A stretch of DNA of 64,000 nt from Acidobacteriota bacterium (GTDB lineage Bacteria; Acidobacteriota; Thermoanaerobaculia; Gp7-AA8). The position numbers and the translations under genes were made by a program. Every line of letters begins with the position of its first letter. Position 1 is the first letter of the stretch. Location of the stretch: positions 384,001 to 448,000 of the forward strand of contig JAFATB010000006.1 in the NCBI GenBank assembly GCA_019244185.1, in the 5' to 3' direction. The notes under the pieces are model-generated. The model was not told where the DNA came from and did not search any database. It saw nothing but the letters and a program-made list of their open reading frames with translations. Positions 1-64,000 of the stretch are shown here, one piece after another.

Positions 1-1
1 C

Positions 2-79
2 CTCCCCGCCTGGTACGAGTCCGGCGAAGCCATGGTCATCGACCCCAACACGGGCGCTGCCACGTTCGCGATCGTCTAG
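2..79 (+). CDS. 3' end of a gene truncated by the window edge (LPAWYESGEAMVIDPNTGAATFAIV*); possibly a metallophosphoesterase C-terminus
   Basis: Open frame with GC-typical codons ending in TAG at 77-79; product guess is weak. Confidence 0.45.
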   Translation, partial: LPAWYESGEAMVIDPNTGAATFAIV

Positions 80-249
80 GAGACGACCAGGGGGCCTCCG
101 GCGGGCCGGCGCGGCCGGCGGCGCTAAGGGCTTAGCCAGTACGCACGTGCGGCTGCCGTCAACGCGAACAGCGCGACCGCACGCGCGTCTAGGCTAGGCC
201 CTTAGCGCTGCCGGCCGCGCCGGCCCGCCGGAGGCCCCTCGTCGTCTCC
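79..249. repeat. Long intergenic inverted repeat (arms about 58 bp, spacer about 54 nt), REP/MITE-like
   Basis: 79-137 (GGAGACGACC...AAGGGCTTAGCC) is the near-perfect reverse complement of 192-249. Confidence 0.85.
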
Positions 250-265
250 CGTACAATCGCGCGCG

Positions 266-1030
266 ATGCGCGTCACGTTTTTGGGGACGGGGACTTCGAC
301 GGGGGTGCCGGTGATTGGGTGCCGGTGCCGGGTGTGTACGTCGGACGATCCGCGGAACCAGCGGTTACGGCAGTCGGTGGCGATCGAGGCGGAGGGAAAA
401 CATTTTCTGATTGATACGACGCCGGACTTGCGGCTGCAGTTGTTGCGGCATCCGATCCCGAGGTTGGATTTCGTGTTGTATACGCACTCGCATTCGGATC
501 ATTTGATGGGATTGGACGACATCCGGCCGTTCAATTTCCGGCAGCGCGAATCGATTCATGCGTTCGCCAATCCGATGACGGCGAGAGCGATCCGGAGAGC
601 GTTCGCGTACATCTGGGATACGTCGACGCAGATCGGCGGCGGGAAGCCGCAGCTCGAGTTGCATGAAGTTGAAGAGCGCTTCACGCATGAGGGTGTAGCG
701 ATCACGCCGATCCCGGTCGCGCATGGCGACTGGACGATTCTCGGGTATCGCATTGGCGGGTTCGCGTACATCACGGACACGAGCGGGATTCCGGACGAAT
801 CGATGGAACTGCTGAAGGGCGTGGACGTGCTGGCGTTGGATGGCTTGCGGCCGGCGCCGCGGCATCCGACGCATTTCACGATCGGCGAAGCGGTCGAATG
901 CGCGAAGCGAGTCGGAGCGAAGACTACGTACATCATCCATCTCGCGCACGAGGTCGAGCACGCGGAGGTCGCGGCCACGTTGCCGGACGGCATCGAGCTC
1001 GCGTGGGACGGGCTGGCGTTCGACGTATGA
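266..1030 (+). CDS. MBL-fold metallo-hydrolase (PhnP-like phosphodiesterase)
   Basis: FLGTGTSxGVP N-terminus, CxCxxC, THSHSDH metal motif, YITD. Confidence 0.9.
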   Translation: MRVTFLGTGTSTGVPVIGCRCRVCTSDDPRNQRLRQSVAIEAEGKHFLIDTTPDLRLQLLRHPIPRLDFVLYTHSHSDHLMGLDDIRPFNFRQRESIHAFANPMTARAIRRAFAYIWDTSTQIGGGKPQLELHEVEERFTHEGVAITPIPVAHGDWTILGYRIGGFAYITDTSGIPDESMELLKGVDVLALDGLRPAPRHPTHFTIGEAVECAKRVGAKTTYIIHLAHEVEHAEVAATLPDGIELAWDGLAFDV

Positions 1031-2286
1031 AAATCATTCGCAAAGCGGGCGCGCTGGATGGCGTCGTCACCGCGCCGCCGTCGAAGAGCTACTCCGTGCG
1101 TGCGTTGTTGCTCGCGGCCATGGCAGAAGGGACGACGCGGGTCGAGAACTGTCTCGATGCGGACGACACGCGGTATGCGCTGGAAGCGTTGCGTGCGATC
1201 GGCTTCGCGGTGAGCGGCTCGATCGCGGCGGGCGTGACGGTGGGTGCGCGGACGTCGATGTCGGCGACGGAAGTGCCGATCTTCGTCGGCAACGCGGGAA
1301 CGGCCATGCGGTTTTTCACGGGCTGGCTCGCGTTCACGCCGGGGCGTTTCCTTCTTTCCGGCGAGCAGCGGATGCATGAACGCCCGATCGGCGACCTGGT
1401 GGAGGTACTGCTTTCCATCAGCGGGGAAGTGGAGTACGTCGAGCGGGAAGGCTTTCCGCCGCTGCGCATCCGCGGCAAAAAAATGCGCGGCGGCTTCGAC
1501 GTCGCGATCTCGGCGGAGACGTCGAGCCAGTTCGTCTCCGCGCTCATGCTCGGCGGCGCGGTGCTGCCCGACGGCATCACGCTGCGGCTCTCCTCGATCG
1601 CGTCGGGGCCGTACCTCGACATCACCGCCGACATCCTGCGCACCTTCGGCGCGCGCGTCACGCGCGACGGCGACGTCATTCACGTGCGCGCGGGGCGGCT
1701 GGCGCAGGAGACGTATCGCGTCGAAGGCGACTGGTCGTCCGCGTCGTACTGGTTCGCGGCCGCGGCGGCGACCGGCGGCACGATGCGCGTGCGCGGTCTT
1801 GCGGTGCCGACGGCGCAGGGCGACGCCGGCTTCATCGACATCCTCGCGGCGATGGGCTGTGCGATCGAAGCGGGCGCGGACGAAGTCGTCGTGCGCGGAC
1901 CGGAGCGGTTGCGCGGCGGCACGTTCGACTGCAACGCCACGCCTGACATCGTCCCGACGCTCGCCGCGATCGCGCCGCTCGCATCGACGCCGGTGGAGAT
2001 CGTGAACGTCGCGAACCTGCGCGTGAAGGAATCGGATCGCCTGGCGACCGTCACGAGCGAGCTGCGGCGCCTCGGCGCGGTCGTCGAAGAGCGGCCGGAT
2101 GCACTGCGCATCGAACCCGGCTGGAGCGATGCGCCGGCGACGATCGAGACGCACAACGATCACCGCATCGCCATGGCCTTCGCCATCGCCGGCATCGCGC
2201 GCGGCAACGTGACCATCGGCAAAGAGCAGGTCGTTTCGAAGTCGTATCCGCGATTCTGGAAAACGCTCGACGAAGTGCTCGGATAG
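1027..2286 (+). CDS. aroA: 3-phosphoshikimate 1-carboxyvinyltransferase (EPSP synthase)
   Basis: PPSKS, GNAGTAMRF, SSQFVSAL, LRVKESDR, DHRIAM, KSYPxF motifs; ATG 1027 overlaps the upstream stop (ATGA). Confidence 0.97.
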   Translation: MKIIRKAGALDGVVTAPPSKSYSVRALLLAAMAEGTTRVENCLDADDTRYALEALRAIGFAVSGSIAAGVTVGARTSMSATEVPIFVGNAGTAMRFFTGWLAFTPGRFLLSGEQRMHERPIGDLVEVLLSISGEVEYVEREGFPPLRIRGKKMRGGFDVAISAETSSQFVSALMLGGAVLPDGITLRLSSIASGPYLDITADILRTFGARVTRDGDVIHVRAGRLAQETYRVEGDWSSASYWFAAAAATGGTMRVRGLAVPTAQGDAGFIDILAAMGCAIEAGADEVVVRGPERLRGGTFDCNATPDIVPTLAAIAPLASTPVEIVNVANLRVKESDRLATVTSELRRLGAVVEERPDALRIEPGWSDAPATIETHNDHRIAMAFAIAGIARGNVTIGKEQVVSKSYPRFWKTLDEVLG

Positions 2287-2300
2287 ACTCTCCTCCGCCC

Positions 2301-3629
2301 ATGTCCGCGTGGTATCTGCTGCTGGCGCTGTTCTTCGTGCTCGCGAACGGCTTCTTCGTCGCCGCCGAGTTCGCGATCGTGAAGGTGCGGCCGACGCAGC
2401 TCACCGAAGGCGGCGCGCGCGCGCGCATGACCCGGCGCGTGCACCGGCGGCTCGATGCGTATCTCGCCGCGTGTCAGGTCGGGATCACCTTCGCCTCGCT
2501 CGCGCTGGGGTGGGTCGGCGAGCCGGCGTTCGCGACGATCCTCATGCCGCTGCTGCGCTCGTCCGGCGCGTTCGCGGAGCCGATCGCGCATTCGATCTCC
2601 GCGACCGTCTCCTTCATCCTCATCTCCGCGCTGCACATCATCTTCGGCGAGCAGGTGCCGAAGTTCCTCGCCATCCAAAAGTCCGCCGGCACCGCGCTCT
2701 GGACCGCGCACGTGCTGCACGGCTTCTACGTCTTCACGTATCCCGCGATCTGGGTGCTGCGCGGCCTCACGAACGCCGCGCTGCGCCTCTTCCGCATCCA
2801 TCCCGCGGCGGAAGACGAGGCCGTGCATTCGGTCGACGAGCTGCGCATGATCCTCGCGAGCTCGGAGAAGGCAGGCATCCTCTCCGAAGAAAACCGCGAG
2901 ATCATCGAAGGCGTCTTCCAGTTCTCGAAGCGCACCGCGCGGCAGATCATGGTGCCGCGCACCGACGTCGTCATTCTCTCTACGACGAAGTCGATCGAAG
3001 AGAATCTCGAGACCATCCGCACGACGCGCCACACGCGCTATCCGCTGTGCGAGGGCACGCTCGATCAGACCGTCGGCCTCATTCACGTCAAGGATCTGCT
3101 GCTCGCGCAGCTGCGCGGACCGGGACGCAAGCTCGAAGACCTCAAGCGCGACATCCTCTTCGTGCCGGAGAACAGCACCGTCGAGTCGCTGCTCTCGCAG
3201 TTCATCGAGCAGAAGACGCACATGGCCGTCGTCGTCGACGAGTACGGCGGCTCCTCGGGCATCGTCTCGCTGGAGAACATCACTGAAGAGCTGTTCGGGC
3301 AGATTCAGGACGAGTTCGATCGCGAGCGACCGGAGATCGAGCCGCTCGGCAACGGACGCTATCGCGTGCGCGGCGACTATCTGATTGAGGATCTCGCCGA
3401 TCGCCTCAAGATCGACGTCGGCGAACCGGAAGAAGAAACCGTCGGCGGCTACGTCGCCGCGCGCCTCGGGCGCGAGGCGATGCCGGGCGATCGCGTCGAG
3501 CTGCGCGATCTCACCATCACCGTGCTCGAGGCCGAACGGTTCCGCGTGCGTTGGGTCACCGTGGAAACAAAACTGCCGGCCACGGAGCCGGCAGAGGAAG
3601 AAGAAGAACGAGACGCGGCGGGCGTCTGA
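2301..3629 (+). CDS. Hemolysin/CNNM family protein (DUF21 + 2 CBS + CorC domain), probable Mg/Co transport
   Basis: NGFFVAAEFA, GEQVPK, IMVPRTD, VVDEYGG, EITEELFG-like motifs. Confidence 0.92.
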   Translation: MSAWYLLLALFFVLANGFFVAAEFAIVKVRPTQLTEGGARARMTRRVHRRLDAYLAACQVGITFASLALGWVGEPAFATILMPLLRSSGAFAEPIAHSISATVSFILISALHIIFGEQVPKFLAIQKSAGTALWTAHVLHGFYVFTYPAIWVLRGLTNAALRLFRIHPAAEDEAVHSVDELRMILASSEKAGILSEENREIIEGVFQFSKRTARQIMVPRTDVVILSTTKSIEENLETIRTTRHTRYPLCEGTLDQTVGLIHVKDLLLAQLRGPGRKLEDLKRDILFVPENSTVESLLSQFIEQKTHMAVVVDEYGGSSGIVSLENITEELFGQIQDEFDRERPEIEPLGNGRYRVRGDYLIEDLADRLKIDVGEPEEETVGGYVAARLGREAMPGDRVELRDLTITVLEAERFRVRWVTVETKLPATEPAEEEEERDAAGV

Positions 3630-3653
3630 GCCCGCGCGCGTCGTTGTGTGTTG

Positions 3654-3806
3654 TCAGTGCTTGCGGAAGATGCCCGTCAGTTTCCCGGGAAGGTTCGACA
3701 TCATCCGCCAAGCCCGCGACATCATGCCGTTGTCCTGCTCGACGTGGTTCGCGTGGCGTGCGTAGCGCGATTCTTTCAAGATCCCATTGGTTTCCTGGAT
3801 TCGCAT
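3654..3806 (-). CDS. Small 50-aa protein absent from the ORF track (MRIQETNGILKESRYARHANHVEQDNGMMSRAWRMMSNLPGKLTGIFRKH)
   Basis: Strong SD (AAGGAGG) directly upstream; fills a 220-bp gap; sigma54-like promoter upstream. Confidence 0.7.
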   Translation of the reverse strand: MRIQETNGILKESRYARHANHVEQDNGMMSRAWRMMSNLPGKLTGIFRKH

Positions 3807-3831
3807 CTAACCTCCTTCACCATCAGTTATT

Positions 3832-3847
3832 TGCGAACGGGATGCCA
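3832..3847 (-). promoter_or_regulatory. Putative sigma54 (-24/-12) promoter
   Basis: Minus strand TGGCATCCCGTTCGCA; GG-N10-GC spacing. Confidence 0.5.
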
Positions 3848-3849
3848 CC

Positions 3850-4590
3850 TTAGCGGGAGCCGTCCGAGACCGCCTTCTCGTGATACGCGACGACGATGTC
3901 GCGCACCTGCTCGGGCTCGTCGACGACGTGGATGTTGTCGACGTCTTCCTGCGTGATGTTGTTCGCGTCGAGCACGCGCTTGCGCAGCCAGTCGATCATT
4001 CCCGCCCAATACTCCGTGCCGAAGAGGATCACCGGAAAGTCGGAGATCTTCTTCGTCTGGATGAGCACGAGCGCGCCGAAGAGCTCGTCGAGCGTGCCGA
4101 AGCCGCCGGGGAAGGTGACGAATGCCTCCGAGTACTTCACGAACATCGTCTTGCGCACGAAGAAGTAGCGGAACGTCATCGCCTTGTCGACGAAGGTGTT
4201 GACCTCCTGCTCGAACGGCAGCTCGATGTTGCAGCCGATCGAGAGCGCGCCTGCCTGCCGCGCGCCTTTGTTCGCCGCTTCCATGATGCCGGGGCCGCCG
4301 CCGGTGATGATCGCGAAGCCCGCGCGTCCGAGGAGCTCCGCGGTGCGCACGGCGAGGTCGTAGTAGCGGTCGGAGAGCACCGTGCGCGCGGAGCCGAAGA
4401 TCGACACCGCGGGGTAGACGTCGGCGAGGTGATCGAAACCGGAGACGAACTCGCTCGTGATCCGCAGCACGCGCCACGATTCGCTCTGCAGCGTTTCCTC
4501 GCGGGTGGGACGGTCGAGCAGCTTGCGGTCTTCGAGAGACTCGCGCCGGGTGGGAGGGATGTGCAGCTTCGGGTCGTCGTCGTGCGCCAT
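3850..4590 (-). CDS. LOG family / TIGR00730 Rossmann-fold nucleotide phosphoribohydrolase
   Basis: IFGSAR, TGGGPGIMEAAN, YFFVRK, PGGFGTLDE; start chosen 7 nt after TAGAAT. Confidence 0.92.
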   Translation of the reverse strand: MAHDDDPKLHIPPTRRESLEDRKLLDRPTREETLQSESWRVLRITSEFVSGFDHLADVYPAVSIFGSARTVLSDRYYDLAVRTAELLGRAGFAIITGGGPGIMEAANKGARQAGALSIGCNIELPFEQEVNTFVDKAMTFRYFFVRKTMFVKYSEAFVTFPGGFGTLDELFGALVLIQTKKISDFPVILFGTEYWAGMIDWLRKRVLDANNITQEDVDNIHVVDEPEQVRDIVVAYHEKAVSDGSR

Positions 4591-4654
4591 GCGGCGCATT
4601 CTATGGATGTGGAGCGGCGGACGCGCGCCCGCCGCTCCGATTCTCAACGGGAGA

Positions 4655-5137
4655 TTACTGGCGCAGCTTGATGACGGCGGTCTCGACGAGCTTGTCGCCC
4701 GGCAGTCCGCTCTGCCACGCGGTGGCGCGCACGCTGCCCGTCTCGCTCATCGTGCCGAACGCGGTGCGCACGCGGAAGCGAACCGTCGAACGCTCGGCCG
4801 GCTGGATGTTGCCGAACGTGAAGCGATAGAGGTTCGAGCCCGGCGAGTGCATGACGTTGATGCCGCGGTCGTTGGTCTGATCGAGCACGATCAGCTGCGA
4901 CGGCAGCTCGACCTCGAGCAGCACGTCCTGGATGTTGTTCACGCCGGCGTTCGAGATCGTGACGTCGAGATTGTCGACGCCCTGCTCCGGCAGATCGTCC
5001 GGATGCGCGATGTTGAGCTTGAGCAGCTGTCCGCGCGTCGTCACGGCCATGCCGCTGCTCTTGCACGCGCCCGCGGTGAGCAGCGCCAAGGCGAGCACGA
5101 CCATCGTGCCGATCGTCAGAATCTGTTTGCGGTTCAT
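4655..5137 (-). CDS. Putative lipoprotein with an Ig-like (DUF11-like) domain
   Basis: Signal peptide with lipobox-like AGA-C; beta-rich VTISNAG..L..ELPS..L pattern. Confidence 0.7.
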   Translation of the reverse strand: MNRKQILTIGTMVVLALALLTAGACKSSGMAVTTRGQLLKLNIAHPDDLPEQGVDNLDVTISNAGVNNIQDVLLEVELPSQLIVLDQTNDRGINVMHSPGSNLYRFTFGNIQPAERSTVRFRVRTAFGTMSETGSVRATAWQSGLPGDKLVETAVIKLRQ

Positions 5138-5238
5138 TCAAAATCTCCTTCTGTCGCGCGACCGCTGGACTGCGGCCGCTGAGCGGTGTTATTAGCAAAC
5201 TTGGGACCGGCACGAGAGGTGCTGGGCTCGCCCGCGCT

Positions 5239-6180
5239 ATGGAGTACTTCATCGGCGTCGACGGGGGCGCCTCGAAAACCGCCGCGATCGTCGTCGATGA
5301 AAGCGGCCACATCCACGGCCGCGGTCTCGCCGGCGGCTCGAACCATCTCCGCGTCGGCATCGAGGAAGCAACGCGCAACATCGAGCGCGCCGTGAACATC
5401 GCCCTCGTCGAGGCCGGCATCGCGATTCGCAACGTCGAGTACGCGTACTGCGGCGTCGCCGGCTCCGATCATCCCGCGCACCGCCAGCGCGTCATCGATT
5501 CGCTGAAGATTTTCTTTCCGCGCGGCAACTTCATCGTCGACACCGACGCGCGCATCGCGCTGACCGGCGCGGTCGGCTTCGGCGCGGGCGTGGTCGTGAT
5601 CGCGGGCACGGGCTCGGTCGCGTTCGGCCGCAACGAGGGCAACGGCGAAGCGCGCGCCGGCGGCTGGGGTCCCACCCTGGGCGATGAAGGCAGCGGGTTC
5701 TGGATCGCGCGCGAAGGCCTCTCCGCGATCGTGCGCGCGCACGACGGCCGCGGCTTCGCGACGAAGATGACCGATCTGCTCTGCGACGACTACGACATGT
5801 GCAGCCCCGAGGAGCTGCCGCGGTTCGTGTACGCAACGACGACGCATGCGGATGACATCGCGCGTTACGGCAAGCTCGTCATCGAAGCAGCACAGGCGGG
5901 CGACGACATCGCGCGAGACATCCTCGCGCGCGGCGGCTCCGAGCTCGCGGAGTGCGTGCTCGCGGTCGCGCGCAAGCTGCATCTGACGGACGTGGCGTTT
6001 CCCGTCGCGTACGTCGGCGGCGCGTTTCACGCGGGCGAGCTGCTGCTCAATCCGATGCGTCTGCGGTTGCAGCGCGACGCGCCGGGAGCGTCGCTCGTCG
6101 CGCCGTTGAAGCCTCCCGTGGAAGGGGCGGCGATGATGGCGATGAAGGCGGCCGAGAAGCCGCGCGCGGGTCGAGCCTAG
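5239..6180 (+). CDS. BadF/BadG/BcrA/BcrD ATPase family sugar kinase (GlcNAc/MurNAc kinase-like)
   Basis: IGVDGGASKT, IAGTGS, RAGGWGxxLGDEGSG motifs. Confidence 0.9.
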   Translation: MEYFIGVDGGASKTAAIVVDESGHIHGRGLAGGSNHLRVGIEEATRNIERAVNIALVEAGIAIRNVEYAYCGVAGSDHPAHRQRVIDSLKIFFPRGNFIVDTDARIALTGAVGFGAGVVVIAGTGSVAFGRNEGNGEARAGGWGPTLGDEGSGFWIAREGLSAIVRAHDGRGFATKMTDLLCDDYDMCSPEELPRFVYATTTHADDIARYGKLVIEAAQAGDDIARDILARGGSELAECVLAVARKLHLTDVAFPVAYVGGAFHAGELLLNPMRLRLQRDAPGASLVAPLKPPVEGAAMMAMKAAEKPRAGRA

Positions 6181-6242
6181 TCGACCCTGAGGGCATAGCC
6201 GATTCGCACGTGCGGCTGCACTGAAGTACATTTCGCGCGGCT

Positions 6243-7241
6243 TTGCGGTTTCTCCACGCGATCGATCTGCGGCTGCTGCTCGTGCTCTTCGCGCTGCTCG
6301 TCAGCGTGGAGATCCTGCGCGCGTCGGGCATGCTCGATCTGTTCGTCGCGCGCTCGGTCGCGCACTTTCATTCGACGCGCGGCTTCGCGTGCGCGCTGAT
6401 CGCGTTCGGCGGCATCCTCGCGACGCTCGTGACGAACGACGTGGCGCTCTTCGTCGTCATCCCGATCACGATCATCGCCAGCCGCTTCACCGACTTCGAC
6501 GTCGAAGACGCGGTCGTGCTCGAGATCATCGCGGCGAATCTCATCGGCTGTCTCACGCCGCTCGGCAATCCGCAGAATCTGTTTCTCTTTCATCGCAGCG
6601 GCTGGAGTGCGGCGCACTTCGTCGCGACGATGTCGCCGTTCGTCGCGTGGTCGCTCATCGGCATCGCGCTCGCCGTCGTGCTCCTCGGCCGCTCGCGTCC
6701 GATGCAGCGCACTGACGTCGCTCTGCCGCCGCGGGATGCGCGCGCGGCGATGGTCGGTGGCGCGTGCTTCGTGCTCGTGCTGCTCGAAGTCGCGCGCATC
6801 GTTCCCGCATGGGTCGCCGCCGCGGCGGCGCTCGTCGCGGGCATCGCGTTGCTGCGCCGCCGTATGCTGCGCATCGACTACTCGATCCTGCCGATCTTCC
6901 TCGTCGCGTTCGTCGTCGTGGAGGCGCTGCGCCCGCTCGCGCGCGGGATCGAGACGAACGTCTACTTCGCCTCGATCGCCGCGTCGCAGATCATCAGCAA
7001 CGTCCCCGCGGCCGTGCTGTTCGCGCCGTTCGCGCGCGGCGACTGGCGCGCGTTGCTCTACGGCGTGAACGCGGGCGGCTGCGGCACGATCGTCGCCTCG
7101 CTCGCGAACCTCCTCGGCTGGCGCATCTATGCGCGCGAGTCGAACCGCGATCCGCACTTCTTCCGCCGCCTCACCGCGATCAACGCCGCGTTTCTGGCGT
7201 GGATCGCGGCGGGCGGCTGGCTGTTGCTGCGCTGGCTCTGA
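6243..7241 (+). CDS. ArsB/NhaD/SLC13 family anion permease
   Basis: VTNDVAL, ANLIGCLTPLGNPQN, SQIISNVPA, ASLANL; multiple TM segments. Confidence 0.85.
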   Translation: MRFLHAIDLRLLLVLFALLVSVEILRASGMLDLFVARSVAHFHSTRGFACALIAFGGILATLVTNDVALFVVIPITIIASRFTDFDVEDAVVLEIIAANLIGCLTPLGNPQNLFLFHRSGWSAAHFVATMSPFVAWSLIGIALAVVLLGRSRPMQRTDVALPPRDARAAMVGGACFVLVLLEVARIVPAWVAAAAALVAGIALLRRRMLRIDYSILPIFLVAFVVVEALRPLARGIETNVYFASIAASQIISNVPAAVLFAPFARGDWRALLYGVNAGGCGTIVASLANLLGWRIYARESNRDPHFFRRLTAINAAFLAWIAAGGWLLLRWL

Positions 7242-7242
7242 A

Positions 7243-7875
7243 TCAGAAGCGCAGCTGCAGGCCGGCGGAGACGATGATCGGGCTGATGTTGAAGCGCCCC
7301 TGCGTCGTGCCGCCGGTAGCGACGACCGCCGTCGCGTTCGATTCGAGCGGCACGTACTTCACGTCGCCGTTGATGCCCCAGCGGCTGCCGAGGCGGATGC
7401 CGAGACCCGCGTTCACGGCAAAGCCCGCGTCGTCTTTGATGTCGATGTCGTTGATGCCGGAGACGCTGTTGTCGGCGGAGTTGTCGAAGAGCACGTAGGC
7501 TGCGCCCGCGCCGATGTACGGATCGATGAAGCCGTTCGGCGCGAAGTGCCACTGCAGCACCGCGGTGAGCGGCGTCATGCGCAGGTTGCCGCCGGCCGAG
7601 GAGACCGCGTGGCGGCGGATGGTCGTGTCGGGCTCGACGCGCGATGCCGCGAACTCGGCCGAGATGTGATCGCCGAAGAAGATGTTCGCGGCGAGGCCGT
7701 AGCCGATCGTGCCGTCGAAGTCGATGTCGGCGGGATCGGCGAGGTCTTTGAACGAACCGCTGTTCGTCGGATCGACCCACACCGCGTTCGCGGTGAGATC
7801 GAAGGCGCGGTGTTGGGCGAAGGCGGCGGGAACGAGAACGAAGAGAGCGAGCAGTACGAGCCCGAGGTGTTTCAT
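7243..7875 (-). CDS. OmpW-family outer membrane beta-barrel protein
   Basis: Signal peptide, PYIGAGAAY, DVKYVPL, terminal GLQLRF. Confidence 0.85.
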   Translation of the reverse strand: MKHLGLVLLALFVLVPAAFAQHRAFDLTANAVWVDPTNSGSFKDLADPADIDFDGTIGYGLAANIFFGDHISAEFAASRVEPDTTIRRHAVSSAGGNLRMTPLTAVLQWHFAPNGFIDPYIGAGAAYVLFDNSADNSVSGINDIDIKDDAGFAVNAGLGIRLGSRWGINGDVKYVPLESNATAVVATGGTTQGRFNISPIIVSAGLQLRF

Positions 7876-8005
7876 GTCGTGCGTGCGAGGCATCACCGAT
7901 GCCAACGAAAGCAGCGTCGGCCGCAAACGCGTGTTGCGTTTGATGCAACGCGTCGAACTGAGCAACGCCCTCGCGTTGCTCGGTTCGACGGTCCGTTCGC
8001 AGGTT

Positions 8006-9688
8006 CTAGCGCCGCGCGCGCGCCGTCACGTCGTAGAACTCTTCGCCCGGAAGCCACATCGGCTTCTCCGCGGCATTCGCGGCCTCGGCGCCCAACCAGT
8101 ACGCTAGTTGACCAATCTGCACCGCGGAGCTGAAGTCCCACGACGGATCGTATTCGTCGCTGGCCTGGTGGTAATGCTTGGTGCGGTATTCGGCGACGTG
8201 CTCGCGGCCCCACGACTCCGGCTTGCCGCGCACGTCGAGTCCCTGCTTCACGGAGAACGCGGGGATGCCGGCCTTGGCGAGGCTGAAGTGATCGGAGCGG
8301 TAGTACGAGCCCTGCTCCGGCGCCTGATCGGGAACGATGGTGAGGCCGAGCGCATCGGTGACTTTCTTCGCGGTCGGGAAGAACGTCGTGTGGTCGATGC
8401 CGATCATCGTCACGCTGCCGACCGGGCCGAAGAGATCGAGCGCGTCGAAGTTGAGACCCATCGCGATCTTGCCGGCGGGAATCGGCGGATGCTGGCCGAG
8501 AAACTGCGAGCCGAGGAGACCTTGTTCTTCGGCGGCGACGGCGGCGAAGTAGAGCGTGCGCTTGTGCGGCACGGGGTTCGTCGACCAGACGCGCGCGATC
8601 TCGAGGAGCGTGGCGACGCCGCTCGCGTTGTCGATCGCGCCGTTGTAGATCGTGTCGTTCGGATCGCTCGGATCGGCGGGGCCGATCCCGAGGTGATCGT
8701 GGTGCGCGCTGTAGACCACGCCTTCGTCCTTGAGCACGGGGTCGCTGCCTTCGAGCTTCGCCACGACGTTCGCGGTGTCGAACGGACGGATCGTGCTGGC
8801 GACGTTCGCGTTGAAGCGGACATTGAGCGGCACCGGCTTGAAGTCGCGCGACGCGGCGGCCTGCGTCAGCTTGTCGAGATCGAGCCCCGCGGTCTGGAAG
8901 AGCTGCTTCGCGATCGCTTCCGTGATCCAGCCGGCGAACTGCAGGCCCGGCTGTCCCGGCTGCAGCTTCACGTACGCCTGCTCGCCGCCCCACGAATTGC
9001 GCACGACCTGCCAGCCGTAGCCGGCCGCCGGATCGGTGTGAATGAGGATCACCGCGGCGGCACCTTTCGCCGCGCCGATCTCGTACTTGTACGTCCAGCG
9101 GCCGTAGTACGTGCGCGCGCGGCCGCGGAAGAGATCCGGCTCCTGCGCGCTCGCCGGCGGATCGTCGACGAGCATCACCAGCGTCTTGCCGCGCGTGTCG
9201 AGTCCCTTGTAGTCGTCCCAGCGATACTCCGGCGCGACCACGCCGTGGCCGACGAAGACGACGTCGGAGTCGATGGAGACGTTCTCCTGCTGCGACTGAT
9301 TGCCGCCGACGAACTGGTCGCGATAGACGAGCGGTCCGAGCACGGCCGCGCCGTTCTTCGTGAACGCCGCGCGCGACTTCGCCGCATCCATGGCGATGTT
9401 CAGCAGCGAGACCTTCTGAAAGTACGTGCCGCCGTCGCCCGCGGGCTGGAGCCCCATCGCCTCGAACTGCGCGGCGATGTAGCTCGTGGCGAGCGCGTCG
9501 CCGCGCGTGCCGGGGCCGCGCCCCTCGAGCAGGTCGCTGGCGAGGAACTTCAGATGCGCGCGCACGGCGTCGCCGCGAAAGGCATGGAATGCCGTGTCGA
9601 TGGAAGGCGGGATCGGCTGTGCGGCGAGGGGGATGGCAAGAAGGAGAAGCGCGGCAATGCGGAGCATGCGAGGCGTTTTCTGAACCAT
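8006..9688 (-). CDS. M28 family peptidase with PA domain, secreted
   Basis: LASDLLEGR, SAHHDHLG, NGAIDNASG, AEEQGLLGS, RSDHFS, YHQASD. Confidence 0.92.
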   Translation of the reverse strand: MVQKTPRMLRIAALLLLAIPLAAQPIPPSIDTAFHAFRGDAVRAHLKFLASDLLEGRGPGTRGDALATSYIAAQFEAMGLQPAGDGGTYFQKVSLLNIAMDAAKSRAAFTKNGAAVLGPLVYRDQFVGGNQSQQENVSIDSDVVFVGHGVVAPEYRWDDYKGLDTRGKTLVMLVDDPPASAQEPDLFRGRARTYYGRWTYKYEIGAAKGAAAVILIHTDPAAGYGWQVVRNSWGGEQAYVKLQPGQPGLQFAGWITEAIAKQLFQTAGLDLDKLTQAAASRDFKPVPLNVRFNANVASTIRPFDTANVVAKLEGSDPVLKDEGVVYSAHHDHLGIGPADPSDPNDTIYNGAIDNASGVATLLEIARVWSTNPVPHKRTLYFAAVAAEEQGLLGSQFLGQHPPIPAGKIAMGLNFDALDLFGPVGSVTMIGIDHTTFFPTAKKVTDALGLTIVPDQAPEQGSYYRSDHFSLAKAGIPAFSVKQGLDVRGKPESWGREHVAEYRTKHYHQASDEYDPSWDFSSAVQIGQLAYWLGAEAANAAEKPMWLPGEEFYDVTARARR

Positions 9689-9712
9689 GGCCGCGTAGGA
9701 TAACGTCAGCGC

Positions 9713-10321
9713 ATGGGAAACGAAGTTCTCTGCCGCGTCGAGGTTGACGACACGTTTGCAGATGCGAAGGCGCTGCTCGAAACGGATGAGCTGATCTTCC
9801 GCGGCGGCCTCAAGCTGCGCGTGCCTTTCCGCGAGATGCAAAACGTTTCGGCGCGCGACGGCGTGCTGCAGTTGCAGTGGCACGCGCGGTCGATTCGCGT
9901 CCATGCCGGTGCCGAGGCGGAGAAGTGGGCCGAGAAAATTCGGAACCCGAAGAGCGTCGCGGACAAGCTCGGCATCAAGCGCGGCCAGCTCATCTCCATC
10001 AGCGGCACGCTCGACGCGGCGTTCCTCGACGACCTCCGCGCGCGCGGCGCCGACGTCTCGTCGCGCATCCGCGCGAACAGCGACGTCATCTTCGTCGCCG
10101 CGAACACGCGCAAGGACCTCGGCAAGCTCGCGAAACTGCGTCCGTCGCTCGCGCCCGCGGGCGCGCTCTGGGTCATCCGGCCGAAGGGAATCGACGCGAT
10201 CACCGAGTCCGATGTCATGGCTGCCGGACAGGCTGTAGGACTCGTCGACGTGAAGGTCGTCCGCTTTTCCGACACGCTCACTGCGGAGAAGTTTGTCATC
10301 CGTCTGAAGGATCGGGCGTAA
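9713..10321 (+). CDS. Hypothetical protein, C-terminal half DUF3052-like
   Basis: KLGIK.G, GALWVIRPKG, GLVDVKV pattern. Confidence 0.7.
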   Translation: MGNEVLCRVEVDDTFADAKALLETDELIFRGGLKLRVPFREMQNVSARDGVLQLQWHARSIRVHAGAEAEKWAEKIRNPKSVADKLGIKRGQLISISGTLDAAFLDDLRARGADVSSRIRANSDVIFVAANTRKDLGKLAKLRPSLAPAGALWVIRPKGIDAITESDVMAAGQAVGLVDVKVVRFSDTLTAEKFVIRLKDRA

Positions 10322-10392
10322 CCGAAACGTGACCGAAATTCTTTTGCCTGTAGAGGGTAGGGATTTCGGTACATAAGTCACTCCTAGGCAGA

Positions 10393-10620
10393 GTGACGTA
10401 CAAGGCCACCGTGTTCGACGCAATGACCGCTGTTCACCTCCCCATGTCGGAGCGCGTGCTCGACAAGCTCGCGGACATCCTCTTCGCCACCGACGAGATC
10501 CTCGACATGCTGCATGTCGATGAAGACCGCGTCCCCGACGACACCTCCGTCGTCGTCGAGGCGTCGGTCAAGCATGTCTACGATCAGGTCAACGAGCTGA
10601 TGAAGAAGCTCACCGACTGA
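10393..10620 (+). CDS. Small acidic hypothetical protein (75 aa)
   Basis: GC3-biased codon usage; fills an intergenic gap; predicted helical. Confidence 0.7.
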   Translation: MTYKATVFDAMTAVHLPMSERVLDKLADILFATDEILDMLHVDEDRVPDDTSVVVEASVKHVYDQVNELMKKLTD

Positions 10621-10646
10621 GGGACGTTGATTTTCTCAGCTGCCTC

Positions 10647-10688
10647 TTGACTGGCAGAACTTCGTGACTTAACTTAACAACGTTAAGT
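10647..10688 (+). promoter_or_regulatory. Sigma70-like promoter with overlapping palindromic (TetR) operator
   Basis: TTGACT (10647-10652), N17, TAACTT (10670-10675); palindrome ACTTAAC-aac-GTTAAGT at 10672-10688. Confidence 0.75.
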
Positions 10689-10701
10689 AACGGAGGACTG
10701 T

Positions 10702-11340
10702 TTGGGACCAAGAGAACGCAGGGAACGCGAGCGTGAGGAAATTCGGACGAAAATCCTCGACGCCGCACGCGAGCTCTTCGCCAGCGAAGGCGTCGAGTCC
10801 GTCACGATGCGCCGCATCGCCGATCGCATCGAGTACTCCCCCACCGCCATCTACTTTCACTTCCGCGACAAAGACGCGCTGCTCGCCGAGCTCTGCGATC
10901 ACGACTTCCGTGAGTTCGCGCATCAGTTCACCGCCCTCGCCGCGATCGCCGATCCGCTCGAGCGCCTCCGCGCGGTCGGCCACGCCTACATCGACTTCGG
11001 CTTCCGCAACCGCAGCCATTACCGGCTGATGTTCATGACGCCGCGCGCGAACGCGTCGCGCGACTCGCAGCTCGCGAAAGGCAATCCCGAGGAAGACGCG
11101 TACGCGTTCGTGAAGAGCATCCTCGTCGAGGCCATCGCGGCGAAGCGGCTGCGCGCGGAGCTCACCGACGCGGATCTCCTCACGCAGGTGATCTGGTCGG
11201 GCGTACACGGCGTGATCTCGCTCGAGATCGCGAAAGCATCGGACGAATGGGTCGAGTGGCGTCCGATCGCGGAGCGCGCGAAGCTCGCCATCGACATGAT
11301 GGTGCGCGGCATCACGTGCGGCGTGGCGAAGGAGCAGTGA
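10702..11340 (+). CDS. TetR/AcrR family transcriptional regulator
   Basis: ILDAARELF...TMRRIA..IEYSPTAIYFHF HTH; SD GGAGG before the TTG start. Confidence 0.93.
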   Translation: MGPRERREREREEIRTKILDAARELFASEGVESVTMRRIADRIEYSPTAIYFHFRDKDALLAELCDHDFREFAHQFTALAAIADPLERLRAVGHAYIDFGFRNRSHYRLMFMTPRANASRDSQLAKGNPEEDAYAFVKSILVEAIAAKRLRAELTDADLLTQVIWSGVHGVISLEIAKASDEWVEWRPIAERAKLAIDMMVRGITCGVAKEQ

Positions 11341-12470
11341 TGGCCGTCGATCTCGCAACGAAGACGCTGCTGCACGACAAGCTACGTTTCTTCATCACCG
11401 TCTCCGGCGTCGCCTTCGCCGTCACGCTCGTCTTCGTGCAGGTCGGCCTCTTCCTCGGCCTGATGTCGAACGCGTCGCTGACGATCGATCAGATCGACGC
11501 CGATCTCTGGGTGACGTCGCACAACACCGCGAACGTCGACTTCGCGCATACGTTCCCGGAGACGTACGTGAAGCGCGTGCGCTCGACGCCGGGCGTCGCG
11601 CGCGCGGACAACCTCATCGTCTGGTTCATGAACGTGAGCCTGCCGAACGGCGCGGTCGAAGGCACCGAGGCGTACGCGCTCGAGCATTGGGGCGCGTGGA
11701 ACTTTCCTCGGAACGTCGTCGACGGGAACCTCGAGGATCTGCGCCGCGGTCCGTACGTCGTCATCGACGACTCGGCGAAGAAGCGCTGGGGCGCGTTTGC
11801 CGTCGGCGAGTATCGCGAAGTCCTCGGCCGGCGCCTGAAGATCATCGGCCGCACCGTCGACGCGAAGTCGTTCACCACGACGCCGCTCACGTTCATGGAC
11901 TTCCAGCTCGCGCAGAGCCTCAGCGAGAGCACGCTGCGCGGCAATACGACGTACATCCTCGTGAAGCTCGCGCCCGGCGCCGATGTCGAGTCGGTACGCG
12001 CGGAGCTGCAGCGGCGGCTTCCGTACAACGACGTCTTCACGCGCGGCGAATGGGCGTCGCGCTCGCGCGCGTACTGGATCGAGTCGACGGGACTCGGCCT
12101 GAACATGTACATCACCGTCTTCCTCGGCTGTCTCGTCGGGATCGTGGTCGTCGCGCAGACGCTCTACACCTCGACGATGGAGCACATCCGCGAGTTCGGC
12201 ACGGTGAAGGCGATCGGCGGCGGCAACGCGGAGATCTACGCGATTCTCGGCAAACAGGCCACGATTGCCGCGGTGGCCGGCTTCGCGCTCGGCGCGCTGC
12301 AGGCGTTCGCGCTGCGGCCGGTGATGGCGAAGATCGATCTGAAGCTGATCATCCCGACCTCGCTCTACGTCGCGGTGCTCGCGGGCGCGATCGCGCTCTG
12401 TCTCGGCGCCGCGATGATCTCGTTCCGCAAAGTCGCGCGCATCGATCCCGCGCTCGTGTTCAGAACGTGA
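11340..12470 (+). CDS. ABC transporter permease (MacB/FtsX, DevC-like)
   Basis: N-terminal TM, large periplasmic loop, REFGTVKAIG, RIDPALVFR. Confidence 0.9.
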   Translation: MAVDLATKTLLHDKLRFFITVSGVAFAVTLVFVQVGLFLGLMSNASLTIDQIDADLWVTSHNTANVDFAHTFPETYVKRVRSTPGVARADNLIVWFMNVSLPNGAVEGTEAYALEHWGAWNFPRNVVDGNLEDLRRGPYVVIDDSAKKRWGAFAVGEYREVLGRRLKIIGRTVDAKSFTTTPLTFMDFQLAQSLSESTLRGNTTYILVKLAPGADVESVRAELQRRLPYNDVFTRGEWASRSRAYWIESTGLGLNMYITVFLGCLVGIVVVAQTLYTSTMEHIREFGTVKAIGGGNAEIYAILGKQATIAAVAGFALGALQAFALRPVMAKIDLKLIIPTSLYVAVLAGAIALCLGAAMISFRKVARIDPALVFRT

Positions 12471-12478
12471 GGCCTGCC

Positions 12479-13138
12479 ATGTCCATCCTGCAAACACGCG
12501 GCGTGAAGAAGCACTTCACCGAAGGCCGCGAGACCGTGACCGTGCTCAAAGGCATCGACTTCGACGTCGATCGCGGCGAGATCGTCGCGCTCGAAGGTCC
12601 GTCAGGCTCCGGCAAGACGACGTTCCTCTCGATCCTCGGCTGCATCCTCGCGCCGTCGAGCGGCGAGGTCGTGGTCGACGGCAAGCCCGCGGATGAAAAG
12701 CATCTCGCGCGCATCCGCCGCCAGTCGCTCGGCTTCGTGTTCCAGCAGTTCAATCTCTTCCCCGCGCTCACCGCGGTCGAGAACGTCGAATACGCGCTCA
12801 ACGTGAAAGGCGTCCGCGGCGGCAACGCGCGCACGGAAGCGGAGCGCGTCATCGACGCGGTGGGCCTCGGCGCGCGCAAGCACTTCCTGCCGCGCGATCT
12901 GTCGGGCGGGCAGAAGCAGCGCGTCGCGATCGCGCGCGCGCTCGCCGGCAACGCGCCGATCCTTCTCGCGGACGAACCGACCGCGAACCTCGACTCGCAG
13001 TCCGGCACGCAGATCCTCGAGCTGTTCCGCGCGCTCGCCAAACAGGAAGAGCGCGCGCTCGTCATCGTCACGCACGACCCGAAGGTCCGCGGCATCGCGG
13101 ATCGCGTGGTCCACATTCAAGACGGAGCATTGGTATGA
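12479..13138 (+). CDS. ABC transporter ATP-binding protein
   Basis: GPSGSGKTT, LSGGQKQRVAIARAL, LADEPT, VTHD. Confidence 0.95.
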   Translation: MSILQTRGVKKHFTEGRETVTVLKGIDFDVDRGEIVALEGPSGSGKTTFLSILGCILAPSSGEVVVDGKPADEKHLARIRRQSLGFVFQQFNLFPALTAVENVEYALNVKGVRGGNARTEAERVIDAVGLGARKHFLPRDLSGGQKQRVAIARALAGNAPILLADEPTANLDSQSGTQILELFRALAKQEERALVIVTHDPKVRGIADRVVHIQDGALV

Positions 13139-14001
13139 ATCGCCTGCTATATCCGATCCTCGGCATCCTCATCGTCATCGCCACCGTCGCGCAGGTCAGC
13201 GCGACCCGTGCGCCGCGCACGCCGAAGCCGCGGTCCGCAGCGCTCGCGAAAGAACCGGCGCGCATCGTCGCCGAAGGACGCGTCGTCGCGTATCCCGGCG
13301 CGGAAGTCGTCGTCGGCAGCGACGTCGCGGGGACGATCGCGACGCTGAACGTCGACGAGAAAGATCACGTGCACGCGGGCGACGTCCTCGCGATCGTGAA
13401 GGCGGACGACACGCGCGCCGCGCTCGCGGAGAGCCGCGCGCGCGTCGTCGAAGCGGACGCGGACATCCGCCTCTTCCAGGCTGACGCCGAACGCGCGCGC
13501 AGCCTCTGGCAGCAGGACGTCGGCGCGAAGCAGGCGGTCGACAAAGCAGAGCGCGACGTCGAGGCCGCGCGTGCGCGGCGCGCGTCGGCGACCGCGGAAG
13601 TGCGGCGGCTCGAAGCGCTCGTCGGCAAGACCGTCATCACCGCGCCGATCGACGGCGTCGTCATCGCGCGGCACGTGCATCCGGGCGAGACCATCGCCGA
13701 AGGCGCGAACATCGTCACGATCGCCGACCTGCGGCGCACGCGCGTGGAAGCGGAAGTCGACGAGTTCGATGCGGCGCGCGTGCGCGGCGGCGCGAACGCG
13801 ACGATTCTCGCGGAGGGCTACGACCGCAACTGGCGCGGCGCCATCGAGGAGATCCCCGACTCGGTCGTCAATCGCCGCATCAAGCCGCAGGATCCGTCGA
13901 AGCCGATCGACACGCGCGTACTGCTCGTGAAGATCGCGTTCGCGGAGCCGACGCCGCTCAAGCTCGGGCAGCGCGTCGAGGTGCGCATCGACGGACAGTA
14001 G
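13135..14001 (+). CDS. Efflux periplasmic adaptor (HlyD/RND membrane fusion protein)
   Basis: N-terminal TM, lipoyl-like halves flanking a coiled coil, ITAPIDGVV. Confidence 0.9.
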   Translation: MNRLLYPILGILIVIATVAQVSATRAPRTPKPRSAALAKEPARIVAEGRVVAYPGAEVVVGSDVAGTIATLNVDEKDHVHAGDVLAIVKADDTRAALAESRARVVEADADIRLFQADAERARSLWQQDVGAKQAVDKAERDVEAARARRASATAEVRRLEALVGKTVITAPIDGVVIARHVHPGETIAEGANIVTIADLRRTRVEAEVDEFDAARVRGGANATILAEGYDRNWRGAIEEIPDSVVNRRIKPQDPSKPIDTRVLLVKIAFAEPTPLKLGQRVEVRIDGQ

Positions 14002-14035
14002 CGCGCGCGGCGCACGAACGTTATTCTGCGCAACG

Positions 14036-14863
14036 GTGAATCCGCTCGCGCTGGTCGTGGAGAACGACGCGAATACCCGGCGGCTGCTGGAAGTGCTGCT
14101 GACGCGGTTCGGCTTCGACGTCGACCCCGTCGGCAACGGCGCGGACGCGCTTCTGCTGTTGCCGCGGATCGACTACGACGCGACCTTTCTCGACCTCGCG
14201 CTGCCCGGCGCGAGCGGCCACGAGCTGATCGAGCGTCTCGCGGCGCGGCGCCCCGAGGCGCTCGAACGCGTGGCGGTGGTGTCGTCGGCGTCGAAGGCGG
14301 AGCTCGAGCGCGTGCGCAGACAATGGCCGGGCGTGCGCACGATCCGCAAGCCGTTCGAGCTCGGCGAGATCGTGGCGACGGCGCAGGAGATCACCTCCGG
14401 CCGCACGCGCGACGCGGGAACTCCGGACGAGTTGTTCACGCGACGCTCGATCGCCCTCGGCGCGAAGGCGGGCGTGGTCGCGCTGCGCGAGGGCGACGTG
14501 CTGCAGCCGGTGGCGACGTTCGGCGTCTCACAGGAAGATCTGGTCACGTTCGCGGAGATCCGTGTCGACGATCCGTATCCGCTCTCGATCGCCGCGCGCG
14601 ACGTGCGGCCGGTGTGGCTGACGTCGTTCGCGGCGGCGGCCGAGGCGTATCCCGATCTCGCGCCGCTGTGGCAGCGCAACGACAGTCGCGCGTTCGCGGC
14701 GGTGCCGCTCCTCCGCGACGGCCGTCTCGTCGGCGCGGCCGGCTGGGCATTCCGCGAGCCGCATCTGTTCGCTGAGCCGGAGCAGCGCGCGTTCCTCGAA
14801 TTCAGCGAGCTCGTCGCCCGAAACTTCGACCGCGCGCAATCCGCCGGCGCCACTGGCGCGTAG
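14036..14863 (+). CDS. Response regulator receiver + GAF domain protein
   Basis: LVVEND, FLDLALPG, KPF receiver motifs; C-terminal AAVPL..DGRLVG GAF pattern. Confidence 0.8.
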   Translation: MNPLALVVENDANTRRLLEVLLTRFGFDVDPVGNGADALLLLPRIDYDATFLDLALPGASGHELIERLAARRPEALERVAVVSSASKAELERVRRQWPGVRTIRKPFELGEIVATAQEITSGRTRDAGTPDELFTRRSIALGAKAGVVALREGDVLQPVATFGVSQEDLVTFAEIRVDDPYPLSIAARDVRPVWLTSFAAAAEAYPDLAPLWQRNDSRAFAAVPLLRDGRLVGAAGWAFREPHLFAEPEQRAFLEFSELVARNFDRAQSAGATGA

Positions 14864-14870
14864 CGAGTGC

Positions 14871-15956
14871 GTGGACGCGCGGATCGCGCAGCTCGAGATC
14901 CTCAATGAAGTGGCGCGGATCGCGACGCTCGATCTCGAGCTGCGCCCGATGCTGCAGCGCATCACCGACGCGCTCGCGCGCAAGTTCGATTGGGAGTTCG
15001 TCGCGCTCATAACCATCGACGAGAAGCGCGAGACGTTCGTCTGCCAGGCGGTGACGACCGCCGTCGCCACCGACATCCACGCCGGCTACATGCGCTCCCT
15101 CGGCAGCGGCATCGTCGGCCAGGTCGCCGCGACGGGAAAGCCGGTGCTCGTCGACGATGTGCGAACGTTCCCGAATTACATCGAGACGATGGAAGGCGCG
15201 CGCTCCGAGCTCTGCGTGCCGGTGCATCATCACGGCCGCCTCGTCGCCGTGCTGAATCTCGAGAGCACGCGGCTCGCGGCGTTTCGCAACAAGCTCTCGC
15301 TGCTCGAAACGGTGGCCGATCAGCTCGCGGGTGCGATCGCGAGCGCGCAGCTCATCGACGCGTTGCGCGCGACGCAGTCGCAGCTCGAACAGAAAACGCG
15401 CGACCTCGAAGCGGCGAACGAGCATCTCGCGACGGCCATCGAGACGCTGCATCGCATTTCCACGCAGGACGGGCTCACCGGCGTCGCGAACCGCCGCCAC
15501 TTCGACGAGACGCTCGCCGTCGAATGGCGCCGCGCCGCGCGCAGCCGCGCCGCGTTGTCGCTCCTCATGATCGACATCGACTACTTCAAGCGCTTCAACG
15601 ACGCGTCGGGACATCAGGCCGGCGACGACTGCCTGCGGCGGGTCGCGCGCTGCGTCCAGGACGCGGTGCATCGCGCCGCCGATCTCGTCGCGCGTTACGG
15701 CGGCGAAGAGTTCGCGGTGCTGCTGCCCGATACCGACGCGGAGCGCGCCATTCACGTCGCGGAGACGATCCGCTCGCGCGTCGAGTCGCTGAACCTCGAG
15801 CATCCCGACGCGCCGTGCGGCCACGTCACGATCAGCATCGGACTCGCGACCGCGGTTCCTCCGCGCGACGGCGCGAACATGGGCGACTTCATCCGCTGCG
15901 CCGACAGCGCGCTCTACGACGCGAAACGCACCGGCCGAAACAAAGTCGCGTCGTGA
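14871..15956 (+). CDS. GAF-sensor diguanylate cyclase
   Basis: GAF domain (SELCVPV), DGLTGVANRR, DIDYFKRFND, RxxD I-site, RYGGEEF. Confidence 0.95.
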   Translation: MDARIAQLEILNEVARIATLDLELRPMLQRITDALARKFDWEFVALITIDEKRETFVCQAVTTAVATDIHAGYMRSLGSGIVGQVAATGKPVLVDDVRTFPNYIETMEGARSELCVPVHHHGRLVAVLNLESTRLAAFRNKLSLLETVADQLAGAIASAQLIDALRATQSQLEQKTRDLEAANEHLATAIETLHRISTQDGLTGVANRRHFDETLAVEWRRAARSRAALSLLMIDIDYFKRFNDASGHQAGDDCLRRVARCVQDAVHRAADLVARYGGEEFAVLLPDTDAERAIHVAETIRSRVESLNLEHPDAPCGHVTISIGLATAVPPRDGANMGDFIRCADSALYDAKRTGRNKVAS

Positions 15957-15963
15957 GTGCGCG

Positions 15964-17361
15964 TCAGAGCGGCGGCCGGCGTTTGTGCGCATCGCTGTGC
16001 GACTGAAAGAGATTCGCCGCCGCGAGCACCGCGTTGTCGTCGAGCGCGCGGCCGACGAACTGAATGCCCGCGGGCAGCTTCTTCGACGTGAAGCCGGACG
16101 GCACGCTCATCCCCGGCAGGCCGCAGAAGTTGCCGATGCCGCCGAGAGGATCGGCGAACGAGAGATCGGTCTCGAGGTTCGTCTCCATCGGCGTCGCCGC
16201 GAGCGGCAGCGTGGCCGCGGCCAGCACATCGATCTTGTCGAAGAGGAAATCCACCTTCTCCTGCAGCACGCTGCGCAGCCGCTGCGCGCGGACGTAGTCG
16301 GCGCCGTTGACGGTGCGGTTCACATAGCCACCGATGCGGCTGCCGGGATCGTCGAGCTCCGCGACGCGTACCGACTCGATGAGCTCATCGAACGCGGTCG
16401 CGCATTCGACGGAGATCGTCACGCCTGCCGCGACTTCCCAGGGACCTTCCGGCAGCGCGACGTCGACGATCGTCGCGCCGGCGCGGCGCAGCGTGTCGAA
16501 CGCGGCGTCGGTGATGCGCGCGATCTCCGGCTGCACGCTCGTCCACGCGTTCGTCAGGCGTCCGATGCGCAGCGGCTTGCGCGGCTCGCGCACGTAGCCG
16601 AAACGGGCGTCGTCATCGGGCAATGAATGCTTGTCGCTCTTGTCGTGACCCGCGAGCGCGACGAGGATGAAGCCGCAGTCGTCGGCGCTGCGCGCCATCG
16701 GTCCGAGCTTGTCCATCGAGTACGAGAGCGCCATCGCGCCGCTGCGTCCGACGCGGCCGAACGTCGGGCGCAAACCGGAGATGCCGCAGTACGCGGACGG
16801 GCAGAGGATCGAGCCCCACGTCTCGCTGCCGATGGCGAATGCCGCGAGCGCGCCGGCGACGATCGCGCCGGAGCCGCTCGACGAGCCGCACGTCCAACAC
16901 GTCTCGTTCCACGGATTCTTCGCGCCGCCGGTGAGCGAGGCCGTACCGTAGCGATAGCCCATGCCGCCGGCGAGCTCGATCATCGCCGCCTTGCCGAGCA
17001 GCACCGCGCCCGCTTCGCGCAGATGACGGATCACGTTCGCGTCGGAATCGAACTGCTGCTTCGCGTACGGACGCGCGCCCCACGTCGTCGGTGCGCCGGC
17101 CGCCGCGAGGAGATCCTTCGCCGCGTACGGAATCCCGTGCAGCGGTCCGCGATACTTGCCCGCGCCGATCTCCTTCTCCGCCTCCCGCGCCTCGCGCAGC
17201 GCGCGTTCACGCAGGATCGTGACGTACGCGTTGAGCCGCGGTCCGAGTTTCTCGCTGCGCGCGAGATACGCCTCGGTCAGCTCGACCGGCGAGAGCGCAT
17301 GCGACTTGATGCGCGCCGCGAGCTCGACGACCGGAAGATAGAGAACGTCTTCGCCGATCAT
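15964..17361 (-). CDS. Amidase signature family enzyme (GatA/AtzE-like)
   Basis: GPLHGIPYAAKD, GSSSGS, GSETWGSILCP; no signal peptide. Confidence 0.93.
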   Translation of the reverse strand: MIGEDVLYLPVVELAARIKSHALSPVELTEAYLARSEKLGPRLNAYVTILRERALREAREAEKEIGAGKYRGPLHGIPYAAKDLLAAAGAPTTWGARPYAKQQFDSDANVIRHLREAGAVLLGKAAMIELAGGMGYRYGTASLTGGAKNPWNETCWTCGSSSGSGAIVAGALAAFAIGSETWGSILCPSAYCGISGLRPTFGRVGRSGAMALSYSMDKLGPMARSADDCGFILVALAGHDKSDKHSLPDDDARFGYVREPRKPLRIGRLTNAWTSVQPEIARITDAAFDTLRRAGATIVDVALPEGPWEVAAGVTISVECATAFDELIESVRVAELDDPGSRIGGYVNRTVNGADYVRAQRLRSVLQEKVDFLFDKIDVLAAATLPLAATPMETNLETDLSFADPLGGIGNFCGLPGMSVPSGFTSKKLPAGIQFVGRALDDNAVLAAANLFQSHSDAHKRRPPL

Positions 17362-17681
17362 GACTGTTTCTTCGTTTCGGTCAGCTTCGCGGGACGCCGT
17401 CTGCGGTAGATGCGAAAGAGCGTCGCCGGCTCGACGGAGTTGTCGAGCGGATACGCGCGCATCGCATCGAGTCCCGGCTGCGCGCCGCTGACGAGACGGC
17501 GGATGTCGGCGCGCTGCGTTTCATCGAGACGATCGCCGTACTTGCCGAGGATCCACGCGATGCGCGCTTCGACCTCGGCATTCGGCTTCGCCGCTTCCTG
17601 CGCCGTCGCGGTGACACGCGGCGTGAATGCGGCCGCGGCGCCGCCGGCGACGATCGCGAACTCGCGGCGCGAGAGTTTCAT
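17358..17681 (-). CDS. Small Tat-signal protein coupled to the amidase (GatC/AtzG-like partner)
   Basis: MKLSRREF twin-arginine motif; C-terminal MRAYPLDNSVEPATLF; 4-bp overlaps with both neighbours. Confidence 0.75.
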   Translation of the reverse strand: MKLSRREFAIVAGGAAAAFTPRVTATAQEAAKPNAEVEARIAWILGKYGDRLDETQRADIRRLVSGAQPGLDAMRAYPLDNSVEPATLFRIYRRRRPAKLTETKKQS

Positions 17682-18421
17682 CGGCGGCCCCTCCCGTGAA
17701 AGCCGCGCGCGGGCGGCGCCGCCGGCTGCGGCATCTCGCCGCGGCGGCGTCCGTTCGCGGGACGTTCTTCTTCCATCGGCGGCACGACTTCGACGCCGCG
17801 CTCGCCGCGACGTCCCGCACCGCCGCGACGCGCTTTCTCGAGCGTCATCAGGAACCCGAACGCGGGATCTTTGAACTGCAGATGCCGCAGCATGTGCCAG
17901 TGCTTGCGCACGTACTCCTGCAGATATTGCAGCACGTGGCCGAGGCTTATGATGCGGCACGGCGGCACCTGCGAGCCGGGCGGGAACGAGCCGAACGCGA
18001 TGAGGCGCACGTTGTACGCGGGCGGGATCTCCGCGTTGCCGGTGCGCAGCAGTTCTTCGACGATGCCGTCGGAGTCGCCGACTTCGCCGAAGCGGTTGAT
18101 GACCGTCTTCAGCACTTCCGGATCGCGGATGCCGGTGTTGATGCCAACGCGTCCTTCCTTCACCTCGCCGATGATCATGTCGATCGCGTCCTGCGGCACG
18201 GCCAGGCCTTCGTCGAGCATGTTCACGTCGAGGCCTTTCGGCGACTTGCGTCCGCGTCCCGCGAGCGGCGCGCCGGACGGAAAGCGGAACGCGAGGATGT
18301 CGATGTCGGTGATGGTGCGGAACCCGTTGCGCGCGGTGCCCGCCATGATCGGGTATTCGGCCGAGGTGAAGTAACCGTTCAGTTGGAGATACGCCTGCAC
18401 CAGTGCGACGGCATGATCCAT
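17678..18421 (-). CDS. Conserved hypothetical protein with a PD-(D/E)XK-like motif
   Basis: YL..NGY, TDIDILA, IGEVKEG pattern. Confidence 0.7.
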   Translation of the reverse strand: MDHAVALVQAYLQLNGYFTSAEYPIMAGTARNGFRTITDIDILAFRFPSGAPLAGRGRKSPKGLDVNMLDEGLAVPQDAIDMIIGEVKEGRVGINTGIRDPEVLKTVINRFGEVGDSDGIVEELLRTGNAEIPPAYNVRLIAFGSFPPGSQVPPCRIISLGHVLQYLQEYVRKHWHMLRHLQFKDPAFGFLMTLEKARRGGAGRRGERGVEVVPPMEEERPANGRRRGEMPQPAAPPARGFHGRGRR

Positions 18422-18448
18422 AGAGTGCACATGGTAGCGTGCACGTGC

Positions 18449-19375
18449 CTATTTGCGCTCGACGGAGAGGCTGGTGCCGGTGAGCGCGCCGCGTCCCGGC
18501 TCGTCGAACCACGCGCGCGCGGCCGCGTCATTGCGCAGGTACGCGTCGAGAAACGCAAGCGTGATCGCGACGATCTCGTCGTGACGTTCATCCGTCGCAT
18601 TCGAGAACGTGTTGTGCGTGACGTGCGCGAGCGTGACGAGATACTGCCGCGTCGCGTGCGTCGACTCGAACGGAATGCGGCGATGCTTCGGGAACGTGCG
18701 GTAGATGAGGCTGGTGTCGCACGTGCCGGTGAGATTGAGCAGCGGAATCGCGATCGAGTCGTAGCCGTCCGGCGCGACGACGCCGTCCATGCGCGGCATC
18801 GACATCGCCACGGCGACCTTCACGCGCGGATCGCGCAGCACGCCGCCGTCGGCGAAGCGGATGCCCGCGAGCGCGAACGCGGTGAACGCGCCGGCGGAGT
18901 GTCCGGCGATCGCGACGCGGGCCAGGTCGGCGTCGTCGCGTGACGCGAGCTGGTCGAGCGCGAAGCTGACGTCGAGCGGGCGGTTGATCCAGTTGATCTT
19001 CTCTTTCACCGCGCGATAGAGAAAGCGATAACCGCGCTCGAGCACCGCGCGGTCGGTGCCGGCGTGCGTCACGTGCACGGCGAGGTAGCCGTGTTGCGCG
19101 AGCGCGCGCCCGAGGTACGCGTACGAATCGCGGTCTTCGCCGATGCCGTGCGAGAAGACGACGACCGGCAGCTTCGCGTGCGCCGCGGCGGGCGCGTAGA
19201 TCGTGACGGGTACGTCGCGATCGCGCTTCGCGTCGTGCCACGACTCGCGCGTGACGCGCACGTCCGCATTCGACGCCGCGCGCGAAGGAAACGGCACGCG
19301 TTTCTCCGCGAGCTTCGGCAACGATGAACAGCAGGCGCCGGCGAAGAGCGCGGAAACGAGAAGCGCGAGACGCAT
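18449..19375 (-). CDS. Alpha/beta hydrolase lipoprotein (PAF-AH/chlorophyllase-like)
   Basis: PVVVFSHG, GHSAG nucleophile, DPRVKVAV; lipobox-like N-terminus. Confidence 0.85.
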   Translation of the reverse strand: MRLALLVSALFAGACCSSLPKLAEKRVPFPSRAASNADVRVTRESWHDAKRDRDVPVTIYAPAAAHAKLPVVVFSHGIGEDRDSYAYLGRALAQHGYLAVHVTHAGTDRAVLERGYRFLYRAVKEKINWINRPLDVSFALDQLASRDDADLARVAIAGHSAGAFTAFALAGIRFADGGVLRDPRVKVAVAMSMPRMDGVVAPDGYDSIAIPLLNLTGTCDTSLIYRTFPKHRRIPFESTHATRQYLVTLAHVTHNTFSNATDERHDEIVAITLAFLDAYLRNDAAARAWFDEPGRGALTGTSLSVERK

Positions 19376-19459
19376 CGTGCGTCTCGCGCTTGCGAAATCA
19401 GTTCCGCGCGCGCAACTGCGGAACGCGCGCCGGCGTATGGAGACGCGAAGGAGTACGTC

Positions 19460-20467
19460 ATGCGCGGATGCCTCGGCCGGATGCTCCTCGTCGCGACGCT
19501 GGCGTGGTCACTCCATGCGCAGACCGCCGCGTACGAGGAGCGGGACGTTCAATTTCACAGCAATCGCGTCACGCTCGCGGGCACGCTGGTGATGCCGCAA
19601 TCGCCCGGGCCGCATCCTGCAATCGTGGTCCTGCACGGCTCCGGCCCCGCCACGCGTGAAGGCGGCGTGGCGTACGGCCGCGAGTTCGCCGCCCTCGGCA
19701 TCGCCACGTTCGCCTTCGATAAGCGCGGCTGCGGGCGATCGGGCGGTGATTGGACGCAGGCGTCGCTCGACGATCTCGCCGCCGACGCCTCCGCCGCCGT
19801 CGCGTATCTGCGGACGACGGCCGGTATCGACGCAAAACGCGTCGGCTTCTTCGGCGTGAGTCAGGCCGCCTGGGTCGCCACCGCGGCCGCACGGCCGTCG
19901 AACATCGCATTCATGGTGCTGGTGTCCGGCGGCGGCGCGTCGCCGCGCGAGTCGGAGACGTACGCGTATCTCACCGCGTTCGAGCGCGCCGGTCTCGGCG
20001 CCGCCGAGATCGCGGAAGCGATGCGCGTCATCGATCGCTACATGAACTACCTCGCGACGGGTGACGGACGCGACGCGCTGGTCGCCGAGCTGAACGCCGC
20101 GCACGATCGCGCGTGGTCGCAACTCGCACCGCTCGAACGCATTCTTCCGTCGCCGGAGAACCGCGCGCATTGGCAGTGGGTCGCGACGTGGTCGCCCGAC
20201 GACGCCATCGCGCACCTCACCTGTCCGATTCTTCTGCTGTTCGGAGACCGCGATACGGAACAGCCGACCGCGATCGCCGTCGCACGCTGGCGCGAAGGTT
20301 TGCGCCGCGCCGGGAACACCAGCTACAGGATCGTGGTGTTTCCCGGCGCGGGACACGGCATCCGCATGCGCGACGGCTTCACCGGTAACGGACGCGCGCC
20401 GTTCGCCGATGGCTATGAGGAAGTCATCACCGGCTGGCTCTGGCGCAACGTCGTCACAGCGAAGTAG
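19460..20467 (+). CDS. Secreted alpha/beta hydrolase (S9/S15-like)
   Basis: LHGSGP, FDKRGCG.S, GVSQA, FGDRD, GAGHG. Confidence 0.85.
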   Translation: MRGCLGRMLLVATLAWSLHAQTAAYEERDVQFHSNRVTLAGTLVMPQSPGPHPAIVVLHGSGPATREGGVAYGREFAALGIATFAFDKRGCGRSGGDWTQASLDDLAADASAAVAYLRTTAGIDAKRVGFFGVSQAAWVATAAARPSNIAFMVLVSGGGASPRESETYAYLTAFERAGLGAAEIAEAMRVIDRYMNYLATGDGRDALVAELNAAHDRAWSQLAPLERILPSPENRAHWQWVATWSPDDAIAHLTCPILLLFGDRDTEQPTAIAVARWREGLRRAGNTSYRIVVFPGAGHGIRMRDGFTGNGRAPFADGYEEVITGWLWRNVVTAK

Positions 20468-20476
20468 TGCGCATGT

Positions 20477-21598
20477 TCACCGCTGCGGCGTGATCAGCGT
20501 GACCTGCTGCGTGTCGTTGTTCGTGATCGAGACGAAGGCCCAGATGTTCGGCGGCGGCGGCGAGATGTTCTCGCCGAGGTTGTCGATCTCGATGCGCAGC
20601 GACGGGCTCGCGGCGCGTAGCTCGGGTGTGAGCAGGTCGAGTGCGATGGAGCCGACGTTGTACGGGAACGGATCGGCCACGATGTTGATGAACCCGGTGG
20701 TTTCGACGTCGAACTGCGCGATCGGATCGCGACGGGATCCGTCCGCCGCTTCGACGTACACGGAGACGCGCACGGTCTGGGGCGCTTCGGTGAAGCCGTA
20801 GATGCGCAGCCGCGCGCGATAGCGCGCGTCGGTCGGAACGCCGATCAGCTTGATGACCGGCTTGAAGTCCGAGGAGCGCAGGATGGGAACGTCCGTGCCG
20901 AGGCCTTCCGCGGCACGCGAGACGTCGCGCACGTGCAGCGACATCGTCAGCTGATCATTGAGCGGCGCCGGCACGTACACGAACGCGCCTTCGGTACTCG
21001 TCAGCGCCTCCAGCCGGACCGTCGCTCGCGGCGGCACATCGCCCGCGGGAGTCGGGATCGACAGCGGCGAGAAGATGGGACCGACGAGTTGGATGTGGTT
21101 CGTCGACGAGGCGTTGTACGCGAGCCACTCCGTCCGCCAGAGCGAGCCGTTCGCGCCCGGCGTATCGGCGCCCGCGAGCGGCAACACGTACGTGACGTAG
21201 TTCTCCGGCCCCGGCTGCGCGAAGTCGGAGAAGCGGAACGCGCCCGGCAGCGTCGCGTTGCCGCTGGCGGCGCGCACCTCGACGTCGTAAGCGTTCTCCG
21301 GATTCGTCGACGCCGGCGGATTCACTTCGACGGCGATCGTCGACGGCGTCACCTGGTGCACGGTCGCGGCGATCCCGGCGACGAAGACCTGCACCGGGCA
21401 GGTCGCTGGTCCCGTCCCCGGAGGCGGAGGCAGCACCGGACATGTGACGCTGGCGGTCACGAAACCGCTGCCGGTGATCGTCGCGTGCGTCGATCCAGCG
21501 GCGAAGCCGACGGTCGGATCGATACCGCTGATGGTCGGTGCGGCGGCCGCCGCGAAGGTCACGAGCAGCGAGAGAAACACGAGCTTATATGCGCGCAT
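20477..21598 (-). CDS. Secreted IPT/TIG domain protein
   Basis: Signal peptide, PTISGIDP..G...G....ITGSGF, C-terminal WAFVSITNNDTQ. Confidence 0.8.
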   Translation of the reverse strand: MRAYKLVFLSLLVTFAAAAAPTISGIDPTVGFAAGSTHATITGSGFVTASVTCPVLPPPPGTGPATCPVQVFVAGIAATVHQVTPSTIAVEVNPPASTNPENAYDVEVRAASGNATLPGAFRFSDFAQPGPENYVTYVLPLAGADTPGANGSLWRTEWLAYNASSTNHIQLVGPIFSPLSIPTPAGDVPPRATVRLEALTSTEGAFVYVPAPLNDQLTMSLHVRDVSRAAEGLGTDVPILRSSDFKPVIKLIGVPTDARYRARLRIYGFTEAPQTVRVSVYVEAADGSRRDPIAQFDVETTGFINIVADPFPYNVGSIALDLLTPELRAASPSLRIEIDNLGENISPPPPNIWAFVSITNNDTQQVTLITPQR

Positions 21599-21641
21599 GA
21601 AGGTCACTTTATGCCGTTATGCCATAGCACGCAAGGGGTGC

Positions 21642-21797
21642 TTACTTCTTTTCTTCGGGAGCTGCGCCGCCGTCGTGCTCGCGACGCGTGCGTTCCTCCG
21701 CGCGGTCGTCGTCGTTCGGATTGCCGATCGGCGAGCTTTTCGTCGCCTCCTCGTACTCCTTCGTACGCGTGTCGAGCTCCTTGTCGTATTTGCTCAT
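21642..21797 (-). CDS. Small hydrophilic, probably disordered protein (51 aa)
   Basis: MSKYDKELDTRTKEYEE...; GC3-biased codons; sigma54-like motif at 21811-21825. Confidence 0.6.
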   Translation of the reverse strand: MSKYDKELDTRTKEYEEATKSSPIGNPNDDDRAEERTRREHDGGAAPEEKK

Positions 21798-21846
21798 GCG
21801 CGCTTCCGAAGCCAGCACGATGCCAGTACACTGGCGTTCACTCGCC

Positions 21847-22239
21847 ATGACCATCGCCGACAACGTGGTGCCCGGCCCCCGCCCGACGTACGACTGCACG
21901 AAGTGTCCCGCGTATTGCTGCAGCTACGACCGCATCATCGTCGAGAAAGAAGACCTCAAGCGCCTGGCGAAACATCACGGCATCGACGTCGAGACCGCGC
22001 GCAGACGCTTCACCAAGGTCAAGGAAGGCGAGCAGGTCCTTCGCCATCAGAAGGACTCGATCTACGGCTCGATCTGCATGTTCCTCGATCTGAAGACGCG
22101 CGGCTGCACGATCTATCACGCGCGTCCCGGCGTCTGTCACGAGTATCCCGACAAGCGCCGCTGCGGCTACTACGACTTCCTGCAGTGGGAGCGCCGGCAT
22201 CAGCAGGATCCGGAGTTCATCCCCCTGCAGAAAGGCTGA
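21847..22239 (+). CDS. YkgJ family (CxxCxxCC) cysteine cluster protein
   Basis: CTKCPAYCC, C.FL....RGCTIY..RP.VC..YP. Confidence 0.9.
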   Translation: MTIADNVVPGPRPTYDCTKCPAYCCSYDRIIVEKEDLKRLAKHHGIDVETARRRFTKVKEGEQVLRHQKDSIYGSICMFLDLKTRGCTIYHARPGVCHEYPDKRRCGYYDFLQWERRHQQDPEFIPLQKG

Positions 22240-22287
22240 GGCGCGAGCGGCGGGAACTGAGTGCGGCCGAATCGTGTTATTTGCAGC

Positions 22288-23289
22288 ATGCTCCGCCGTT
22301 CGCTGACCGCCGCCTGCGTCGCGGCTCTGCTCGCTGCAACGGGGTTTGCCCCCGCGAATGCGCAGGAGCAGACCGACTTCTCCGAGCAGGTCTCCGTCAG
22401 CTACGTGATGGTGCCGTTCACCGCGCTCAACCGTACCGGCGTGCCGCTCACCGACCTGCGCGAGAAAGACGTCGCCCTCTACGTCGACGGCACGCGCGTC
22501 GCCACCGATCTCTTCGAGCTGTCGCGCAACGCGCCCGTGTCGTGGACGATCCTCCTCGACGGCTCCGGCTCGATGGGACTCGCGGGCAAGATGGACGCGG
22601 CGAAGGCGGCCATCAACGCGCTCACCGCGCGGCGCCAGGAAGGCGACGACTTCGCGCTCTACCTCTTCGACTCGGAAGGCCACGCGAAGGAGCTCGTGCC
22701 GTTCACGCAGAACCCCGGCGCGATCGCACGCGCGCTCGACGTCGTGAAACCGTGGGGCAAGACCGCGTTCTTCGACGCGCTCGCGGAGATGCCGCAGCGC
22801 AGCGAGCTCGGACGCAATCCGTCGCGCGCGATCATCCTGCTCAGCGACGGCATCGACAACGCCTCGAAGCTCTCGCGCGAGGAGATCGGCAAGCGCCTCG
22901 AGGGCGTAGCCATTCCGATCTACGCGTTCGGCTTGCGCGAGCCGGGCGAGCAGGCGCTGCAGAAGAAAGCGCCGGCGACGATCAGCGAGGAGATGTCGAA
23001 CATCGATCTGCTCGCCGAGCTCGCGTCGGCGACCGGCGGCCAGCTGTTCGTCGGCAATCAGCCGGAACAGCTCGCGCACGCCATGGATGGAATCGAATCC
23101 GTGTTGCGGGCCCAGTATCTGATCGGGTTCCCGCCCACCGGCAAGGGTGCAGTAAAGTACCGCCGGATTTCCCTTCAGCTCGACGGACGCGCGCGCACGG
23201 TACGGGTACGGGCCGGCTACCGCGGTACCGAACCGCCCGTGTTGAGCGCGTCGGCGCGGCTGAAGCGCAACGAAAGGAAGAAGAGTTGA
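22288..23289 (+). CDS. Secreted VWA domain protein
   Basis: MIDAS DGSGS, TAFFDA, LLSDGIDN, LA..TGG, QYLIGF. Confidence 0.9.
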   Translation: MLRRSLTAACVAALLAATGFAPANAQEQTDFSEQVSVSYVMVPFTALNRTGVPLTDLREKDVALYVDGTRVATDLFELSRNAPVSWTILLDGSGSMGLAGKMDAAKAAINALTARRQEGDDFALYLFDSEGHAKELVPFTQNPGAIARALDVVKPWGKTAFFDALAEMPQRSELGRNPSRAIILLSDGIDNASKLSREEIGKRLEGVAIPIYAFGLREPGEQALQKKAPATISEEMSNIDLLAELASATGGQLFVGNQPEQLAHAMDGIESVLRAQYLIGFPPTGKGAVKYRRISLQLDGRARTVRVRAGYRGTEPPVLSASARLKRNERKKS

Positions 23290-23290
23290 T

Positions 23291-23902
23291 ATGAAGCGTT
23301 CCCCGATGTTCATCGCCGCGGGCCTCTCGGTCCTCCTCGGCGCCTGCGCGACTTCGAAGTCGGTCGACAAGAAGATCGCCGAGTCGCAGGCGCAGTCGAA
23401 TCAGAAAATCGAGTCGGTTGCCTCGCAGGTCGAGACGCTGCAGCAGAAGCAGCAGCAGACCGACGTGCGGCTCGACCAGCTCAGCCAGTCCGCGCAGGAA
23501 GCGTTGAAGCGCGCGCAGGAAGCGGGCGTGCTCGCCAAGGGCAAGGTCGTCTTCGAACAGACCTTCTCCGAAGACCGCGTGAAGTTCAAGCTCGCCAAGT
23601 ACGACCTCGATCAGAACGCGAAGAGCGCGCTCGACGAGTTCGCGACCAAAGTGCTCGCGCTCAACGAGCAGTACTTCATCGAGATCCAGGGCCACACCGA
23701 CGACACCGGCGGCGAGCAGTACAACGAGGAGCTCGGCCAGCGCCGCGCGGACGCGGTGCGCCGCTATCTCTCGCGCGAGCACAAGCTGCCGCTCAACCGC
23801 ATGTCGACGATCTCGTACGGCGACACGCTCCCGGTCGAGTCGAACAAGACCAAGGCCGGCCGCGCCGCGAACCGCCGCGTCGTCCTCGTCGTGCTCGAGT
23901 AG
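23291..23902 (+). CDS. OmpA-family lipoprotein with an N-terminal coiled coil
   Basis: Lipobox LGAC; IQGHTD, YN..LG.RRA, SYG, NRRV. Confidence 0.92.
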   Translation: MKRSPMFIAAGLSVLLGACATSKSVDKKIAESQAQSNQKIESVASQVETLQQKQQQTDVRLDQLSQSAQEALKRAQEAGVLAKGKVVFEQTFSEDRVKFKLAKYDLDQNAKSALDEFATKVLALNEQYFIEIQGHTDDTGGEQYNEELGQRRADAVRRYLSREHKLPLNRMSTISYGDTLPVESNKTKAGRAANRRVVLVVLE

Positions 23903-23926
23903 TCCCGCCCATCACAGCAGCACCCG

Positions 23927-23962
23927 AAGAGCCGGCGTACCTCACGCCGGCTTTTTGTTTTT
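23927..23962 (+). terminator. Rho-independent terminator
   Basis: AGCCGGCGT/ACGCCGGCT stem followed by a T tract. Confidence 0.8.
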
Positions 23963-23995
23963 GCGAGGGCTGTCGGTAGCAGCCCTCGCTGTTTT

Positions 23996-24739
23996 TCACG
24001 AAAAGTGCGCGACGACCGGCGCGTGATCGCTCGTGCCGATCTCGCGATGCGACGGGCACGCGGTGGCGCGCTTTGCCAGCGGCTCGCTCGCCAGCACGTA
24101 ATCGAGACGCCAGCCGATGTTGCGCTCGCGCATCTGCCGCCACGGCGCCCACCAGCTGAAGTAGTCGTTCGCGTCGGGATGGAGCATGCGTCCGACGTCG
24201 ACGAGATTGCCCGCGCGCAACAGCTCTTCGAAGAGCTCGCGCTCCATCGGCAGCTGCCCGATCGCGCGCGGCTTGCGCTCCTTCGGGTGCACGTCCAGCT
24301 CCGAGCGCGCGATGTTCATGTCGCCGCAGAGCACGAGTTTCAGGCCGCGCGCGCGCAGATCGGCGGCATACGCGATCAGCGAATGGATGAACGCGATCTT
24401 CGCGTCGAAGTCCTTCCCGCCGTTCGGAACGTACACGCTGGTGAACACAGTGTCCTCGATTTGAGCCTGCACGATCCGGGTCTCGAGATCGAAGTCGGGG
24501 TGCGCGTACGCCACCTCGGGCGCGAACGCGCGGCGGATGTGCAGCGCCACTCCGGAGTAGCCGCCCGCGCCATGCCAGTAGCACGTATACCCTTCCACCG
24601 AACAGGTTTGCGGGATTTGCTCGAGCTTCGCTTTGATCTCCTGCAGACAGACGACGTCGGGCTGTTCCGAGGCGACGAACTGCACGAATTGCTCGTGCCG
24701 CGCGCGGATTCCGTTCACATTCCACGTGGCGACTTTCAT
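23996..24739 (-). CDS. xth: Exodeoxyribonuclease III (AP endonuclease)
   Basis: TWNVNGIRAR, LQEIK, YVPNG, GDMN, GWRLDY, SDHAPV. Confidence 0.95.
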   Translation of the reverse strand: MKVATWNVNGIRARHEQFVQFVASEQPDVVCLQEIKAKLEQIPQTCSVEGYTCYWHGAGGYSGVALHIRRAFAPEVAYAHPDFDLETRIVQAQIEDTVFTSVYVPNGGKDFDAKIAFIHSLIAYAADLRARGLKLVLCGDMNIARSELDVHPKERKPRAIGQLPMERELFEELLRAGNLVDVGRMLHPDANDYFSWWAPWRQMRERNIGWRLDYVLASEPLAKRATACPSHREIGTSDHAPVVAHFS

Positions 24740-24794
24740 GGTGCGCGGATTGTATCGGCCACGCGCAATCTTTGTTTGCGACCACGGAGGTCAA

Positions 24795-25457
24795 ATGCGT
24801 AAGTACGGATTCCTGCTTTTCCTGCTGCTCCTCACCACGACCAGTCTTTTCGCGCAGAACGAGAACTGGCGGCGCGGCCGCCATGACTATCGCGACGCGC
24901 CGAGCGATGACGCCTTCGAGCTGACGCCGTTCGTCGGCTACCGCTGGGGCGGGACGATCTTCGCCGACCAGACGAACCTGTTCCATCGCGACGTCGAAGT
25001 GAAGCCGAGCGCGGATTTCGGCGTCGATCTCGGCATCCCCCTCGGCGACACCGGTCTGAAGCTCGAGCTGATGGCCAACCATCAGAGCTCGACGCTCCGC
25101 ACCGACACCGGCATCTTCCAGCCGGACAACCGCGTCGCCGACGTCGACGTCAACTATGTCCAGGCCGGACTGCAGATTCCGTTCGCGCGCTCGCGCAACG
25201 CGACTCCCTACGTCGTCGTCAGCGGCGGCCTGGCCACGATCGACCCGCAGGTCACCAACGTCAGCGCGGAGAACCGCTTCGCCGCGTCCGCGGGCATCGG
25301 CGTGAAGGTGCCGGTGAACCGCAACCTCTCGCTGCGTCTCGAAGGCCGCGGCTACTACACGAGCCTCGGCAACGGCGACTGCCGCGTCTGCGACTATTTC
25401 GTCAACGAGGACTTCACGCAGGGCGAAGTCAACATGGGCTTCGTCTTCTCGTTCTAG
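24795..25457 (+). CDS. Outer membrane beta-barrel protein
   Basis: SD GGAGG, signal peptide, FELTPFVGY, terminal GFVFSF. Confidence 0.85.
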   Translation: MRKYGFLLFLLLLTTTSLFAQNENWRRGRHDYRDAPSDDAFELTPFVGYRWGGTIFADQTNLFHRDVEVKPSADFGVDLGIPLGDTGLKLELMANHQSSTLRTDTGIFQPDNRVADVDVNYVQAGLQIPFARSRNATPYVVVSGGLATIDPQVTNVSAENRFAASAGIGVKVPVNRNLSLRLEGRGYYTSLGNGDCRVCDYFVNEDFTQGEVNMGFVFSF

Positions 25458-25470
25458 TATCGTCGCGGCC

Positions 25471-25998
25471 GTGGTGCCGCTCAGCCGTTTCCTCGCCGCG
25501 TCGGCCTACGCCGGCGCGGCGTTTTTGTTCGGACTCGCCCTCGGCGAGCGCGGAGAGCTCGGCTTCGTGCAGTATCTCTTCGCCGCGACCATCCCCCTTT
25601 CGGCGGCGATCATCGCGTTCTTCGCCCGCAGCGGACGCGCGGAAACGCTCTTCACCGGCGCCGCGATGCTCGCCGGCCTGCTCCTCGGGCAGCAGCAGTT
25701 CGCGCGCGCGTGGCGCGATTGCAGCGCGCACGCGAACGTCGTCCGCGACGCCATCCTCACGCACTACGCGCGCAGCGGCGACTATCCGGCGACGCTCGAG
25801 GAACTGCCGCTGCGCGAGCTGCCGTGCCGCTGCGGCCTGCGCAAGACGATCCTGCACTACCACGCCAACGAGCGTGGCTTCCGTCTCTGGCTGACGAACG
25901 ACTTCGAGCGCTACGTCGCCACCGAGCGCACGCCGTTTGTCATTGCCACCGGAACAGCTTCAGCGCCGCCACGTACGACACCGCGCTCCACGCGATGA
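25471..25998 (+). CDS. Hypothetical membrane protein
   Basis: Three hydrophobic segments then a G.YP.TLEEL motif; 3' end overlaps the convergent gene. Confidence 0.6.
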   Translation: MVPLSRFLAASAYAGAAFLFGLALGERGELGFVQYLFAATIPLSAAIIAFFARSGRAETLFTGAAMLAGLLLGQQQFARAWRDCSAHANVVRDAILTHYARSGDYPATLEELPLRELPCRCGLRKTILHYHANERGFRLWLTNDFERYVATERTPFVIATGTASAPPRTTPRSTR

Positions 25999-26995
25999 GG
26001 TTCGCGAGCTGCGGCAGCACCGCGGTGAGGCCTCGGCCGTCGTTCATCACGATGCGCAGCGCGTCGTTGAGCGCGGTGAGCGGCAGCGCGCGGATGATCG
26101 GCTTCGCCGCGTCGGGGAAACGGTCGTACGAGAAGAAGACGCCGGAACAGATCCACATCGGCATCATGATCACGTTCATCAGGCCGCTCACCGCCTCGAT
26201 CGTGCGCACGCGCGACGCGAGCAGCAGGCCGATGCCGGCGAACGCCATCGCGCCGACGAGACACACCAGCGCGAAGACGATGAACGGCCCGTGCACGCGC
26301 ACGCCGAAGATCAGCCACGCCATCGTCGCCACCGCGCCGACTTCGAGCACGAGAAACACGAGCCGCATCAGGAACTGCGCGATGAGGTAGTGGCTCTTGC
26401 GCATCGGCGTGGCCACCATCCGCTTGAGCAGCTTGCGCAGCCGCGCGTTCACGATCGAGAAGCCGAGGCTCCACATGCTCGTGCCCATGATGTTCATGCC
26501 GAGGAGGCCAGGGACGAGGAAGTCGACATAGCGCGAGCCGGGCTCGGTGACGTGCTCCTCGCGCGCGGTGAGCACGTTGCGCCGTCCCGCCGCGGTCTGC
26601 AGCGCGTCGTCGACTTCGACACGCGCGGTGCGCGCGTCGGGACGCGTCGCATCGAGGCGATAAAGCGGCGTCGCATCGCCTTCGACGAGCAGCGAGATGT
26701 GGCCGCTGCGCAGCGCCTCGCGTCCCGCCGCCTCGTCGTAGAGCCGCGGCAGCAGCACGGGCGACTTCTCCAGCGCCGCGAGCCGCGCCTGCGCCGCGGG
26801 GCCGTTCACCACGCCGACCGGAATGCGGTCCGGCGCTTTCTCGCGGAACGCGAACCCGAGCGCCACCGTGAGAAGGATCGGGAACATGAAGACCCAGAAC
26901 ACCGCCTCGGTCTCGCGGATGAACTCCTTGATGCGGATGGTCGTCAGCTCGAGCAGCGGATGGCGGACGCCCGCTTTCTTCGCCGGGTCAGACAT
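25940..26995 (-). CDS. ABC-2 type exporter permease
   Basis: YVDFLVPG, LKRMVATP, SGVFF, LPLT; six TM segments. Confidence 0.9.
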   Translation of the reverse strand: MSDPAKKAGVRHPLLELTTIRIKEFIRETEAVFWVFMFPILLTVALGFAFREKAPDRIPVGVVNGPAAQARLAALEKSPVLLPRLYDEAAGREALRSGHISLLVEGDATPLYRLDATRPDARTARVEVDDALQTAAGRRNVLTAREEHVTEPGSRYVDFLVPGLLGMNIMGTSMWSLGFSIVNARLRKLLKRMVATPMRKSHYLIAQFLMRLVFLVLEVGAVATMAWLIFGVRVHGPFIVFALVCLVGAMAFAGIGLLLASRVRTIEAVSGLMNVIMMPMWICSGVFFSYDRFPDAAKPIIRALPLTALNDALRIVMNDGRGLTAVLPQLANLIAWSAVSYVAALKLFRWQ

Positions 26996-27911
26996 CGCGC
27001 AGCTCCCTTCCAGTCAGCGAGACGAAGAGGTCTTCGAGCGTCGCCGCGTGCGTGCTCAACGTGAGAATGCGCGCGTCGTGGACGTCGGTGACGGCGATGA
27101 GCTGCGGCACGGCGACGGCGAGCGAGTCGACGCGCAGCTGCCAGCCGTTGCCGCGCCGTCGCGCGCCATGGAAGCCGTCGAGGTTCGCGAATGCGGATTC
27201 GTCAAGATCTGGCTCGGTCGTGAACTCGATGATGTTCGCGGCGTCGAGCTTCGCGATCAGCTCGCGCGGCGTACCGAGGGCGATGAGCTGGCCGTGATCG
27301 ACGATCGCCACGCGATCGCAGAGACGCTCGGCTTCTTCCATGTAGTGCGTCGTGAGGAGCACCGTTCCGCCGCGCGCGCGATAGCCGGTGACGACTTCCC
27401 ACAGTTGCAGGCGGCTCTGCGGATCGAGGCCGGTGGTCGGCTCGTCGAGAAAGAGGATGTCCGGCTCGCCCGCGAGCGCGCACGCGACCGCGAGCCGCTG
27501 CTTCTGGCCACCCGACAGCTTGCCGACGCGCGCGTCGCGCTTCTCATCGAGCGAGAGCTCGCGCAGCAGCGCGTCGGGATCGGGACCGCTGCGATAGAAC
27601 GAGCGAAAGAGCCGCAGCGTCTCGCGCACGGTGAGCTTCTCGGAGAGCTGCGTTTCCTGCAGAGAGACGCCGATGCGCTCGCGCAACTCGCGCTCGTCGT
27701 GATTCCACGTGAGCCCGAGCACGTGCACGTCGCCGCCGTCGGGCTTCGTCAGCCCTTCGAGGATCTCGATCGTCGTCGTCTTCCCCGCGCCGTTCGGCCC
27801 GAGAAGGCCGAAACACTCGCCGCGCAGCACCTCGAGATCGATGCCGTCGACGGCTTTCACGTCGGGGTAGTACTTCTTCAATTGAACGCAGGAGATTGCT
27901 GCATCGACCAC
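26988..27911 (-). CDS. ABC transporter ATP-binding protein
   Basis: GPNGAGKTT, LSGGQKQR, LDEPTTGLDP, TTHYMEEA. Confidence 0.95.
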   Translation of the reverse strand: MVDAAISCVQLKKYYPDVKAVDGIDLEVLRGECFGLLGPNGAGKTTTIEILEGLTKPDGGDVHVLGLTWNHDERELRERIGVSLQETQLSEKLTVRETLRLFRSFYRSGPDPDALLRELSLDEKRDARVGKLSGGQKQRLAVACALAGEPDILFLDEPTTGLDPQSRLQLWEVVTGYRARGGTVLLTTHYMEEAERLCDRVAIVDHGQLIALGTPRELIAKLDAANIIEFTTEPDLDESAFANLDGFHGARRRGNGWQLRVDSLAVAVPQLIAVTDVHDARILTLSTHAATLEDLFVSLTGRELRDV

Positions 27912-27931
27912 ACTTCCATACTCTCACAACG

Positions 27932-28897
27932 ATGCGCGCAATCGTGATCTCTACACCCGGTGGTCCTGACGTCCTGCAAATCGGCGACGCGCCGCGTCCC
28001 GTTCTCGGTCCGCGCGATCTGCGCATCGACGTGCGCGCGACCGCGGTGAACCGCGCCGATCTCCTCCAGCGCGAAGGCCACTATCCGCCGCCTCCCGGCG
28101 CGTCCGACATCCTCGGCCTCGAATGCGCCGGCACGGTCGCGGAAGCCAGCGCGGACGTTTCGGGCTGGCGCATCGGCGAGCGCGTCATGGCGCTGCTTCC
28201 CGGCGGCGGCTACGCGGAGGAAGTCGTCGTCGACGCCGGCTCGGCGATGCGTGTGCCCGATGCGCTCAGCGACGAGGAGGCGGCCGCGCTGCCGGAAGTC
28301 TTTCTCACCGCGTTCTCGAATCTCTTCCTGCTCGCCCGCGTGCATGCAGGCGAGAGCGCGCTCGTGCACGGCGGCGGCAGCGGCGTCGGCACGGCCGCGA
28401 CGACGCTGCTGAAGCTCGCAGGCGTGCGCGTCCTCGTCACCGCCGGCTCGCGCGAAAAGTGCGAGCGCTGCCTCGCGCACGGCGCCGACGTCGCCATCAA
28501 CTACCGCGAGGAAGACTTCGCCGAGAAAGCGCGCGGCGTGAACGTGATCCTCGATCACATCGGCGCGCCGTACGTCGCGCGCGACCTCGACGCCATCGCG
28601 ATCGACGGACGCATCGTCATCATCGGCTCGATGGGCGGCTCGCGCTCGACCGAAGTCGATATCTCGAAATTACTCGGCAAACGCGCGCAGCTCATCGGCT
28701 CGACGCTACGCGCGCGCAGCAACGAGGCGAAGGCCGAGATCGTGCGCGCGTTCGTCGCGCGGTTCGGCGAGGACCTCGAGGCCGGTCGCATTCATCCCGT
28801 CGTGCACAGCGTGCTGCCGCTCGACCGCGCCGCCGACGCGCACCGGCTCATGGCGTCGAACGAACACTTCGGCAAGATCGTGCTGCGCGTGCGGTAG
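27932..28897 (+). CDS. NAD(P)H-quinone oxidoreductase (MDR, PIG3-like)
   Basis: VNRADLLQR.G.YPPP, GLECAG, HGGGSGVG, HFGKIVL. Confidence 0.93.
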   Translation: MRAIVISTPGGPDVLQIGDAPRPVLGPRDLRIDVRATAVNRADLLQREGHYPPPPGASDILGLECAGTVAEASADVSGWRIGERVMALLPGGGYAEEVVVDAGSAMRVPDALSDEEAAALPEVFLTAFSNLFLLARVHAGESALVHGGGSGVGTAATTLLKLAGVRVLVTAGSREKCERCLAHGADVAINYREEDFAEKARGVNVILDHIGAPYVARDLDAIAIDGRIVIIGSMGGSRSTEVDISKLLGKRAQLIGSTLRARSNEAKAEIVRAFVARFGEDLEAGRIHPVVHSVLPLDRAADAHRLMASNEHFGKIVLRVR

Positions 28898-28903
28898 TCG
28901 GCG

Positions 28904-30169
28904 TCAGTGATGCACGGCACGCCGCCGCGGATAGCGCGCGCGATCCGCCTGCACGGCTGCGAGCGCCGCGGCGGCGTCGATGCGCGGAAAGACGCGGTTC
29001 GTGCGATGGTCAGGTACTGGACGACCTGTTTCCTTCAACACGTCTTCGAGCGCGTCGGCGTCGAGGCCACCTGACGCTTCGAGCAGCAGCGCGATCGTGC
29101 CGGCGACGTGCGGCGCGGCCATCGACGTGCCGTAGTACGTCACCTCACCGCCGCCGCGGCGCGAGGCGGTGATCGGCGCGCCGGGCGCGACGAGATCGAC
29201 GGCGTCGGTTGCGTTCGAGAAGCAGGTGACGTCGTCGACGCGCGCGTTCGCGTCGGTGCAGTTGAACGGCGTCGGGTAGTTGCCGTCGTGATCCCACGTC
29301 GCGCCGATGCCGAGAACGTCCGTCATGCACGCGGGCATCGTGACGCCGGAGGTCGAGCCTTCGTTGCCGGACGACGCGGTGATCAGCACGCCCCGCTTGC
29401 GAAGGCGCGCGACGACCGGTGCCAGCGCGAGCGCGAGCGCGTCGGCGTTGCATTCGCTGGTCGCGAAGAGCCGGCTCGTGCCGAGGGAGAGGTTGATGAC
29501 ACGGACGTCGGGACGCGTGTCGGCGATCCAGGAAAGCGCGCGATAGACCTGGCCGAACGACGCGAAGCGCGCGTCGCGGTCGAGCGCGCGCACGGCGACG
29601 ATGTGCGCGTGCGGCGCGACGCCCGCGGGCGCGGACGCGCCGCCGCCCGCGAGGATGCCGGCGACGTTGGTGCCGTGTCCGTTGTCATCGCGCGCGGCGC
29701 CGGGACCGCTTTGCTCGGTCGCGCCATTCGGACAGCAGCCGGTGCCGAGGTTGTCGCAGAAGCACTGCTCCGCGACGATGCGATCGGCAAAGTCGGGGTT
29801 CGTGAGGTCGATCCCGCTGTCGACGATGGCCACGGTGATCCCGTCGCCTTCGAAGCCGAGGGCATGCACGCGATCGACGCCGATCAGCGGCAGCGACTCC
29901 CGCAGCGCCGCGTGTCCGCCGGTGTCGACGGAGACCGCGCGCACGCGCGGATCGCTGCGCAGGCGTTCGACGTCGGCATCATCGATCTCCGCCGAAAACG
30001 CGAGCGGCGACCAGTTGTCGAGCCGCGTCGCATCGTGGAGCGCCGAGACGACGGCGGAGGATTTCGTGCTCGACGAGCGCAGCGCGACGACAACCTGCAC
30101 GCGCGCGGCGTAGAGGGGCACCGCGAAGGCGAGGACGTACGCGAGTATGCAGGCGAGGCGGCGCAGCAC
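28904..30169 (-). CDS. S8 subtilisin-like serine peptidase, secreted
   Basis: VAIVDSG, GHGTNVAG, GTSMAAPHVAG triad; GTG start 6 nt after TATGCT. Confidence 0.9.
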   Translation of the reverse strand: MLRRLACILAYVLAFAVPLYAARVQVVVALRSSSTKSSAVVSALHDATRLDNWSPLAFSAEIDDADVERLRSDPRVRAVSVDTGGHAALRESLPLIGVDRVHALGFEGDGITVAIVDSGIDLTNPDFADRIVAEQCFCDNLGTGCCPNGATEQSGPGAARDDNGHGTNVAGILAGGGASAPAGVAPHAHIVAVRALDRDARFASFGQVYRALSWIADTRPDVRVINLSLGTSRLFATSECNADALALALAPVVARLRKRGVLITASSGNEGSTSGVTMPACMTDVLGIGATWDHDGNYPTPFNCTDANARVDDVTCFSNATDAVDLVAPGAPITASRRGGGEVTYYGTSMAAPHVAGTIALLLEASGGLDADALEDVLKETGRPVPDHRTNRVFPRIDAAAALAAVQADRARYPRRRAVHH

Positions 30170-30430
30170 GCGCGCAGCATAGCGCGCGGGGCGTGCTGCG
30201 CGGGCGCGGCACGGCGCGAGCTTCGACGCGACGCAAACAGGCGCTCGGTTCGCGGCGCGACTCTCAGCCAGCAGCGGCGCTGCCGACTGTCGCTGATCAG
30301 CGGCACGTTTACGCACGCGCGGCGACGCGCGAGCTTCGCCGTGTGGCCGCGATGCGCGCGCCTCCTGACGCTGCACGCTCGAACGCTGAAACAACGGAGA
30401 CAGCCGGCGGCCGCTCCCAAGCGGCGCCCC

Positions 30431-30946
30431 TCACGCCGCGCGACACCGCTTCACCCTCGCCCACCGCCGCGAGCCGCTCTTCGCCGCCGGACTCACGCGC
30501 GTCAGCAGCGACGCGCACGCGTCCTGACACTGAAAGTACGTGAACTTGTCGAGGTCGGTCATGCCGCTGAGGGCGTAGTCGAGCGCGGTCTCGCCGTTGT
30601 GATCGGCCGCCGCGGGCTTCGCGCCGTGTCCGAGGAGCAGCGCCACGGTGGCGCGGTCGCCGTAGCCGGCGGCCATCATCAGCGGGGTCATGCCGCCGTC
30701 GCCGGCGCGGTTCGGGTCGGCGCCGGCGGCGAGGAGCGCGGCGGCGGCGGCGGGTTGCGACTTATGGACGGCGTGGAGGAGCGGCGTCCAGCCGTTCTCG
30801 CCGCTCGGCGCGTTCGGGTCGGCGCCGTGCGCGAGCAGCGCGCGCACGCGGGCGACGTCGCCGGCGCGGGCGGCGGTGACGAGCGGCGTGAACTCGGCGC
30901 GGCGCACCGAGCATGCGAGCAGGAGCAGCGCGAAGAGGAATCGCAT
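30431..30946 (-). CDS. Ankyrin repeat lipoprotein
   Basis: GWTPLLHA, GMTPLMMA, GETALDYA; lipobox LLAC. Confidence 0.85.
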   Translation of the reverse strand: MRFLFALLLLACSVRRAEFTPLVTAARAGDVARVRALLAHGADPNAPSGENGWTPLLHAVHKSQPAAAAALLAAGADPNRAGDGGMTPLMMAAGYGDRATVALLLGHGAKPAAADHNGETALDYALSGMTDLDKFTYFQCQDACASLLTRVSPAAKSGSRRWARVKRCRAA

Positions 30947-30977
30947 GCCGCCAATCTGCGTCGCCCGCAAAACGATG

Positions 30978-31484
30978 TCAAGTACTTTTTGTTAAAAAGT
31001 ACAAGCCGCCCCACACTTTCAGATCAATCAGCACGCCGTCGTCCGCCTTCTTCGCCAGCCACGACTCGAGCTCGTCGCGTGGAATTTCGTGCACGGTGAT
31101 GTCCTCGCCGCCCACGCCCCCGCCCTCCCCGTTCTTCCGCGCGTTCTTCGCGCGGTAGAAGCTGACCAGCTCCGACACGATGCCGGGCGAGCTGGGACCC
31201 TTCGCCAGAAACTCGACCGACTCGCACGTGTAGCCGGTCTCCTCTTCCAGCTCCTTCTTCGCCGTCTTCGCGGGATCCTTCGTCCCCTCGTCGCCGACGA
31301 GGCCCGCGGGCCAGTCGATGACGCGCGCATCGACCGGCTTGCGCTCCTGCTCGGTGAGAATCACGCGGCCGTCGACTTCGGCGATGACGGCGACGGCTTC
31401 GGTGGCGGAGGTACGCTCGACGAACTGCCAGTCGTCGCGCTCGAGCACGCGCAGACGCTTCGATTCGAACAATGTTTTCTTCAT
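30978..31484 (-). CDS. NUDIX hydrolase (ADP-ribose pyrophosphatase-like)
   Basis: PAGLVGDE...AKKELEEETG Nudix box, SPG. Confidence 0.92.
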   Translation of the reverse strand: MKKTLFESKRLRVLERDDWQFVERTSATEAVAVIAEVDGRVILTEQERKPVDARVIDWPAGLVGDEGTKDPAKTAKKELEEETGYTCESVEFLAKGPSSPGIVSELVSFYRAKNARKNGEGGGVGGEDITVHEIPRDELESWLAKKADDGVLIDLKVWGGLYFLTKST

Positions 31485-31485
31485 G

Positions 31486-32517
31486 TCAGAAGAGCGAGCC
31501 TTGCAAAGTTCGTCGCCGGAAGTGCTCGGTCGACAACGCGCGGTCCTCTTCGTTGAGCCCGAGCCTGCGGCAGGTGACGTCGAACAGCGCCTCGATCTGG
31601 TCGGCGAAGATGCCGGTGCCGCGGCCGCGCACGCCCCACTGCGCGTCGTAGAGCTTGCCGCCGCGCAGATCGCGCACGCGGTTCAGCACCTTGTCCTTGC
31701 GATCGGGGTAGTGCTCCTCGAGCCAGCGCTCGAAGAGCGGCGCGACGGCCCACGGCAACCGCAACACGACGAAGCCCGCCCAGCGCGCGCCCGCTTTCTT
31801 CGCCGCGGTGAGAATCGCCGGCAGCTCGTGATCGGTGATGCCGGGGACGACCGGCGCGGCCATGACGCCGACCGGCACGCCCGCGTTCGCGAGCGTTTCG
31901 ATCGCCTCGAGGCGCAGCGCGGGCGTCGACGTGCGCGGCTCCATGATCCGCGCGAGGTTCGGGTCGAGCGTGGTGACGCTGACGAACACGCGCGCGGCGT
32001 TGAAGCGGGCCAGCTCCGCGAGCACGTCCGCATCGCGCGTCACGAGATGGTTCTTGGTGATGATGCCGACCGGATTGCGAAAGTCGGCGAGCACCTGCAA
32101 ACAGCCGCGCGTGAGTCCCAGGCGCCGCTCGATCGGCTGGTAGGGATCGGTGACGCCGCTGATGGCGATCGTCTTCGGCACCCACGACTTCGCGTTGAGC
32201 TCCTCGGCCAGCAGCTGCGGCGCATCTTCTTTGACGAGGATCTTCGTCTCGAAGTCGAGACCGGCGGAGAAGCCGAGGTACTCGTGGGTCGGGCGTGCGA
32301 AACAGTAGATGCAGCCGTGCTCGCAGCCGCGATAAGGATTCACGCTCGCGTCGAAGCCGACGTCGGGGCTGTCGTTCGTGGCGATGATGGTGCGCGTCGG
32401 ATCGCGCAGGTACATCGTGTTGGGCGAGGTCTCGTCCGGCGGCGCATCCTCGTCGCGCTCGTAGGCGAGCGACTCGAAGCGGTTCTGCGGGTTCCAGCTC
32501 GCGCCGCGGCCCTTCAC
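31486..32517 (-). CDS. PA0069/Rv2578c family radical SAM protein
   Basis: NPYRGCEHGCIYCFAR, TDPYQP; GTG start overlaps the upstream stop. Confidence 0.92.
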   Translation of the reverse strand: MKGRGASWNPQNRFESLAYERDEDAPPDETSPNTMYLRDPTRTIIATNDSPDVGFDASVNPYRGCEHGCIYCFARPTHEYLGFSAGLDFETKILVKEDAPQLLAEELNAKSWVPKTIAISGVTDPYQPIERRLGLTRGCLQVLADFRNPVGIITKNHLVTRDADVLAELARFNAARVFVSVTTLDPNLARIMEPRTSTPALRLEAIETLANAGVPVGVMAAPVVPGITDHELPAILTAAKKAGARWAGFVVLRLPWAVAPLFERWLEEHYPDRKDKVLNRVRDLRGGKLYDAQWGVRGRGTGIFADQIEALFDVTCRRLGLNEEDRALSTEHFRRRTLQGSLF

Positions 32518-33500
32518 GCGACCTCCAGGACGGCGGTGCCGGTCAACTCTCCACTGCGTAGAGCGCGCAGCGCGTCGTTGGCGCGTTCCAGCGGATACGC
32601 GGTGCGCTGCGTTTCGATGCGCAGCGAGGCGAGGCGCGCGAAGAATGCGAGACCGTCGGCGCGCGTGAGATTCGCGACGGAGCGGAGGACGCGCTCGCCC
32701 CAGAGGAGGGAGTACGGGAAGGATGGAAGGTCGGTCATGTGGATGCCCGCACAGACGACGGTGCCGCCCTTGCGGAGTTGCGTCAGCGCGGTCACGACGA
32801 GCTCGCCGGCCGGCGCGAAGACGATCGCAGCGTCCAACTCGAAGGGGCGCTCGCTTGTTCCTCCGGACGTTGCTTTGCGGGCCGTCGTTCCTCCGGCCCA
32901 GACTGCCCCCATCCTCCGCGCAAACTCCTGCGCCGCGAGGTCGCCGTCGCGCGTGAACGCGTACACCTCCGCGCCGTCGGCGCGCGCGACCTGCGCGAGG
33001 ATCTGCGCGGCCGAGCCGAAGCCGTAGAAGCCGATGCACTTCGCGCCGGCGATCATGCGATACGCGCGATATCCGATGAGCCCCGCGCACAGCAGCGGCG
33101 CGGCCTCGGCGGGCGTGTAGTCCTCGGGGATCGCGAAGCAGTAGCGCGCGTCGGCGGCGACGTACTCCGCGTAACCGCCGTCGCGCGTGTAGCCGGTGAA
33201 GCGCGCGCGGTCGCAGAGGTTCTCCTCGCCGGCGACGCAGAAGCGGCAAACGCCGCACGTCCAGCCGAGCCACGGCACGCCGAGGCGGCGGCCGGTGGCG
33301 ACGTCGACGCCGACGATCTGATGGCCGGGGATGAGCGGCAGCTTTGGCTCGGCGAGCTCGCCGTCGACGAGATGGAGATCGGTGCGGCAGACGGCGCAGC
33401 ATTCGACGCGCAGCAGCACCTCGCCCTCGCGCGCCTCCGGCATCGCGACGTCGGCCGCTTCCAACAGACTTCCCGGTTGCCGCAGGAGCATCGCGCGCAT
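32514..33500 (-). CDS. Zinc-dependent alcohol dehydrogenase family protein
   Basis: CRTDLH, PGHQIVG, CGVCRFC...ENLC, LLCAGLIG. Confidence 0.93.
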   Translation of the reverse strand: MRAMLLRQPGSLLEAADVAMPEAREGEVLLRVECCAVCRTDLHLVDGELAEPKLPLIPGHQIVGVDVATGRRLGVPWLGWTCGVCRFCVAGEENLCDRARFTGYTRDGGYAEYVAADARYCFAIPEDYTPAEAAPLLCAGLIGYRAYRMIAGAKCIGFYGFGSAAQILAQVARADGAEVYAFTRDGDLAAQEFARRMGAVWAGGTTARKATSGGTSERPFELDAAIVFAPAGELVVTALTQLRKGGTVVCAGIHMTDLPSFPYSLLWGERVLRSVANLTRADGLAFFARLASLRIETQRTAYPLERANDALRALRSGELTGTAVLEVA

Positions 33501-34720
33501 CAGAGCTCGCGCAATTTTCGCAGGCGGGGCGCCCTCCAGGCCGTCATTGCTACAACGAGTAGAGTCATCGATCCGCCAAAAAGCACGGACGGAACGACGC
33601 CCAGCAGTCTTGCCGCCACGCCGGATTCGAACGCGCCGATCTCGTTCGACGAGCCGATGAAGATCTGGTTGACCGCCGACACGCGGCCGAGGAGATGCTC
33701 GGGCGTGCGCGTCTGCAGGAGCGTCGAGCGGATCACGACGCTCACGTTGTCGAAGACGCCGCTCACGAAGAGCAGACCGAACGACAGCCACGCGTTGCGC
33801 GAGAGCGCGAAGCCGATCATGCAGACGCCGAACGCGGCGACGCTGACGAACAGCGCCAAACCGGCCCGGCGCATCGGCGGGCGGTGCGCGATCCAGAGCC
33901 CGGTGAGGATCGAGCCGACGGCCGGCGCGGCGCGGAGAATGCCGAGACCTTGCGGACCGATGGCGAGCAGCGTCGCGAACGCGGGCAGGAGCGCGGTCGC
34001 GCCGCCGAAGAGCACCGCGAAGAGATCGAGCGTCATCGCCGCGAGCAGCATCGGCTCGCCCCACAGAAAGCGGATGCCGACGGTGAGGCTCTCGCCGAGC
34101 GGCTCGCGCTCGACCGCGGCGGGACGCACGCGATGTTCGATCGACGCGATGATGGCCACGGTCAACGCCATCGCCACGACCACGCAGCCGTAGCCGAGCG
34201 CCGGTCCCGAGAAACCGTAGAGCAGACCGCCCACCGCGGGGCCGATCACCGCCGCGAGCTGCCACGACGATGAACGCCACGCCACGGAGTTCGCGTACAG
34301 CTCGCGCGGCACGACCTCGGCGGACAACGCGACCGTCGCCGGCCGCATGAAACTGCGCGCGGTCGCGCTGAGCGCGATCACGACGTACACCGGCCAGACG
34401 CGATGCGCGTGGATCGCGCCCGGCGTGACCGTCAGCAGCAGCAGCGCGATGCCGGACAGCAGCAGGCCGAACGCGCTCGTCAGCGCCACCGTGCGCCGCA
34501 CCGCGCGATCGGCAATGTGACCGGCGTACAGCGCGACGGCGATGTACGGCAGCGCCTCCGCGAGTCCGATGAGGCCCAGCGTCAGCGGATCGCGCGTGAG
34601 CGCGAAGATCTGCCAGCCGACGACGACGATCTGCGCTTCGCGCGCGATGGTGATCGAGCCGTAGGCGAGCAGGATCCTGCGGAAGTCGCGGATTCGCAGC
34701 GACGCGTAGGGAGACGGCAC
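33500..34720 (-). CDS. MFS transporter (EntS/DHA3-like)
   Basis: AGHIADR, DLFAVLFGG, LGRVSAVN..FIGSSNEIG; multiple TM segments. Confidence 0.9.
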   Translation of the reverse strand: MPSPYASLRIRDFRRILLAYGSITIAREAQIVVVGWQIFALTRDPLTLGLIGLAEALPYIAVALYAGHIADRAVRRTVALTSAFGLLLSGIALLLLTVTPGAIHAHRVWPVYVVIALSATARSFMRPATVALSAEVVPRELYANSVAWRSSSWQLAAVIGPAVGGLLYGFSGPALGYGCVVVAMALTVAIIASIEHRVRPAAVEREPLGESLTVGIRFLWGEPMLLAAMTLDLFAVLFGGATALLPAFATLLAIGPQGLGILRAAPAVGSILTGLWIAHRPPMRRAGLALFVSVAAFGVCMIGFALSRNAWLSFGLLFVSGVFDNVSVVIRSTLLQTRTPEHLLGRVSAVNQIFIGSSNEIGAFESGVAARLLGVVPSVLFGGSMTLLVVAMTAWRAPRLRKLREL

Positions 34721-34783
34721 GGCGCGGGAGTTTACGCGAGGTCGACAAACCGCATCCGGCATTGGTGCTACGCTTCTGCTCGA

Positions 34784-35401
34784 TTGCTTCGTGAAACGAA
34801 GTCCGAGAAGAGCCGCAGGGCGGTCCTCGACGCGGGGCTGGAGCTGTTCTCGAGCAACGGGTTTCGGGCGACGACGGTGCGGGAGATCGCCGACGGCGCG
34901 GGCGTCTCGACCGGCAACGTCTACCATCACTTTCCGGACAAGGAAGCGATCTTCCGCGCGCTCATCGACGAGTATCTCGACCTGACGAGCACGCACCGCT
35001 TTCCGTTCACGCGCGCGCTGCACGAGACCACGCACTTCCCCGACAACATCGAGGAGCTCGGCTACGCGGCGCGCGAGTCGATCCGCAAGTTCCGGCCATA
35101 TCTCGCGCTGATTTACGTCGACGTCATCGAGTTCGGCGGCACGCACATCCAGCGCTTCTACGGCGAGATGGCGGCGCGCTTCACGAAGTTCTTCGAAGAG
35201 CGCGCGGACCTCGGCGAGATCAAGGCGCGCCTGCGTCCGAACGTCTCGCCGACCGACGCGCTGCTCCTCACCGCGCGGCTCTTCTTCAACTACTTCTCCC
35301 TCGAGATTCTCTTCGGCGTGGCCGAGCCGTTCGGCAAAGATCCCGCGGCGGTCGTCGAGCAGATCGCCGACATTCTGCGCAACGGGATCTGCGCGCGATG
35401 A
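34784..35401 (+). CDS. TetR/AcrR family regulator
   Basis: LDAGLELF...TTVREIA..AGVSTGNVYHHF; start codon uncertain. Confidence 0.9.
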   Translation: MLRETKSEKSRRAVLDAGLELFSSNGFRATTVREIADGAGVSTGNVYHHFPDKEAIFRALIDEYLDLTSTHRFPFTRALHETTHFPDNIEELGYAARESIRKFRPYLALIYVDVIEFGGTHIQRFYGEMAARFTKFFEERADLGEIKARLRPNVSPTDALLLTARLFFNYFSLEILFGVAEPFGKDPAAVVEQIADILRNGICAR

Positions 35402-36141
35402 GCTGGTCGCCCGAGCAATACGAACGATTCAAGGGCGAGCGCAAGCAACCGTTCGTCGATCTGGCCGCGCTCGTCGAGCGGCGTCCGCACATGCACGTCG
35501 TCGACCTCGGCTGCGGCACGGGCGAGCTGACGCGCGAGCTGCACGAATCGCTCGGCGCGGACGAAACCGTCGGCATCGACAACTCGGAGACGATGCTCCT
35601 CAAGGCGCGCGCGTTCGGCGACGAGCTGCTGCGCTTCGAGCGCGGCGACATCGAGGCGTTCGTCAGCGACCGGCCGTTCGATCTCATCTTCTCGAACGCC
35701 GCGCTGCATTGGGTGCCCGATCACGAGCAGCTGCTCGCGCGCCTCACGAGCCTCCTCGCGCCCGGCGGACAGCTCGCGATCCAGATGCCGGACAACGACG
35801 AGCACACCTCGCATCGCGTGGCCGCGGATGTCGCGGCGCGTTTCGGCGCGGCGCCGCGTCCCAACTACGTGCTCCCGCCCGCGCGCTACGCGGAGCTGCT
35901 GCATCGCCTCGGCTTCCAGCGGCAGCACGTGCGCGTGCAGATCTACGGGCATCTCCTGCCGGCATCGAGCGACGTCGTCGAGTGGGTGCGCGGCGCGCTG
36001 CTGACGCATTACGAGGCGGAGCTCGGCGCGCGCTTCGACGACTTTCTCGCGACGTATCGCGAGGAGCTGCAGCGCGCGCTCGGCGAACAGCGGCCGTACT
36101 TTTACACGTACAAGCGCGTGCTGTTCTGGGGCTCGTTCTAA
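35398..36141 (+). CDS. tam: Trans-aconitate 2-methyltransferase-like SAM methyltransferase
   Basis: MSW.P.QY..F..ER..PF.DL, DLGCGTG, SNAALHWV, QMPDN. Confidence 0.85.
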   Translation: MSWSPEQYERFKGERKQPFVDLAALVERRPHMHVVDLGCGTGELTRELHESLGADETVGIDNSETMLLKARAFGDELLRFERGDIEAFVSDRPFDLIFSNAALHWVPDHEQLLARLTSLLAPGGQLAIQMPDNDEHTSHRVAADVAARFGAAPRPNYVLPPARYAELLHRLGFQRQHVRVQIYGHLLPASSDVVEWVRGALLTHYEAELGARFDDFLATYREELQRALGEQRPYFYTYKRVLFWGSF

Positions 36142-36145
36142 GAAA

Positions 36146-36622
36146 TCACTCCTCGGCGAGGATGGCGTGCACGCCGAGCATCAGCGTCGCCGACGCGAGC
36201 ACGAACACGAGCGCGAGCACCGACAGCGACAGCGTCTGCGCGCGCGCGGCCGTCTCCAGCATGCCCGCGGGCGTGAAGCCGCGGATCCACCGCTCGACCG
36301 CCTCCCATTTCGCCATCAGCAGCCCGGCCCAGCCCGCGGCGACGAGGAGGTACGCGAGCATCTGCACGGCGTTGAGCGGGCGCGAGACGCGCGCGACGTC
36401 GGCGGGCGTGCGGATGAGCTGCGCCTTCAACCACACCAGTTGCGGATCGGGAAGGATGTGCTCGCGGTCGCTGATGCGCGCGAAGCGCTCCATCCACGGC
36501 GCGACCGACATCGCGGCGACGCAGTCGTCGCAGCCGGAGAGATGCTCGCGCAGCGCGTCCGTCCAGCGGTCGGCGGCGGCGGCGCGCAGCACCTCGCGTT
36601 CGTAGCGGCAACGCTCGCTCAT
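36146..36622 (-). CDS. Putative zinc-binding anti-sigma factor, membrane anchored
   Basis: HLSGCDDC (HxxxCxxC) motif, two TM segments, directly after the ECF sigma gene. Confidence 0.8.
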   Translation of the reverse strand: MSERCRYEREVLRAAAADRWTDALREHLSGCDDCVAAMSVAPWMERFARISDREHILPDPQLVWLKAQLIRTPADVARVSRPLNAVQMLAYLLVAAGWAGLLMAKWEAVERWIRGFTPAGMLETAARAQTLSLSVLALVFVLASATLMLGVHAILAEE

Positions 36623-37203
36623 CGTGTCTTCTCCGGCCCGAGGCCTTTGCGCGTCAGGAGATCGCCGAGGCGTTTGCGCGCGCGGAAGAGCAGCACCTTC
36701 ACGCTCTTCGCCTTGACGCCGAGGGCTTCCGAGATCGTCTCGTGGTCGGCTTCTTCGACGTGCGCGAGCCAGAGCAGCGCGCGCTCGCGCGGCTTGAGCT
36801 CGGCGAACGTCTTCATCATGTCGTGACGCAGCAGCTCGCGCGACTCGGTGCTCGCGTCGGCGCGCGGCGCCGGCTCCGCGTGCGCGCGGTCGCGCTTCGT
36901 CTCGCGGAAATGATCGAACGCGAGATTCGTCGCGGTGCGGAAGAGCCAGCGCCGCTGATGCTCCTCGCTCGTGAGCACGGGGTTCGCGCGGAGGAAGCGG
37001 AAGAACGCCTTCTGTAGCAGATCGTCCGACGCCGCGACGTCGCCGGTGAGCCGGTAGAGATAGGACCAGAGTCCGCCCGCGTTGCGGCGGTAGAACATCT
37101 CGAACCGGGCCTCGTCCATCGGCTTCGGCGCTCCCGTGCGGGAAGCGTCCGGGTCACCGGCGGCGACCAGCGTCGGCAGCGTCATGAGAGCTTCGGCCAC
37201 CAT
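36619..37203 (-). CDS. ECF RNA polymerase sigma factor
   Basis: DDLLQKAF, WLFRTATN, ISEALGV....VKVLLFRAR; start may be 37185. Confidence 0.9.
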   Translation of the reverse strand: MVAEALMTLPTLVAAGDPDASRTGAPKPMDEARFEMFYRRNAGGLWSYLYRLTGDVAASDDLLQKAFFRFLRANPVLTSEEHQRRWLFRTATNLAFDHFRETKRDRAHAEPAPRADASTESRELLRHDMMKTFAELKPRERALLWLAHVEEADHETISEALGVKAKSVKVLLFRARKRLGDLLTRKGLGPEKTR

Positions 37204-37207
37204 GACA

Positions 37208-37654
37208 TCACAGACGCGTGAGCTCGCCCTCGGGTTGCGCGTTCGACGTCATCTTCAGCGAAAGGAGCCCGGCCAGCAGATACCCGATGCCGAGCGAGAT
37301 GACGATCACCGCCGCGATCGTGAAGTCGTGGTCGACCGTGAACGCGAGCACCGCGAAGCCAACGCCGAGCGCCGTCAGGATGATCGCGCGGCGGAACCCG
37401 CCCACGATGCGGTCGCGCGCGAGCACGGACGGCCCGCTCTGCACGCCACTGACGAACTGCCGGCCCGACTCCGACTGCAGGAACTGGATGAGATCGGGCG
37501 CGGAGCCGAAGCGATCGATGAGCTTCGCCTGCATCTCCGCCTGCAACTCGAGGCGCCGCTGACGGCTGCGGCTGGTGAAGTAAACGATCAGCACCGCCCC
37601 GGCGAACGACGCCAGGATGCCGGTGATGGGAATCATGAGGGTTGCAGCGTCCAT
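37208..37654 (-). CDS. Membrane protein upstream of the ECF sigma gene (DUF6249-like)
   Basis: SD GAGGAG, three TM segments, KLIDRF motif. Confidence 0.7.
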   Translation of the reverse strand: MDAATLMIPITGILASFAGAVLIVYFTSRSRQRRLELQAEMQAKLIDRFGSAPDLIQFLQSESGRQFVSGVQSGPSVLARDRIVGGFRRAIILTALGVGFAVLAFTVDHDFTIAAVIVISLGIGYLLAGLLSLKMTSNAQPEGELTRL

Positions 37655-37672
37655 GGTTTCTCCTCGCACGCA

Positions 37673-37700
37673 ACTACGGAGAAGCGCGCCTCCGGGTTAA
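37673..37700 (-). promoter_or_regulatory. Putative ECF-sigma autoregulatory promoter
   Basis: Minus strand TAACC...CGTAGT with AAC-N17-CGT spacing. Confidence 0.6.
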
Positions 37701-37751
37701 CAGCGTCTTGGTGAATGACGGCAAAACCGCTAGAATGCACGGCATCCCAGC

Positions 37752-38222
37752 ATGAGCATCGAAGTTCAGGACCTCCGCAAGGGGGCACGGTTCCTGGCGG
37801 TGGCCCCGCTCGCCGGCACGTTCAGCGCGTCGGAAGTGACGGTCATCAACATCAGCCTCGGCGGCGCGCAGCTGATGCACGCGCAGCCGCTGCGCATCGG
37901 CACGCGCGCGAAGCTGTGGTTCCAGGTCGGCGACGTCGTCTGCAGCACGCAGGCGCGCGTGCTCTGGAGCCATCTCTCTCAGCACGCGAACGAGAGCGGC
38001 AAGTTCGTGTACACCTCGGGGCTGCAGGTCGACGCGCCCGAACCGTCGTACGCGGCGTCGATCAACGCGCTCTTCACGCGCGGCATGATCCGCAAGGACA
38101 CGAACTCGCTCGAGAGGAAGCGCGAGCGCCTGCTCGAGCGCGAACGCGAGCGAGCGCGCGCCACGATGCGGACGAACATCATCTCCGGCGGCCTGCCGAA
38201 AGACACGACGCCCGAAGGCTAG
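37752..38222 (+). CDS. PilZ domain protein
   Basis: RKGAR (RxxxR) and NISLGG motifs. Confidence 0.8.
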   Translation: MSIEVQDLRKGARFLAVAPLAGTFSASEVTVINISLGGAQLMHAQPLRIGTRAKLWFQVGDVVCSTQARVLWSHLSQHANESGKFVYTSGLQVDAPEPSYAASINALFTRGMIRKDTNSLERKRERLLERERERARATMRTNIISGGLPKDTTPEG

Positions 38223-38287
38223 CGTTCCGCGCTTCCCGATCCACGCCGCCGAAGCGCTGTTCGTGTACACTCCTCCTTATCGGAGGA

Positions 38288-39483
38288 ATGATGGACGTAA
38301 ACAAAGACAGCAGCTTTGGATTCGGCGTGAACGTCACCGGCGGAAGCAGCGGCACGACGATGACGGTCAACACCCGGCAGGACCTCATCAAGGCGCTGAC
38401 GTCGTCGAACCTCGCCAACAAAATCGTCGAAATCGACAATCCGAAAGACGGCGACTACGACTTCGGCGGCTTGGGCGAGGGGCAGTCGCTCGCCATCGCC
38501 GCGAAGAACGTCACCATTCGCGCGCGGCGAACGCGAAGCCGGTGCTGAAGAACGTCCAGTTCAAGATCGACCTCGAGAAGTCGAACAACGTCCTGATCGA
38601 GGACCTGATCTTCCGTTCGGACGGAAAGGTCGACCGCGCCCGCGACGCCATCCTGTTCAACACGACCATCCCGAGCGACCGCGATGCCTCCGCCACGAAT
38701 CCCGTCGGCCTGCGCGTGACGCACTGCGCGTTCGACGGCTACCTCGACATGTCCATCGAGTCGCGCGGTGCCGCAGGCCGCCCGCGCATTCTCGCCACGA
38801 TCGATCACTGCCTCTTCTTCGACAACCGTCCCGGCGAGCCGGCGGATGGATTCGCCAATCGCGGCGGGGTCAATCTGGCCGTCGCGCTGGATACGAACGC
38901 CGCGGCTGCCGAGCTGGCGGGAAACGCACGGATCACCGTCGCCTACAACGCCTTCATCCGCGTGTGGCGGCGCATGCCGCGCGTGGCGCAGGGAAACGTC
39001 GGACACGCATACAACAACCTGCTGTTTCAATGGGGCCACACCGGCGACCATACGCGTCCTGAAACCAGCTGGAACGCGACTCCCGTGGGCGCCGACAAGA
39101 CCAAGGACGCGACGGCAGTCATCCAGGCGAACCGCTACCTTCCGTGGAGCCAGAAGCAGGATCTCAACCACGCGATCACCGTCGACGACGGCACGAAGGC
39201 CGATCTCAATCTCGACAACCGGCCGAACCTGAAGCCGAACCGCTTCGACGATCCGAACGGACGGCCGCTCCCGAACAAACCCGATCTGAAAGGACCGTTC
39301 ACGCAGCTGAGCGTCGCGAAGCTGTACAGCGATGATGGTCTCCGCGAGCCGTCCGTGCAGCCGATCGAAGCGGTGGTGTGGCGCGACGTGCTCGAGGGCG
39401 CCGGTCCACGGCGCACGTTCGACGCGGACGATCCGATCGACCGGGGGAAAGGGCACGCGCGATCGCTGGTGCAGCAGGGCTGA
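38288..39483 (+). pseudogene. Pectate lyase-like (PL1, beta-helix) gene with a frameshift near 38520
   Basis: GFG..VTGG N-terminus in one frame (stop at 38548); SNNVLI, TIDHCLF, RMPRV, HAYNN in another frame. Confidence 0.7.
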
Positions 39484-39498
39484 GAACTTCGAGGTCCG

Positions 39499-40548
39499 TC
39501 ACGGGTCGAAGCCGATGAAGTTCGGCTCCGGATGGATCTCGACGCCGTACGCCGCGCGCACCTTCTCCTGAATCATCCGCACGAGCTCCAGCACCTCGCG
39601 CGCGGTGCCGCCGCCGCGATTGATCACCGCGAGCGTGTGCTTCGACGAGAGCCCCACGTTGCCGTGCACGAAGCCCTTGTGAAAGCCGGCGTGCTCGATG
39701 AGCCACGCCGCCGAGAGCTTCACCTCGTCACCCGATGGAAAGTGCGGAGCCTCGGGCGCGCGCGCGGCGAACTCCGCGTATTGCGCCGCGCTGAGCACGG
39801 GATTCATGAAGAACGAGCCGTCGCTGCGCGTGTCGTCGTCGGCCGGATCGAGCACCATGCCCTTGCGTTTGCGGATGGCGATCACCGCCGCGCGCACGCC
39901 GGCGAGATCGCGAGCATCGATGCCGTGCTCGTCGACGTACTTTTGCAGCTCGGGATAGCGGATCGACGCCGCGCCGCCGACGGTCAGGCGGAACGTCACC
40001 GACAGCACGACGTAGCGCTCGCGCTCGTAGTTCTTGAAGAGGCTCGAGCGATAGCCGAAGCGGCAGTCCCAGTTGGTAAACCACTTGACCAGTCCGGTCG
40101 TGCGGTCGAGCACTTCCACCCGCACGATCGTCTCGCTGACGTCCTGCCCGTACGCGCCGACGTTCTGGATCGGCGTCGCGCCGCAAGAGCCGGGAATGCC
40201 GGAGAGACACTCGACGCCCGCCCATCGGTGCGCCACCGTCATCGCCACGAACGCGTCCCACGGCTCGCCCGCGGCGACTTTCACCATCGCGTGCGCGTCT
40301 TCGCTCTCGACGGTCACGCCGCGCAGCTCGAGCCGCACGACGAGCCCGTCGAAGCCTTCGTCGCTGATGAGGAGATTGCTGCCGCCGCCGAGGAGGAAGA
40401 GGGGCTGCTGGCGATCGCGCGCCCAATCGATGGCGGCGCGGAGCTCGTCGACGTCGGAGACGCGCAGGAAGTAGCGCGCCGGACCGCCGATGCCGATCGT
40501 GGTGAACTGCGCAAGCGGGACGTGTTCCTCGATCTGCAGCGCCGGCAT
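39499..40548 (-). CDS. murB: UDP-N-acetylmuramate dehydrogenase
   Basis: IGGPARYF, LGGGSNLL, GIPG, QNVGAYG, FGYRSS, GSFFMNP, EPN. Confidence 0.96.
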   Translation of the reverse strand: MPALQIEEHVPLAQFTTIGIGGPARYFLRVSDVDELRAAIDWARDRQQPLFLLGGGSNLLISDEGFDGLVVRLELRGVTVESEDAHAMVKVAAGEPWDAFVAMTVAHRWAGVECLSGIPGSCGATPIQNVGAYGQDVSETIVRVEVLDRTTGLVKWFTNWDCRFGYRSSLFKNYERERYVVLSVTFRLTVGGAASIRYPELQKYVDEHGIDARDLAGVRAAVIAIRKRKGMVLDPADDDTRSDGSFFMNPVLSAAQYAEFAARAPEAPHFPSGDEVKLSAAWLIEHAGFHKGFVHGNVGLSSKHTLAVINRGGGTAREVLELVRMIQEKVRAAYGVEIHPEPNFIGFDP

Positions 40549-40613
40549 CGTGCGCGGCGAGGATACAAAATCTTTACCCGGCACGCGCAAACAACGTAAT
40601 GTTCCCGGCACGT

Positions 40614-41945
<1,332 letters not shown>

Positions 41946-41991
41946 ACGCGCCGCCGCTCACGAATCCGCATCGCTCACGAATCCGCGCCGC

Positions 41992-42504
41992 TCAGAACGT
42001 CCGGAACTGCGCGACGTCCGCCTCGTCGGCGACGAACATCCGGCTCACGCCGGAGTTGCAGTACGCCCAGTCGTGGCTGATGCCGGTGACCATCAGCGAC
42101 TCGTCGGGACAGAGCTCGCCGAGCGCGGCGCCGAGCGTATGCACGTCCGTGCGGTCGTCGCTCTGGATGACGAACGTCGATTCGAACGGCAGGTCGACGA
42201 CGGTGCCGAGGCGCGCGAGCGCGTCGTGCAGCTCGGCGTAGTCGGCGCCCGGCGTCAAGCTGTGGCGCACGAGCAGGAAGTCGCGCGTGTTCGTGAACTG
42301 CGCCGACGCGACGAGCAGCTTCGCGTCCGCGCCGAGGTTCGCACGCAGGTAGCGGACGAGCGGCGCGGCGTGGCGTCCCTCGGGCAGAAACACCTGCCAG
42401 CTCTGATCGAAGTTGGGCTCCGCGCCGAGCCGGCGCATCACGTGGGAAACCTCCACCGTGAGATCGCCTTCATAGCAGATCTGGAACAGTCTGACCTCGC
42501 CCAT
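41992..42504 (-). CDS. Hypothetical protein with two ferredoxin-like (Cas2/VapD-like) repeats
   Basis: SD GGAGG; internal repeat pattern (..LG......S.W/F.V..). Confidence 0.7.
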   Translation of the reverse strand: MGEVRLFQICYEGDLTVEVSHVMRRLGAEPNFDQSWQVFLPEGRHAAPLVRYLRANLGADAKLLVASAQFTNTRDFLLVRHSLTPGADYAELHDALARLGTVVDLPFESTFVIQSDDRTDVHTLGAALGELCPDESLMVTGISHDWAYCNSGVSRMFVADEADVAQFRTF

Positions 42505-42571
42505 TCACACCCTCCCACTTCCAGACTTTCGTGTTGTGAGGTTGGAGAAGATGGTAGCAGAAGGAAAAGCT

Positions 42572-42666
42572 GAATGAAGAATGCAGAACGCAGAATGAAG
42601 AATTGAGAAATGGAGACCGGTCCCCTTTCTTCATTCTGAATTCTGCGTTCTGCGTTCTGCGTTCTG
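42572..42666. repeat. Heptamer tandem repeats arranged as an inverted pair
   Basis: GAATGAA/GAATGCA/GAACGCA x5 (42572-42606), then TTCTTCA/TTCTGAA/TTCTGCG x5-6 (42627-42666). Confidence 0.85.
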
Positions 42667-42672
42667 GTTTCC

Positions 42673-44070
42673 GTGCCGCCACGCAATGCGCGCCCCGAAG
42701 CGTCTCTCTACCCGGCTACCGCTTCCACCAAAGCGGACGCCGTCGCCTTCTATCGCTCCATCGCGAAGTTCATCCTGCCGCACCTGCGCCACCGGCCGCT
42801 CTCGTTCAAGCGCTACGTCGATGACGTGCGCGGCGAATCGTTCTGGGAGAAGGACGCGCCGTCGTTCACGCCGGCGTGGGTGAAGCGCTTTCCGGTGCCG
42901 CGGCGCGACGGACCGCCGATCGAATACATCGTCGTCGACAACGCGAAGACGCTGCTCTGGATCGCGAGCGTCGGCGGAATCGAGCTGCATCCGTTTCTGC
43001 ATCGCGTGCCGCACATCGACGTCGCCACGCACGTCGTCTTCGATCTCGATCCCGGTCCCGGCGCCGGTCTCGCGGACTGCGCACGCGTGGCGCTGCTGCT
43101 GCGCGACGCATTGCGCACGATCGCGCTCGAATCGTTCGCGAAAGTCTCCGGCTCGAAAGGCATTCAGGTGTACGTCCCGCTCAACAGCGACGTGCCTCAT
43201 ACGGCAACGGAGCCGTTCGCGCGCGTGGTCGCCGAGGAGCTCGCGCGCGCGTATCCGAAACTCGTGGTGGCGCGGATGGCGAAGTCGCTGCGCGCGAAGA
43301 AGGTGTTCATCGACTGGAGCCAGAACGCCGATTTCAAAACGACGGTCGCCGTCTACTCGCTGCGCGCGAAACGCGACGTACCGCTCGTGTCGATGCCGGT
43401 GCGCTGGGAAGAGCTCGAGCGCGATCCGCAGCGGCTCGAGTTCTCGCCCGACGCCGCGCTCGCGCGGCTGCGCAAACTCGGCGATCTCTTCGCGCCGGTG
43501 CTGACGATGCAGCAGACGCTCAATGTCGCCGCGCCGAAGCGTCGCGCGGCGAGCGCAACGCAACGCGCACGGCGCGAATCGGCGACGTCACTGCCGAAAG
43601 CGCGGTCGCAGTCGGGACGCCGTTTGTTTCTGCTGACGAAGACGGAAATGGGCGAAGAGCTGTGGCTCGACATGAACGGCGTCTTCACGCGCTGGATTCT
43701 CCGCCGCGATCGCGAGGGCGGACCGCGACTCGTGGCGATGCCCGCGGGCACGTTCCCGATCGATCCCGCTTATCGACGCGGTGAAGTGCCCGCGCAATGG
43801 AAGGGACGCACGACGATCGAAGACGCAGGCGCGCACGAGATCGTCGAAGGCAGCTTCGCGCGCGAGCGCTTCGCGCTGTGGTTCAGCGGCAAGATCCTCA
43901 GCGGTGCGTGGACGCTCGTGAAGTCGCCGGGCGCGGCGCACAAGTCGTGGCGGCTCGAGCCCGCGCAACGCAAAGCGCCGCAACGCAAACCAACGCGGCT
44001 CAAGCCAGCGCGGACAGGCGATGCCCGGTCGTCCGCAAAATCGCGTCGACGTCGTAGCGGCGGCCGCTGA
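42673..44070 (+). CDS. LigD-type primase-polymerase domain + degenerate phosphoesterase-like domain; no ligase domain
   Basis: TKAD...Y, FWEKD, IELHP, VFDLDPG, KVSGSKGIQV, VFIDWSQN, YSLRA. Confidence 0.85.
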   Translation: MPPRNARPEASLYPATASTKADAVAFYRSIAKFILPHLRHRPLSFKRYVDDVRGESFWEKDAPSFTPAWVKRFPVPRRDGPPIEYIVVDNAKTLLWIASVGGIELHPFLHRVPHIDVATHVVFDLDPGPGAGLADCARVALLLRDALRTIALESFAKVSGSKGIQVYVPLNSDVPHTATEPFARVVAEELARAYPKLVVARMAKSLRAKKVFIDWSQNADFKTTVAVYSLRAKRDVPLVSMPVRWEELERDPQRLEFSPDAALARLRKLGDLFAPVLTMQQTLNVAAPKRRAASATQRARRESATSLPKARSQSGRRLFLLTKTEMGEELWLDMNGVFTRWILRRDREGGPRLVAMPAGTFPIDPAYRRGEVPAQWKGRTTIEDAGAHEIVEGSFARERFALWFSGKILSGAWTLVKSPGAAHKSWRLEPAQRKAPQRKPTRLKPARTGDARSSAKSRRRRSGGR

Positions 44071-44944
44071 GGCATTCCGTCAGCAGGTTGCGCATCTCCT
44101 GCGCGGCGACCGGCTTGTAGAGCACCGCGTGCACGATGTCGCGGTCGGCGACGCTCACGACCTGATCGCTGAAGCCGGTGACGATGAAGAGCGCGCGCGG
44201 ACGATCCTGCCGCGGCAGGCTGCGCAGGTAGTCGAGCACTTCCCAACCGCTGAGTCGCGGCATGTTGAGGTCGAGCAGCGCCATGTCGTAGCGGCACGTC
44301 TTCATCGCCGCGACGGCATCGCGTCCCGTGGCGACGATGTCCGCACTGACGCCGACGTGCGCGGCGAGCTGCGCGTAGAACTCGCGAATCGGCGCGTCGT
44401 CGTCCGCCATCAAGATCCGCTTGCCCGGAAACTGCGCCGGACGCGCGGTGAGCACCGCCAGCGCGGCGTCGAGCGCCTGTCCGAGCTCGGCCGGCGTCGC
44501 GTAGCGATCGCGCGGCTCGCGCGCGAGACACCGATACACCGCGGCCGCGACTTCGATCGGCACGTCGTTGCGCGACTCGCGCAAATCGAGCGGCAGATCG
44601 CTGCACGCGGCGAGCATCACTTCATTCGGCGTCGCGCCGCGGAACGGCGGATGTCCGGCAATCGCATGGAAGAGGATCGCGCCGAGGGAGAAGACGTCGG
44701 ACGCGGGCGTCGCGGGCTTGCCGAGGACGCGCTCGGGCGACGCGTACTGTCCCCAGCGCGGACGATCCGCGCCGCCGGGCGGTGCGATCGCAACGGTCGC
44801 GTCGTCGAAGACTTCGATCGCGCTCGGCCGCAGCTCGCCGTGCACGCTCTTGAGCGCGGCCGCGGCGCGGCGGATGATCCGCACCGCGTCGACGACCGGC
44901 ATCGGTCCCGACGCCATGAGCGTGGTGAGCGGCTCTCCGAGCAT
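44000..44944 (-). CDS. Truncated pseudokinase fused to a response regulator receiver
   Basis: YASPE, SDVFSLG, CLAREP..RY; receiver ADDD, LDLNMP, KPV. Confidence 0.8.
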   Translation of the reverse strand: MLGEPLTTLMASGPMPVVDAVRIIRRAAAALKSVHGELRPSAIEVFDDATVAIAPPGGADRPRWGQYASPERVLGKPATPASDVFSLGAILFHAIAGHPPFRGATPNEVMLAACSDLPLDLRESRNDVPIEVAAAVYRCLAREPRDRYATPAELGQALDAALAVLTARPAQFPGKRILMADDDAPIREFYAQLAAHVGVSADIVATGRDAVAAMKTCRYDMALLDLNMPRLSGWEVLDYLRSLPRQDRPRALFIVTGFSDQVVSVADRDIVHAVLYKPVAAQEMRNLLTECLSGRRYDVDAILRTTGHRLSALA

Positions 44945-44962
44945 GGTTGCCCCCGCCAGCCG

Positions 44963-44978
44963 TGCAAAGCAATCGCCA
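44963..44978 (-). promoter_or_regulatory. Putative sigma54 promoter
   Basis: Minus strand TGGCGATTGCTTTGCA; GG-N10-GC. Confidence 0.6.
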
Positions 44979-45069
44979 GCCGGCCCGGCCGGCTGCGCTG
45001 GTTGCCCCAGGCTGCTTCAGGAGATGGGGCTGAAGGTCACATGCGCCGAAGCGGGCGAAACGATCGCGC

Positions 45070-47193
45070 TTACGGCTTAACGACGCCCAGCGTTGTGAGC
45101 AGCCACGCGTAATCCGCGGCGTCGTCGTGCAGCTTGTCGTACCGTCCCGACGAGCCGCCGTGGCCCGCGCCCATGTTCACGCGCAGGATGAGAGGGTTGT
45201 CGTCGGTCTTGTTCGCGCGCAGCTTCGCCACCCACTTCGTCCCTTCCCAGAAGCCGACCTGGCTGTCGTTGAGCGACGTGCGCACCAGCATCGCCGGATA
45301 CGCCTTCTTCTCGACGTTCGAGTAGGGGTCGTAGCTCTTCATGTAAAAGTACGCCTCCTTCTCGTTCGGATTGCCCCACTCGATGTACTCCTGCGTCGTG
45401 AGCGGGAGCGTGGCGTCGAGCATCGTGTTCATCACGTCGACGAACGGCACGTACGCCATGACGGCCTTGAAGAGATCGGGACGCATGTTCACGACCGCGC
45501 CCATCAGCAGGCCGCCCGCGCTGCCGCCCTGGATCGCGAGCTTGTCCTTCGTCGTGTAGCCTTCCTTCACCAGCTCGTCCGCGACGGCGATGAAGTCGGT
45601 GAAGGTGTTCTTCTTCGTCATCATGCGGCCGGCCTCGTGCCACTCCTTGCCCATCTCGCCGCCGCCGCGGATGTGCGCGATCGCGTAGACCATGCCGCGG
45701 TCGAGGAGCGAGATGCGGTTCGAGTTGAACGTGTCGCCGGTCGACGAGCCGTACGAGCCGTACGCGTAGAGCAGCAGCGGATTCTTCGCGCGCGGATCGA
45801 GGCCGCGCTTGTAGACGATGGCGACCGGGATCTTCGCGCCGTCGCTTGCCGTGACGAAGAAGCGCTCCGACTTGTACTTCGCCGGGTCGTAGCCGATGAC
45901 TTCCGTGCGCTTGAGCAGCGTCTGCTTGCGCGAGTCGAGGTCGTAGTCGTAGACGGAGAACGGCGTGACCATCGACTGGTAGCCGTAGCGGAAGACGTTG
46001 GTGTCGAACTCCTCGTTCGGCGCGGGCGTCGTCGTGTAGGCCGGTTCGGGGAACGAGACGCGATGCACCTTCGCCGGCGTCGCTCGGAGGTCGTAGATCT
46101 CGAACGCGGGCAGGCCGTTCTCGCGCAGCCGCACGACGAGATGGTTCTTGAAAAGGTCGATCGTCTCGATGCGCACCGGCTTGCGGTACGGCACGACTTC
46201 TTTCCATTGCGCCGGATCGGCGTAGTTGTCGACCGGCGCCGAGACGACGCGGAAGTTGATGCCGGCGTCGTTGGTCATGAAGTAGAAGCGGTCGCCGCGA
46301 TGATCGGGGTAGTACTTGCGGTCCGCCTTGCGCGGCATCATCAGCACCGGCGTCGACTCCGGTTTCGCCGCGGAGACGAGGCGCACTTCGTTCGAGGTCT
46401 TGCTCTCGGCGTTGAGGAAGATCCAGTCGCCGCTGCGCGAGCGCGAGGCGTCGACGTCGAACATCTCGTCGGTCTCTTCATACAACAGCGTCGAGGCGTC
46501 GCTGCCGAGGACGTGGCGGAAGATGCGGTTCTGCCGCTTGGCGTCGTTCTCCGTCGTGTAGAACAGCGTCTTATTGTCGGCCGCCCAGATCAGAGAGCCG
46601 ACGCGCTGTGCGGTGTCGGGCAGCATCTTCCCGGTGCGGAGATCCTTGACGTGCAGGATGTACTGGCGATACCCGGTCTCGTCGGTCGTGTAGGCGAGGA
46701 GGTTCTCGTCGTCACTGACGGTGAACTCCGCCACGACCATGTACTTCTTCCCCACCGCGAGCTCGTTGACGTCGATGAGCAGCTCTTCCGGCGCGTTCGG
46801 CGTCGTCTTCTTGCGCGCGAAGATCGGGTACTGCTTTCCCTCGATCGTCCGCGTGTAATAGAGGTAGTGGCCTTTGCGATACGGCACCGCGACGTCGGTC
46901 TGCTTCACGCGGCCGAGCATCTCGTCGTACAGCGTCTTCTGCAGCGCGAGCGTCGGCTTGGTCATCGCCTCCGCGTACGCGTTCTCCGCTTCGAGGTACG
47001 CGATCGTCTCCGGATTGGTCTTGTCGCGCAGCCAGCCGTAGTCGTCGACCCGCGTGTCGCCGTGCAGCTCGAGCGACTTCGGGACTTTCCTGGCGCTCGG
47101 TGGCTTGAGCGCGTCAGGTTTGGCGACTTCCGATTGCTGGGCGAGCGTGGTCACGGCGGCGAACGTCATGGCGAGCAAAGTAAGCAGACGCAT
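45070..47193 (-). CDS. ptrB: Oligopeptidase B (S9A) with signal peptide
   Basis: DDYGWLR, YGSYG, HIRGGGE, GGSAGGLL, DSQV, AGHGG. Confidence 0.93.
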   Translation of the reverse strand: MRLLTLLAMTFAAVTTLAQQSEVAKPDALKPPSARKVPKSLELHGDTRVDDYGWLRDKTNPETIAYLEAENAYAEAMTKPTLALQKTLYDEMLGRVKQTDVAVPYRKGHYLYYTRTIEGKQYPIFARKKTTPNAPEELLIDVNELAVGKKYMVVAEFTVSDDENLLAYTTDETGYRQYILHVKDLRTGKMLPDTAQRVGSLIWAADNKTLFYTTENDAKRQNRIFRHVLGSDASTLLYEETDEMFDVDASRSRSGDWIFLNAESKTSNEVRLVSAAKPESTPVLMMPRKADRKYYPDHRGDRFYFMTNDAGINFRVVSAPVDNYADPAQWKEVVPYRKPVRIETIDLFKNHLVVRLRENGLPAFEIYDLRATPAKVHRVSFPEPAYTTTPAPNEEFDTNVFRYGYQSMVTPFSVYDYDLDSRKQTLLKRTEVIGYDPAKYKSERFFVTASDGAKIPVAIVYKRGLDPRAKNPLLLYAYGSYGSSTGDTFNSNRISLLDRGMVYAIAHIRGGGEMGKEWHEAGRMMTKKNTFTDFIAVADELVKEGYTTKDKLAIQGGSAGGLLMGAVVNMRPDLFKAVMAYVPFVDVMNTMLDATLPLTTQEYIEWGNPNEKEAYFYMKSYDPYSNVEKKAYPAMLVRTSLNDSQVGFWEGTKWVAKLRANKTDDNPLILRVNMGAGHGGSSGRYDKLHDDAADYAWLLTTLGVVKP

Positions 47194-47240
47194 CGCGCGT
47201 TGAAGACGCGTCGAAGCGGTCTGAAGATTCCCGCGTTCTC

Positions 47241-48923
<1,683 letters not shown>

Positions 48924-49031
48924 ACGGACTACGGATATGTGCGCGGCCCGCGCGTGCATTCCCGTGACGGAACCGCACCAACGCGGGAACGGCGTCTTGA
49001 CCGCGCTTCCGGCCCCGTCTACGGTTGCCAC

Positions 49032-49466
49032 ATGAAACGGCTTCCGCTTGCCGTCGTCATGTCCCTCGTCTTCGCGGCGGGAGCTCTCGCCGACGATCTC
49101 GAGGTCATCCAACGGCTCGATCACGAGATCACCGTCGCCACCTGGACGGCCGATCCGGTGTGGTTCGAGGAAAACCTCGCTGACGACTACGTGCTCATCA
49201 CGCCGGCGGGCACGATCCGCACGAAGGCGGACGTCATCCGCGAGCTCGGCGTCCCCGGCTTCAAGATGGCGCCGTTCGAGTCGACGGAAGTGCAGATCCG
49301 CATGTACGGCGACACCGCCATCGTCACCGGACGGATGCTGCAGCGCTCGACCGTCGGCGGCCTGCTCTACTCGCGCGACCTTCGCTACACCGACGTTTAC
49401 GTGCGCCGCAAAGCGCGCTGGCAGCTCGTGAGCGGGCATACGTCGACCGTCGGCAACAAGCGCTGA
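49032..49466 (+). CDS. Secreted NTF2-like (DUF4440) protein
   Basis: LADDYV....G....[16 protein letters not shown]....WQLV. Confidence 0.85.
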
Positions 49467-49493
49467 CGGCCTGCATTCGCGTACTCTAGGTTC

Positions 49494-50924
49494 GTGACGT
49501 CCGGTCCGTTGCCGACGCGGCAATACGGCGACTACGACCTCGAGTCGTTCCTCGGCAAGGGCTCGATCGGCAAGGTCTACCTCGCGCGCCACCGGCGCAT
49601 CGGCCGCCGCGTCGCGCTGAAGACCGTCCATCTCGAGCAGAAGTTCGAGGACGAGATCGACCGCAACGAGTTCTACCGCCGGCTCCAGCGCGAGGCCGAG
49701 CTCTGCGCGGTGATGCAGCATCCGAACATCGTCACGCTCTACGACGTCGGCTACGAGGACGACGTCGTAACGTATCTCGCGACCGAGTACATCGACGGCG
49801 AATCGCTGCTCGGGCGCCTCCGTCGCACGCGCCCCCTGCCGCTCGGCGAGGCGCTCGCCATCGCGTTCGATCTGCTGCGCGGACTCGCGTACGCGCACGG
49901 CAAGGGCATCATCCACCGAGACATCAAGCCGGCGAACATTCTCCTGACGTCGGAAGGTCAGGCGAAGGTCGCCGACTTCGGCGTCGCGCGTCCGCTGCAC
50001 TCGAGCCTCACGACCTCGCGCTCGCTCGTCGGCACGCCGAACTACATGTCCCCCGAGCAGGTGAAGACGACGCCCGTGTCGCCGCGCTCCGATCTCTTCT
50101 CCGCCGGCGTCGTGATCTACGAGATGCTCACCGGCACGAAGCCGTTCGCCGCGCCGGAGCTGAGCGCGATCCTCTACAACATCGTCAACCTCACGCCGCC
50201 GCCGGTGCACGAGCTGAATCCGTCCGTGCCGCCGGCAATCTCGCAGGTCATCGCGAGACTCCTGGCGAAGGATCCGGCCGATCGCTACGAGAGCGCGAAC
50301 GATGCGCTGCGCGCGCTGGATGCCGCGCGTCCGGCGACCACACCCGCCGCGTCAACACCGTTAACCGCGGCGCCGCTGCCGCTCGCGTCCGAGGCCGAGA
50401 CCATCGCGGTGATGCCGCACGATGCGACGACGCCGCTGCCGACGATCGTCGATCCGATCGTTACGCGTCCGATCCTGCGCCGGCGCGTTCCGGGCGCGCT
50501 CTTCTGGACGATCACGCTGCTGCTCATCGCGGGACTCGCGACCGCGGTCGTGCTGCTGCGCCACTCCGCCGCGCGTCAGAAACCGGCCGCCGTGCTGCCG
50601 CCGTCGCTCGTCGCGCAGACGGACGCGAAGCGGCGCGCGCTCGAAAACGCTCGCGCGCTCGTGCGCGGCGGCGCGTATGCGGATGCGATTCGCGCCTACG
50701 ACGCGCTGCTCGCTCGCGCGCCGGAGATGGAAGTCGCGCGCGAGGAACGCGCCGAGGCCCAGCGGCTGCTCGATGCAGCCACGCCGAAGGCGGAGGTGAC
50801 GAAGACCGCGCGCAAGACGAAGCGCGTCGACGACAGCGAACCGGCGGCACAAGCGCAACAGCAGCAGCCGGCGAAGAAGCCGTCGCGGTGGGAGCGCGTC
50901 AAACACTGGTTCCGGGGGAAGTGA
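49494..50924 (+). CDS. Membrane-anchored Hanks-type Ser/Thr protein kinase
   Basis: [27 protein letters not shown]; one TM; TPR-like tail. Confidence 0.95.
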
Positions 50925-51798
50925 GCAGCGAGCGCAACACGCGATGCCAGCGCGCGCGCTGAAAGTACCAGACCAGCGCCACGCCGATCGGCACGAACGA
51001 AAAGAGCAGAAGCATCCGCGCGACACCTTCGATGCCCGGCTGAATCCCGAAGCGGATCTGCAGGTCGAGCGCGATCGACTCGAGGTCGTTCATCAGCGCG
51101 CCGCCTTTGCCCTCACGGTACCAGTCGAGAAACTCCGCGTCGTGCATCAGCCGCCATGCGAAGTGCATGCTGTGGATCTGCACGAAGAACGCGACGAACG
51201 CGCCGAGCGGCCGCTCGACGTCGGGGTTCTTCCAGCCGACGCCCGCCAGTGCCTTGTAGAAGAGGATGCCCGCGAGGACGAACTCCGAGACGTGTCCCGC
51301 CGCGCTGAACGCGAGCTCGCGCCGCCATTCGCGCGAGACGAACACGAACCAGATCGCGAAGAGCACCAGCACGATGGCGAGGCTCGTGCGGTTCGTGCGG
51401 AACAGCCACGCGAGATAACCGAACCCGCACGCGACGAGGACCGCGATCGACGGATGAAACTCGCCCATGTGCGTCATGCCGCCGCCGTACACGAAATCGA
51501 AGGCGGGCAGCGACGGATGTCCGAGGAGCCAGCCGATGACCGCGTGTCCGAACTCGTGGAAGAGCGTCACCAGCGCCGAGAAGACGAACCGCGTGAACGG
51601 AATGATGTAGACGACGATCGCCGCCGCGAGACCGCCGCCGAGAATGCGCCATTCCGCCGCGCCGATGCGCCCATCCGCGACGCGCTCCTCTTCGAACACG
51701 TACGGCGTCACCGGCCGCCACTTCGCGAACACGATCCCGCACCGCGCGCATTCGAGCGCGTCCTCGGCGTTATCGAACGAGCAGCGCGGGCACGGCAC
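50899..51798 (-). CDS. Zinc-ribbon membrane protein with HExGH motif (M50-like metalloprotease)
   Basis: CPRC...CARCG N-terminus; HEFGH next to a TM segment. Confidence 0.75.
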   Translation of the reverse strand: MPCPRCSFDNAEDALECARCGIVFAKWRPVTPYVFEEERVADGRIGAAEWRILGGGLAAAIVVYIIPFTRFVFSALVTLFHEFGHAVIGWLLGHPSLPAFDFVYGGGMTHMGEFHPSIAVLVACGFGYLAWLFRTNRTSLAIVLVLFAIWFVFVSREWRRELAFSAAGHVSEFVLAGILFYKALAGVGWKNPDVERPLGAFVAFFVQIHSMHFAWRLMHDAEFLDWYREGKGGALMNDLESIALDLQIRFGIQPGIEGVARMLLLFSFVPIGVALVWYFQRARWHRVLRSLLTSPGTSV

Positions 51799-51839
51799 GC
51801 CGCGATGATAAGCGCGCTTCGCGTGCGATACTCGACCAC

Positions 51840-52337
51840 GTGTCGATCTACGAGCAGCTGTTCGCGCGACTGGCACAAGCGAATGTCCGATACGTCGTGG
51901 TGGGTGGAGTGGCGGTCGTGCTGCACGGGTATCTCCGCGCCACGGCGGATCTCGACCTGGTCATCGATCTCGAAGAAACGAACGCGCGCCGCGCGATGAC
52001 GGCACTCGAACGAGCGGGACTCGAGCCGCTTGCGCCGGTCCGCGCGGCAGAATTCGCGGATGCGGCAACTCGCAGACGATGGATCGATACGAAGAACCTG
52101 CGCGTGTTCTCCTTGCGCGACCCGCACGAGCCCTTGCTCACCGTCGATGTCTTTGCCGAAGATCCGCTTCCGTTCGAGGAACTCTGGACTCGATCGGCCA
52201 TCGTCCGCCTCGGCGGGTGTGACGTCCGCATCGCATCGATTGCCGATCTGCTCGTGATGAAGCGCGCAGCGGCCCGCCCGCAGGATGCCATCGACATCGA
52301 ACACCTGGAACGCATCGCGAAGGAACGCACCTCGTGA
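51840..52337 (+). CDS. Nucleotidyltransferase family protein (putative toxin)
   Basis: VVGGVAV..HG..RAT.DLD, DLL.MK....RPQD..D. Confidence 0.85.
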   Translation: MSIYEQLFARLAQANVRYVVVGGVAVVLHGYLRATADLDLVIDLEETNARRAMTALERAGLEPLAPVRAAEFADAATRRRWIDTKNLRVFSLRDPHEPLLTVDVFAEDPLPFEELWTRSAIVRLGGCDVRIASIADLLVMKRAAARPQDAIDIEHLERIAKERTS

Positions 52338-52528
52338 ACGGTGAAAAGCCCGAATCCGACGACTGGTGCGGCGACTTCGCGACCGCCAGCGGGCATGCCG
52401 CGCGTGCCGGCCTGCTCGCGACGCCCGAGCAGCGGCTCGCGTGGCTCGAGTCGATGCTGCGTCTCGCCGCGAAGAGCGGCGCGCTCGAGCGCGTGCAACG
52501 CGAGCGCAGCCGCGAACGCATCTTCTGA
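52334..52528 (+). CDS. Small partner protein (putative antitoxin)
   Basis: GTGA overlap with the nucleotidyltransferase gene; TPEQRLAWLE motif. Confidence 0.65.
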   Translation: MNGEKPESDDWCGDFATASGHAARAGLLATPEQRLAWLESMLRLAAKSGALERVQRERSRERIF

Positions 52529-52556
52529 TTGGCGCGCTTCGCGGTACGCTTGACGC

Positions 52557-53231
52557 ATGCGACGCATCGTTCTCGCGTTCCTCTGCCTCTCCGCCGCCGC
52601 GTCTCTGCGCGCCGCGAGCCTCGCCGACGAAGTCGTGGCGGCGTACGGCGGACGCGCCGCGCTCGCGAAAATCAGCGCGGTGCGCGAGACCGGCACGGTC
52701 GTGTCGATGATGCGCAGCGGCACCGGCAACACCGTGCGCACGTTCGCGTTTCCCGACCGGCTCAGCGTCGCCATCACCTATCCGCAGTCGAGCGAGCTAC
52801 GCGACGTCGACGGCGCGCGCGGCTGGCAGAACGGCAAGGAAGCGTCGGGCGCGCAGCTCGATGCGATGGCGTTGCAGGCGGCGCGGCTGAACGCGCCGCG
52901 GCTGCTCGCCGAACACGCGGCGGACGTGAAGCAGGACGGCGCCTCCAAGCTCGTCGTCACGCTGCCGCGCGGCCTAGCGCTCGCGCTGGAGATCGATCCG
53001 AAGACGCATTACATCGTTCATTCGGCCGGCACGCTCACGGGCGGCATGGCGTTCGAGACGAACTACAGCGACTTCCGCAACGTCGGCGGCGTCGTGTTCG
53101 CGTTTCACGAGGAGAACGTCGCCGGCGGCATGGCCACGGGAACGACCACGCTGACGAACGTCGAGCTGAACCCGAAGCTCGACGCAGGCGCATTCGGTCC
53201 CGACGCGGCGGCGCCGCGCCAGCGGAGCTGA
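52557..53231 (+). CDS. Secreted hypothetical protein (LolA-like beta fold)
   Basis: Signal peptide; AYGG..AL..I; YSDFR.V.GV. Confidence 0.75.
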   Translation: MRRIVLAFLCLSAAASLRAASLADEVVAAYGGRAALAKISAVRETGTVVSMMRSGTGNTVRTFAFPDRLSVAITYPQSSELRDVDGARGWQNGKEASGAQLDAMALQAARLNAPRLLAEHAADVKQDGASKLVVTLPRGLALALEIDPKTHYIVHSAGTLTGGMAFETNYSDFRNVGGVVFAFHEENVAGGMATGTTTLTNVELNPKLDAGAFGPDAAAPRQRS

Positions 53232-53232
53232 C

Positions 53233-54261
53233 GTGTCCGCGAACTGGCTGCTGTACGGCGCGAACGGCTACACCGGCGAGCTGATCGCGCGCGAGGCCGT
53301 GCGCCGCGGCATCCATCCGATTCTCGCCGGCCGCAGCACGGAGAAGATCGAGCCGCTCGCGCGCGAGCTGCAATGCGAATCGCGCGTCTTCGACGTCCGT
53401 AAGCCCGATCTGCGCGGCGTTGCGCTCGTGCTCCACTGCGCCGGGCCGTTCGTGCACACCAGCGCGCCGATGGTCGACGCGTGTCTCGCGTCGGGCGTGC
53501 ACTATCTCGACATCACCGGCGAGATCGACGTCTTCGAAGCAGTGCTCGCGCGCGATGCCGAGGCGAAGCAGCGCAACGTGGCGCTCCTCCCCGGCGTCGG
53601 CTTCGACGTCGTTCCCACCGACTGTCTCGGCGCGATGCTGCATGCGCGCATGCCCGACGCCGTCGAGCTGTGGCTCGCGTTCGACTCGCGCCGCGGCGGC
53701 ATCAGCCGCGGCACGCTGCGCACGATGCTCGAAGGCCTGGGCAAGGGCGGCGCGATTCGCCGCGACGGGCAGATCGTGCACGTGCCGCTCCTGTACGACG
53801 TCCGCGAAATCCCGTACGCAAGCGGCCCGCGCCTGTCGATGACGATTCCATGGGGCGACGTCGCGACGGCGTTTCATACGACCGGCATTCCGAACATCCG
53901 CGTCTACAACGCCACGCCGCCGTCGACCATCCGCCGCCTGCGCCGCACGCGCTATTTCCTGCCGCTGATGCGCATCACGCCGGTCAAGCGCGCGATGCAG
54001 TGGATGTCGACGCGCAACCGCACGGGACCGGGCGAAACGCAGCGCGCGCAATCGCGCGTCGAGTTGTGGGGACGCGTCGTCAATGCACGCGGCGAAGAAG
54101 CCACAATGACCCTGTCGACGCCCGAGGGATATTCATTCACCGTGCTGTCATCGTTGGAGGCGGTGCGGAGAATTCTGCAGGAGCCGCGCGCCGGCGCATT
54201 CACACCCGCGCGCGCCTTTGGAATGAATTTCGTCAATGAGGTATTGACAAACGCACAATAG
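53233..54261 (+). CDS. Saccharopine dehydrogenase-like NAD(P)-binding oxidoreductase
   Basis: YGANGYTG, HCAGPF, HYLDITGE, GFDVVPTD, GAFTPA. Confidence 0.9.
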   Translation: MSANWLLYGANGYTGELIAREAVRRGIHPILAGRSTEKIEPLARELQCESRVFDVRKPDLRGVALVLHCAGPFVHTSAPMVDACLASGVHYLDITGEIDVFEAVLARDAEAKQRNVALLPGVGFDVVPTDCLGAMLHARMPDAVELWLAFDSRRGGISRGTLRTMLEGLGKGGAIRRDGQIVHVPLLYDVREIPYASGPRLSMTIPWGDVATAFHTTGIPNIRVYNATPPSTIRRLRRTRYFLPLMRITPVKRAMQWMSTRNRTGPGETQRAQSRVELWGRVVNARGEEATMTLSTPEGYSFTVLSSLEAVRRILQEPRAGAFTPARAFGMNFVNEVLTNAQ

Positions 54262-54276
54262 GCGCGCTATTGTGCG
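54244..54276 (+). promoter_or_regulatory. Sigma70-like promoter overlapped by a 10-bp inverted-repeat operator
   Basis: TTGACA 54244-54249; TATTGT 54268-54273; CGCACAATAG-N5-CTATTGTGCG. Confidence 0.7.
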
Positions 54277-54300
54277 CCACCCTTACAAACGACGACGAAC

Positions 54301-54381
54301 ATGATGACCAAACGCGAACAGAGATATTGGATCGGTCGACCGGAATTTCCGGGAACCGCCGGAGGTACGCTCGTGCCCTAG
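54301..54381 (+). CDS. Putative attenuator leader peptide MMTKREQRYWIGRPEFPGTAGGTLVP
   Basis: 26-codon ORF just downstream of the promoter; its 3' end is one strand of the antiterminator. Confidence 0.65.
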   Translation: MMTKREQRYWIGRPEFPGTAGGTLVP

Positions 54382-54409
54382 CCGATGCTCAGCATCCGCT
54401 CATTGCACG

Positions 54410-54448
54410 AGCCCCTTCGGTCATGACAGCCGAAGGGGCTTTTTGTTT
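54410..54448 (+). terminator. Intrinsic terminator (attenuator)
   Basis: AGCCCCTTCGG/CCGAAGGGGCT 11-bp stem + TTTTTGTTT. Confidence 0.88.
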
Positions 54449-54556
54449 GGTTTTTACTGAATTTCGAGGATGAGACCGTCCGGGTCCGGCGGCGCGCAGG
54501 TCGCTGACACTGTCGCGTTCCGTGTACGGGTTCTGACGAAGGAAGGTTGATTCCTG

Positions 54557-54629
54557 CCATGTGTAGCTCATTGGGTAGAGCGCAGGACTGATAATCCTGG
54601 GGTAGCGGGTTCGAATCCCGCCACAACCA
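54557..54629 (+). tRNA. tRNA-like RNA, anticodon GAT (Ile), with a defective acceptor stem (pseudo-tRNA or Y-RNA-like)
   Basis: Intact D arm GCTC/GAGC, anticodon arm CAGGA-CTGATAA-TCCTG, T arm GCGGG-TTCGAAT-CCCGC; acceptor CCATGTG/CACAACC pairs only 4 of 7. Confidence 0.8.
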
Positions 54630-54644
54630 TCCTTACACGCCGAC

Positions 54645-54867
54645 TGACCGCCGTTAGCGGTCACCGGCCGCGGCGTCGAATCGCGGTCAAGCCTGCCGGC
54701 GCTTCTGTAATGGCGCACCGGCAAGCGCGGAAGGAGCTCTGCAGCGCGCGTGCAGCGCGCAATGCGCTCCCACAATGCGGTGCGACGTCATTGTGGGAGC
54801 GCGCGTGGCGGCGCAGCGCTCCGCTCTGTAACGCGTGGCTTTTCCGCGCATTGGGCGCCCGGCCGGT
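54645..54867 (+). ncRNA. Candidate structured RNA or repeat element upstream of the slipin gene
   Basis: Stems TGACCGC/GCGGTCA, ACCGGCCG/CGGCCGGT (54663-54670 / 54860-54867) and 14-bp GCGCTCCCACAATG/CATTGTGGGAGCGC. Confidence 0.45.
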
Positions 54868-54894
54868 CTTATTGAGGAAAGGAGGGACCGAACC

Positions 54895-55995
54895 ATGTTT
54901 CGGCGTATGAAGATTCTTCCGCACGAGCGGGGCCTTCTGTTTCGTGAGGGCGCGTTCGCCGGCGTACTGCGGCCGGGCGTTCATTGGACGTTCGATCCGC
55001 TCCTGAAGCTGCGGCTCTTTGTCGTGTCGCCGCGCAATCCGTGGCTCGACCACCGCGACCTCGACCTCATCGTGAAGTCGGGCAAGCTCGGCGGCGAGGC
55101 CATTGTGGTCGACCTCAAGGACTACGAGCGCGCGCTCGTCTGGATCGACGGCCGCTTCGCGGCGGTGCTCGATACCGGCCTGTACGCGCTGTGGACCGTG
55201 GAGCGCGATGTGCGCGTCGAGATCGTCGACGCGCGGACGATGCGCTTCGACCACGCGGAGCTGCCGGTGATCGTGCGTTCGCGGACGGCGGCGTCCGTGC
55301 TCGAGGTCGTGCATGTGGAGGCCAACCACGCGGGACTGTGGTTCCGCGACGGCGCCTATCAGGCGACGCTCGCTCCGGGCACGTACGCGTTCTGGCGGAA
55401 CGTCGGCAAGCTGCAGGTCCAAATGGTCGATCTCCGCGAGCTGACGCTCGACATCAGCGGTCAGGAGATCATGACGGCCGACAAGGTCACGCTGCGCCTC
55501 AATGCGCTTGTCAACTACCGCGTCACCGATCCGCTGCGGTCGGTCGCGGAGGTCGACGGTGCGGCGCAGGCGCTCTACCGCGCCGCGCAGCTTGCGCTGC
55601 GCGAAGCGGTGGGCGCGAAGGACCTCGACGCGCTGCTCGTCGCGAAGGATGCGCTCGCGGGTGAGCTGTCCGTCGCGATCGCGCCGCGCGCCGCGGAGCT
55701 CGGCCTCACGGTCGTCGCCGCGGGTGTCCGCGACGTCATCCTGCCGGGCGACATGAAGGAGCTGATGAACAAGGTGACCGAGGCGAAGAAGGCCGCGGAG
55801 GCATCGCTGATCACGCGCCGTGAGGAGACGGCGGCGATGCGGATGCAGGCCAACACCGCGAAGATCCTCGAGGCGAGTCCGACGCTGATGAAGCTGAAGG
55901 AGCTCGAGGTGCTCGAGAAGGTCGCGCACAAGGCGAACCTCACCGTGGTCCTCGGCGACGAGGGCCTGGCGGACAAGGTCGTCAAGCTGCTGTAA
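54895..55995 (+). CDS. Slipin family (SPFH/Band 7) protein with repeated N-terminal beta modules
   Basis: SD AAGGAGG; HERGLLFR.G repeats, VDLRE....SGQEIMT.DKV.LR.N, RDVILPG, RREETAA.R...NTA. Confidence 0.9.
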   Translation: MFRRMKILPHERGLLFREGAFAGVLRPGVHWTFDPLLKLRLFVVSPRNPWLDHRDLDLIVKSGKLGGEAIVVDLKDYERALVWIDGRFAAVLDTGLYALWTVERDVRVEIVDARTMRFDHAELPVIVRSRTAASVLEVVHVEANHAGLWFRDGAYQATLAPGTYAFWRNVGKLQVQMVDLRELTLDISGQEIMTADKVTLRLNALVNYRVTDPLRSVAEVDGAAQALYRAAQLALREAVGAKDLDALLVAKDALAGELSVAIAPRAAELGLTVVAAGVRDVILPGDMKELMNKVTEAKKAAEASLITRREETAAMRMQANTAKILEASPTLMKLKELEVLEKVAHKANLTVVLGDEGLADKVVKLL

Positions 55996-56002
55996 CGACG
56001 CA

Positions 56003-56036
56003 GGGAGGGCAGGCCGTCCAGCGGGCCTGCCCTCCC
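56003..56036. repeat. 13-bp GC hairpin without U tract between slipin and the next gene
   Basis: GGGAGGGCAGGCC/GGCCTGCCCTCCC. Confidence 0.75.
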
Positions 56037-56051
56037 GAGGTAAAGAAGGAG

Positions 56052-56690
56052 ATGAACAAAGACAAAGTTCGGGACATGATCCGCAGCATCCTGCCGTCGA
56101 AGGCGCGGGTGGGCGCGCGGTTCGGCAAGAGGTTCGAAAAGCGGCGCGTGCGCCACGCCATTCGCGCGGCGTTGCGCGCGGGAACGTTCGACGCCGATCT
56201 GCGGCGCGACGCGGACCTCTCGACGGTCGTCTGGTGGCGGCGCACCGCCGACAAGCTCCACCCTTTCATGCGCTGGTGCCGCGCGCGCACCGCGGGCATG
56301 ACGCCGGAGGAAGCGCTCGGCTACGTGCGCGGCCTGTTGCCGCGGAATCTCATCGGCGATCACGCGTACGGACACTGGGAAGCGGTCGTGCGGCCGTACA
56401 TGGGCCGGCTGCCGACAGTTCGCACGCGGCTCGACGTCGGGACGCTCTGCACGCGTTTGCGCGCGGCGTACGAGCGCGATCCGTCGCTCGTCGGGATGTT
56501 GAACGCCGCGATCAAGAGCCGTATCGCATTCGACGAACCACGCCGGCTGCTGTTCGGCGTGCACGACATCGACGCCTTCGCACGCGACGCGCTCCGACGC
56601 GGGAGCATCGAGCTCGATTGCGCGATGGCAATCATGGAAGAGATCGAAGGGCGGCCGAACGGCCGCCCTTCCCATTTTCGCGCCGCGTGA
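56052..56690 (+). CDS. Basic hypothetical protein (212 aa)
   Basis: SD AAGGAG; Arg/Lys-rich N-terminus; no family recognised. Confidence 0.75.
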   Translation: MNKDKVRDMIRSILPSKARVGARFGKRFEKRRVRHAIRAALRAGTFDADLRRDADLSTVVWWRRTADKLHPFMRWCRARTAGMTPEEALGYVRGLLPRNLIGDHAYGHWEAVVRPYMGRLPTVRTRLDVGTLCTRLRAAYERDPSLVGMLNAAIKSRIAFDEPRRLLFGVHDIDAFARDALRRGSIELDCAMAIMEEIEGRPNGRPSHFRAA

Positions 56691-56713
56691 TATAGCGTTC
56701 CCTCAACGAACCC

Positions 56714-59700
56714 ATGTCCCTCGATCGCTTTCATCCCGTCCTCCAACGCTGGTTCTCTGACACCCTCGGCACTCCGACACCCGCGCAGCAGCAAGGGTGG
56801 TCCGCCATCCGCGAGCGCCGTCACACGCTCATCGCCGCGCCGACCGGCTCGGGTAAAACGCTCGCGGCGTTTCTGACCGCGCTCGACGACCTTTTCGTCG
56901 AAGCGCTGACCGCGCCGCTGCCTGATGAAGTGCGCGTCGTCTACGTCTCGCCGCTGAAAGCGCTCAGCGCCGACATCCACAAAAATCTCGCCGAGCCGCG
57001 CCACGGAATCCGCCGCATCGCGGAAGAACTGAACATCGACGCGCGCATCACGGCCGGCGTGCGCACCGGCGACACGACCTCGAGCGAACGCGCGGCGATG
57101 CTGAAGACGCCGCCGCACATCCTCGTCACGACGCCGGAGTCGCTCTACCTCCTGCTCACCGCCGAGCGCAGCCGCAACATGCTGCGCAGCGTGCGCACCG
57201 TGATCGTCGACGAGATTCACGCCGTGATCGGCACGCGCCGCGGCGCGCACCTCGCGCTCACGCTCGAACGCCTGCAACACGTCGCCGAAGCGCCGCTCCT
57301 GCGTATCGGACTCTCCGCGACGCAGAAGCCGATCGAAGCCGTCGCGCGCTATCTCACCGGCGGCGGCGACTGCACGATCGTCGACGAAGGCCACCGCCGC
57401 GCGATGGACCTCACGCTCGAGGTGCCGCGCTCGCCGCTCGAAGCGGTGATGTCCGCGGAAGTGTGGGAGGAGTATTACGACGCGCTGGTGCGGCTCATCG
57501 AGTCGCATCGCACGACGCTCGTCTTCGTGAACACGCGCAAGATGGCCGAGCGCGTCGCGCGTCACCTCAGCGATCGCCTCGGCGAAGACGCGGTGACCGC
57601 GCACCACGGCAGTCTCTCGAAAGAGAACCGTCTCGACGCGGAGACGCGGCTCAAAACCGGTCAGCTGAAAGCGCTCGTCGCGACGGCGTCGCTGGAGCTC
57701 GGCATCGACATCGGCCACGTCGATCTGGTCTGCCAGCTCGGCTCGCCGCACCGCATCGCCACGCTCCTGCAGCGCGTCGGCCGCTCGGGACACACCGTCT
57801 CCGGGCTGCCGAAAGGACGCGTCTTTCCAACCTCGCGCGACGATCTCTTTGAATGCGCGGCGCTGCTGCGCGCGGTCAAGCGCGGCGAGCTCGATCAGAT
57901 CGTCACGCACGACGCCCCGCTCGACGTGCTCGCACAACAACTCGTCGCCGAATCGTCGTGCGACGACTACGCGGAAGACGCGCTCTTCGCGCTGGCGAAA
58001 CGCGCGTGGCCGTACCGCGCGCTCGAACGCGGCGCGTTCGACGACGTCGTGAAGATGATGGCCGACGGCTTCGCCACGAAGCGCGGACGCCGCGGCGCGC
58101 TCATGCATCGCGACGAAGTGCACGGCAACGTGCGCGGACGCCGCGGCTCGCGCCTGCTCGCGCTCACGTCCGGCGGTGCGATCCCGGAAGTCGCCGACTA
58201 CCGCGTCGTGCAGGAGCCGGACGAGACGTTCATTGGAACGCTCAACGAGGACTTCGCGATCGAGAGCAACATCGGCGACGTCTTCCAGCTCGGCAACACT
58301 TCGTGGCGCGTGCTGCAGGTGTCGGGCGGCGTCGTGCGCGTCGCGGATGCGCACGGCGAGCCGCCGAGCATTCCGTTTTGGCTCGGCGAAGCGCCCGCGC
58401 GGAGCGACGAGCTGTCGCGCGCGGTGAGCTCGCTGCGCGCCGATCTCGAGCCGCTGCTCGACGATCGCGAGGCCGCGATCGCGTGGCTCGTCGACGCGTG
58501 CGGGATTCCGCGCGCCGCCGCCGAGCCGCTCATCGAGTACCTCGCCGAATCGCACCGCGTCCTCGGCACACTCCCGACGCAACAGACGCTCGTCCTCGAG
58601 CGCTTCTTCGACGAGTCGGGCGGCATGCAGCTCATCCTCCACGCGCCGTTCGGCAGCCGCATCAACAAGGCGTGGGGGCTCGCGCTGCGCAAGCGCTTCT
58701 GCCGGCAGTTCGATTTCGAATTGCAGGCCGCGGCGACGGAGGACGCGATCCTCTTGTCGCTCGGCCCACAGCATTCGTTTCCGCTCGCGGATGTCTTCCG
58801 CTATCTGCATCCCGCGACCGCGCGCGACGTGCTCGTGCAGGCCTTCCTCGACGCGCCGGTGTGGCAGACGCGCTGGCGGTGGAACGCGACGATCTCGCTG
58901 GCGGTGCCGCGCAATCGCAACGGCAAGAAGATCGCGCCGCAGTTGCAGCGCACGCTCGCCGACGATCTGATGGCCGCGGTGTTCCCAGACGCCGCAGCGT
59001 GCTTCGAGAACATCGGCGGCGACCGCAAGATCCCCGATCATCCGCTTGTCAACCAAGCCGTGCGCGACTGCCTCGAGGAAGCGATGGACTTCGACGGCCT
59101 CGCGCGCGTGCTGACCCGCATTCACGCGGACGAGCTGACGCTCGTCGCGCGCGATACGCCCGAGCCGTCGCCGCTCGCGCACGAGATCCTCAACGCGCAG
59201 CCGTACGCGTTTCTCGATGATGCGCCGCTCGAGGAGCGCCGCACGAACGCGGTCTACACGCGCCGCGTCGCCGACGCCGCGTCCGCGCGCGAGCTCGGCG
59301 CGCTCGACCTCGCGGCGATCGAACGCGTGCGCGACGAAGAGCGGCCCGATCCGCGCGATGCGGACGAGCTGCACGACGCGTTGCTGACGTTCGGCTTTCT
59401 CACGGACGAGGACGCGCCGCACGAGCTCTTCGACGCGCTCGCCGCGGCGAAACGCGCGACGCGCGTGCACGGACTCTGGTTCGCCGCGGAGCGCCTGCCG
59501 GAGCTCCTGGCCATTCATCGCGTCGAGACGACGATCGCGCCGCCGGCATCGCGCCTCACGCGCACGTGGTCGCGCGAGGAAGCGCTCGTCGAGTTGCTGC
59601 GCGGACGGCTTTCGCTCGTCGGACCGGCGACGTCTGACGCGCTCGCGTCGCTGCTCGCGGTACCGCAATCGAACGTCGACGCCGCGCTGCTCGCGCTCGA

Positions 59701-60913
59701 AGGCGAGGGCGCGATTCTGCGCGGCAACTTCACGCCCGGCGCGTCGCAGCTCGAATGGTGCGACCGGCGCCTGCTCGCGCGCATCCACCGCTACACGCTC
59801 AATCGTCTGCGCGCGGAGATCGAGCCGGTCACCGCCGCCGACTTCACGCGTTTCCTCTTCGCGTGGCAGCACGTGACGCCGTCGTCGCGCCTCAGTGGCA
59901 TCGATGGACTGCAGGAGCTGCTCGCCCAACTCGACGGCTTCGAACTCGCCGCAAACGCGTGGGAGCGCTCGGTGCTGCCCGCGCGCATGGACCGCTACGA
60001 CGCGTCGATGCTCGACACGCTCTGCTTCGCCGGCGTGGCCGGCTGGGCGCGCGTCTCACCGCCGACCGGCGCCGCGCTGCCCGTCGGCGCGACGCCGATC
60101 GCGCTGTTTCTCCGCGAGCACGCGGCGACGTGGCAGTCGCTGCGCGAGACGGCGCCGGTCGCGTTGTCCGAACAAGCGCAACGCGTCGTCGACACGCTTC
60201 GCGCGCGCGGCGCGTCGTTCGCGCGCGAGCTCGCGGCGCTCTGCGAGCTCGACGAAGCCGCGCTCGAACGCGCGCTCGGTGAGCTGGTCTGCGCGGGACT
60301 CGTGACGTCCGACGGCTTCGCCGGTCTGCGCTCGCTCGTGCGCGCGTCGCACGAGAAACGCGCGCGCACCGACGTCGCGGGACGGTGGTCGCTGCTCGCC
60401 TCCGACGCGAACGGCGACGACGCGCTGGAGCTGCAGGCGCGCACGTTCCTCCGCCGCTACGGCATCGTCTTCCGCCGCCTCCTCGCGCGCGAGTCGAACG
60501 CCGCGCCGTGGCGCGAGCTCGCACGCGTCTACCGCCGCATGGAAGCGCGCGGCGACCTGCGCGGCGGCCGCTTCGTCGCCGGCATGCCCGGCGAACAGTT
60601 CGCGCTCCCCGACGCCGTCGAACGCCTGCGCGAGATCCGCCGCACCCCGCACGACGGCACGCTGGTCGTGCTCTCCGCCGCCGACCCGCTCAACCTCACC
60701 GGCACCACCTCGCCCGGCGATCGCATCCGCGCCACACCCGGCACGCGCATCGCGTACCGCGACGGCGTGCCGGTGTCCGTGATGGAAGGCGACTACGTGC
60801 GCCCGCTCACGGACATCGAATCGAACGACGCGCTCACCGTCGCCGCCGCGCTCGCGGGGCGTGCGGTCGCGGCGGGGCGGGGGTGGGTGGGGCGGGGGTG
60901 GGTGGGGCGGTGA
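56714..60913 (+). CDS. lhr: Lhr-family ATP-dependent helicase with extended C-terminal domain
   Basis: APTGSGKT, YVSPLKAL, TTPESL, DEIH, LSAT, SLELGID, QRVGRSGH; RGGRFV..GEQFA C-terminus. Confidence 0.92.
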   Translation: MSLDRFHPVLQRWFSDTLGTPTPAQQQGWSAIRERRHTLIAAPTGSGKTLAAFLTALDDLFVEALTAPLPDEVRVVYVSPLKALSADIHKNLAEPRHGIRRIAEELNIDARITAGVRTGDTTSSERAAMLKTPPHILVTTPESLYLLLTAERSRNMLRSVRTVIVDEIHAVIGTRRGAHLALTLERLQHVAEAPLLRIGLSATQKPIEAVARYLTGGGDCTIVDEGHRRAMDLTLEVPRSPLEAVMSAEVWEEYYDALVRLIESHRTTLVFVNTRKMAERVARHLSDRLGEDAVTAHHGSLSKENRLDAETRLKTGQLKALVATASLELGIDIGHVDLVCQLGSPHRIATLLQRVGRSGHTVSGLPKGRVFPTSRDDLFECAALLRAVKRGELDQIVTHDAPLDVLAQQLVAESSCDDYAEDALFALAKRAWPYRALERGAFDDVVKMMADGFATKRGRRGALMHRDEVHGNVRGRRGSRLLALTSGGAIPEVADYRVVQEPDETFIGTLNEDFAIESNIGDVFQLGNTSWRVLQVSGGVVRVADAHGEPPSIPFWLGEAPARSDELSRAVSSLRADLEPLLDDREAAIAWLVDACGIPRAAAEPLIEYLAESHRVLGTLPTQQTLVLERFFDESGGMQLILHAPFGSRINKAWGLALRKRFCRQFDFELQAAATEDAILLSLGPQHSFPLADVFRYLHPATARDVLVQAFLDAPVWQTRWRWNATISLAVPRNRNGKKIAPQLQRTLADDLMAAVFPDAAACFENIGGDRKIPDHPLVNQAVRDCLEEAMDFDGLARVLTRIHADELTLVARDTPEPSPLAHEILNAQPYAFLDDAPLEERRTNAVYTRRVADAASARELGALDLAAIERVRDEERPDPRDADELHDALLTFGFLTDEDAPHELFDALAAAKRATRVHGLWFAAERLPELLAIHRVETTIAPPASRLTRTWSREEALVELLRGRLSLVGPATSDALASLLAVPQSNVDAALLALEGEGAILRGNFTPGASQLEWCDRRLLARIHRYTLNRLRAEIEPVTAADFTRFLFAWQHVTPSSRLSGIDGLQELLAQLDGFELAANAWERSVLPARMDRYDASMLDTLCFAGVAGWARVSPPTGAALPVGATPIALFLREHAATWQSLRETAPVALSEQAQRVVDTLRARGASFARELAALCELDEAALERALGELVCAGLVTSDGFAGLRSLVRASHEKRARTDVAGRWSLLASDANGDDALELQARTFLRRYGIVFRRLLARESNAAPWRELARVYRRMEARGDLRGGRFVAGMPGEQFALPDAVERLREIRRTPHDGTLVVLSAADPLNLTGTTSPGDRIRATPGTRIAYRDGVPVSVMEGDYVRPLTDIESNDALTVAAALAGRAVAAGRGWVGRGWVGR
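60874..60910 (+). repeat. G-rich 15-bp tandem duplication at the lhr 3' end
   Basis: GGGGCGGGGGTGGGT x2 + GGGGCGG, encoding GRGWV x2. Confidence 0.8.
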
Positions 60914-60938
60914 AGCGCGCGCACATCGACGCGTAAAC

Positions 60939-60968
60939 AAAACGAGCGGCCTCGCGGCCGCTCGTTTT
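60939..60968. terminator. Bidirectional intrinsic terminator
   Basis: AAAACGAGCGGCC-tcgc-GGCCGCTCGTTTT between convergent lhr and nrdJ. Confidence 0.85.
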
Positions 60969-60990
60969 CATTTCGTGAGACTCGAAGCTC

Positions 60991-63867
<2,877 letters not shown>

Positions 63868-64000
63868 GGCCTTGCTCTCCTCAACCTTCAATCGTTAGAA
63901 CAAAAAAGTAGAGGAGGGCAGTTCGACGATGCTGAGAAGGATTTCGGCCGGGCGAGCTCGCGGATCCATGACGAACGCGGCCCGGGACATCCGAGGTCCC

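Follow-up and report, generated by a model that had tools for sequence, protein, structure and literature searches.

The locus described here, which occupies part of a 64,000-nucleotide stretch of Acidobacteriota DNA (the window), is on balance best read as the Thermoanaerobaculia version of a module that joins an SPFH/Band-7 gene to a "band-7-associated tRNA", organized as a single, attenuated transcription unit (Table 1). Modules of this type are located within rtcA/rtcB RNA-repair operons in Proteobacteria and some Planctomycetota. The elements listed in a first-pass annotation of the window, namely promoter, operator, leader ORF, terminator, tRNA-like RNA, structured segment, two genes with SD sites, and Lhr, were all found, at coordinates that proved exact or a few bases off. 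Of the 24 related loci examined within the family, 20 show these elements in the same succession, and thus the arrangement is not due to chance.

Table 1. Features of the locus, with coordinates in the window.
Feature	Position	Strand	Description
Sigma-70-like promoter	54244..54273	+	TTGACA (54244-54249), 18-nt spacer, TATTGT (54268-54273); 10/12 consensus positions matched
Palindrome over the -10 element	54252..54276	.	CGCACAATAG-GCGCG-CTATTGTGCG; 10-bp arms, 0/200 shuffles
Leader ORF	54301..54381	+	26 codons, MMTKREQRYWIGRPEFPGTAGGTLVP then stop; ORF reading and comparison of 20 leaders
Switch strand	54359..54375	+	CCGGAGG (54359-54365) and GCTCGTG (54369-54375), within the final leader-ORF codons
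Intrinsic terminator	54409..54451	+	13-bp stem (54409-54441), 7-nt loop, T-run
RNA domain B	54471..54553	+	Closing helix P1, variable hairpin P2, small hairpin P3
tRNA-like domain	54560..54625	+	D-arm, anticodon arm (loop CUGAUAA), T-arm, 4-bp acceptor stem
Small hairpin	54646..54662	+	GACCGC-CGTTA-GCGGTC; conserved, opens the 3' RNA block
RNA domain D	54663..54867	+	Closing helix 54663-54675 : 54856-54867; then U-rich tail and SD
SPFH/Band-7 gene	54879..55995	+	366 aa; SD AAGGAGG included, coding 54895-55995
GC-rich hairpin	56004..56035	+	12 bp, without T-run; between the SPFH and basic-protein genes
Basic-protein gene	56052..56690	+	212 aa, uncharacterised family; SD AAGGAG
Lhr	56714-60913		Downstream of the basic-protein gene

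The SPFH gene and its genomic context

The SPFH protein consists of a 140-aa N-terminal extension, in which only weak partial Band_7 matches were detected, and a stomatin-like core. Residues 141-311 matched Pfam Band_7 (E = 7.9e-34), residues 141-352 matched solved stomatin chains (E = 1e-31), and a membrane anchor domain was not recognised in the Pfam search. Judged by its sequence, the product is a soluble stomatin-type protein. It has 483 relatives, the best 80 of which share 58-79% identity with it.

RNA-repair genes follow the SPFH gene in several relatives, with the gene order SPFH-RtcA-RtcB in loci L074 and L101, RtcB in L119, and RlaP in L108. RtcB also follows a 36%-identical SPFH gene in L122 and L123, where tRNA-likes precede that gene. 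This bears out the proposed homology of the SPFH gene and the tRNA-like RNA to rtc RNA-repair modules. RtcB lies within 3 kb of the module in only three of the loci of the best 80 of 483 relatives. RtcB, RtcA, and TROVE genes are absent from the window, as the first-pass annotation had stated, and none is located near the module in the source genome. A genome-wide search placed RtcB on a different contig, immediately after an archease-like ORF (called by reading its translation), whereas TROVE found no match in this genome, which is 98.9% complete.

The basic protein encoded downstream of SPFH had no match in Pfam, NCBIfam, PADLOC, PHROGs, or PDB, and its family comprises 783 representative clusters at E <= 0.001. 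Its gene follows SPFH in only 4/80 loci (best 80 of 483 relatives), and we therefore regard it as a lineage-specific accessory. In three relatives, the gene is accompanied by the same attenuator cassette with the SPFH gene absent, and in L124 and L127 the cassette immediately precedes it without SPFH. Membership of the basic protein in the module, as proposed initially, thus holds with respect to the shared cassette but not in the sense of a general partner. Likewise, Lhr follows the module in the window but is not a conserved neighbour, adjoining it in only four of the loci of the best 80 of 483 relatives. The hairpin between the SPFH and basic-protein genes gave spurious, palindromic matches to microRNA models on both strands.

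A conserved RNA with a tRNA-like middle domain

An RNA of ~400 nt follows the terminator and comprises the closed domain B, the tRNA-like domain, and the closed, 205-nt domain D. Of the 80 loci of the best relatives (80 of 483), 78 carry the tRNA-like element and its flanking RNA ahead of the orthologous SPFH gene, and the other two have at most 122 nt of upstream sequence. This outcome favours the first-pass annotation, against which a lack of the element in homologous loci would have counted. Loci combining the RNA and SPFH belong to Acidobacteriota, Planctomycetota, and one MAG each of Hydrogenedentota, Alcaligenaceae, and a deltaproteobacterium. The tRNA-like element and the structured segment, initially annotated as separate items, are both real, but the former makes up the central part of a larger conserved RNA.

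The joining strands of domain B, GGCCGGCGGCGC, GTTCCG, and GGGTTCTGACGAA, are strongly conserved. Covariation in this domain was assessed with our own proposed structure on alignment A1 of 49 sequences, in which 77.8% of cells are paired and 23 of 30 pairs changed on both sides. The score was 0.374, compared to at most 0.152 with slid partners, and none of 500 shuffles scored as high. Since the window row is slightly out of register in this alignment, the boundaries of domain B are approximate. Domain D was assessed on alignment A4 of 32 orthologues of other phyla, with an RNAalifold structure of 36 pairs; 92% of cells are paired, 23 pairs changed on both sides, and the score was 0.431 versus at most 0.107 when slid (0/500 shuffles as high). 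Its closing helix, present in the minimum-energy fold, differs in sequence among phyla while its complementarity is kept. The segment 54630-54880 folds with -149.2 kcal/mol (z = -5.89; 0/200 shuffles as stable). The motif GACTGACCGC of the small hairpin preceding domain D is likewise found in Photobacterium locus L123, downstream of the tRNA-likes.

The tRNA-like domain matched Rfam RF00005 with 57.9 bits, with only model positions 4-67 covered, and ARAGORN detected no tRNA in the whole window, the element included. In a comparison of 53 orthologues, conservation is 80-99% in most columns of the D- and T-arms and ~40-60% in those of the anticodon loop. This loop is variable in length, and changes in one strand of the anticodon stem are matched by complementary ones in the other. 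No part of the element is less conserved than the anticodon loop, which argues that it is not a decoding tRNA.

We consider it highly improbable that the element represents a decoding tRNA gene, e.g., tRNA-Ile(GAU), either still functional or decayed recently, left as an array or integration-site remnant beside SPFH without functional significance. The window copy does possess a regular 7-nt anticodon loop with U33 and A37, as well as CACA-A-CCA after the T-stem. In addition, tRNA-Ile(GAU) was not detected by ARAGORN in the assembly, the genuine tRNA most similar to the element is tRNA-Asn, and in Planctomycetota the element sits at the end of real tRNA arrays. However, apart from its rejection by ARAGORN, its acceptor stem has 4 bp instead of 7. 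The anticodons of the orthologues in this position are highly diverse, with ARAGORN readings of 2 to 4 nt among them, and many orthologues lack U33. The CCA end, present in 43/55 ARAGORN tRNAs of the genome, is not kept in these orthologues either, and the element is invariably flanked by two co-varying RNA domains and followed by the same SPFH gene. The genes for tRNA-Ile(GAU) and tRNA-Ala(UGC), both missing here, usually reside in rRNA operons, which probably failed to assemble.

A purely cis-acting role of the RNA, as a 5' leader of the SPFH mRNA that forms no stable ribonucleoprotein, deserves consideration, and we judge it possible but rather unlikely. In this case, domains B and D would serve as sensors of a ligand, a protein, or a tRNA-related signal, and the tRNA-like part would be a processing or stabilising signal involving RNase P/RNase Z. 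A second terminator or an SD-masking switch would be provided either by the domain D closing helix together with its U-rich tail or by a local hairpin formed in the 3' strand of this helix. Domain D indeed ends only 12 nt upstream of the SD in the window. Moreover, UCCUUA (54630-54635) pairs with UGAGGA (54872-54877), beside the SD, in the minimum-energy fold. On inspection by eye, most of the 32 sequences show a run rich in U once the closing helix has ended, downstream of its 3' strand, and some (L084 and L092) can form a local hairpin plus UUUUU as an alternative. Domain B, closed, ~100 nt long, and with invariant joining strands, is reminiscent of riboswitch aptamers; however, an Rfam search matched neither domain B nor domain D to any family. 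Furthermore, several Planctomycetota loci (e.g., L096, L100, and L108) have >100 nt of unrelated sequence between domain D and the SPFH start, which fits better with a separate RNA gene. The RNA is also placed after tRNA arrays, which are presumably cut into separate RNAs, and the cross-phylum conservation of its loops exceeds the need of most leaders. In the preferred reading, this RNA would assemble with protein, and the tRNA mimic may, as suggested in the first-pass annotation, be a ligand or decoy for the SPFH and basic proteins.

Promoter, leader ORF, and terminator

The -10 element of the promoter is followed by the GC-rich discriminator GCGCCACCC. The promoter is the sole such site in the 3.4 kb scanned (53800-57200; mean of 0.3 in shuffled sequence), and TTGAC occurs in the equivalent position in 21/21 Thermoanaerobaculia leaders. 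The palindrome over the -10 element is possibly an operator. It is present in the window as first annotated but significant only in a few close relatives, as shuffles seldom reached the best arm of the window, L043 (8 bp, 1/200), L041 (6 bp, 14/200), and L059 (6 bp, 15/200), whose values contrast with a chance level in the remaining 17 of the 21 leaders subjected to the shuffle test.

In all 20 leaders compared, an ATG ORF stops 27-35 nt upstream of the 5' arm of the terminator, and the shortest ATG ORF with that end-point has 21-32 codons. The peptide sequences are unconserved and share no common stall motif, and the GGAGG core of the switch strand is kept at the nucleotide level, translated in two frames as AGG or PEV. 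In most relatives, the leader ORF begins no more than ~10-13 nt from the -10 element and would thus be nearly leaderless.

The terminator stem, GCCCCTTCG...CGAAGGGGC, is nearly invariant across 21 leaders. The CCGGAGG core is able to pair with CCTTCGG (54414-54420), and the second part of the switch strand pairs with CACGAGC (54406-54412) as an extension. The mean energy of this extension was -6.83 kcal/mol for cognate and -4.50 kcal/mol for non-cognate pairs, with 0/5000 permutations as good, but in one clade (L078, L062, L069, L065, L067, and L044) it was no better than in non-cognate pairs. In equilibrium minimum-energy folds, the terminator formed along with the co-varying extension stem in 11/11 leaders folded; hence, the extension covariation proves that stem and not an exclusive antiterminator. 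The sole pairing that competes with the terminator is the short GGAGG:CCUUC. The initial attenuator assignment was borne out in that short ORF and terminator are conserved and the segments adjoining the competing strands co-vary.

The promoter-ORF-terminator cassette occurs in one or two copies per genome in 24/124 family genomes, and in all 13 places checked (25 reported) it precedes the three-domain RNA and/or the basic-protein gene. It appears quite unlikely that the terminator merely ends a small-peptide or small-RNA gene, the RNA and SPFH being transcribed from a separate promoter without attenuation. An AT-rich stretch after the terminator, the conserved GGCGATAA upstream of domain B with its loose resemblance to a -10 element, and formation of the terminator in every equilibrium fold are compatible with this idea. 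However, no second promoter-like site was found in the 53800-57200 scan, and GGCGATAA lies at a variable distance from the T-run (~5 to 27 nt), indicating that a fixed -35 partner is absent. In L124 and L127, the cassette abuts the start codon of the basic-protein gene, leaving no space for another promoter, and it is the nucleotide motif and the ORF end-point that are conserved, whereas the peptide is not.

From the anatomy of the leader, we infer an attenuator that would be induced by ribosome stalling. Ribosomes translating the leader to the stop codon would mask CCGGAGG, allowing the terminator to fold and transcription to end. Ribosomes stalled earlier in the leader would leave CCGGAGG and adjacent bases free to bind the terminator's 5' arm, resulting in read-through by RNA polymerase. 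With only 12 nt between the closing helix of domain D and the SD in the window, the SPFH gene must share a transcript with the RNA.

Relation to known systems

An RNA-repair module of the type "Band-7 plus b7a-tRNA" was reportedly predicted in a 2016 paper. A preprint describes the b7a-tRNA (Band-7-associated) prediction, with experimental validation lacking as of 2018 (bioRxiv 10.1101/312249), and a P. aeruginosa SPFH gene lies within the rtc locus (PMC13086221). The locus in the window shares with this module a co-directional, strongly tRNA-resembling RNA directly upstream of the Band-7 gene and, in orthologous loci, RtcA, RtcB, or RlaP beside that gene. It differs in the absence of a nearby rtc gene from the source genome, in the two conserved folded domains flanking the tRNA-like part, and in the basic protein as an added second gene. 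Its promoter is sigma-70-like and combined with a leader-peptide attenuator, whereas TGGCAC-type sigma-54 promoters were recognised by eye in the relatives L122 and L123.

The module resembles the bacterial Y RNA YrlA, which is associated with Ro60 (Rsr) in rsr-yrlBA-rtcBA operons, in that a tRNA-mimicking domain is part of a larger non-coding RNA whose neighbours encode a putative scaffold protein and enzymes of RNA repair. In YrlA, a cap closes the acceptor-like stem, and the ends of the RNA exit via the anticodon-stem side; in contrast, the anticodon arm in the window is closed and the chain runs on through the acceptor ends. Furthermore, a TROVE protein was not found in the source genome, and Y-RNA families had no match in the window. 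YrlA-type Y RNA and b7a-tRNA were proposed to be functionally interchangeable in the aforementioned preprint (bioRxiv 10.1101/312249).

With leader-peptide attenuators, the present family has in common a short ORF followed by an intrinsic terminator, a stop codon at a fixed distance, and a strand within the ORF that has two possible pairing partners, one upstream and the other being the terminator's 5' arm. Such attenuators include the trp type and ribosome-stalling ones of antibiotic-resistance genes, found by Term-seq. Unlike these, the present family has neither a run of codons for a single amino acid nor a conserved stall motif, and the competing pairing of GGAGG with CCUUC spans a mere 5-7 bp.

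Planctomycetota carry the module inside co-directional tRNA arrays, with up to 28 tRNAs per locus detected by ARAGORN. A published study ties such arrays to translational stress and co-regulation with rtcB; SPFH, band 7, and stomatin are absent from its main text. The window, in contrast, has no array and a single tRNA-like element, which does not decode. The major vault protein has an SPFH-like shoulder domain, and vault particles carry small RNAs (vault RNA). The stomatin-like core invites comparison with vaults and stomatin-type SPFH cages, but Pfam did not match a Vault repeat in the SPFH protein, and the parallel is drawn as an analogy only.

The two RNA domains flanking the tRNA-like part, the leader-peptide attenuator, which is confined to Thermoanaerobaculia, and the embedding in tRNA arrays in Planctomycetota may be novel features of this module type. 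Following read-through, the structured RNA and the SPFH protein would be made together and would probably act jointly, with damaged tRNA or rRNA as their target, in line with the proposal for rtc-linked modules.

Organization and conservation of the SPFH locus

All of the features listed by the first-pass annotation were found when positions 53800 to 57000 of the window were read (see the table). Its observation is confirmed, and its interpretation, a minimal or satellite module induced by ribosome stalling in which the tRNA mimic serves two proteins as ligand or decoy, is partly supported. The promoter was the sole sigma-70-like site found in the scan, for which shuffled sequence contained a mean of 0.3 such sites. 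As for the GC-rich discriminator, GCGCCACC is also that of the stringently controlled Escherichia coli promoter rrnB P1. The hairpin between the SPFH and basic-protein genes was a source of spurious microRNA-model matches on both strands and may have a role in RNA stabilization or processing.

Features of the SPFH locus in the window, with the closing helix of RNA domain D in two other lineages
Feature	Position	Remarks
Sigma-70-like promoter	TTGACA at 54244; TATTGT ending at 54273	18-nt spacer; 10 of 12 positions match the consensus
Palindrome overlapping the -10 element	54252-54276	10-bp arms; arms equally long in 0 of 200 shuffles
GC-rich discriminator 3' of the -10 element	54274-54282	GCGCCACCC, CCGCCGCCC or CCGCGTCCC, here and at the equivalent site (21 leaders)
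Leader ORF	54301-54381	26 codons
Intrinsic terminator	54409-54441	13-bp stem, then T-run
tRNA-like element	54560-54625	Rfam RF00005, 57.9 bits, model positions 4-67 only; 4-bp acceptor stem
Domain D closing helix, window	54663-54675 and 54856-54867	ACCGGCCGCGGCG with CGCCCGGCCGGU
Domain D closing helix, Vicinamibacteria		GGUCUCCGGGG with CCCCGGAGGCC
Domain D closing helix, Planctomycetota		CCCGAGGG-N-GGCGG with CCGCC-N-CCCGAGGG; tandem G-A mismatch
SPFH/Band-7 gene	54895-55995	Pfam PF01145, E = 7.9e-34
GC-rich hairpin between SPFH and basic-protein genes	56004-56035	12 bp, GGAGGGCAGGCC...GGCCTGCCCTCC; no T-run
Basic-protein gene	56052-56690	212 aa; no family match
Lhr helicase gene	56714-60913	Full-length, 1399 aa; DEAD, Helicase_C, DEAD_assoc and Lhr winged-helix domains; start 24 nt past the basic-protein gene

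At the DNA level, 28 of the 124 genomes searched in the same family gave matches (E ≤ 1e-8), and 24 fetched loci were oriented. Twenty of these 24 possess the full order of promoter, short ORF, terminator, conserved block (block B), one or two tRNA-like elements, second conserved block (block D), and SPFH gene. Three of the remaining four were genuine tRNA-Asn genes in unrelated contexts, and the fourth, locus L023, combines an incomplete block B with a tRNA-like element and has no SPFH gene within reach. A scan with the SPFH protein that covered a single genome for each species returned 483 relatives, of which the best 80 loci were kept. Thermoanaerobaculia, other Acidobacteriota, and Vicinamibacteria are represented, as are many Planctomycetota, among them the cultured species Lacipirellula limnantheis, Bythopirellula polymerisocia, and Adhaeretor mobilis; single loci came from one MAG each of Hydrogenedentota, Alcaligenaceae, and deltaproteobacteria. 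A nucleotide profile built from 20 leaders detected the RNA with its tRNA-like region 5' of SPFH in 78 of the 80 loci; in the two misses, L063 and L087, the sequence available upstream amounts to only 34 and 122 nt, respectively. Outside Thermoanaerobaculia the profile match starts after the terminator, and the attenuator is therefore lineage-specific. The expectation that homologous SPFH loci share the leader and the tRNA-like element thus held for the RNA, but not for the attenuator, which was confined to Thermoanaerobaculia. Sequence comparison indicates that block B, the tRNA-like element, and block D move together with the SPFH gene, and we consider the three-domain RNA and its strict partnership with this SPFH subfamily firmly supported.

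The operator noted at the promoter corresponds to the palindrome in the window, a possible operator that is limited to a few close relatives. Similarly, Lhr follows the module in the window, but its N-terminal 400 residues are matched in the 3 kb downstream of SPFH at only 4 of the 80 loci. As neither is conserved, the operator palindrome and the Lhr adjacency are best treated as local features. An operator shared with rtcB was considered and rejected, the palindrome and the terminator motif each occurring at this locus only, genome-wide.

A three-domain RNA with a tRNA-shaped center

Across 53 orthologues of the tRNA-like domain, most D-arm and T-arm columns are 80 to 99% conserved, and the anticodon stem varies in sequence while its two strands remain complementary (CAGGA/UCCUG, CCAGA/UCUGG, CCGAG/CUCGG, GCGUA/UACGC). 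The anticodon-loop columns of these orthologues are only about 40 to 60% conserved, the loop is variable in length, and U33 is often missing. At the position of the element, ARAGORN assigned at least 13 anticodons (gct, aag, ttg, cat, gat, gtt, agg, gaa, tac, aac, atg, ttt, gca), as well as irregular ones of 2 to 4 nt. Acceptor stems range from 3 to 7 bp and CCA is not kept, compared with a CCA end in 43 of the 55 ARAGORN tRNAs of the window's genome; across the whole window, ARAGORN reported zero tRNAs. The features of a canonical tRNA, namely a 7-bp acceptor stem with detection by a gene finder, and a conserved 7-nt loop with U33 and a stable anticodon, were not found, and the comparison argues that the element is a tRNA-shaped domain and not a decoding tRNA. 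The view that it represents a tRNA pseudogene or an integration scar was rejected because intact D and T arms are conserved upstream of the same gene across phyla. The idea of an anticodon matching a codon of the leader ORF was likewise dropped, given that many loops are not 7 nt long and that Planctomycetota have no leader.

In four Thermoanaerobaculia loci (L041, L044, L048, and L083), the tRNA-like domain has shrunk to little beyond the T-arm hairpin, with block B and SPFH kept. ARAGORN found neither tRNA-Ile(GAU) nor tRNA-Ala(UGC) in the 26-contig assembly of the window's genome (G000), and both are probably encoded in an unassembled rRNA operon. The missing tRNA-Ile(GAU) call matters because the tRNA-like element in the window happens to have a GAU loop.

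For domain B, three helices were proposed by eye on a MAFFT alignment of 49 sequences (A1), comprising a closing helix (P1), a variable hairpin (P2), and a small hairpin (P3). In this alignment 77.8% of the cells pair, both-sided changes occur in 23 of 30 pairs, and the covariation score was 0.374, versus at most 0.152 with slid partners; the score of 0.374 was attained in none of 500 shuffles. The joining strands GGCCRGCGGCGC, GUUCCG, and GGGUUCUGAC are nearly invariant. The 251 nt located 3' of the tRNA-like element have a folding energy of -149.2 kcal/mol (z-score, -5.89). For domain D, RNAalifold predicted nested long-range helices from 32 sequences from outside the family (A4), and 36 pairs in well-occupied columns were scored. 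Here, 92% of the cells pair, both-sided changes occur in 23 of the 36 pairs, and the covariation score of 0.431, for a structure derived from the same alignment, compares with at most 0.107 for slid partners and was reached in 0 of 500 shuffles. The closing helix differs in sequence among phyla, with complementarity kept. Long-window duplexfold was uninformative for this helix and was replaced by alignment-anchored inspection and RNAalifold. On reading, most of the 32 A4 sequences carry a U-rich run 3' of the 3' strand of the closing helix; in the window, the distance from this helix to the Shine-Dalgarno (SD) sequence is only 12 nt, so that transcription of SPFH must pass through the RNA.

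At the gathering score, Rfam matched the 64-kb window with the tRNA model only, and for known large ornate RNAs (GOLLD, ROOL, OLE) and riboswitch classes Rfam gave nothing relevant at E ≤ 1 between positions 54000 and 57000. A ykkC-like or other known riboswitch was rejected on this lack of an Rfam match. A hammerhead-like CUGANGA motif in domain B was also rejected as an indication of a ribozyme; one clade replaces the G (CUAACGA), and no ribozyme model matched. In locus L002 (contig C4 of genome G007), tandem CAATTTT-type repeats are found in the interval from domain D to SPFH, directly 5' of the SPFH SD sequence; upstream of the promoter, a long perfect hairpin (arms, about 25 bp) gave spurious microRNA-model matches.

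The leader ORF, its putative attenuator, and the basic protein

In 20 of 20 leaders an ATG ORF stops 27 to 35 nt 5' of the terminator's 5' arm; for the shortest ORF of this kind, the length is 21 to 32 codons. The leader peptides are dissimilar among the 20 leaders, and in most relatives the ORF would be nearly leaderless, with its ATG about 10 to 13 nt past the -10 element. A GGAGG motif near the ORF end is conserved in nucleotides but not in frame, with some genera encoding Ala-Gly-Gly and another Pro-Glu-Val, and as part of CCGGAGG it is complementary to CCUUCGG of the terminator 5' arm. The bases just 3' of GGAGG covary with those just 5' of the terminator, giving the extension pairs GCUCGUG/CACGAGC in the window and GCCUCG/CGAGGC, GCUUC/GAAGC, UCGCG/CGCGA, and GCUCUGCG/CGCAGAGC in others. 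Cognate extension pairs had a mean energy of -6.83 kcal/mol versus -4.50 kcal/mol for noncognate pairs, the observed mean being reached in 0 of 5,000 permutations, and the cognate pair ranked first or second in 13 of 21 cases among related sequences that are not independent.

The proposal of a leader ORF with an attenuator fits the narrow stop-to-terminator spacing in all 20 leaders, but the extension stem speaks less clearly for it, as this stem coexists with the terminator in the minimum-energy folds of 11 of 11 leaders and is absent from one clade (six rows). According to these folds, only the short GGAGG:CCUUC pairing would truly compete with the terminator. In the naked RNA of the window and several relatives, GGAGG is paired with an upstream segment of the ORF, which resembles the four-region layout of a classic attenuator. 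By the most likely logic, a ribosome at the leader stop codon would mask GGAGG and the terminator would form, and a ribosome stalled farther upstream would leave GGAGG free to capture the emerging terminator 5' arm, leading to read-through. Judged from the leader sequences, control by ribosome stalling is plausible.

The attenuator cassette, consisting of promoter, leader ORF, and terminator, occurs in 24 of the 124 family genomes, in a single copy each except in genome G136. Contig C5 of G136 carries two copies (220059-220147 and 236879-236920; loci L142, L159, and L124) about 16.7 kb apart, one immediately 5' of a basic-protein gene and the other in range of SPFH locus L049, which is on an equally long contig that we infer to be this one.

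A gene for the basic protein was present in 14 of the 124 family genomes and was found 3' of SPFH in 4 of the 80 loci. Among 12 fetched basic-protein loci, SPFH is located directly upstream in five. In L124 and L127, promoter, leader ORF, and terminator stand directly 5' of the basic-protein start codon, and in L131 the leader, block B, and a partial tRNA-like element are followed by the basic-protein gene without SPFH; three of the remaining loci had nothing recognizable and one was too short. In one of the five, L125 (contig C103 of genome G005), the basic-protein gene is intact, but tblastn matched the SPFH gene 5' of it in two partial segments only (residues 1-53 and 204-366), which suggests internal deletion or decay. 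Since the attenuator cassette is common to SPFH and basic-protein loci, the basic protein can be assigned to the same small regulon as a lineage-specific member. The protein family comprises 783 representative clusters at E ≤ 0.001 and shows conserved motifs such as LIGDHAxxHW and HDVDAF. The protein had no match in Pfam, PDB, PADLOC, or PHROGs, its atlas clusters are unnamed, and a cluster look-up returned only "hypothetical protein." An anti-phage defense system was considered and rejected, because neither protein matches PADLOC and PHROGs gave only a weak generic SPFH match.

Links to RNA repair and tRNA arrays

Residues 141 to 352 of the SPFH protein match solved stomatin chains in PDB (E = 1e-31), several of these entries having 16 chains of that sequence, and the first 140 residues gave weak, partial Band_7 matches only. 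Pfam revealed no membrane anchor domain, and no hydrophobic segment was seen on reading of the sequence. By analogy with its relatives, SPFH might form a soluble ring or cage, and an RNA-protein particle is plausible.

In 2016, Burroughs and Aravind reportedly put forward SPFH/Band-7 modules with a novel molecule resembling tRNA as candidates for scaffolding cofactors in RNA repair. In 3 of our 80 loci, RtcB is encoded within 3 kb downstream of SPFH; the intervening gene is RtcA in L074 and, by blastp similarity, also in L101. The gene after SPFH in L108 encodes RlaP, of an RNA-repair nucleotidyltransferase family, and of eight other downstream ORFs tested, six showed no link to repair, four of them having unrelated Pfam families and two (L083 and L100) none; the other two (L114 and L107) likewise had no Pfam family. 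The rtc-linked SPFH proteins of L074, L101, and L119 share 64, 58, and 60% full-length tblastn identity, respectively, with that of the window. In replicons of Burkholderia cenocepacia (L122) and Photobacterium (L123), tRNA-like elements are followed by an SPFH gene with 36% tblastn identity (over residues 1-354 and 1-365, respectively) and then by RtcB, and candidate TGGCAC-type sigma-54 promoters were read upstream. Based on these gene orders, we regard the link of the module to rtc genes in relatives as firmly supported.

A genome search for rtcB and TROVE, proposed in the first-pass annotation, located RtcB in the window's genome on contig C7, after an archease-like ORF recognized on reading of the translation and without a similar leader, and gave no match for TROVE (PF05731). 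The suggested kinship of SPFH and the tRNA-like RNA with RNA repair is reflected in the rtc or RlaP linkage of some relatives, but in the window's genome RtcB lies on a separate contig. Unlike the Y RNA/Ro60 system, which pairs a TROVE protein with a Y RNA, the locus belongs to a genome without a TROVE match, and Rfam gave no Y-RNA match.

[quoted passage not shown] In Pseudomonas aeruginosa, an SPFH gene is placed within the rtc locus, according to PMC13086221, and the corresponding protein, PA4582, was termed a protein of unknown function (PMC8619066). Our locus shares with the SPFH/b7a-tRNA module the Band-7 protein, the co-directional upstream tRNA-like RNA, and SPFH orthology, but differs in having no adjacent repair enzyme. 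It belongs to a kind of locus that was predicted in 2016 and never characterized; its regulatory setting is new, and its RNA is larger than the name "b7a-tRNA" implies. A literature search found no account of the flanking domains or the attenuator; the 2016 work of Burroughs and Aravind and the PMC8421152 supplements lay outside this search and may bear on novelty.

At least five co-directional tRNAs were present in the fetched 3-kb flanks of 28 of 42 Planctomycetota loci versus 0 of 33 Acidobacteriota loci, with up to 28 tRNAs per Planctomycetota locus according to ARAGORN. In L061, L100, L108, and other Planctomycetota loci (L061-L120), SPFH and the RNA are embedded in long co-directional arrays; in this phylum block B begins right behind the last array tRNA, and in L061 the array goes on downstream of SPFH. 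The window differs from a tRNA L-array, which has many tandem tRNAs, in containing no ARAGORN tRNA. Long tRNA arrays are horizontally spread, and an Anabaena array is induced together with rtcB by translational stress (PMC8421152); the main text of that paper makes no mention of SPFH, band 7, or stomatin. Degenerate tRNA clusters occur in many Planctomycetes (PMC4807772). The literature search found no report of a tRNA array with SPFH.

A joint reading, which we offer as speculative and on balance unlikely, would be that b7a-tRNA is the middle part of an ornate RNA with three domains, about 400 to 650 nt long and conserved in at least four phyla, and that this RNA and a membrane-free stomatin-type SPFH oligomer form a vault-like ribonucleoprotein sensing or shielding damaged tRNAs. 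The free-running anticodon loop would then reflect an arms race with anticodon nucleases, the element being a decoy or sentinel, and in Thermoanaerobaculia the particle and its basic partner would be switched on by stalled ribosomes via the leader-peptide attenuator, in place of the RtcR/sigma-54 control of Proteobacteria.

For SPFH and the tRNA look-alike of bacterial rtc loci, predicted in 2016, our analysis provides a defined RNA with two further covarying domains, open to synthesis, probing, and use as bait, as well as a simple, testable hypothesis of a ribosome-sensing attenuator, which ties the module to translation stress independently of RtcR. It also adds a connection to the tRNA arrays of Planctomycetota, for which a tie to translational stress has itself been described. 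Should the RNA assemble with the soluble stomatin-type protein into a particle, this would represent a new kind of bacterial ribonucleoprotein and a nonmembrane role for an SPFH protein.

Follow-up and report, generated by a model that had tools for sequence, protein, structure and literature searches.

The window, a stretch of 64,000 nt from the genome of an uncultured acidobacterium (Thermoanaerobaculia), carries a saccharopine-dehydrogenase-like gene (53233-54261) that ends 148 nt before a terminator hairpin on the same strand. The final codons of this gene overlap the -35 box of a sigma-70-like promoter (54244-54280, plus strand), which consists of TTGACA (54244-54249), an 18-nt spacer, TATTGT (54268-54273) and a GC-rich GCGCCAC (54274-54280). 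With 10 of 12 matches, 54244-54273 is the sole promoter-like site that a pattern scan detects in 53000-56000, and we infer a transcript start near 54280. A putative short ATG ORF without a Shine-Dalgarno sequence follows at 54301-54381 (plus strand; 26 codons plus TAG, for a 26-aa peptide). Behind it stands the intrinsic terminator (54409-54455, plus strand), found by a pattern scan independently of the sequence-only reading that had first drawn attention to the segment. It has a 13-bp stem (54409-54441) with a 7-nt loop (54422-54428), a T-tract (54440-54455) and a hairpin energy of -24.9 kcal/mol.

Past the terminator come a tRNA-like RNA, an SPFH/Band-7 gene, an unknown 212-aa ORF and an Lhr helicase. 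The SPFH gene, the first protein gene downstream of the terminator, lies at 54895-55995 (54880-55995 on the plus strand with its Shine-Dalgarno sequence, AGGAGGG at 54880-54886); its product matches Pfam PF01145 (E 7.9e-34) and gives a weak HflK-like match under the curated cut-off. PADLOC returns no matches for the SPFH protein, the 212-aa ORF or the dehydrogenase, and the Lhr protein matches its DpdJ/BrxH models as a helicase family member. No gene stands directly behind the terminator; the regulated unit is a structured RNA of ~450 nt with the tRNA-like module, followed by the SPFH gene.

Competing folds of the leader

The sequence-only reading had proposed two pairings that would sequester the 5' arm of the terminator, and both are real and lie at the positions it gave. 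CCGGAGG (54359-54365) forms seven RNA pairs, one of them G-U, with CCTTCGG (54414-54420), and GCTCGTGC (54369-54376) and GCACGAGC (54405-54412) are perfect reverse complements. The two helices nest properly into an antiterminator that runs from G54358-U54421 to C54376-G54405, with 16 pairs and a duplex energy of -28.9 kcal/mol (RNAduplex). Its 5' strand (54358-54376, plus strand) pairs in two blocks of eight with a 3-nt bulge and, as had been claimed, coincides with the last seven codons of the ORF (54358-54378). Its 3' strand (54405-54421, plus strand) is shared, serving from 54409 onward also as the 5' arm of the terminator, which the 16-bp helix covers. The entire alternative hairpin (54355-54422) reaches -37.4 kcal/mol, against the -24.9 kcal/mol of the terminator hairpin, and an RNA that ends before the terminator's 3' arm has exactly this antiterminator as its minimum free energy (MFE) structure. 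In the antiterminator loop a small hairpin (54380-54400, plus strand) forms in both folds.

Upstream of these helices, a local hairpin CCGGA/UCCGG (54340-54352, plus strand) appears in the MFE of truncated RNA. The 3' half of this hairpin, AUUUCCGG (54345-54352), can alternatively pair with CCGGAGGU (54359-54366). This second helix is present in the full-length MFE, and it is the MFE for RNA 3' ends from 54366 to 54416 in a co-transcriptional folding series; as modelled, it can act as an anti-antiterminator. Over the RNA 54280-54441 the antiterminator and terminator states come to -58.6 and -58.1 kcal/mol, with pair probabilities of 0.25 and 0.75; these, like every folding result given here, are thermodynamic predictions.

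The sequestration of the terminator arm amounts to -18.4 kcal/mol; when the upstream 125 nt were dinucleotide-shuffled 1000 times, no shuffle reached this value (mean -5.8, sd 2.4). The window and 80 related loci together hold 164 natural terminator-like hairpins (mean -8.5, sd 4.6), among which it ranks 4th, four hairpins, the element itself included, lying at or below -18.4 kcal/mol. The strength of arm sequestration is unusual, though not unique, for GC-rich DNA.

The module and its downstream RNA in a related genome

Relatives were gathered with the dehydrogenase protein as query over genome contigs, which gave 600 stretches and 492 relatives, with 80 loci kept. The module is found in one of the 80 (blastn), L001, a distantly related Thermoanaerobaculia MAG, and L001 is likewise the only locus with the SPFH gene (tblastn; orthologue start at 8631, 72% identity). 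L001 keeps the promoter (TTGACA-18-TACCAT and then GCGCCAC, 7879-7915), an ATG ORF, the 9-mer GCCGGAGGT in the same frame, the antiterminator in the same register (5' strand at 7964-7977) and the terminator (8015-8045). The combined promoter and GCGCCAC motif has two sites only, one in the window and one in L001, across both strands of the window and the 80 loci. Within the leader, the GCCGGAGGT 9-mer is the sole conserved block; the local hairpin is absent from L001, and the sequence of the small loop hairpin is not kept there.

Compensatory changes retain the antiterminator in L001, as read from two sequences. Two pairs of the inner helix are altered on both sides in L001 (C-G to U-A and G-C to C-G), two pairs of the outer helix are altered on one side with pairing retained, and a change in the shared strand is compensated in the 3' arm of the terminator as well (C-G to U-A). 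These changes were taken from per-sequence pair lists because MAFFT alignments of the leaders misregister the homologous helices. The energy balance in L001 favours termination, with -43.0 kcal/mol for the antiterminator state vs -52.5 for the terminator state, which is ahead by about 10 (P about 1.0). Arm sequestration there is an ordinary -9.2 kcal/mol; 75 of the 164 natural hairpins do as well or better, as do 34 of 1000 shuffles. The place of the anti-antiterminator differs: in the window it is 5' of CCGGAGG, and in L001 it consists of a 3' local hairpin plus a junction helix.

The hairpin could be a mere terminator of the dehydrogenase gene, with the rest coincidence, as the sequence-only reading itself had allowed; the gene ends close upstream on the same strand, and its transcripts would meet the terminator. 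Judged by gene order, L001 already contradicts this. There the dehydrogenase ends at 5011 and the module begins at 7879, 3 kb away, behind minus-strand genes and before the SPFH/Band-7 gene; it is therefore not simply a dehydrogenase terminator. The module is downstream in none of the 79 other dehydrogenase loci, and a conserved promoter separates the gene from the hairpin. We consider this explanation very unlikely. In both genomes the module keeps its linkage to the SPFH gene and the shared orientation, and the upstream neighbour differs.

Between the terminator and the SPFH gene lies a conserved, covarying non-coding RNA of about 450 nt that includes the tRNA-like module. A conserved stretch at 54470-54556 (plus strand) holds a conserved stem, with helices 3-5 invariant in both genomes. 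The tRNA-like module follows at 54557-54629 (plus strand), with intact D, anticodon and T arms, an acceptor of 4 pairs, the anticodon loop CUGAUAA and an Rfam tRNA score of 57.9 bits; its L001 counterpart (8180-8255) scores 50.7 bits, with 5 acceptor pairs and the loop CCGCUAA. In neither genome is there the 7-bp acceptor stem of a tRNA, and the orthologues do not share an anticodon. ARAGORN calls no tRNA in the window, and we take its Ser(GCU) call in L001 to be false, as the long extra arm is not visible there. The nearest real genes are annotated tRNA-Ile, at about 77% identity. A conserved block and stem-loop (54641-54868, plus strand) complete the region: 54641-54675 (35 nt) is identical in both genomes and contains a hairpin (54646-54662), and 54663-54673 pairs with 54858-54867 to close a long irregular stem-loop.

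Across 54445-54895, with the stem, the tRNA-like arms and the long stem-loop domain combined, 17 of 99 predicted pairs are altered on both sides; slid controls give 0-3. Reading 54262-54894 as protein-coding was rejected: all six frames align with L001 about equally (42-56 bits), so no single reading frame is conserved. The antisense-strand translations of the non-coding region in the window and in L001 have an 11-residue word in common. Rfam returns only tRNA, both at E up to 10 (window 52000-57000 and 54230-54900, L001 7800-8700) and at gathering thresholds over the entire window and 16 loci. In plasmid and phage collections the leader is not found, and the 89 and 96 records that match do so through the tRNA-like 65-75 nt. 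Among the literature matches listed, there is no described counterpart of a tRNA-like/RNase P leader, and a literature search on SPFH proteins with tRNA-like elements returned nothing relevant.

The DNA past the terminator specifies a conserved non-coding RNA and so is probably reached by read-through. In both genomes the leader promoter is the sole sigma-70-like one detected upstream of the SPFH gene, and the SPFH gene, 450 nt past the terminator, could have a promoter invisible to a sigma-70 pattern scan. An alternative, which we rate as rather unlikely, is that a small RNA gene stands alone here (about 165 nt long in the window, 135 nt in L001), with a strong promoter and a constitutive terminator, the tRNA-like RNA and SPFH gene being expressed separately. 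The alternative pairing would then be a mere part of the RNA fold, and GCCGGAGGU may be a target-binding region. A promoter and terminator of its own around a non-coding stretch fit a small RNA gene, and are compatible with an attenuator. In both genomes a short, non-coding-looking stretch has an exact TTGACA -35 box on one side and a strong terminator on the other, small RNAs typically show the kind of sequence conservation seen here, limited to promoter, terminator and a single 9-mer, and the terminator fold is dominant in L001. However, the conserved RNA downstream has no second conserved sigma-70-like promoter, the module stays with the SPFH gene while its upstream neighbour changes, and a plain small RNA needs neither the near-equal fold energies of the window nor the compensatory changes that keep the antiterminator. 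The rli80 study describes the terminated leader as itself a constitutive small RNA (PMC6310831), so the attenuator and small-RNA readings overlap.

A ribosome on the short reading frame

The sequence-only reading had held that a ribosome reaching the stop would favour termination and an early stall read-through, and footprint masking agrees with this for the window. In the scan, a masked ribosome on the early or middle ORF leaves the arm sequestered by -17 to -21 kcal/mol, with a dip to about -14 at P sites 54328-54331, and one with its P site at 54358 or later leaves only -3 to -7 kcal/mol. The modelled effect is weaker in L001, where a mid-ORF ribosome gives -11 to -14 and one at the ORF end about -9.

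The L001 ORF (7919-7990) has 23 codons and carries GCC GGA GGT in the same frame, and in both genomes the ORF stops 3-10 nt beyond the antiterminator strand. Shuffling yields a similarly placed ORF in 526 of 5000 cases for the window (10.5%) and 263 of 5000 for L001 (5.3%), or about 0.55% jointly if the two are independent, for a criterion chosen after the data were seen. The ORF is present in both genomes, but the peptides are no more similar than chance allows (398 of 2000 shuffles reach their score), and the start codons fall out of alignment in the DNA alignment, lying about 21 nt (window) and about 4 nt (L001) from the predicted transcript starts. Neither short ORF is preceded by a Shine-Dalgarno sequence, and AGGAGGG precedes the SPFH gene in both genomes; the missing sequence counts for little, since likewise none is found at 4 of the 7 neighbouring gene starts in our placement.

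The window peptide lacks an amino-acid run, as had been noted, and so does the L001 peptide; the RLR arrest motif is absent from both. The remark on rare codons holds, with AGA and CGA at 0.6 per 1000 each and GGT, GGA, TTT and TAT at 3.9-5.9 per 1000 in five window genes. GC3 of the ORFs (0.58 in the window, 0.57 in L001) is far below the 0.90 of genes, so these codons resemble the usual make-up of non-coding DNA more than a purpose-built sensor. Together with a CAI-like index of 0.28 and 0.21, vs 0.36-0.76 in eight genes, this is as would be expected for non-coding DNA.

Such a composition bears on whether the ORF is translated at all. It could encode a functional small protein of 23-26 aa with a promoter and terminator to itself; both genomes have an ORF, and the two peptides share an M-x-T-K start and an A-G-G. 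We find this hardly credible, given peptide similarity no better than chance, an A-G-G match that the RNA helix explains, the non-coding composition and the absent Shine-Dalgarno sequence. ORFs this short generally fall below what the usual gene finders report. A conditional terminator with an untranslated ORF deserves more weight, as a lesser but real possibility. Its fold would be set by the binding of a protein or RNA to the conserved GCCGGAGGU strand, by transcription speed or nucleotide level, or by temperature. All support for a two-fold switch applies to it equally; the non-coding composition, dissimilar peptides, unaligned starts and lack of a Shine-Dalgarno sequence speak for it, and GCCGGAGGT, as the only conserved leader block, would fit a binding site. 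Against it, both genomes keep the ORF with its stop just beyond the antiterminator strand, and outside its helices the leader varies more than a ligand-binding aptamer would. Rfam searches at E up to 10 over the leader regions of the window and L001 found no riboswitch or T-box aptamer upstream of the expression platform and no match to protein-binding leader families.

Taken together, the segment 54301-54448 is probably a transcription attenuator, a conditional terminator near its promoter that gates the SPFH gene. The form we favour, with a confidence somewhat short of even, is a conditional terminator whose fold is chosen by the ribosome and which heads a ~620-nt non-coding leader into the SPFH/Band-7 gene. 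RNA from the TTGACA promoter would adopt one of the two computed, mutually exclusive folds: either 54409-54441 folds into the terminator, releasing a short RNA of about 165 nt, or 54358-54376 captures the terminator's 5' arm and polymerase reads on. In this model a ribosome on the 26-codon ORF would select between them. At the last seven codons or the stop it would mask the antiterminator strand and let the terminator form; held roughly at codons 8-15 it would mask AUUUCCGG (54345-54352), leaving the antiterminator strand free for read-through. In the absence of a ribosome, the AUUUCCGG/CCGGAGGU helix forms early and probably commits the RNA to termination. Slow or stalled translation in general, rather than shortage of one amino acid, would be the signal that turns on the gene for an HflK-like membrane scaffold, and the SPFH protein may be linked to translation stress.

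More speculatively, and in our view improbably, the attenuator may be the entry gate of an undescribed composite RNA leader that controls the ~450-nt conserved structured RNA through translation sensing. The tRNA-derived module, having lost the top of its acceptor and its anticodon identity, would serve as a processing or recognition signal, e.g. for an RNase P/Z cut, which would leave an SPFH mRNA starting at the invariant hairpin 54646-54662. If true, this would tie membrane-scaffold expression to translation state in Thermoanaerobaculia.

Relation to known leaders

Leaders that combine a terminator/antiterminator pair with a short ORF are familiar from Firmicutes and Proteobacteria, and the probable attenuator is a further example of this well-known class. 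Most Acidobacteriota are uncultured, and to our knowledge almost nothing is known of RNA-level regulation in the phylum. If confirmed, the element would be an attenuator in Acidobacteriota that senses general translation instead of one amino acid, and would connect translation stress with an SPFH (HflK-like) membrane-scaffold gene. If the ORF is untranslated, it would be an ordinary small RNA or a leader with another trigger, of modest interest. The more unusual part is the long covarying non-coding leader with its tRNA-like module, which merits separate study.

Two general hallmarks of leader-peptide attenuators are present: a promoter and leader terminator in both genomes, and a mutually exclusive antiterminator on the terminator's 5' arm. 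In the trp, his, phe, leu and thr attenuators (the Yanofsky model), overlapping helices 1:2, 2:3 and 3:4 compete, with the end of the ORF over segment 2; in trp/his-type attenuators a ribosome at the stop gives the terminator, and one stalled on segment 1 the antiterminator. Our element shares the helix chain and the ORF end over segment 2. Unlike these systems, it has no codon run for any amino acid, its downstream genes are non-biosynthetic (neither a biosynthetic nor an aminoacyl-tRNA operon), and its segment 1 is not conserved in L001.

The element also fits the definition of riboregulators used for PASIFIC, a 5' leader in which an intrinsic terminator competes with another fold of about the same energy (Millman et al. 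2017, PMC5314783); as worded there, that definition is silent on the trigger. The polycysteine short ORFs of mycobacteria, leaderless and with cysteine runs, are described by Canestrari et al. (bioRxiv 10.1101/834739) as ribosome-dependent sensors that control access to a ribosome-binding site. Ours resemble them in being short, near the transcript 5' end and devoid of a Shine-Dalgarno sequence, the L001 start lying about 4 nt in; by that same account the mycobacterial ORFs regulate translation and not a terminator, unlike the candidate attenuator here.

A further comparison is with rli80-hflXr of Listeria monocytogenes, a ribosome-dependent transcription attenuator whose short ORF, antiterminator and anti-antiterminator have each been tested by mutation (Duval et al. 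2018, PMC6310831). According to that paper, the rli80 promoter is constitutive, the terminated leader accumulates as a small RNA, and stalled ribosomes favour read-through; its 14-aa ORF, with an RLR arrest motif, responds to lincomycin and erythromycin, whereas RLR and a conserved peptide are absent here. Downstream of our element we find no resistance or ribosome-rescue gene of the erm or rli80-hflXr type; the SPFH/Band-7 protein, with its HflK-like matches under the cut-off, is reached after 450 nt of structured RNA. The ORF here covers the antiterminator strand itself, and the element is known from sequence alone. With these differences, the architecture matches the one that the Listeria study describes (PMC6310831): a promoter, a short leader with an intrinsic terminator, an exclusive antiterminator, an anti-antiterminator and an overlapping short ORF.

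Two competing folds in the leader

We commit to reading the segment 54301-54448 as a transcription attenuator, whose two folds and their conservation are shown by computation; all structures described here are predictions, and the transcript ends are inferred. The sequence-only reading held that the last seven codons of a short ORF capture the 5' arm of a terminator, and the pairings that it quoted are exact. CCGGAGG (54359-54365) pairs with CCTTCGG (54414-54420) through seven pairs, one of them G-U, GCTCGTGC (54369-54376) complements GCACGAGC (54405-54412) without a mismatch, and the two helices, read directly from the sequence, are nested. The resulting antiterminator has 16 pairs, G54358-U54421 through C54376-G54405 (-28.9 kcal/mol by RNAduplex), and its 5' strand is indeed the last seven codons of the 26-residue ORF at 54301-54381. 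It shares the strand 54409-54421 with the 5' arm of an intrinsic terminator (54409-54441; 13-bp stem, 7-nt loop, -24.9 kcal/mol) whose T-tract spans 54440-54455.

In the RNA spanning 54280-54441, the energies of the top antiterminated and top terminated folds nearly coincide (-58.6 vs -58.1 kcal/mol; pair probabilities 0.25 and 0.75), the predicted balance that a switch needs. Co-transcriptional folding, proposed earlier as a check, gives an ordered MFE series in which AUUUCCGG (54345-54352) pairs first with CCGGAGGU (54359-54366) and is displaced by the full antiterminator only after 54421 has been made. This early helix is a predicted anti-antiterminator, and a local hairpin, CCGGA/UCCGG (54340-54352), is an alternative holder of the anti-antiterminator's partner.

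We measured sequestration of the arm by upstream RNA as the MFE minus the MFE with the terminator 5' arm forced single-stranded, the 3' arm being absent. The window value is -18.4 kcal/mol; when the 125 nt upstream were shuffled 1000 times with dinucleotide content kept, no shuffle equalled it (mean -5.8, sd 2.4). Because shuffles flatter GC-rich DNA, we also scored a natural set, 164 terminator-like hairpins on either strand of the window and of the 80 fetched loci (mean -8.5, sd 4.6), among which the window element ranks fourth, with 4 of 164, itself included, at or below -18.4. The pairing is thus clearly unusual, yet not unique.

Linkage to the SPFH gene and conservation in a relative

Outside this intergenic region the window has a GC content of 65-72%. 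The only sigma-70-like promoter in 53000-56000, TTGACA-18-TATTGT (54244-54273) with GCGCCAC right behind it, overlaps the end of the upstream gene (53233-54261), whose product is saccharopine-dehydrogenase-like (Pfam PF03435). Past the terminator, no protein gene lies within 450 nt in the window, and the first is an SPFH/Band-7 gene (54895-55995; PF01145, E 7.9e-34) with a strong AGGAGGG ribosome-binding site, whose product is HflK-like only below the cut-off. A scan for sigma-70-like sites, which other promoter types would escape, found no second promoter upstream of the SPFH gene in the window or in L001, the relative described below.

The SPFH gene is followed by an unknown 212-aa ORF and then an Lhr helicase. 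A perfect 13-bp GC-rich hairpin (GGGAGGGCAGGCC ... GGCCTGCCCTCCC, 56003-56037) that has no T-tract directly follows the SPFH stop, and the next ORF, at 56052, its ATG abutted by AAGGAG, begins 15 nt past it. The Lhr-type helicase (56714-60913, 1399 aa) is a full-length match to the PADLOC DpdJ model (E 0); this is probably a family resemblance, because no other Dpd components were seen nearby.

Our genome scan, with the dehydrogenase protein as query, matched 600 stretches with 492 relatives among them, and 80 loci were kept. Thermoanaerobaculia MAGs came out best, with up to 70% identity, which places the window in or near that acidobacterial class. Only one of the 80, the Thermoanaerobaculia MAG locus L001 (DASPHC010000004.1), resembles window 54262-54900 at the DNA level, and it alone also carries the SPFH gene (72% identity). 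There the dehydrogenase gene stops at 5011, minus-strand genes follow, and only at 7879 does the module of promoter, short ORF, antiterminator and terminator begin. Since these genes separate the module from the L001 dehydrogenase, it travels with the SPFH gene, not the dehydrogenase. The earlier caveat that the hairpin may simply terminate dehydrogenase transcripts fits the window, where the hairpin would also stop them, but the linkage in L001 makes a dehydrogenase terminator and nothing else highly improbable.

Several features surround the L001 module. The minus strand at 4950-7686 holds a gene of the MbnB/TglH/ChrH family of RiPP-modifying enzymes (PF05114, E 1.3e-59) as well as a 239-aa ORF, neither with a counterpart between dehydrogenase and module in the window. 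An inverted-repeat region of short ATAGGAC/GGGAC-type units (7770-7860) lies between this ORF and the promoter, and an AT-rich near-perfect inverted repeat of AAAATTG/CAATTTT units (8520-8611), which the window lacks, sits just before the SPFH ribosome-binding site. The GC-rich GCGCCAC directly after the -10 box is the same in both genomes (window 54274-54280; L001 7909-7915); GC-rich stretches at that position mark stringently controlled stable-RNA promoters.

The L001 promoter, TTGACA-18-TACCAT then GCGCCAC, spans 7879-7915, and the combined motif has no further occurrence in the window or the 80 loci. A 23-codon ATG ORF (7919-7990) follows; the 9-mer GCCGGAGGT is kept and encodes Ala-Gly-Gly in each of the two ORFs. 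The alternative hairpin (7964-7977 with 8015-8028; 13 pairs plus 2, -22.3 kcal/mol) is in the same register as in the window and is the MFE structure of the truncated RNA; the terminator lies at 8015-8045. Covariation across relatives had also been proposed as a check, and between these two sequences both partners differ in two pairs of the inner antiterminator helix (C-G to U-A; G-C to C-G). In two outer pairs one partner differs and pairing survives, and the first 13 pairs all stay intact. The C-to-U substitution in the shared strand is offset by a G-to-A substitution in the terminator 3' arm and accepted by the antiterminator as G-U, so that both folds are maintained. We regard this as the best evidence for a functional alternative fold, in a comparison of two sequences that allows no statistics.

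The L001 switch is much weaker (terminated -52.5 vs antiterminated -43.0, a gap of ~10 kcal/mol). Its arm sequestration of -9.2 is ordinary: 34 shuffles out of 1000 and 75 of the 164 natural hairpins reach this value. Its competing helices are unlike the window's, one being a local hairpin immediately downstream of CCGGAGG and the other closing a junction.

Structured RNA behind the terminator

The alignment with L001 is better over window 54470-54890 than over the leader, with no reading frame preferentially conserved. This stretch holds a tRNA-like module (54557-54629; 57.9 bits, Rfam tRNA model), which ARAGORN rejects because its acceptor stem can have no more than four pairs; five are present in the L001 copy (8180-8255; 50.7 bits). 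We take ARAGORN's Ser(GCU) label for that copy as false. The two genomes agree throughout the D, anticodon and T stems but not in the anticodon loop (CUGAUAA in the window, CCGCUAA in L001), and the real genes closest to the module, at ~77% identity, carry a tRNA-Ile annotation. Rather than decoding, the module probably acts as a structural or processing signal of tRNA origin. We found no counterpart of such a module inside a long covarying leader among the literature matches listed.

A 35-nt block identical in L001 (54641-54675), with a 6-bp hairpin GACCGC/GCGGTC, and a long irregular stem-loop of ~200 nt, closed by 54663-54673 with 54858-54867, together span 54641-54868 (L001 8276-8512) and may form a structured RNA domain or a candidate protein-binding site. 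RNAalifold, run on the whole leader downstream of the terminator, gives 99 pairs, 17 with two-sided changes, against 0-3 in controls with partners slid by 1-3 columns, a comparison inflated by deriving the structure from the same two sequences. Since structured RNA and SPFH gene both lie behind the terminator, it would gate first a large structured RNA and then the gene.

The ribosome and comparison with known systems

Each genome carries an ATG ORF that begins no more than 45 nt from the inferred transcript start (at ~21 nt in the window and ~4 nt in L001) and ends just past the antiterminator strand, a placement that 526 of 5000 shuffled window leaders and 263 of 5000 shuffled L001 leaders share under a criterion chosen after seeing the data. 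Conservation of the ORF as a peptide does not follow: likeness is not above shuffled (398 of 2000 shuffles reach the score), and the L001 ATG aligns opposite a non-start triplet of the window. A Shine-Dalgarno sequence is absent before both ORFs, weak evidence given that such a sequence precedes just 3 of the 7 neighbouring genes at the starts placed here. The unusual codons first taken as a sign of ribosome or tRNA stress sensing are indeed rare (AGA and CGA each 0.6 per 1000), but they most simply reflect non-coding composition: GC3 is 0.58 and 0.57 in the window and L001 ORFs vs 0.90 in 3549 codons of five genes, and a CAI-like index is 0.28 and 0.21 vs 0.36-0.76 in eight genes. That the shared ORF encodes a functional small protein is barely credible on these figures.

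Simulating the ribosome as a 27-nt masked footprint, moved codon by codon, reproduces the ribosome-position logic in the window. The arm is sequestered at -17 to -21 kcal/mol with the footprint early or mid-ORF, at about -14 when it covers only 54340-54344, and at only -3 to -7 with the P site at 54358 or beyond. In L001 the dependence is similar but weak, with -11 to -14 mid-ORF and about -9 once the ORF end is reached and another upstream segment has become the partner. We infer that the ribosome is the deciding factor: at the ORF end it would favour termination, and stalled over 54345-54352 it would allow read-through, with slowed translation, speculatively, as the physiological signal. A ribosome-dependent attenuator is our tentative reading, at somewhat less than an even chance. 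That the same folds answer to another trigger is somewhat unlikely. No riboswitch or T-box family match was found for the window element.

Terminator/antiterminator leaders with a short ORF are already known as a kind, and the window element joins them. Its helix logic is like that of trp-type attenuators. The codon run and biosynthetic operon of the amino-acid class are missing, neither peptide having an amino-acid run, as the sequence-only reading had stated for the window's; so are the arrest motif and resistance gene of the antibiotic class, an RLR-type motif being absent from both peptides. The closest known system is rli80-hflXr of Listeria, where mutational tests bore out the ORF, the antiterminator and the anti-antiterminator individually, and whose terminated leader is a constitutively made small RNA (PMC6310831). 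Because that leader is itself a small RNA, the attenuator reading overlaps with that of a plain small RNA gene, which is unlikely on its own given the alternative fold kept in both genomes. The window element would work like those of the rli80/erm class.

Follow-up and report, generated by a model that had tools for sequence, protein, structure and literature searches.

A tRNA-like module within a conserved structured RNA upstream of SPFH/Band-7 genes in Thermoanaerobaculia: a probable non-decoding tRNA mimic

The locus and its tRNA-like module

The window, by which is meant the entire 64-kb stretch of DNA that was analysed (64,000 nucleotides), carries a conserved structured RNA directly upstream of a gene encoding an SPFH/Band-7 protein. 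A saccharopine-dehydrogenase-like gene, a 212-aa open reading frame (ORF) and a gene for an Lhr helicase are the neighbours in the window. The features of the locus are:

54244..54273 (+), sigma-70-like promoter (TTGACA, 18-nt spacer, TATTGT; 10 of 12 matches) preceding the micro-ORF
54301..54381 (+), conserved micro-ORF of 26 codons with the end ...AGGTLVP; similar ORFs in relatives
54409..54451 (+), intrinsic terminator-like hairpin with a T tract, just 5' of the RNA; 13 pairs, 8 of them G-C
about 54476..54873 (+), the whole conserved structured RNA, ~398 nt; ends approximate, from alignments
54560..54625 (+), tRNA-like cloverleaf with a 4-pair acceptor, D arm, anticodon arm, 5-nt variable loop and T arm
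54876..55995 (+), ribosome-binding site AGGAAAGGAGGG and SPFH/Band-7 gene (ATG 54895, 366 aa, no predicted membrane segment)
56052..56690 (+), conserved 212-aa partner ORF of no assigned family, found after the SPFH gene in 10 loci
56714..60913 (+), Lhr-type large helicase of 1399 aa

The sigma-70-like promoter may start a transcript that reads into the RNA; TTGACA occurs at a similar distance in 13 other loci. A scan for sigma-70 promoters found only this upstream promoter and none directly before the RNA, and GGCGATAA, inspected by eye, fits neither a sigma-70 nor a sigma-54 promoter. About 28 loci contain an ORF of 15-44 codons with a stop 25-34 nt before the terminator and an end that mostly conforms to an AGG/GG(x3)R-type motif, and this conserved micro-ORF could equally be an RNA motif. 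The stem sequence of the terminator-like hairpin recurs in most loci. Among the sequencing runs listed as containing the locus, eight are DNA runs and none is an RNA run.

The SPFH gene (PF01145, E 7.9e-34) starts 228 nt past the conserved 3' block of the RNA described below. The maximum 19-residue hydropathy of its product is 1.51, and therefore no membrane segment is predicted. In the structural model of the protein (pLDDT 86.4), an SPFH fold like that of the cage-forming proteins stomatin, HflK/C and prohibitin (Z 13-18) precedes a long helix. No match was obtained in PADLOC for the SPFH protein, nor in Pfam, NCBIfam or PADLOC for the 212-aa partner; homology of the latter to an HNH protein of genome G729 was considered, and the single 15-residue match (E 0.006) is insufficient. 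Six loci, one of which is a duplicate, have Lhr at a distance of about 2-6 kb from the RNA.

The Rfam tRNA model (RF00005) matches 54560-54625 on the forward strand with 57.9 bits against a gathering score of 29 (E 6.6e-10 in the 64-kb window; model positions 4-67 of 71), a tRNA likeness far beyond chance. A previous reading of the DNA based on its letters (the sequence-only reading) had described a tRNA(GAT) look-alike with intact D, anticodon and T arms and an acceptor of four pairs, TGTG (54560-63) with CACA (54622-25). This description is correct: the D stem is formed by 54566-69 and 54578-81, the anticodon stem by 54583-87 and 54595-99, enclosing the loop CTGATAA (54588-54594) with GAT at 54590-92, and the T stem by 54605-09 and 54617-21. 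In the acceptor, positions 4-7 are paired with 66-69, and the pairs 1-3 with 70-72 are unformed. ARAGORN called no tRNA within the 64-kb window and rejected the module, which fits the defective acceptor. All coordinates and strings of that reading were located, namely GTTCTG (54530-35), GACGAAGG (54535-42), AAGGA (54539-43), GGTTG (54545-49), TGTG (54560-63), CAGGAC (54583-88), CACA (54622-25), ACCA (54626-29) and TCCTT (54630-34). Some of these strings form the two strands of a closing stem:

54539..54548 (+), 5' strand AAGGA.AGGT, pairing with 54626-54634; not conserved in the family
54626..54634 (+), 3' strand, ACCA followed by TCCTT; ACCA unconserved

The family of RNAs upstream of SPFH genes

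The RNA belongs to a family present in ~40 distinct Thermoanaerobaculia loci, in each of which it lies directly upstream of an SPFH/Band-7 gene on the same strand. With the 3' block and its P5 hairpin as search pattern, 12 genome loci, all labelled Thermoanaerobaculia or Acidobacteriota, and 35 metagenome loci, 5 of them false positives, were obtained; the match in genome G030 is confined to the generic tRNA part and was excluded as support. In 35 of the 43 true loci the SPFH gene follows on the same strand after 177-423 nt, and 6 of the other 8 have less than 300 nt of flanking sequence. Conversely, the T-loop GGTTCGA was found in all 22 upstream regions of family SPFH orthologues that were examined. 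As judged from the sequences, the RNA and the SPFH gene are shown to be inseparable across ~40 loci.

In alignments the conserved stretch of the RNA extends from ACCGTCCGGG to the T tract that follows CGGCCGGT. Its parts in the window are:

54483..54489 (+), 5' strand of P1, GG.CCGG; RNAalifold partner CCGGCC at 54664-54669; closes the 5' domain
54491..54519 (+), P2 hairpin, GGCGCGC with GTCGCGTT, variable loop; some compensatory changes
54520..54529 (+), P3 mini-hairpin CCG-TGTA-CGG, from the RNAalifold alignment
54530..54542 (+), conserved single-stranded or half-helix motif GTTCTGACGAAGG, which includes GACGAAGG; family consensus TTCTRACGAWGG
54642..54667 (+), conserved 3' block with the P5 hairpin TGACCGC-CGTTA-GCGGTCA (54645-54663), from alignments
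54663..54670 (+), ACCGGCCG, 5' strand of the long-range helix, overlapping the P1 3' strand and the P6 hairpin (54668-72 with 54682-86)
54694..54723 (+), P7 hairpin, TGCCGGCGC with GCGCACCGGCA; stem changes in register between loci (alignment); also in the minimum free energy (MFE) structure
54743..54830 (+), sub-domain closed by AGCGC (54743-47) with GCGCT (54826-30), the best-covarying helix
54860..54873 (+), CGGCCGGT, 3' strand of the long-range helix, then the T tract CTTATT; terminator-like or attenuator-like

The 5' domain comprises P1, P2, P3, the TTCTRACGAWGG motif, the tRNA-like module and the P5 hairpin. The pairs of P1 are retained in 18-21 of the 21 sequences folded with RNAalifold and have no covariation support because the columns are invariant. 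The loop of P2 varies in length from about 5 to 35 nt, P3 is also found upstream of distant SPFH orthologues (L118, L121-L123), and P5 displays a compensatory change from GACC/GGTC to GATC/GATC. The 3' domain of ~190 nt is closed by the long-range helix, and its T tract ends ~10 nt before the ribosome-binding site of the SPFH gene. In the AGCGC/GCGCT helix, 31 cells are changed on both sides over the 5 pairs. A column-pair helix search on MAFFT blocks recovered P2, P5 and one helix of the 3' domain. It missed the long-range helix because of the limits of the alignment, and this helix was instead tested sequence by sequence: CGGCCGGT is the best complement in 24 of 31 loci, with 6-12 contiguous pairs (at least 7 in 22), compensatory variants occur in L078, the L039 type, L045 and L052, and the helix is contained in the MFE structure of 11 of 18 sequences, that of the window among them.

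The tRNA-like modules were compared in a set of 40 distinct modules from 36 loci. The elbow is invariant and the stems covary: 7 types of anticodon stem and 5 types of T stem were counted, all of them canonical, and among 21 sequences folded with RNAalifold, pairs of the anticodon stem are changed in a compensatory manner in 8, 2 and 3 sequences and pairs of the T stem in 2 and 3. The same analysis did not predict an acceptor stem. Entropy is at most 0.35 bit in the stems versus 1.4-1.65 bit at the anticodon, which is hypervariable, with 15 triplets among the 40 modules and U33 in 22. An arms race need not be behind this hypervariability, which may simply stem from a lack of constraint. The modules also vary in number and arrangement: tandem modules occur in L040, L050, L104, L108, L112 and L115; T-arm-only or mini forms in L043, L051, L062, L065, L067, L041, L045 and L049; and circular permutations, in which the T arm is followed by a closed acceptor hairpin, the D arm and then the anticodon arm, in L046 and L059. 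These comparisons of natural sequence variants show that selection retains the tRNA body, i.e. the elbow and the anticodon stem, but leaves the anticodon, the 3' end and even the arm order free.

The extended closing stem proposed in the sequence-only reading is real in the window (RNAduplex -13.0 kcal/mol, z = -2.63 against 200 shuffles) but does not extend to the family. Across the family the mean z is -0.32 and z lies below -1 in only 9 of 39 members, for which reason the closing stem and split acceptor were rejected as a conserved trait. CACAACCA is present only in the window and in L072 among the 35 modules listed. The acceptor split by a 12-nt bulge is likewise peculiar to the window, the family keeping a short acceptor of 3-4 contiguous pairs (29 of 40 modules). 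It had also been suggested that GTTCTG pairs with CAGGAC around a second T-loop-like AGGTTGATTCCT to give a circularly permuted fold. The complementarity exists, but comparison of the relatives lends it no support: GTTCTG is nearly invariant, while the 5' strand of the anticodon stem changes together with its own 3' strand, and AGGTTGATTCCT is unconserved in the relatives. The permuted fold of the window sequence therefore lacks comparative support.

Decay of a tRNA-Ile gene, or an att-site tRNA remnant of an integrated element, would account for the three missing 5' acceptor bases, and the assembly contains no tRNA-Ile(GAT) gene for comparison. This origin is extremely unlikely. The assembly, in which tRNA-Ala(TGC) is missing as well, contains no identical or nearly identical intact tRNA; the best match reaches 74% over 60 nt and the closest true tRNA, tRNA-Asn(GTT), 75%. 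The module occupies the same site within a conserved RNA in ~40 loci, with differing anticodons and compensatory stem changes, and is flanked on both sides by sequences conserved alongside it. An unassembled rRNA operon is the remaining place where an identical tRNA could reside. Mutations scattered over all arms, as decay would produce, were not seen in the orthologues, which keep the D arm, the anticodon stem and the T arm with compensatory changes while the anticodon and the acceptor end vary; the view that the module is a functional mimic and not a product of random decay is thus upheld.

There is virtually no chance that the module is a true tRNA-Ile that decodes in spite of an unusual acceptor with a bulge. 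In favour of this reading stand the canonical body of the cloverleaf, the standard anticodon loop (CTGATAA) and the ACCA that comes after the four acceptor pairs. However, the module is rejected by ARAGORN and does not have the seven-pair acceptor and conserved anticodon of a decoding tRNA. The orthologues contain 15 anticodons, the loops of 18 of the 40 modules lack U33, ACCA is unconserved, and the permuted and T-arm-only orthologues cannot be aminoacylated as tRNAs.

RNA-repair context and proposed functions

Distant SPFH orthologues (37-44% identity) with an upstream tRNA-like RNA are encoded in RNA-repair loci. The order RtcB-RNA-SPFH is found in G729, G595 and G619, and SPFH-Hen1-Pnkp in G495. 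In G659 a divergent RtcR gene is accompanied by a sigma-54 promoter, TGGCAC-N5-TTGC, upstream of the RNA and the SPFH gene together. Among the nine loci of the phylum with a readable flank (L118, L120-L127) five display a repair context. The distant relatives also include other Band-7/tRNA-like arrangements, such as tRNA arrays located downstream. No RNA ligase gene adjoins the locus in the window, and in the source genome RtcB is encoded on contig C7 and Hen1 on contig C22. The link to repair therefore rests on the distant relatives.

[quoted passage not shown] (2018, bioRxiv 10.1101/312249). In that account the gene for RtcB adjoins those of a Band-7 protein and of a predicted RNA, the b7a-tRNA, which "strongly resembles an authentic tRNA"; this RNA is apparently redundant with YrlA and is so far a purely computational prediction, without experimental validation. 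The module in the window resembles a tRNA (57.9 bits), though with a 4-pair acceptor and a negative ARAGORN result, and it adjoins an SPFH/Band-7 gene; location within an RNA-repair locus is found not in the window but in G729, G595, G619, G659 and G495. Membership in the class is judged here only from the second-hand description of Wang et al. (2018). The literature searched, which did not include the paper that defined b7a-tRNA, yielded no description of an SPFH-linked structured RNA in Acidobacteriota, and Wang et al. (2018) is the single paper in it that mentions b7a-tRNA by name.

We consider it probable, at roughly 0.7, that the module is a Band-7-linked, non-decoding tRNA mimic inside a ~400-nt RNA, that it fits the b7a-tRNA class and that it is functionally tied to the downstream SPFH gene. 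The RNA is probably transcribed together with the SPFH gene because there is no room for a separate promoter and because, in one relative, a sigma-54 promoter and a divergent RtcR gene lie upstream. The RNA would act by its shape. It might be a cofactor or scaffold through which tRNA-recognising enzymes of repair and processing become docked on an oligomeric Band-7 protein, or it might be a tRNA-like bait or sensor in a response to tRNA damage; either option would have a parallel in Ro60-YrlA. Strands of P1 and P6 overlap the terminator-like long-range helix, which suggests in addition that folding of the tRNA domain could set the level of read-through into the SPFH gene.

According to another scenario, the RNA is purely a cis-acting regulatory leader of the SPFH mRNA, devoid of any function in trans. 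Binding of a tRNA-recognising factor to the tRNA-like domain, or cleavage of the domain, would influence which of the alternatives forms, P1/P6 or the long-range helix with the T tract, and in this way control read-through or translation. The RNA always lies directly upstream of the SPFH gene on the same strand, and with a spacer of only ~10 nt between T tract and ribosome-binding site in the window, transcription of the gene has to pass through the RNA. In G659 a single sigma-54 promoter precedes the RNA and the gene together. Moreover, ACCGGCCG can pair with the 5' block, locally in P6, or with CGGCCGGT before the T tract (24 of 31 loci; 11 of 18 MFE structures). Arguing against this scenario, a terminator with a conserved 190-nt domain as its "loop" would be atypical, a scan with a terminator consensus finds none at the long-range helix, and the distant tRNA-like/Band-7 arrangements, including the downstream tRNA arrays, better fit a partner that acts in trans. 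An exclusively cis-acting leader is unlikely. The roles of leader and cofactor are not mutually exclusive.

The sequence-only reading had assigned the RNA a YrlA-like character on the basis of the motif GNCGAAN0-1G, which is a YrlA motif (Chen et al. 2014, PMC4201824) and is matched by GACGAAGG at 54535-54542, within the family consensus TTCTRACGAWGG. The motif is indeed present, the RNA contains a tRNA-like domain, the relatives lie in RNA-repair contexts, so that in broad terms the RNA shares the functional neighbourhood of YrlA, and two relatives, L046 and L059, even have the YrlA-like order of T arm, closed acceptor stem-loop and D arm, an order that the window module does not possess. A bacterial Y RNA of the YrlA family would be expected to work by binding the Ro60/Rsr protein and to have the gene of this protein close by on the same strand. 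The TROVE domain (PF05731) was not found in the source genome G000 (98.9% complete) or in the carriers G007, G019, G096, G110 and G729, whereas both control genomes, D. radiodurans and B. thetaiotaomicron, gave hits. The Rfam YrlA model RF02553 (gathering score 69) gave nothing at the locus at E values up to 1, nor in a scan of 54200-54950 at E values up to 10, and its best match in the genome, 26.8 bits, falls on ordinary tRNA loci. The strict motif is limited to 17 of 39 members and 3 of 18 further loci. That the RNA is a Ro60-binding YrlA is therefore highly improbable.

A more far-reaching version of the bait hypothesis is doubtful on present evidence. The RNA and the soluble SPFH protein would form a caged, vault-like ribonucleoprotein that surveys tRNA damage, in which the module, with its fast-evolving anticodon loop, would be a bait for anticodon-loop ribotoxins and a switch for the downstream genes. 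Once the bait is cleaved or occupied, the domain closed by P1 would unfold, the balance with the long-range terminator-like helix would shift, and the genes for Band-7, the 212-aa protein and Lhr would be switched on. If true, the system would be a self-contained RNA-damage sensor, independent of the RtcB/Pnkp ligase operons that still house its relatives.

The ~40 loci constitute a natural mutagenesis series, with single, tandem, T-arm-only and permuted modules, free anticodons and short acceptors, and show that selection requires the D/T elbow, the anticodon stem and, on the flanks, two conserved domains. They link SPFH proteins, a cage-forming group, to bacterial RNA biology. They are also a warning for annotation, as such elements are neither tRNA pseudogenes nor att sites.

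Comparison with known systems

Transfer RNA genes are cotranscribed with protein genes, and tRNA-like processing signals occur in mRNAs. The RNA shares with such arrangements a tRNA-shaped element located toward the 5' end of what is probably one transcript with the protein gene downstream. Cotranscribed tRNAs, however, decode and have full acceptor stems, whereas here neither the anticodon nor the acceptor is under constraint, and the RNA on either side is itself structured and conserved.

The eukaryotic vault contains the major vault protein (MVP) with an SPFH-like shoulder, a vault RNA and the TROVE-domain protein TEP1, as described in bioRxiv 10.1101/872010. To the extent of that description, the putative pairing of a small structured RNA with a soluble SPFH-fold protein that is predicted to possess beta repeats and a long helix resembles the vault. 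MVP is the only structure class that aligned over the N-terminal repeats of the model (Z 11.5-11.8; residues 4-327 versus MVP 323-690). Compared on their own, the repeats score highest (Z 5.4) with the beta part at the N-terminus of SPFH proteins and reach Z 3.2 with MVP R1-R7, which is too weak for an MVP-like reading of the repeats.

With YrlA, as characterized in the sources cited above, the RNA has in common the conserved T and D arms of its tRNA-like domain, a CGAA-type, purine-rich motif on the 5' side of that domain and the tie to RNA-repair operons; only L046 and L059 share the permuted succession of arms. The module in the window differs in its normal 5'-to-3' arm order and complete anticodon arm. 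No Ro60 gene was found in the six carrier genomes, the YrlA model has no match at the locus and the motif is partly conserved.

The closest counterpart, as far as the account by Wang et al. (2018) allows comparison, is b7a-tRNA. Both are tRNA-like non-coding RNAs encoded beside a Band-7/SPFH protein, orthologous pairs in other Acidobacteriota adjoin RtcB, RtcR or Hen1-Pnkp, and both can be regarded as counterparts of Ro60-YrlA. The mimic of the Thermoanaerobaculia is distinguished by being embedded in a conserved ~400-nt RNA with 5' and 3' domains of its own, by an acceptor cut to 3-4 pairs and a hypervariable anticodon, and by modules that are also tandem, truncated or circularly permuted. 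In place of an adjacent ligase, this lineage has the Lhr helicase and the 212-aa ORF.

The tRNA-like module in the window and in its genome

The element at 54528-54634 is a real finding. It has the shape of a tRNA, its acceptor being short and its anticodon free to vary, and forms one module of a conserved RNA of ~400 nt; the Band-7 gene that follows this RNA is probably transcribed together with it. The strings and coordinates of the sequence-only reading all proved correct on checking the sequence. Its proposal of a tRNA look-alike was borne out by an Rfam match to RF00005 (tRNA; 57.9 bits, E 6.6e-10), cut to model positions 4-67 of 71, which is the sole match above the gathering score within the 64-kb window. 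A permissive Rfam scan of 54200-54950 revealed nothing else significant, the seven remaining rows all having E values of at least 1.3, and ARAGORN called no tRNA over the 64-kb window. The D, anticodon and T arms are canonical, as had been stated, with the anticodon loop CTGATAA, and the acceptor is indeed reduced to pairs 4-7/66-69 (TGTG with CACA), pairs 1-3 being absent. In the window sequence the acceptor stem is lengthened by the upstream GGTT, at a distance of 12 nt, and by AAGGA/TCCTT. The extended closing stem thus proposed is stronger than in shuffles in the window (-13.0 kcal/mol, z = -2.63) but is not a family feature (mean z -0.32, with 9 of 39 members below -1).

An att-site or decay remnant was rejected, since the window's own genome (G000; 26 contigs, 98.9% complete) contains no second copy of the module and the module and its flanks are conserved across loci. 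The next best match within the 26 contigs has 74% identity over 60 nt, and the nearest true tRNA is Asn(GTT), with 75%. ARAGORN identified 55 tRNAs in G000; Ile(GAT) and Ala(TGC) were not found among the 26 contigs, and their genes probably sit in the spacer of an unassembled rRNA operon, so that an identical copy of the module could formally exist. The comparative data on the conserved module make such a copy irrelevant. A second, starred tmRNA call in G000, with a 32-residue tag, looks like a false positive.

The larger conserved RNA

Features of the region (window positions):
54244-54451, +, promoter-ORF-terminator unit
54301-54381, +, micro-ORF of that unit, 26 codons
~54476-54873, +, conserved RNA
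54560-54625, +, RF00005 match
54663-54670, +, ACCGGCCG
54860-54867, +, CGGCCGGT
54895-55995, +, SPFH/Band-7 gene
56052-56690, +, 212-aa ORF
56714-60913, +, Lhr-type helicase gene

Among 41 relatives searched, G007 (78%) and G019 (74%) gave long matches, and only the flanks matched in G001, G004 and G008; in the alignment, neither flank is less conserved than the tRNA-like middle. A pattern of the 3' block retrieved 12 loci from the genome collection, every one of them in a MAG labelled Thermoanaerobaculia or Acidobacteriota, and 35 from metagenomes. The latter set includes 2 duplicates and 5 chance matches that lack every other block (L058, L066, L070, L071, L082). Within the class, 11 of 401 genomes carry the pattern, all of them from one family.

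The common plan begins with a strong terminator-like hairpin, followed by a 5' block (5' strand of helix P1, P2 hairpin, P3 mini-hairpin), the motif TTCTRACGAWGG and the tRNA-like insert. A hairpin with a 7-nt CUNNNAA loop is often present next, though not in the window; then come the P5 hairpin, ACCGGCCG, another ~190 nt of conserved helices, CGGCCGGT, a T tract, and finally the ribosome-binding site and ATG of the SPFH/Band-7 gene.

Directly 5' of the RNA, in the window and in the same position in ~28 related loci, lies a unit consisting of a TTGACA-type promoter, an ORF of 15-44 codons, in most cases with an AGG/GG(x3)R-type motif at its end, and a strong terminator with a stem sequence that is found again at other loci. 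It could specify a micro-protein, a leader peptide or a small RNA. Short, locus-specific tandem repeats of 5-10 nt occur in the variable spacer between T tract and ribosome-binding site at L038, L046, L052, L065, L077 and L084; they are absent from the window.

Variation among 40 distinct cloverleaf modules parsed out of 36 loci; no mismatch in the anticodon and T stems was accepted by the parser, which makes the figures for stems upper bounds
D stem: mean entropy 0.0-0.04 bit
Anticodon stem: mean entropy 0.35 bit; 7 types, all canonical
T stem: mean entropy 0.27-0.29 bit; 5 types, all canonical
Three anticodon positions: entropy 1.42-1.65 bit; 15 distinct triplets
U33: 22 of 40 modules
Acceptor: 3-4 contiguous inner pairs in 29 of 40 modules, 7 pairs in 1 of 40
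Outer acceptor positions: entropy 1.9 bit

RNAalifold, applied to 21 sequences, predicted P1, P2, P3, the D, anticodon and T stems and P5, with compensatory changes in 8, 2 and 3 sequences in the anticodon stem and in 2 and 3 in the T stem; the acceptor stem was not predicted. Six-nucleotide loops occur in at least two further modules (L042, L048). The insert itself may be two cloverleaves in tandem (L040, L050, L104, L108, L112, L115), a T arm only or a mini insert (L043, L051, L062, L065, L067, L041, L045, L049), or a true circular permutation (L046, L059), in which the T arm is followed by a loop-closed acceptor stem of 5-7 pairs, the D arm and the anticodon arm. Anticodon and free 3' end are thus both dispensable, and the comparison of sequences indicates that the part of the module in use is the tRNA body. 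The functional mimic suspected at the outset is borne out by this pattern of a body conserved with compensatory stem changes and a variable anticodon and acceptor end.

In the 3' domain, ACCGGCCG is complementary to CGGCCGGT, which in the window is followed by CTTATT and, ~10 nt further on, by the ribosome-binding site. The CGGCCGGT site is the best ungapped downstream complement in 24 of 31 loci; the helix has 6-12 contiguous pairs (at least 7 in 22 of the 24), shows compensatory variants (e.g., L078, L039 type, L045, L052) and appears in 11 of 18 single-sequence MFE folds, including that of the window. The bases of ACCGGCCG also serve as the 3' strand of P1, which is invariant across the aligned sequences, and as part of a local hairpin, P6. 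From these pairings we infer a two-domain RNA whose overlapping domain-closing helices would have the geometry of an attenuator. A consensus terminator scan called no terminator at CGGCCGGT and the T tract.

The SPFH/Band-7 gene and its neighbours

The product of the gene downstream of the RNA belongs to the SPFH/Band-7 family (PF01145, E 7.9e-34). As revealed by tblastn, the gene lies 177-423 nt 3' of the 3' block on the same strand in 35 of 43 true loci; the other eight are six loci with less than 300 nt of flank, L072 and L073. Three loci are decayed: L054, one of the 35, in which the RNA lacks P2/P3 and only the C-terminal third of the SPFH gene is left; L072, with ~24 first codons followed by a rearrangement; and L073, which has kept the RNA and lost the gene, none being present within 8 kb. 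At E <= 1e-60, 24 of 101 family genomes have an SPFH orthologue, and the T-loop GGTTCGA was found in all 22 extractable upstream regions, including those of g23-type loci, whose 3' block is too divergent for the pattern to detect.

A model of the protein built on 17 orthologues (pLDDT 86.4) predicts three short beta-meander units (residues 1-47, 67-112, 136-180), an SPFH core and a long helix of ~60 residues. Residues 129-350 resemble stomatin, HflK/C, prohibitin, erlin and flotillin (Z 13-18), all ring- or cage-formers. No membrane segment was predicted in the protein (hydropathy maximum 1.51). The major vault protein was the sole match class covering the N-terminal units (Z 11.5-11.8); in a search with these units by themselves, Z did not exceed 5.4, and a vault-like protein is not claimed.

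At E <= 1e-40, SPFH orthologues occur in 15 of 401 genomes of the phylum. A tRNA-like element or T arm also precedes them at L118, L121-L127 and, by Rfam, L120; the Rfam alignments at phylum-level loci are for the most part truncated at the acceptor (4-67, 5-66, 3-68, 10-63). In G729, G595 and G619, RtcB (PF01139, E 3e-124 in G729) is followed by the RNA, SPFH and 3-5 ordinary-looking tRNA genes. In G659, RtcR (PF06956, E 5e-73) is divergent from RNA and SPFH, with a sigma-54 consensus, TGGCAC-N5-TTGC, upstream of the RNA. In G495, a full-length tRNA-like element precedes SPFH, Hen1 (PF12623, E 4e-117) and Pnkp (PF16542, E 1e-179). RtcB and Hen1 of G000 are on contigs other than that of the window.

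The arrays directly 3' of SPFH in the three RtcB-RNA-SPFH genomes (L125 2641-3061, L126 998-1418, L127 1156-1422) were assigned by ARAGORN to Gly-TCC, Thr-GGT, Thr-CGT, Leu-CAA or Cys-GCA, with one further match from Rfam in two of the three; they may act as spares in a repair locus. An HNH protein follows in G729, where the scan extended to further neighbours. In the window, the 212-aa ORF right after the SPFH gene, conserved there in 10 loci, has no family match; its product shares one 15-residue stretch with the HNH protein of G729 (E 0.006). The Lhr-type helicase beyond it reaches 1591 bits with the PADLOC model of DpdJ, which probably just reflects the Lhr-likeness of DpdJ.

Relation to YrlA and b7a-tRNA

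The YrlA-like alternative fold found no support in comparison. [quoted passage not shown] GNCGAAN0-1G is indeed the YrlA motif, as given by Chen et al. (2014, PMC4201824), but its strict form is limited to 17 of 39 members and, among 18 further loci, to 3. YrlA membership fails, as TROVE was not found in any of the six carrier genomes examined and the YrlA model RF02553 gave no match.

[quoted passage not shown] The RNA studied here may act as a cofactor or scaffold, as a bait or sensor, or as a leader. In the literature searched, b7a-tRNA is named only by Wang et al. (2018, bioRxiv 10.1101/312249), according to whom RtcB is encoded beside a Band-7 protein and a predicted b7a-tRNA with strong likeness to an authentic tRNA, and b7a-tRNA and YrlA are apparently redundant and sometimes swap protein partners. 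The window element shares the core features of b7a-tRNA, being tRNA-like and adjoining a Band-7 gene, but differs in not adjoining a ligase gene; it is best filed as a variant b7a-tRNA.
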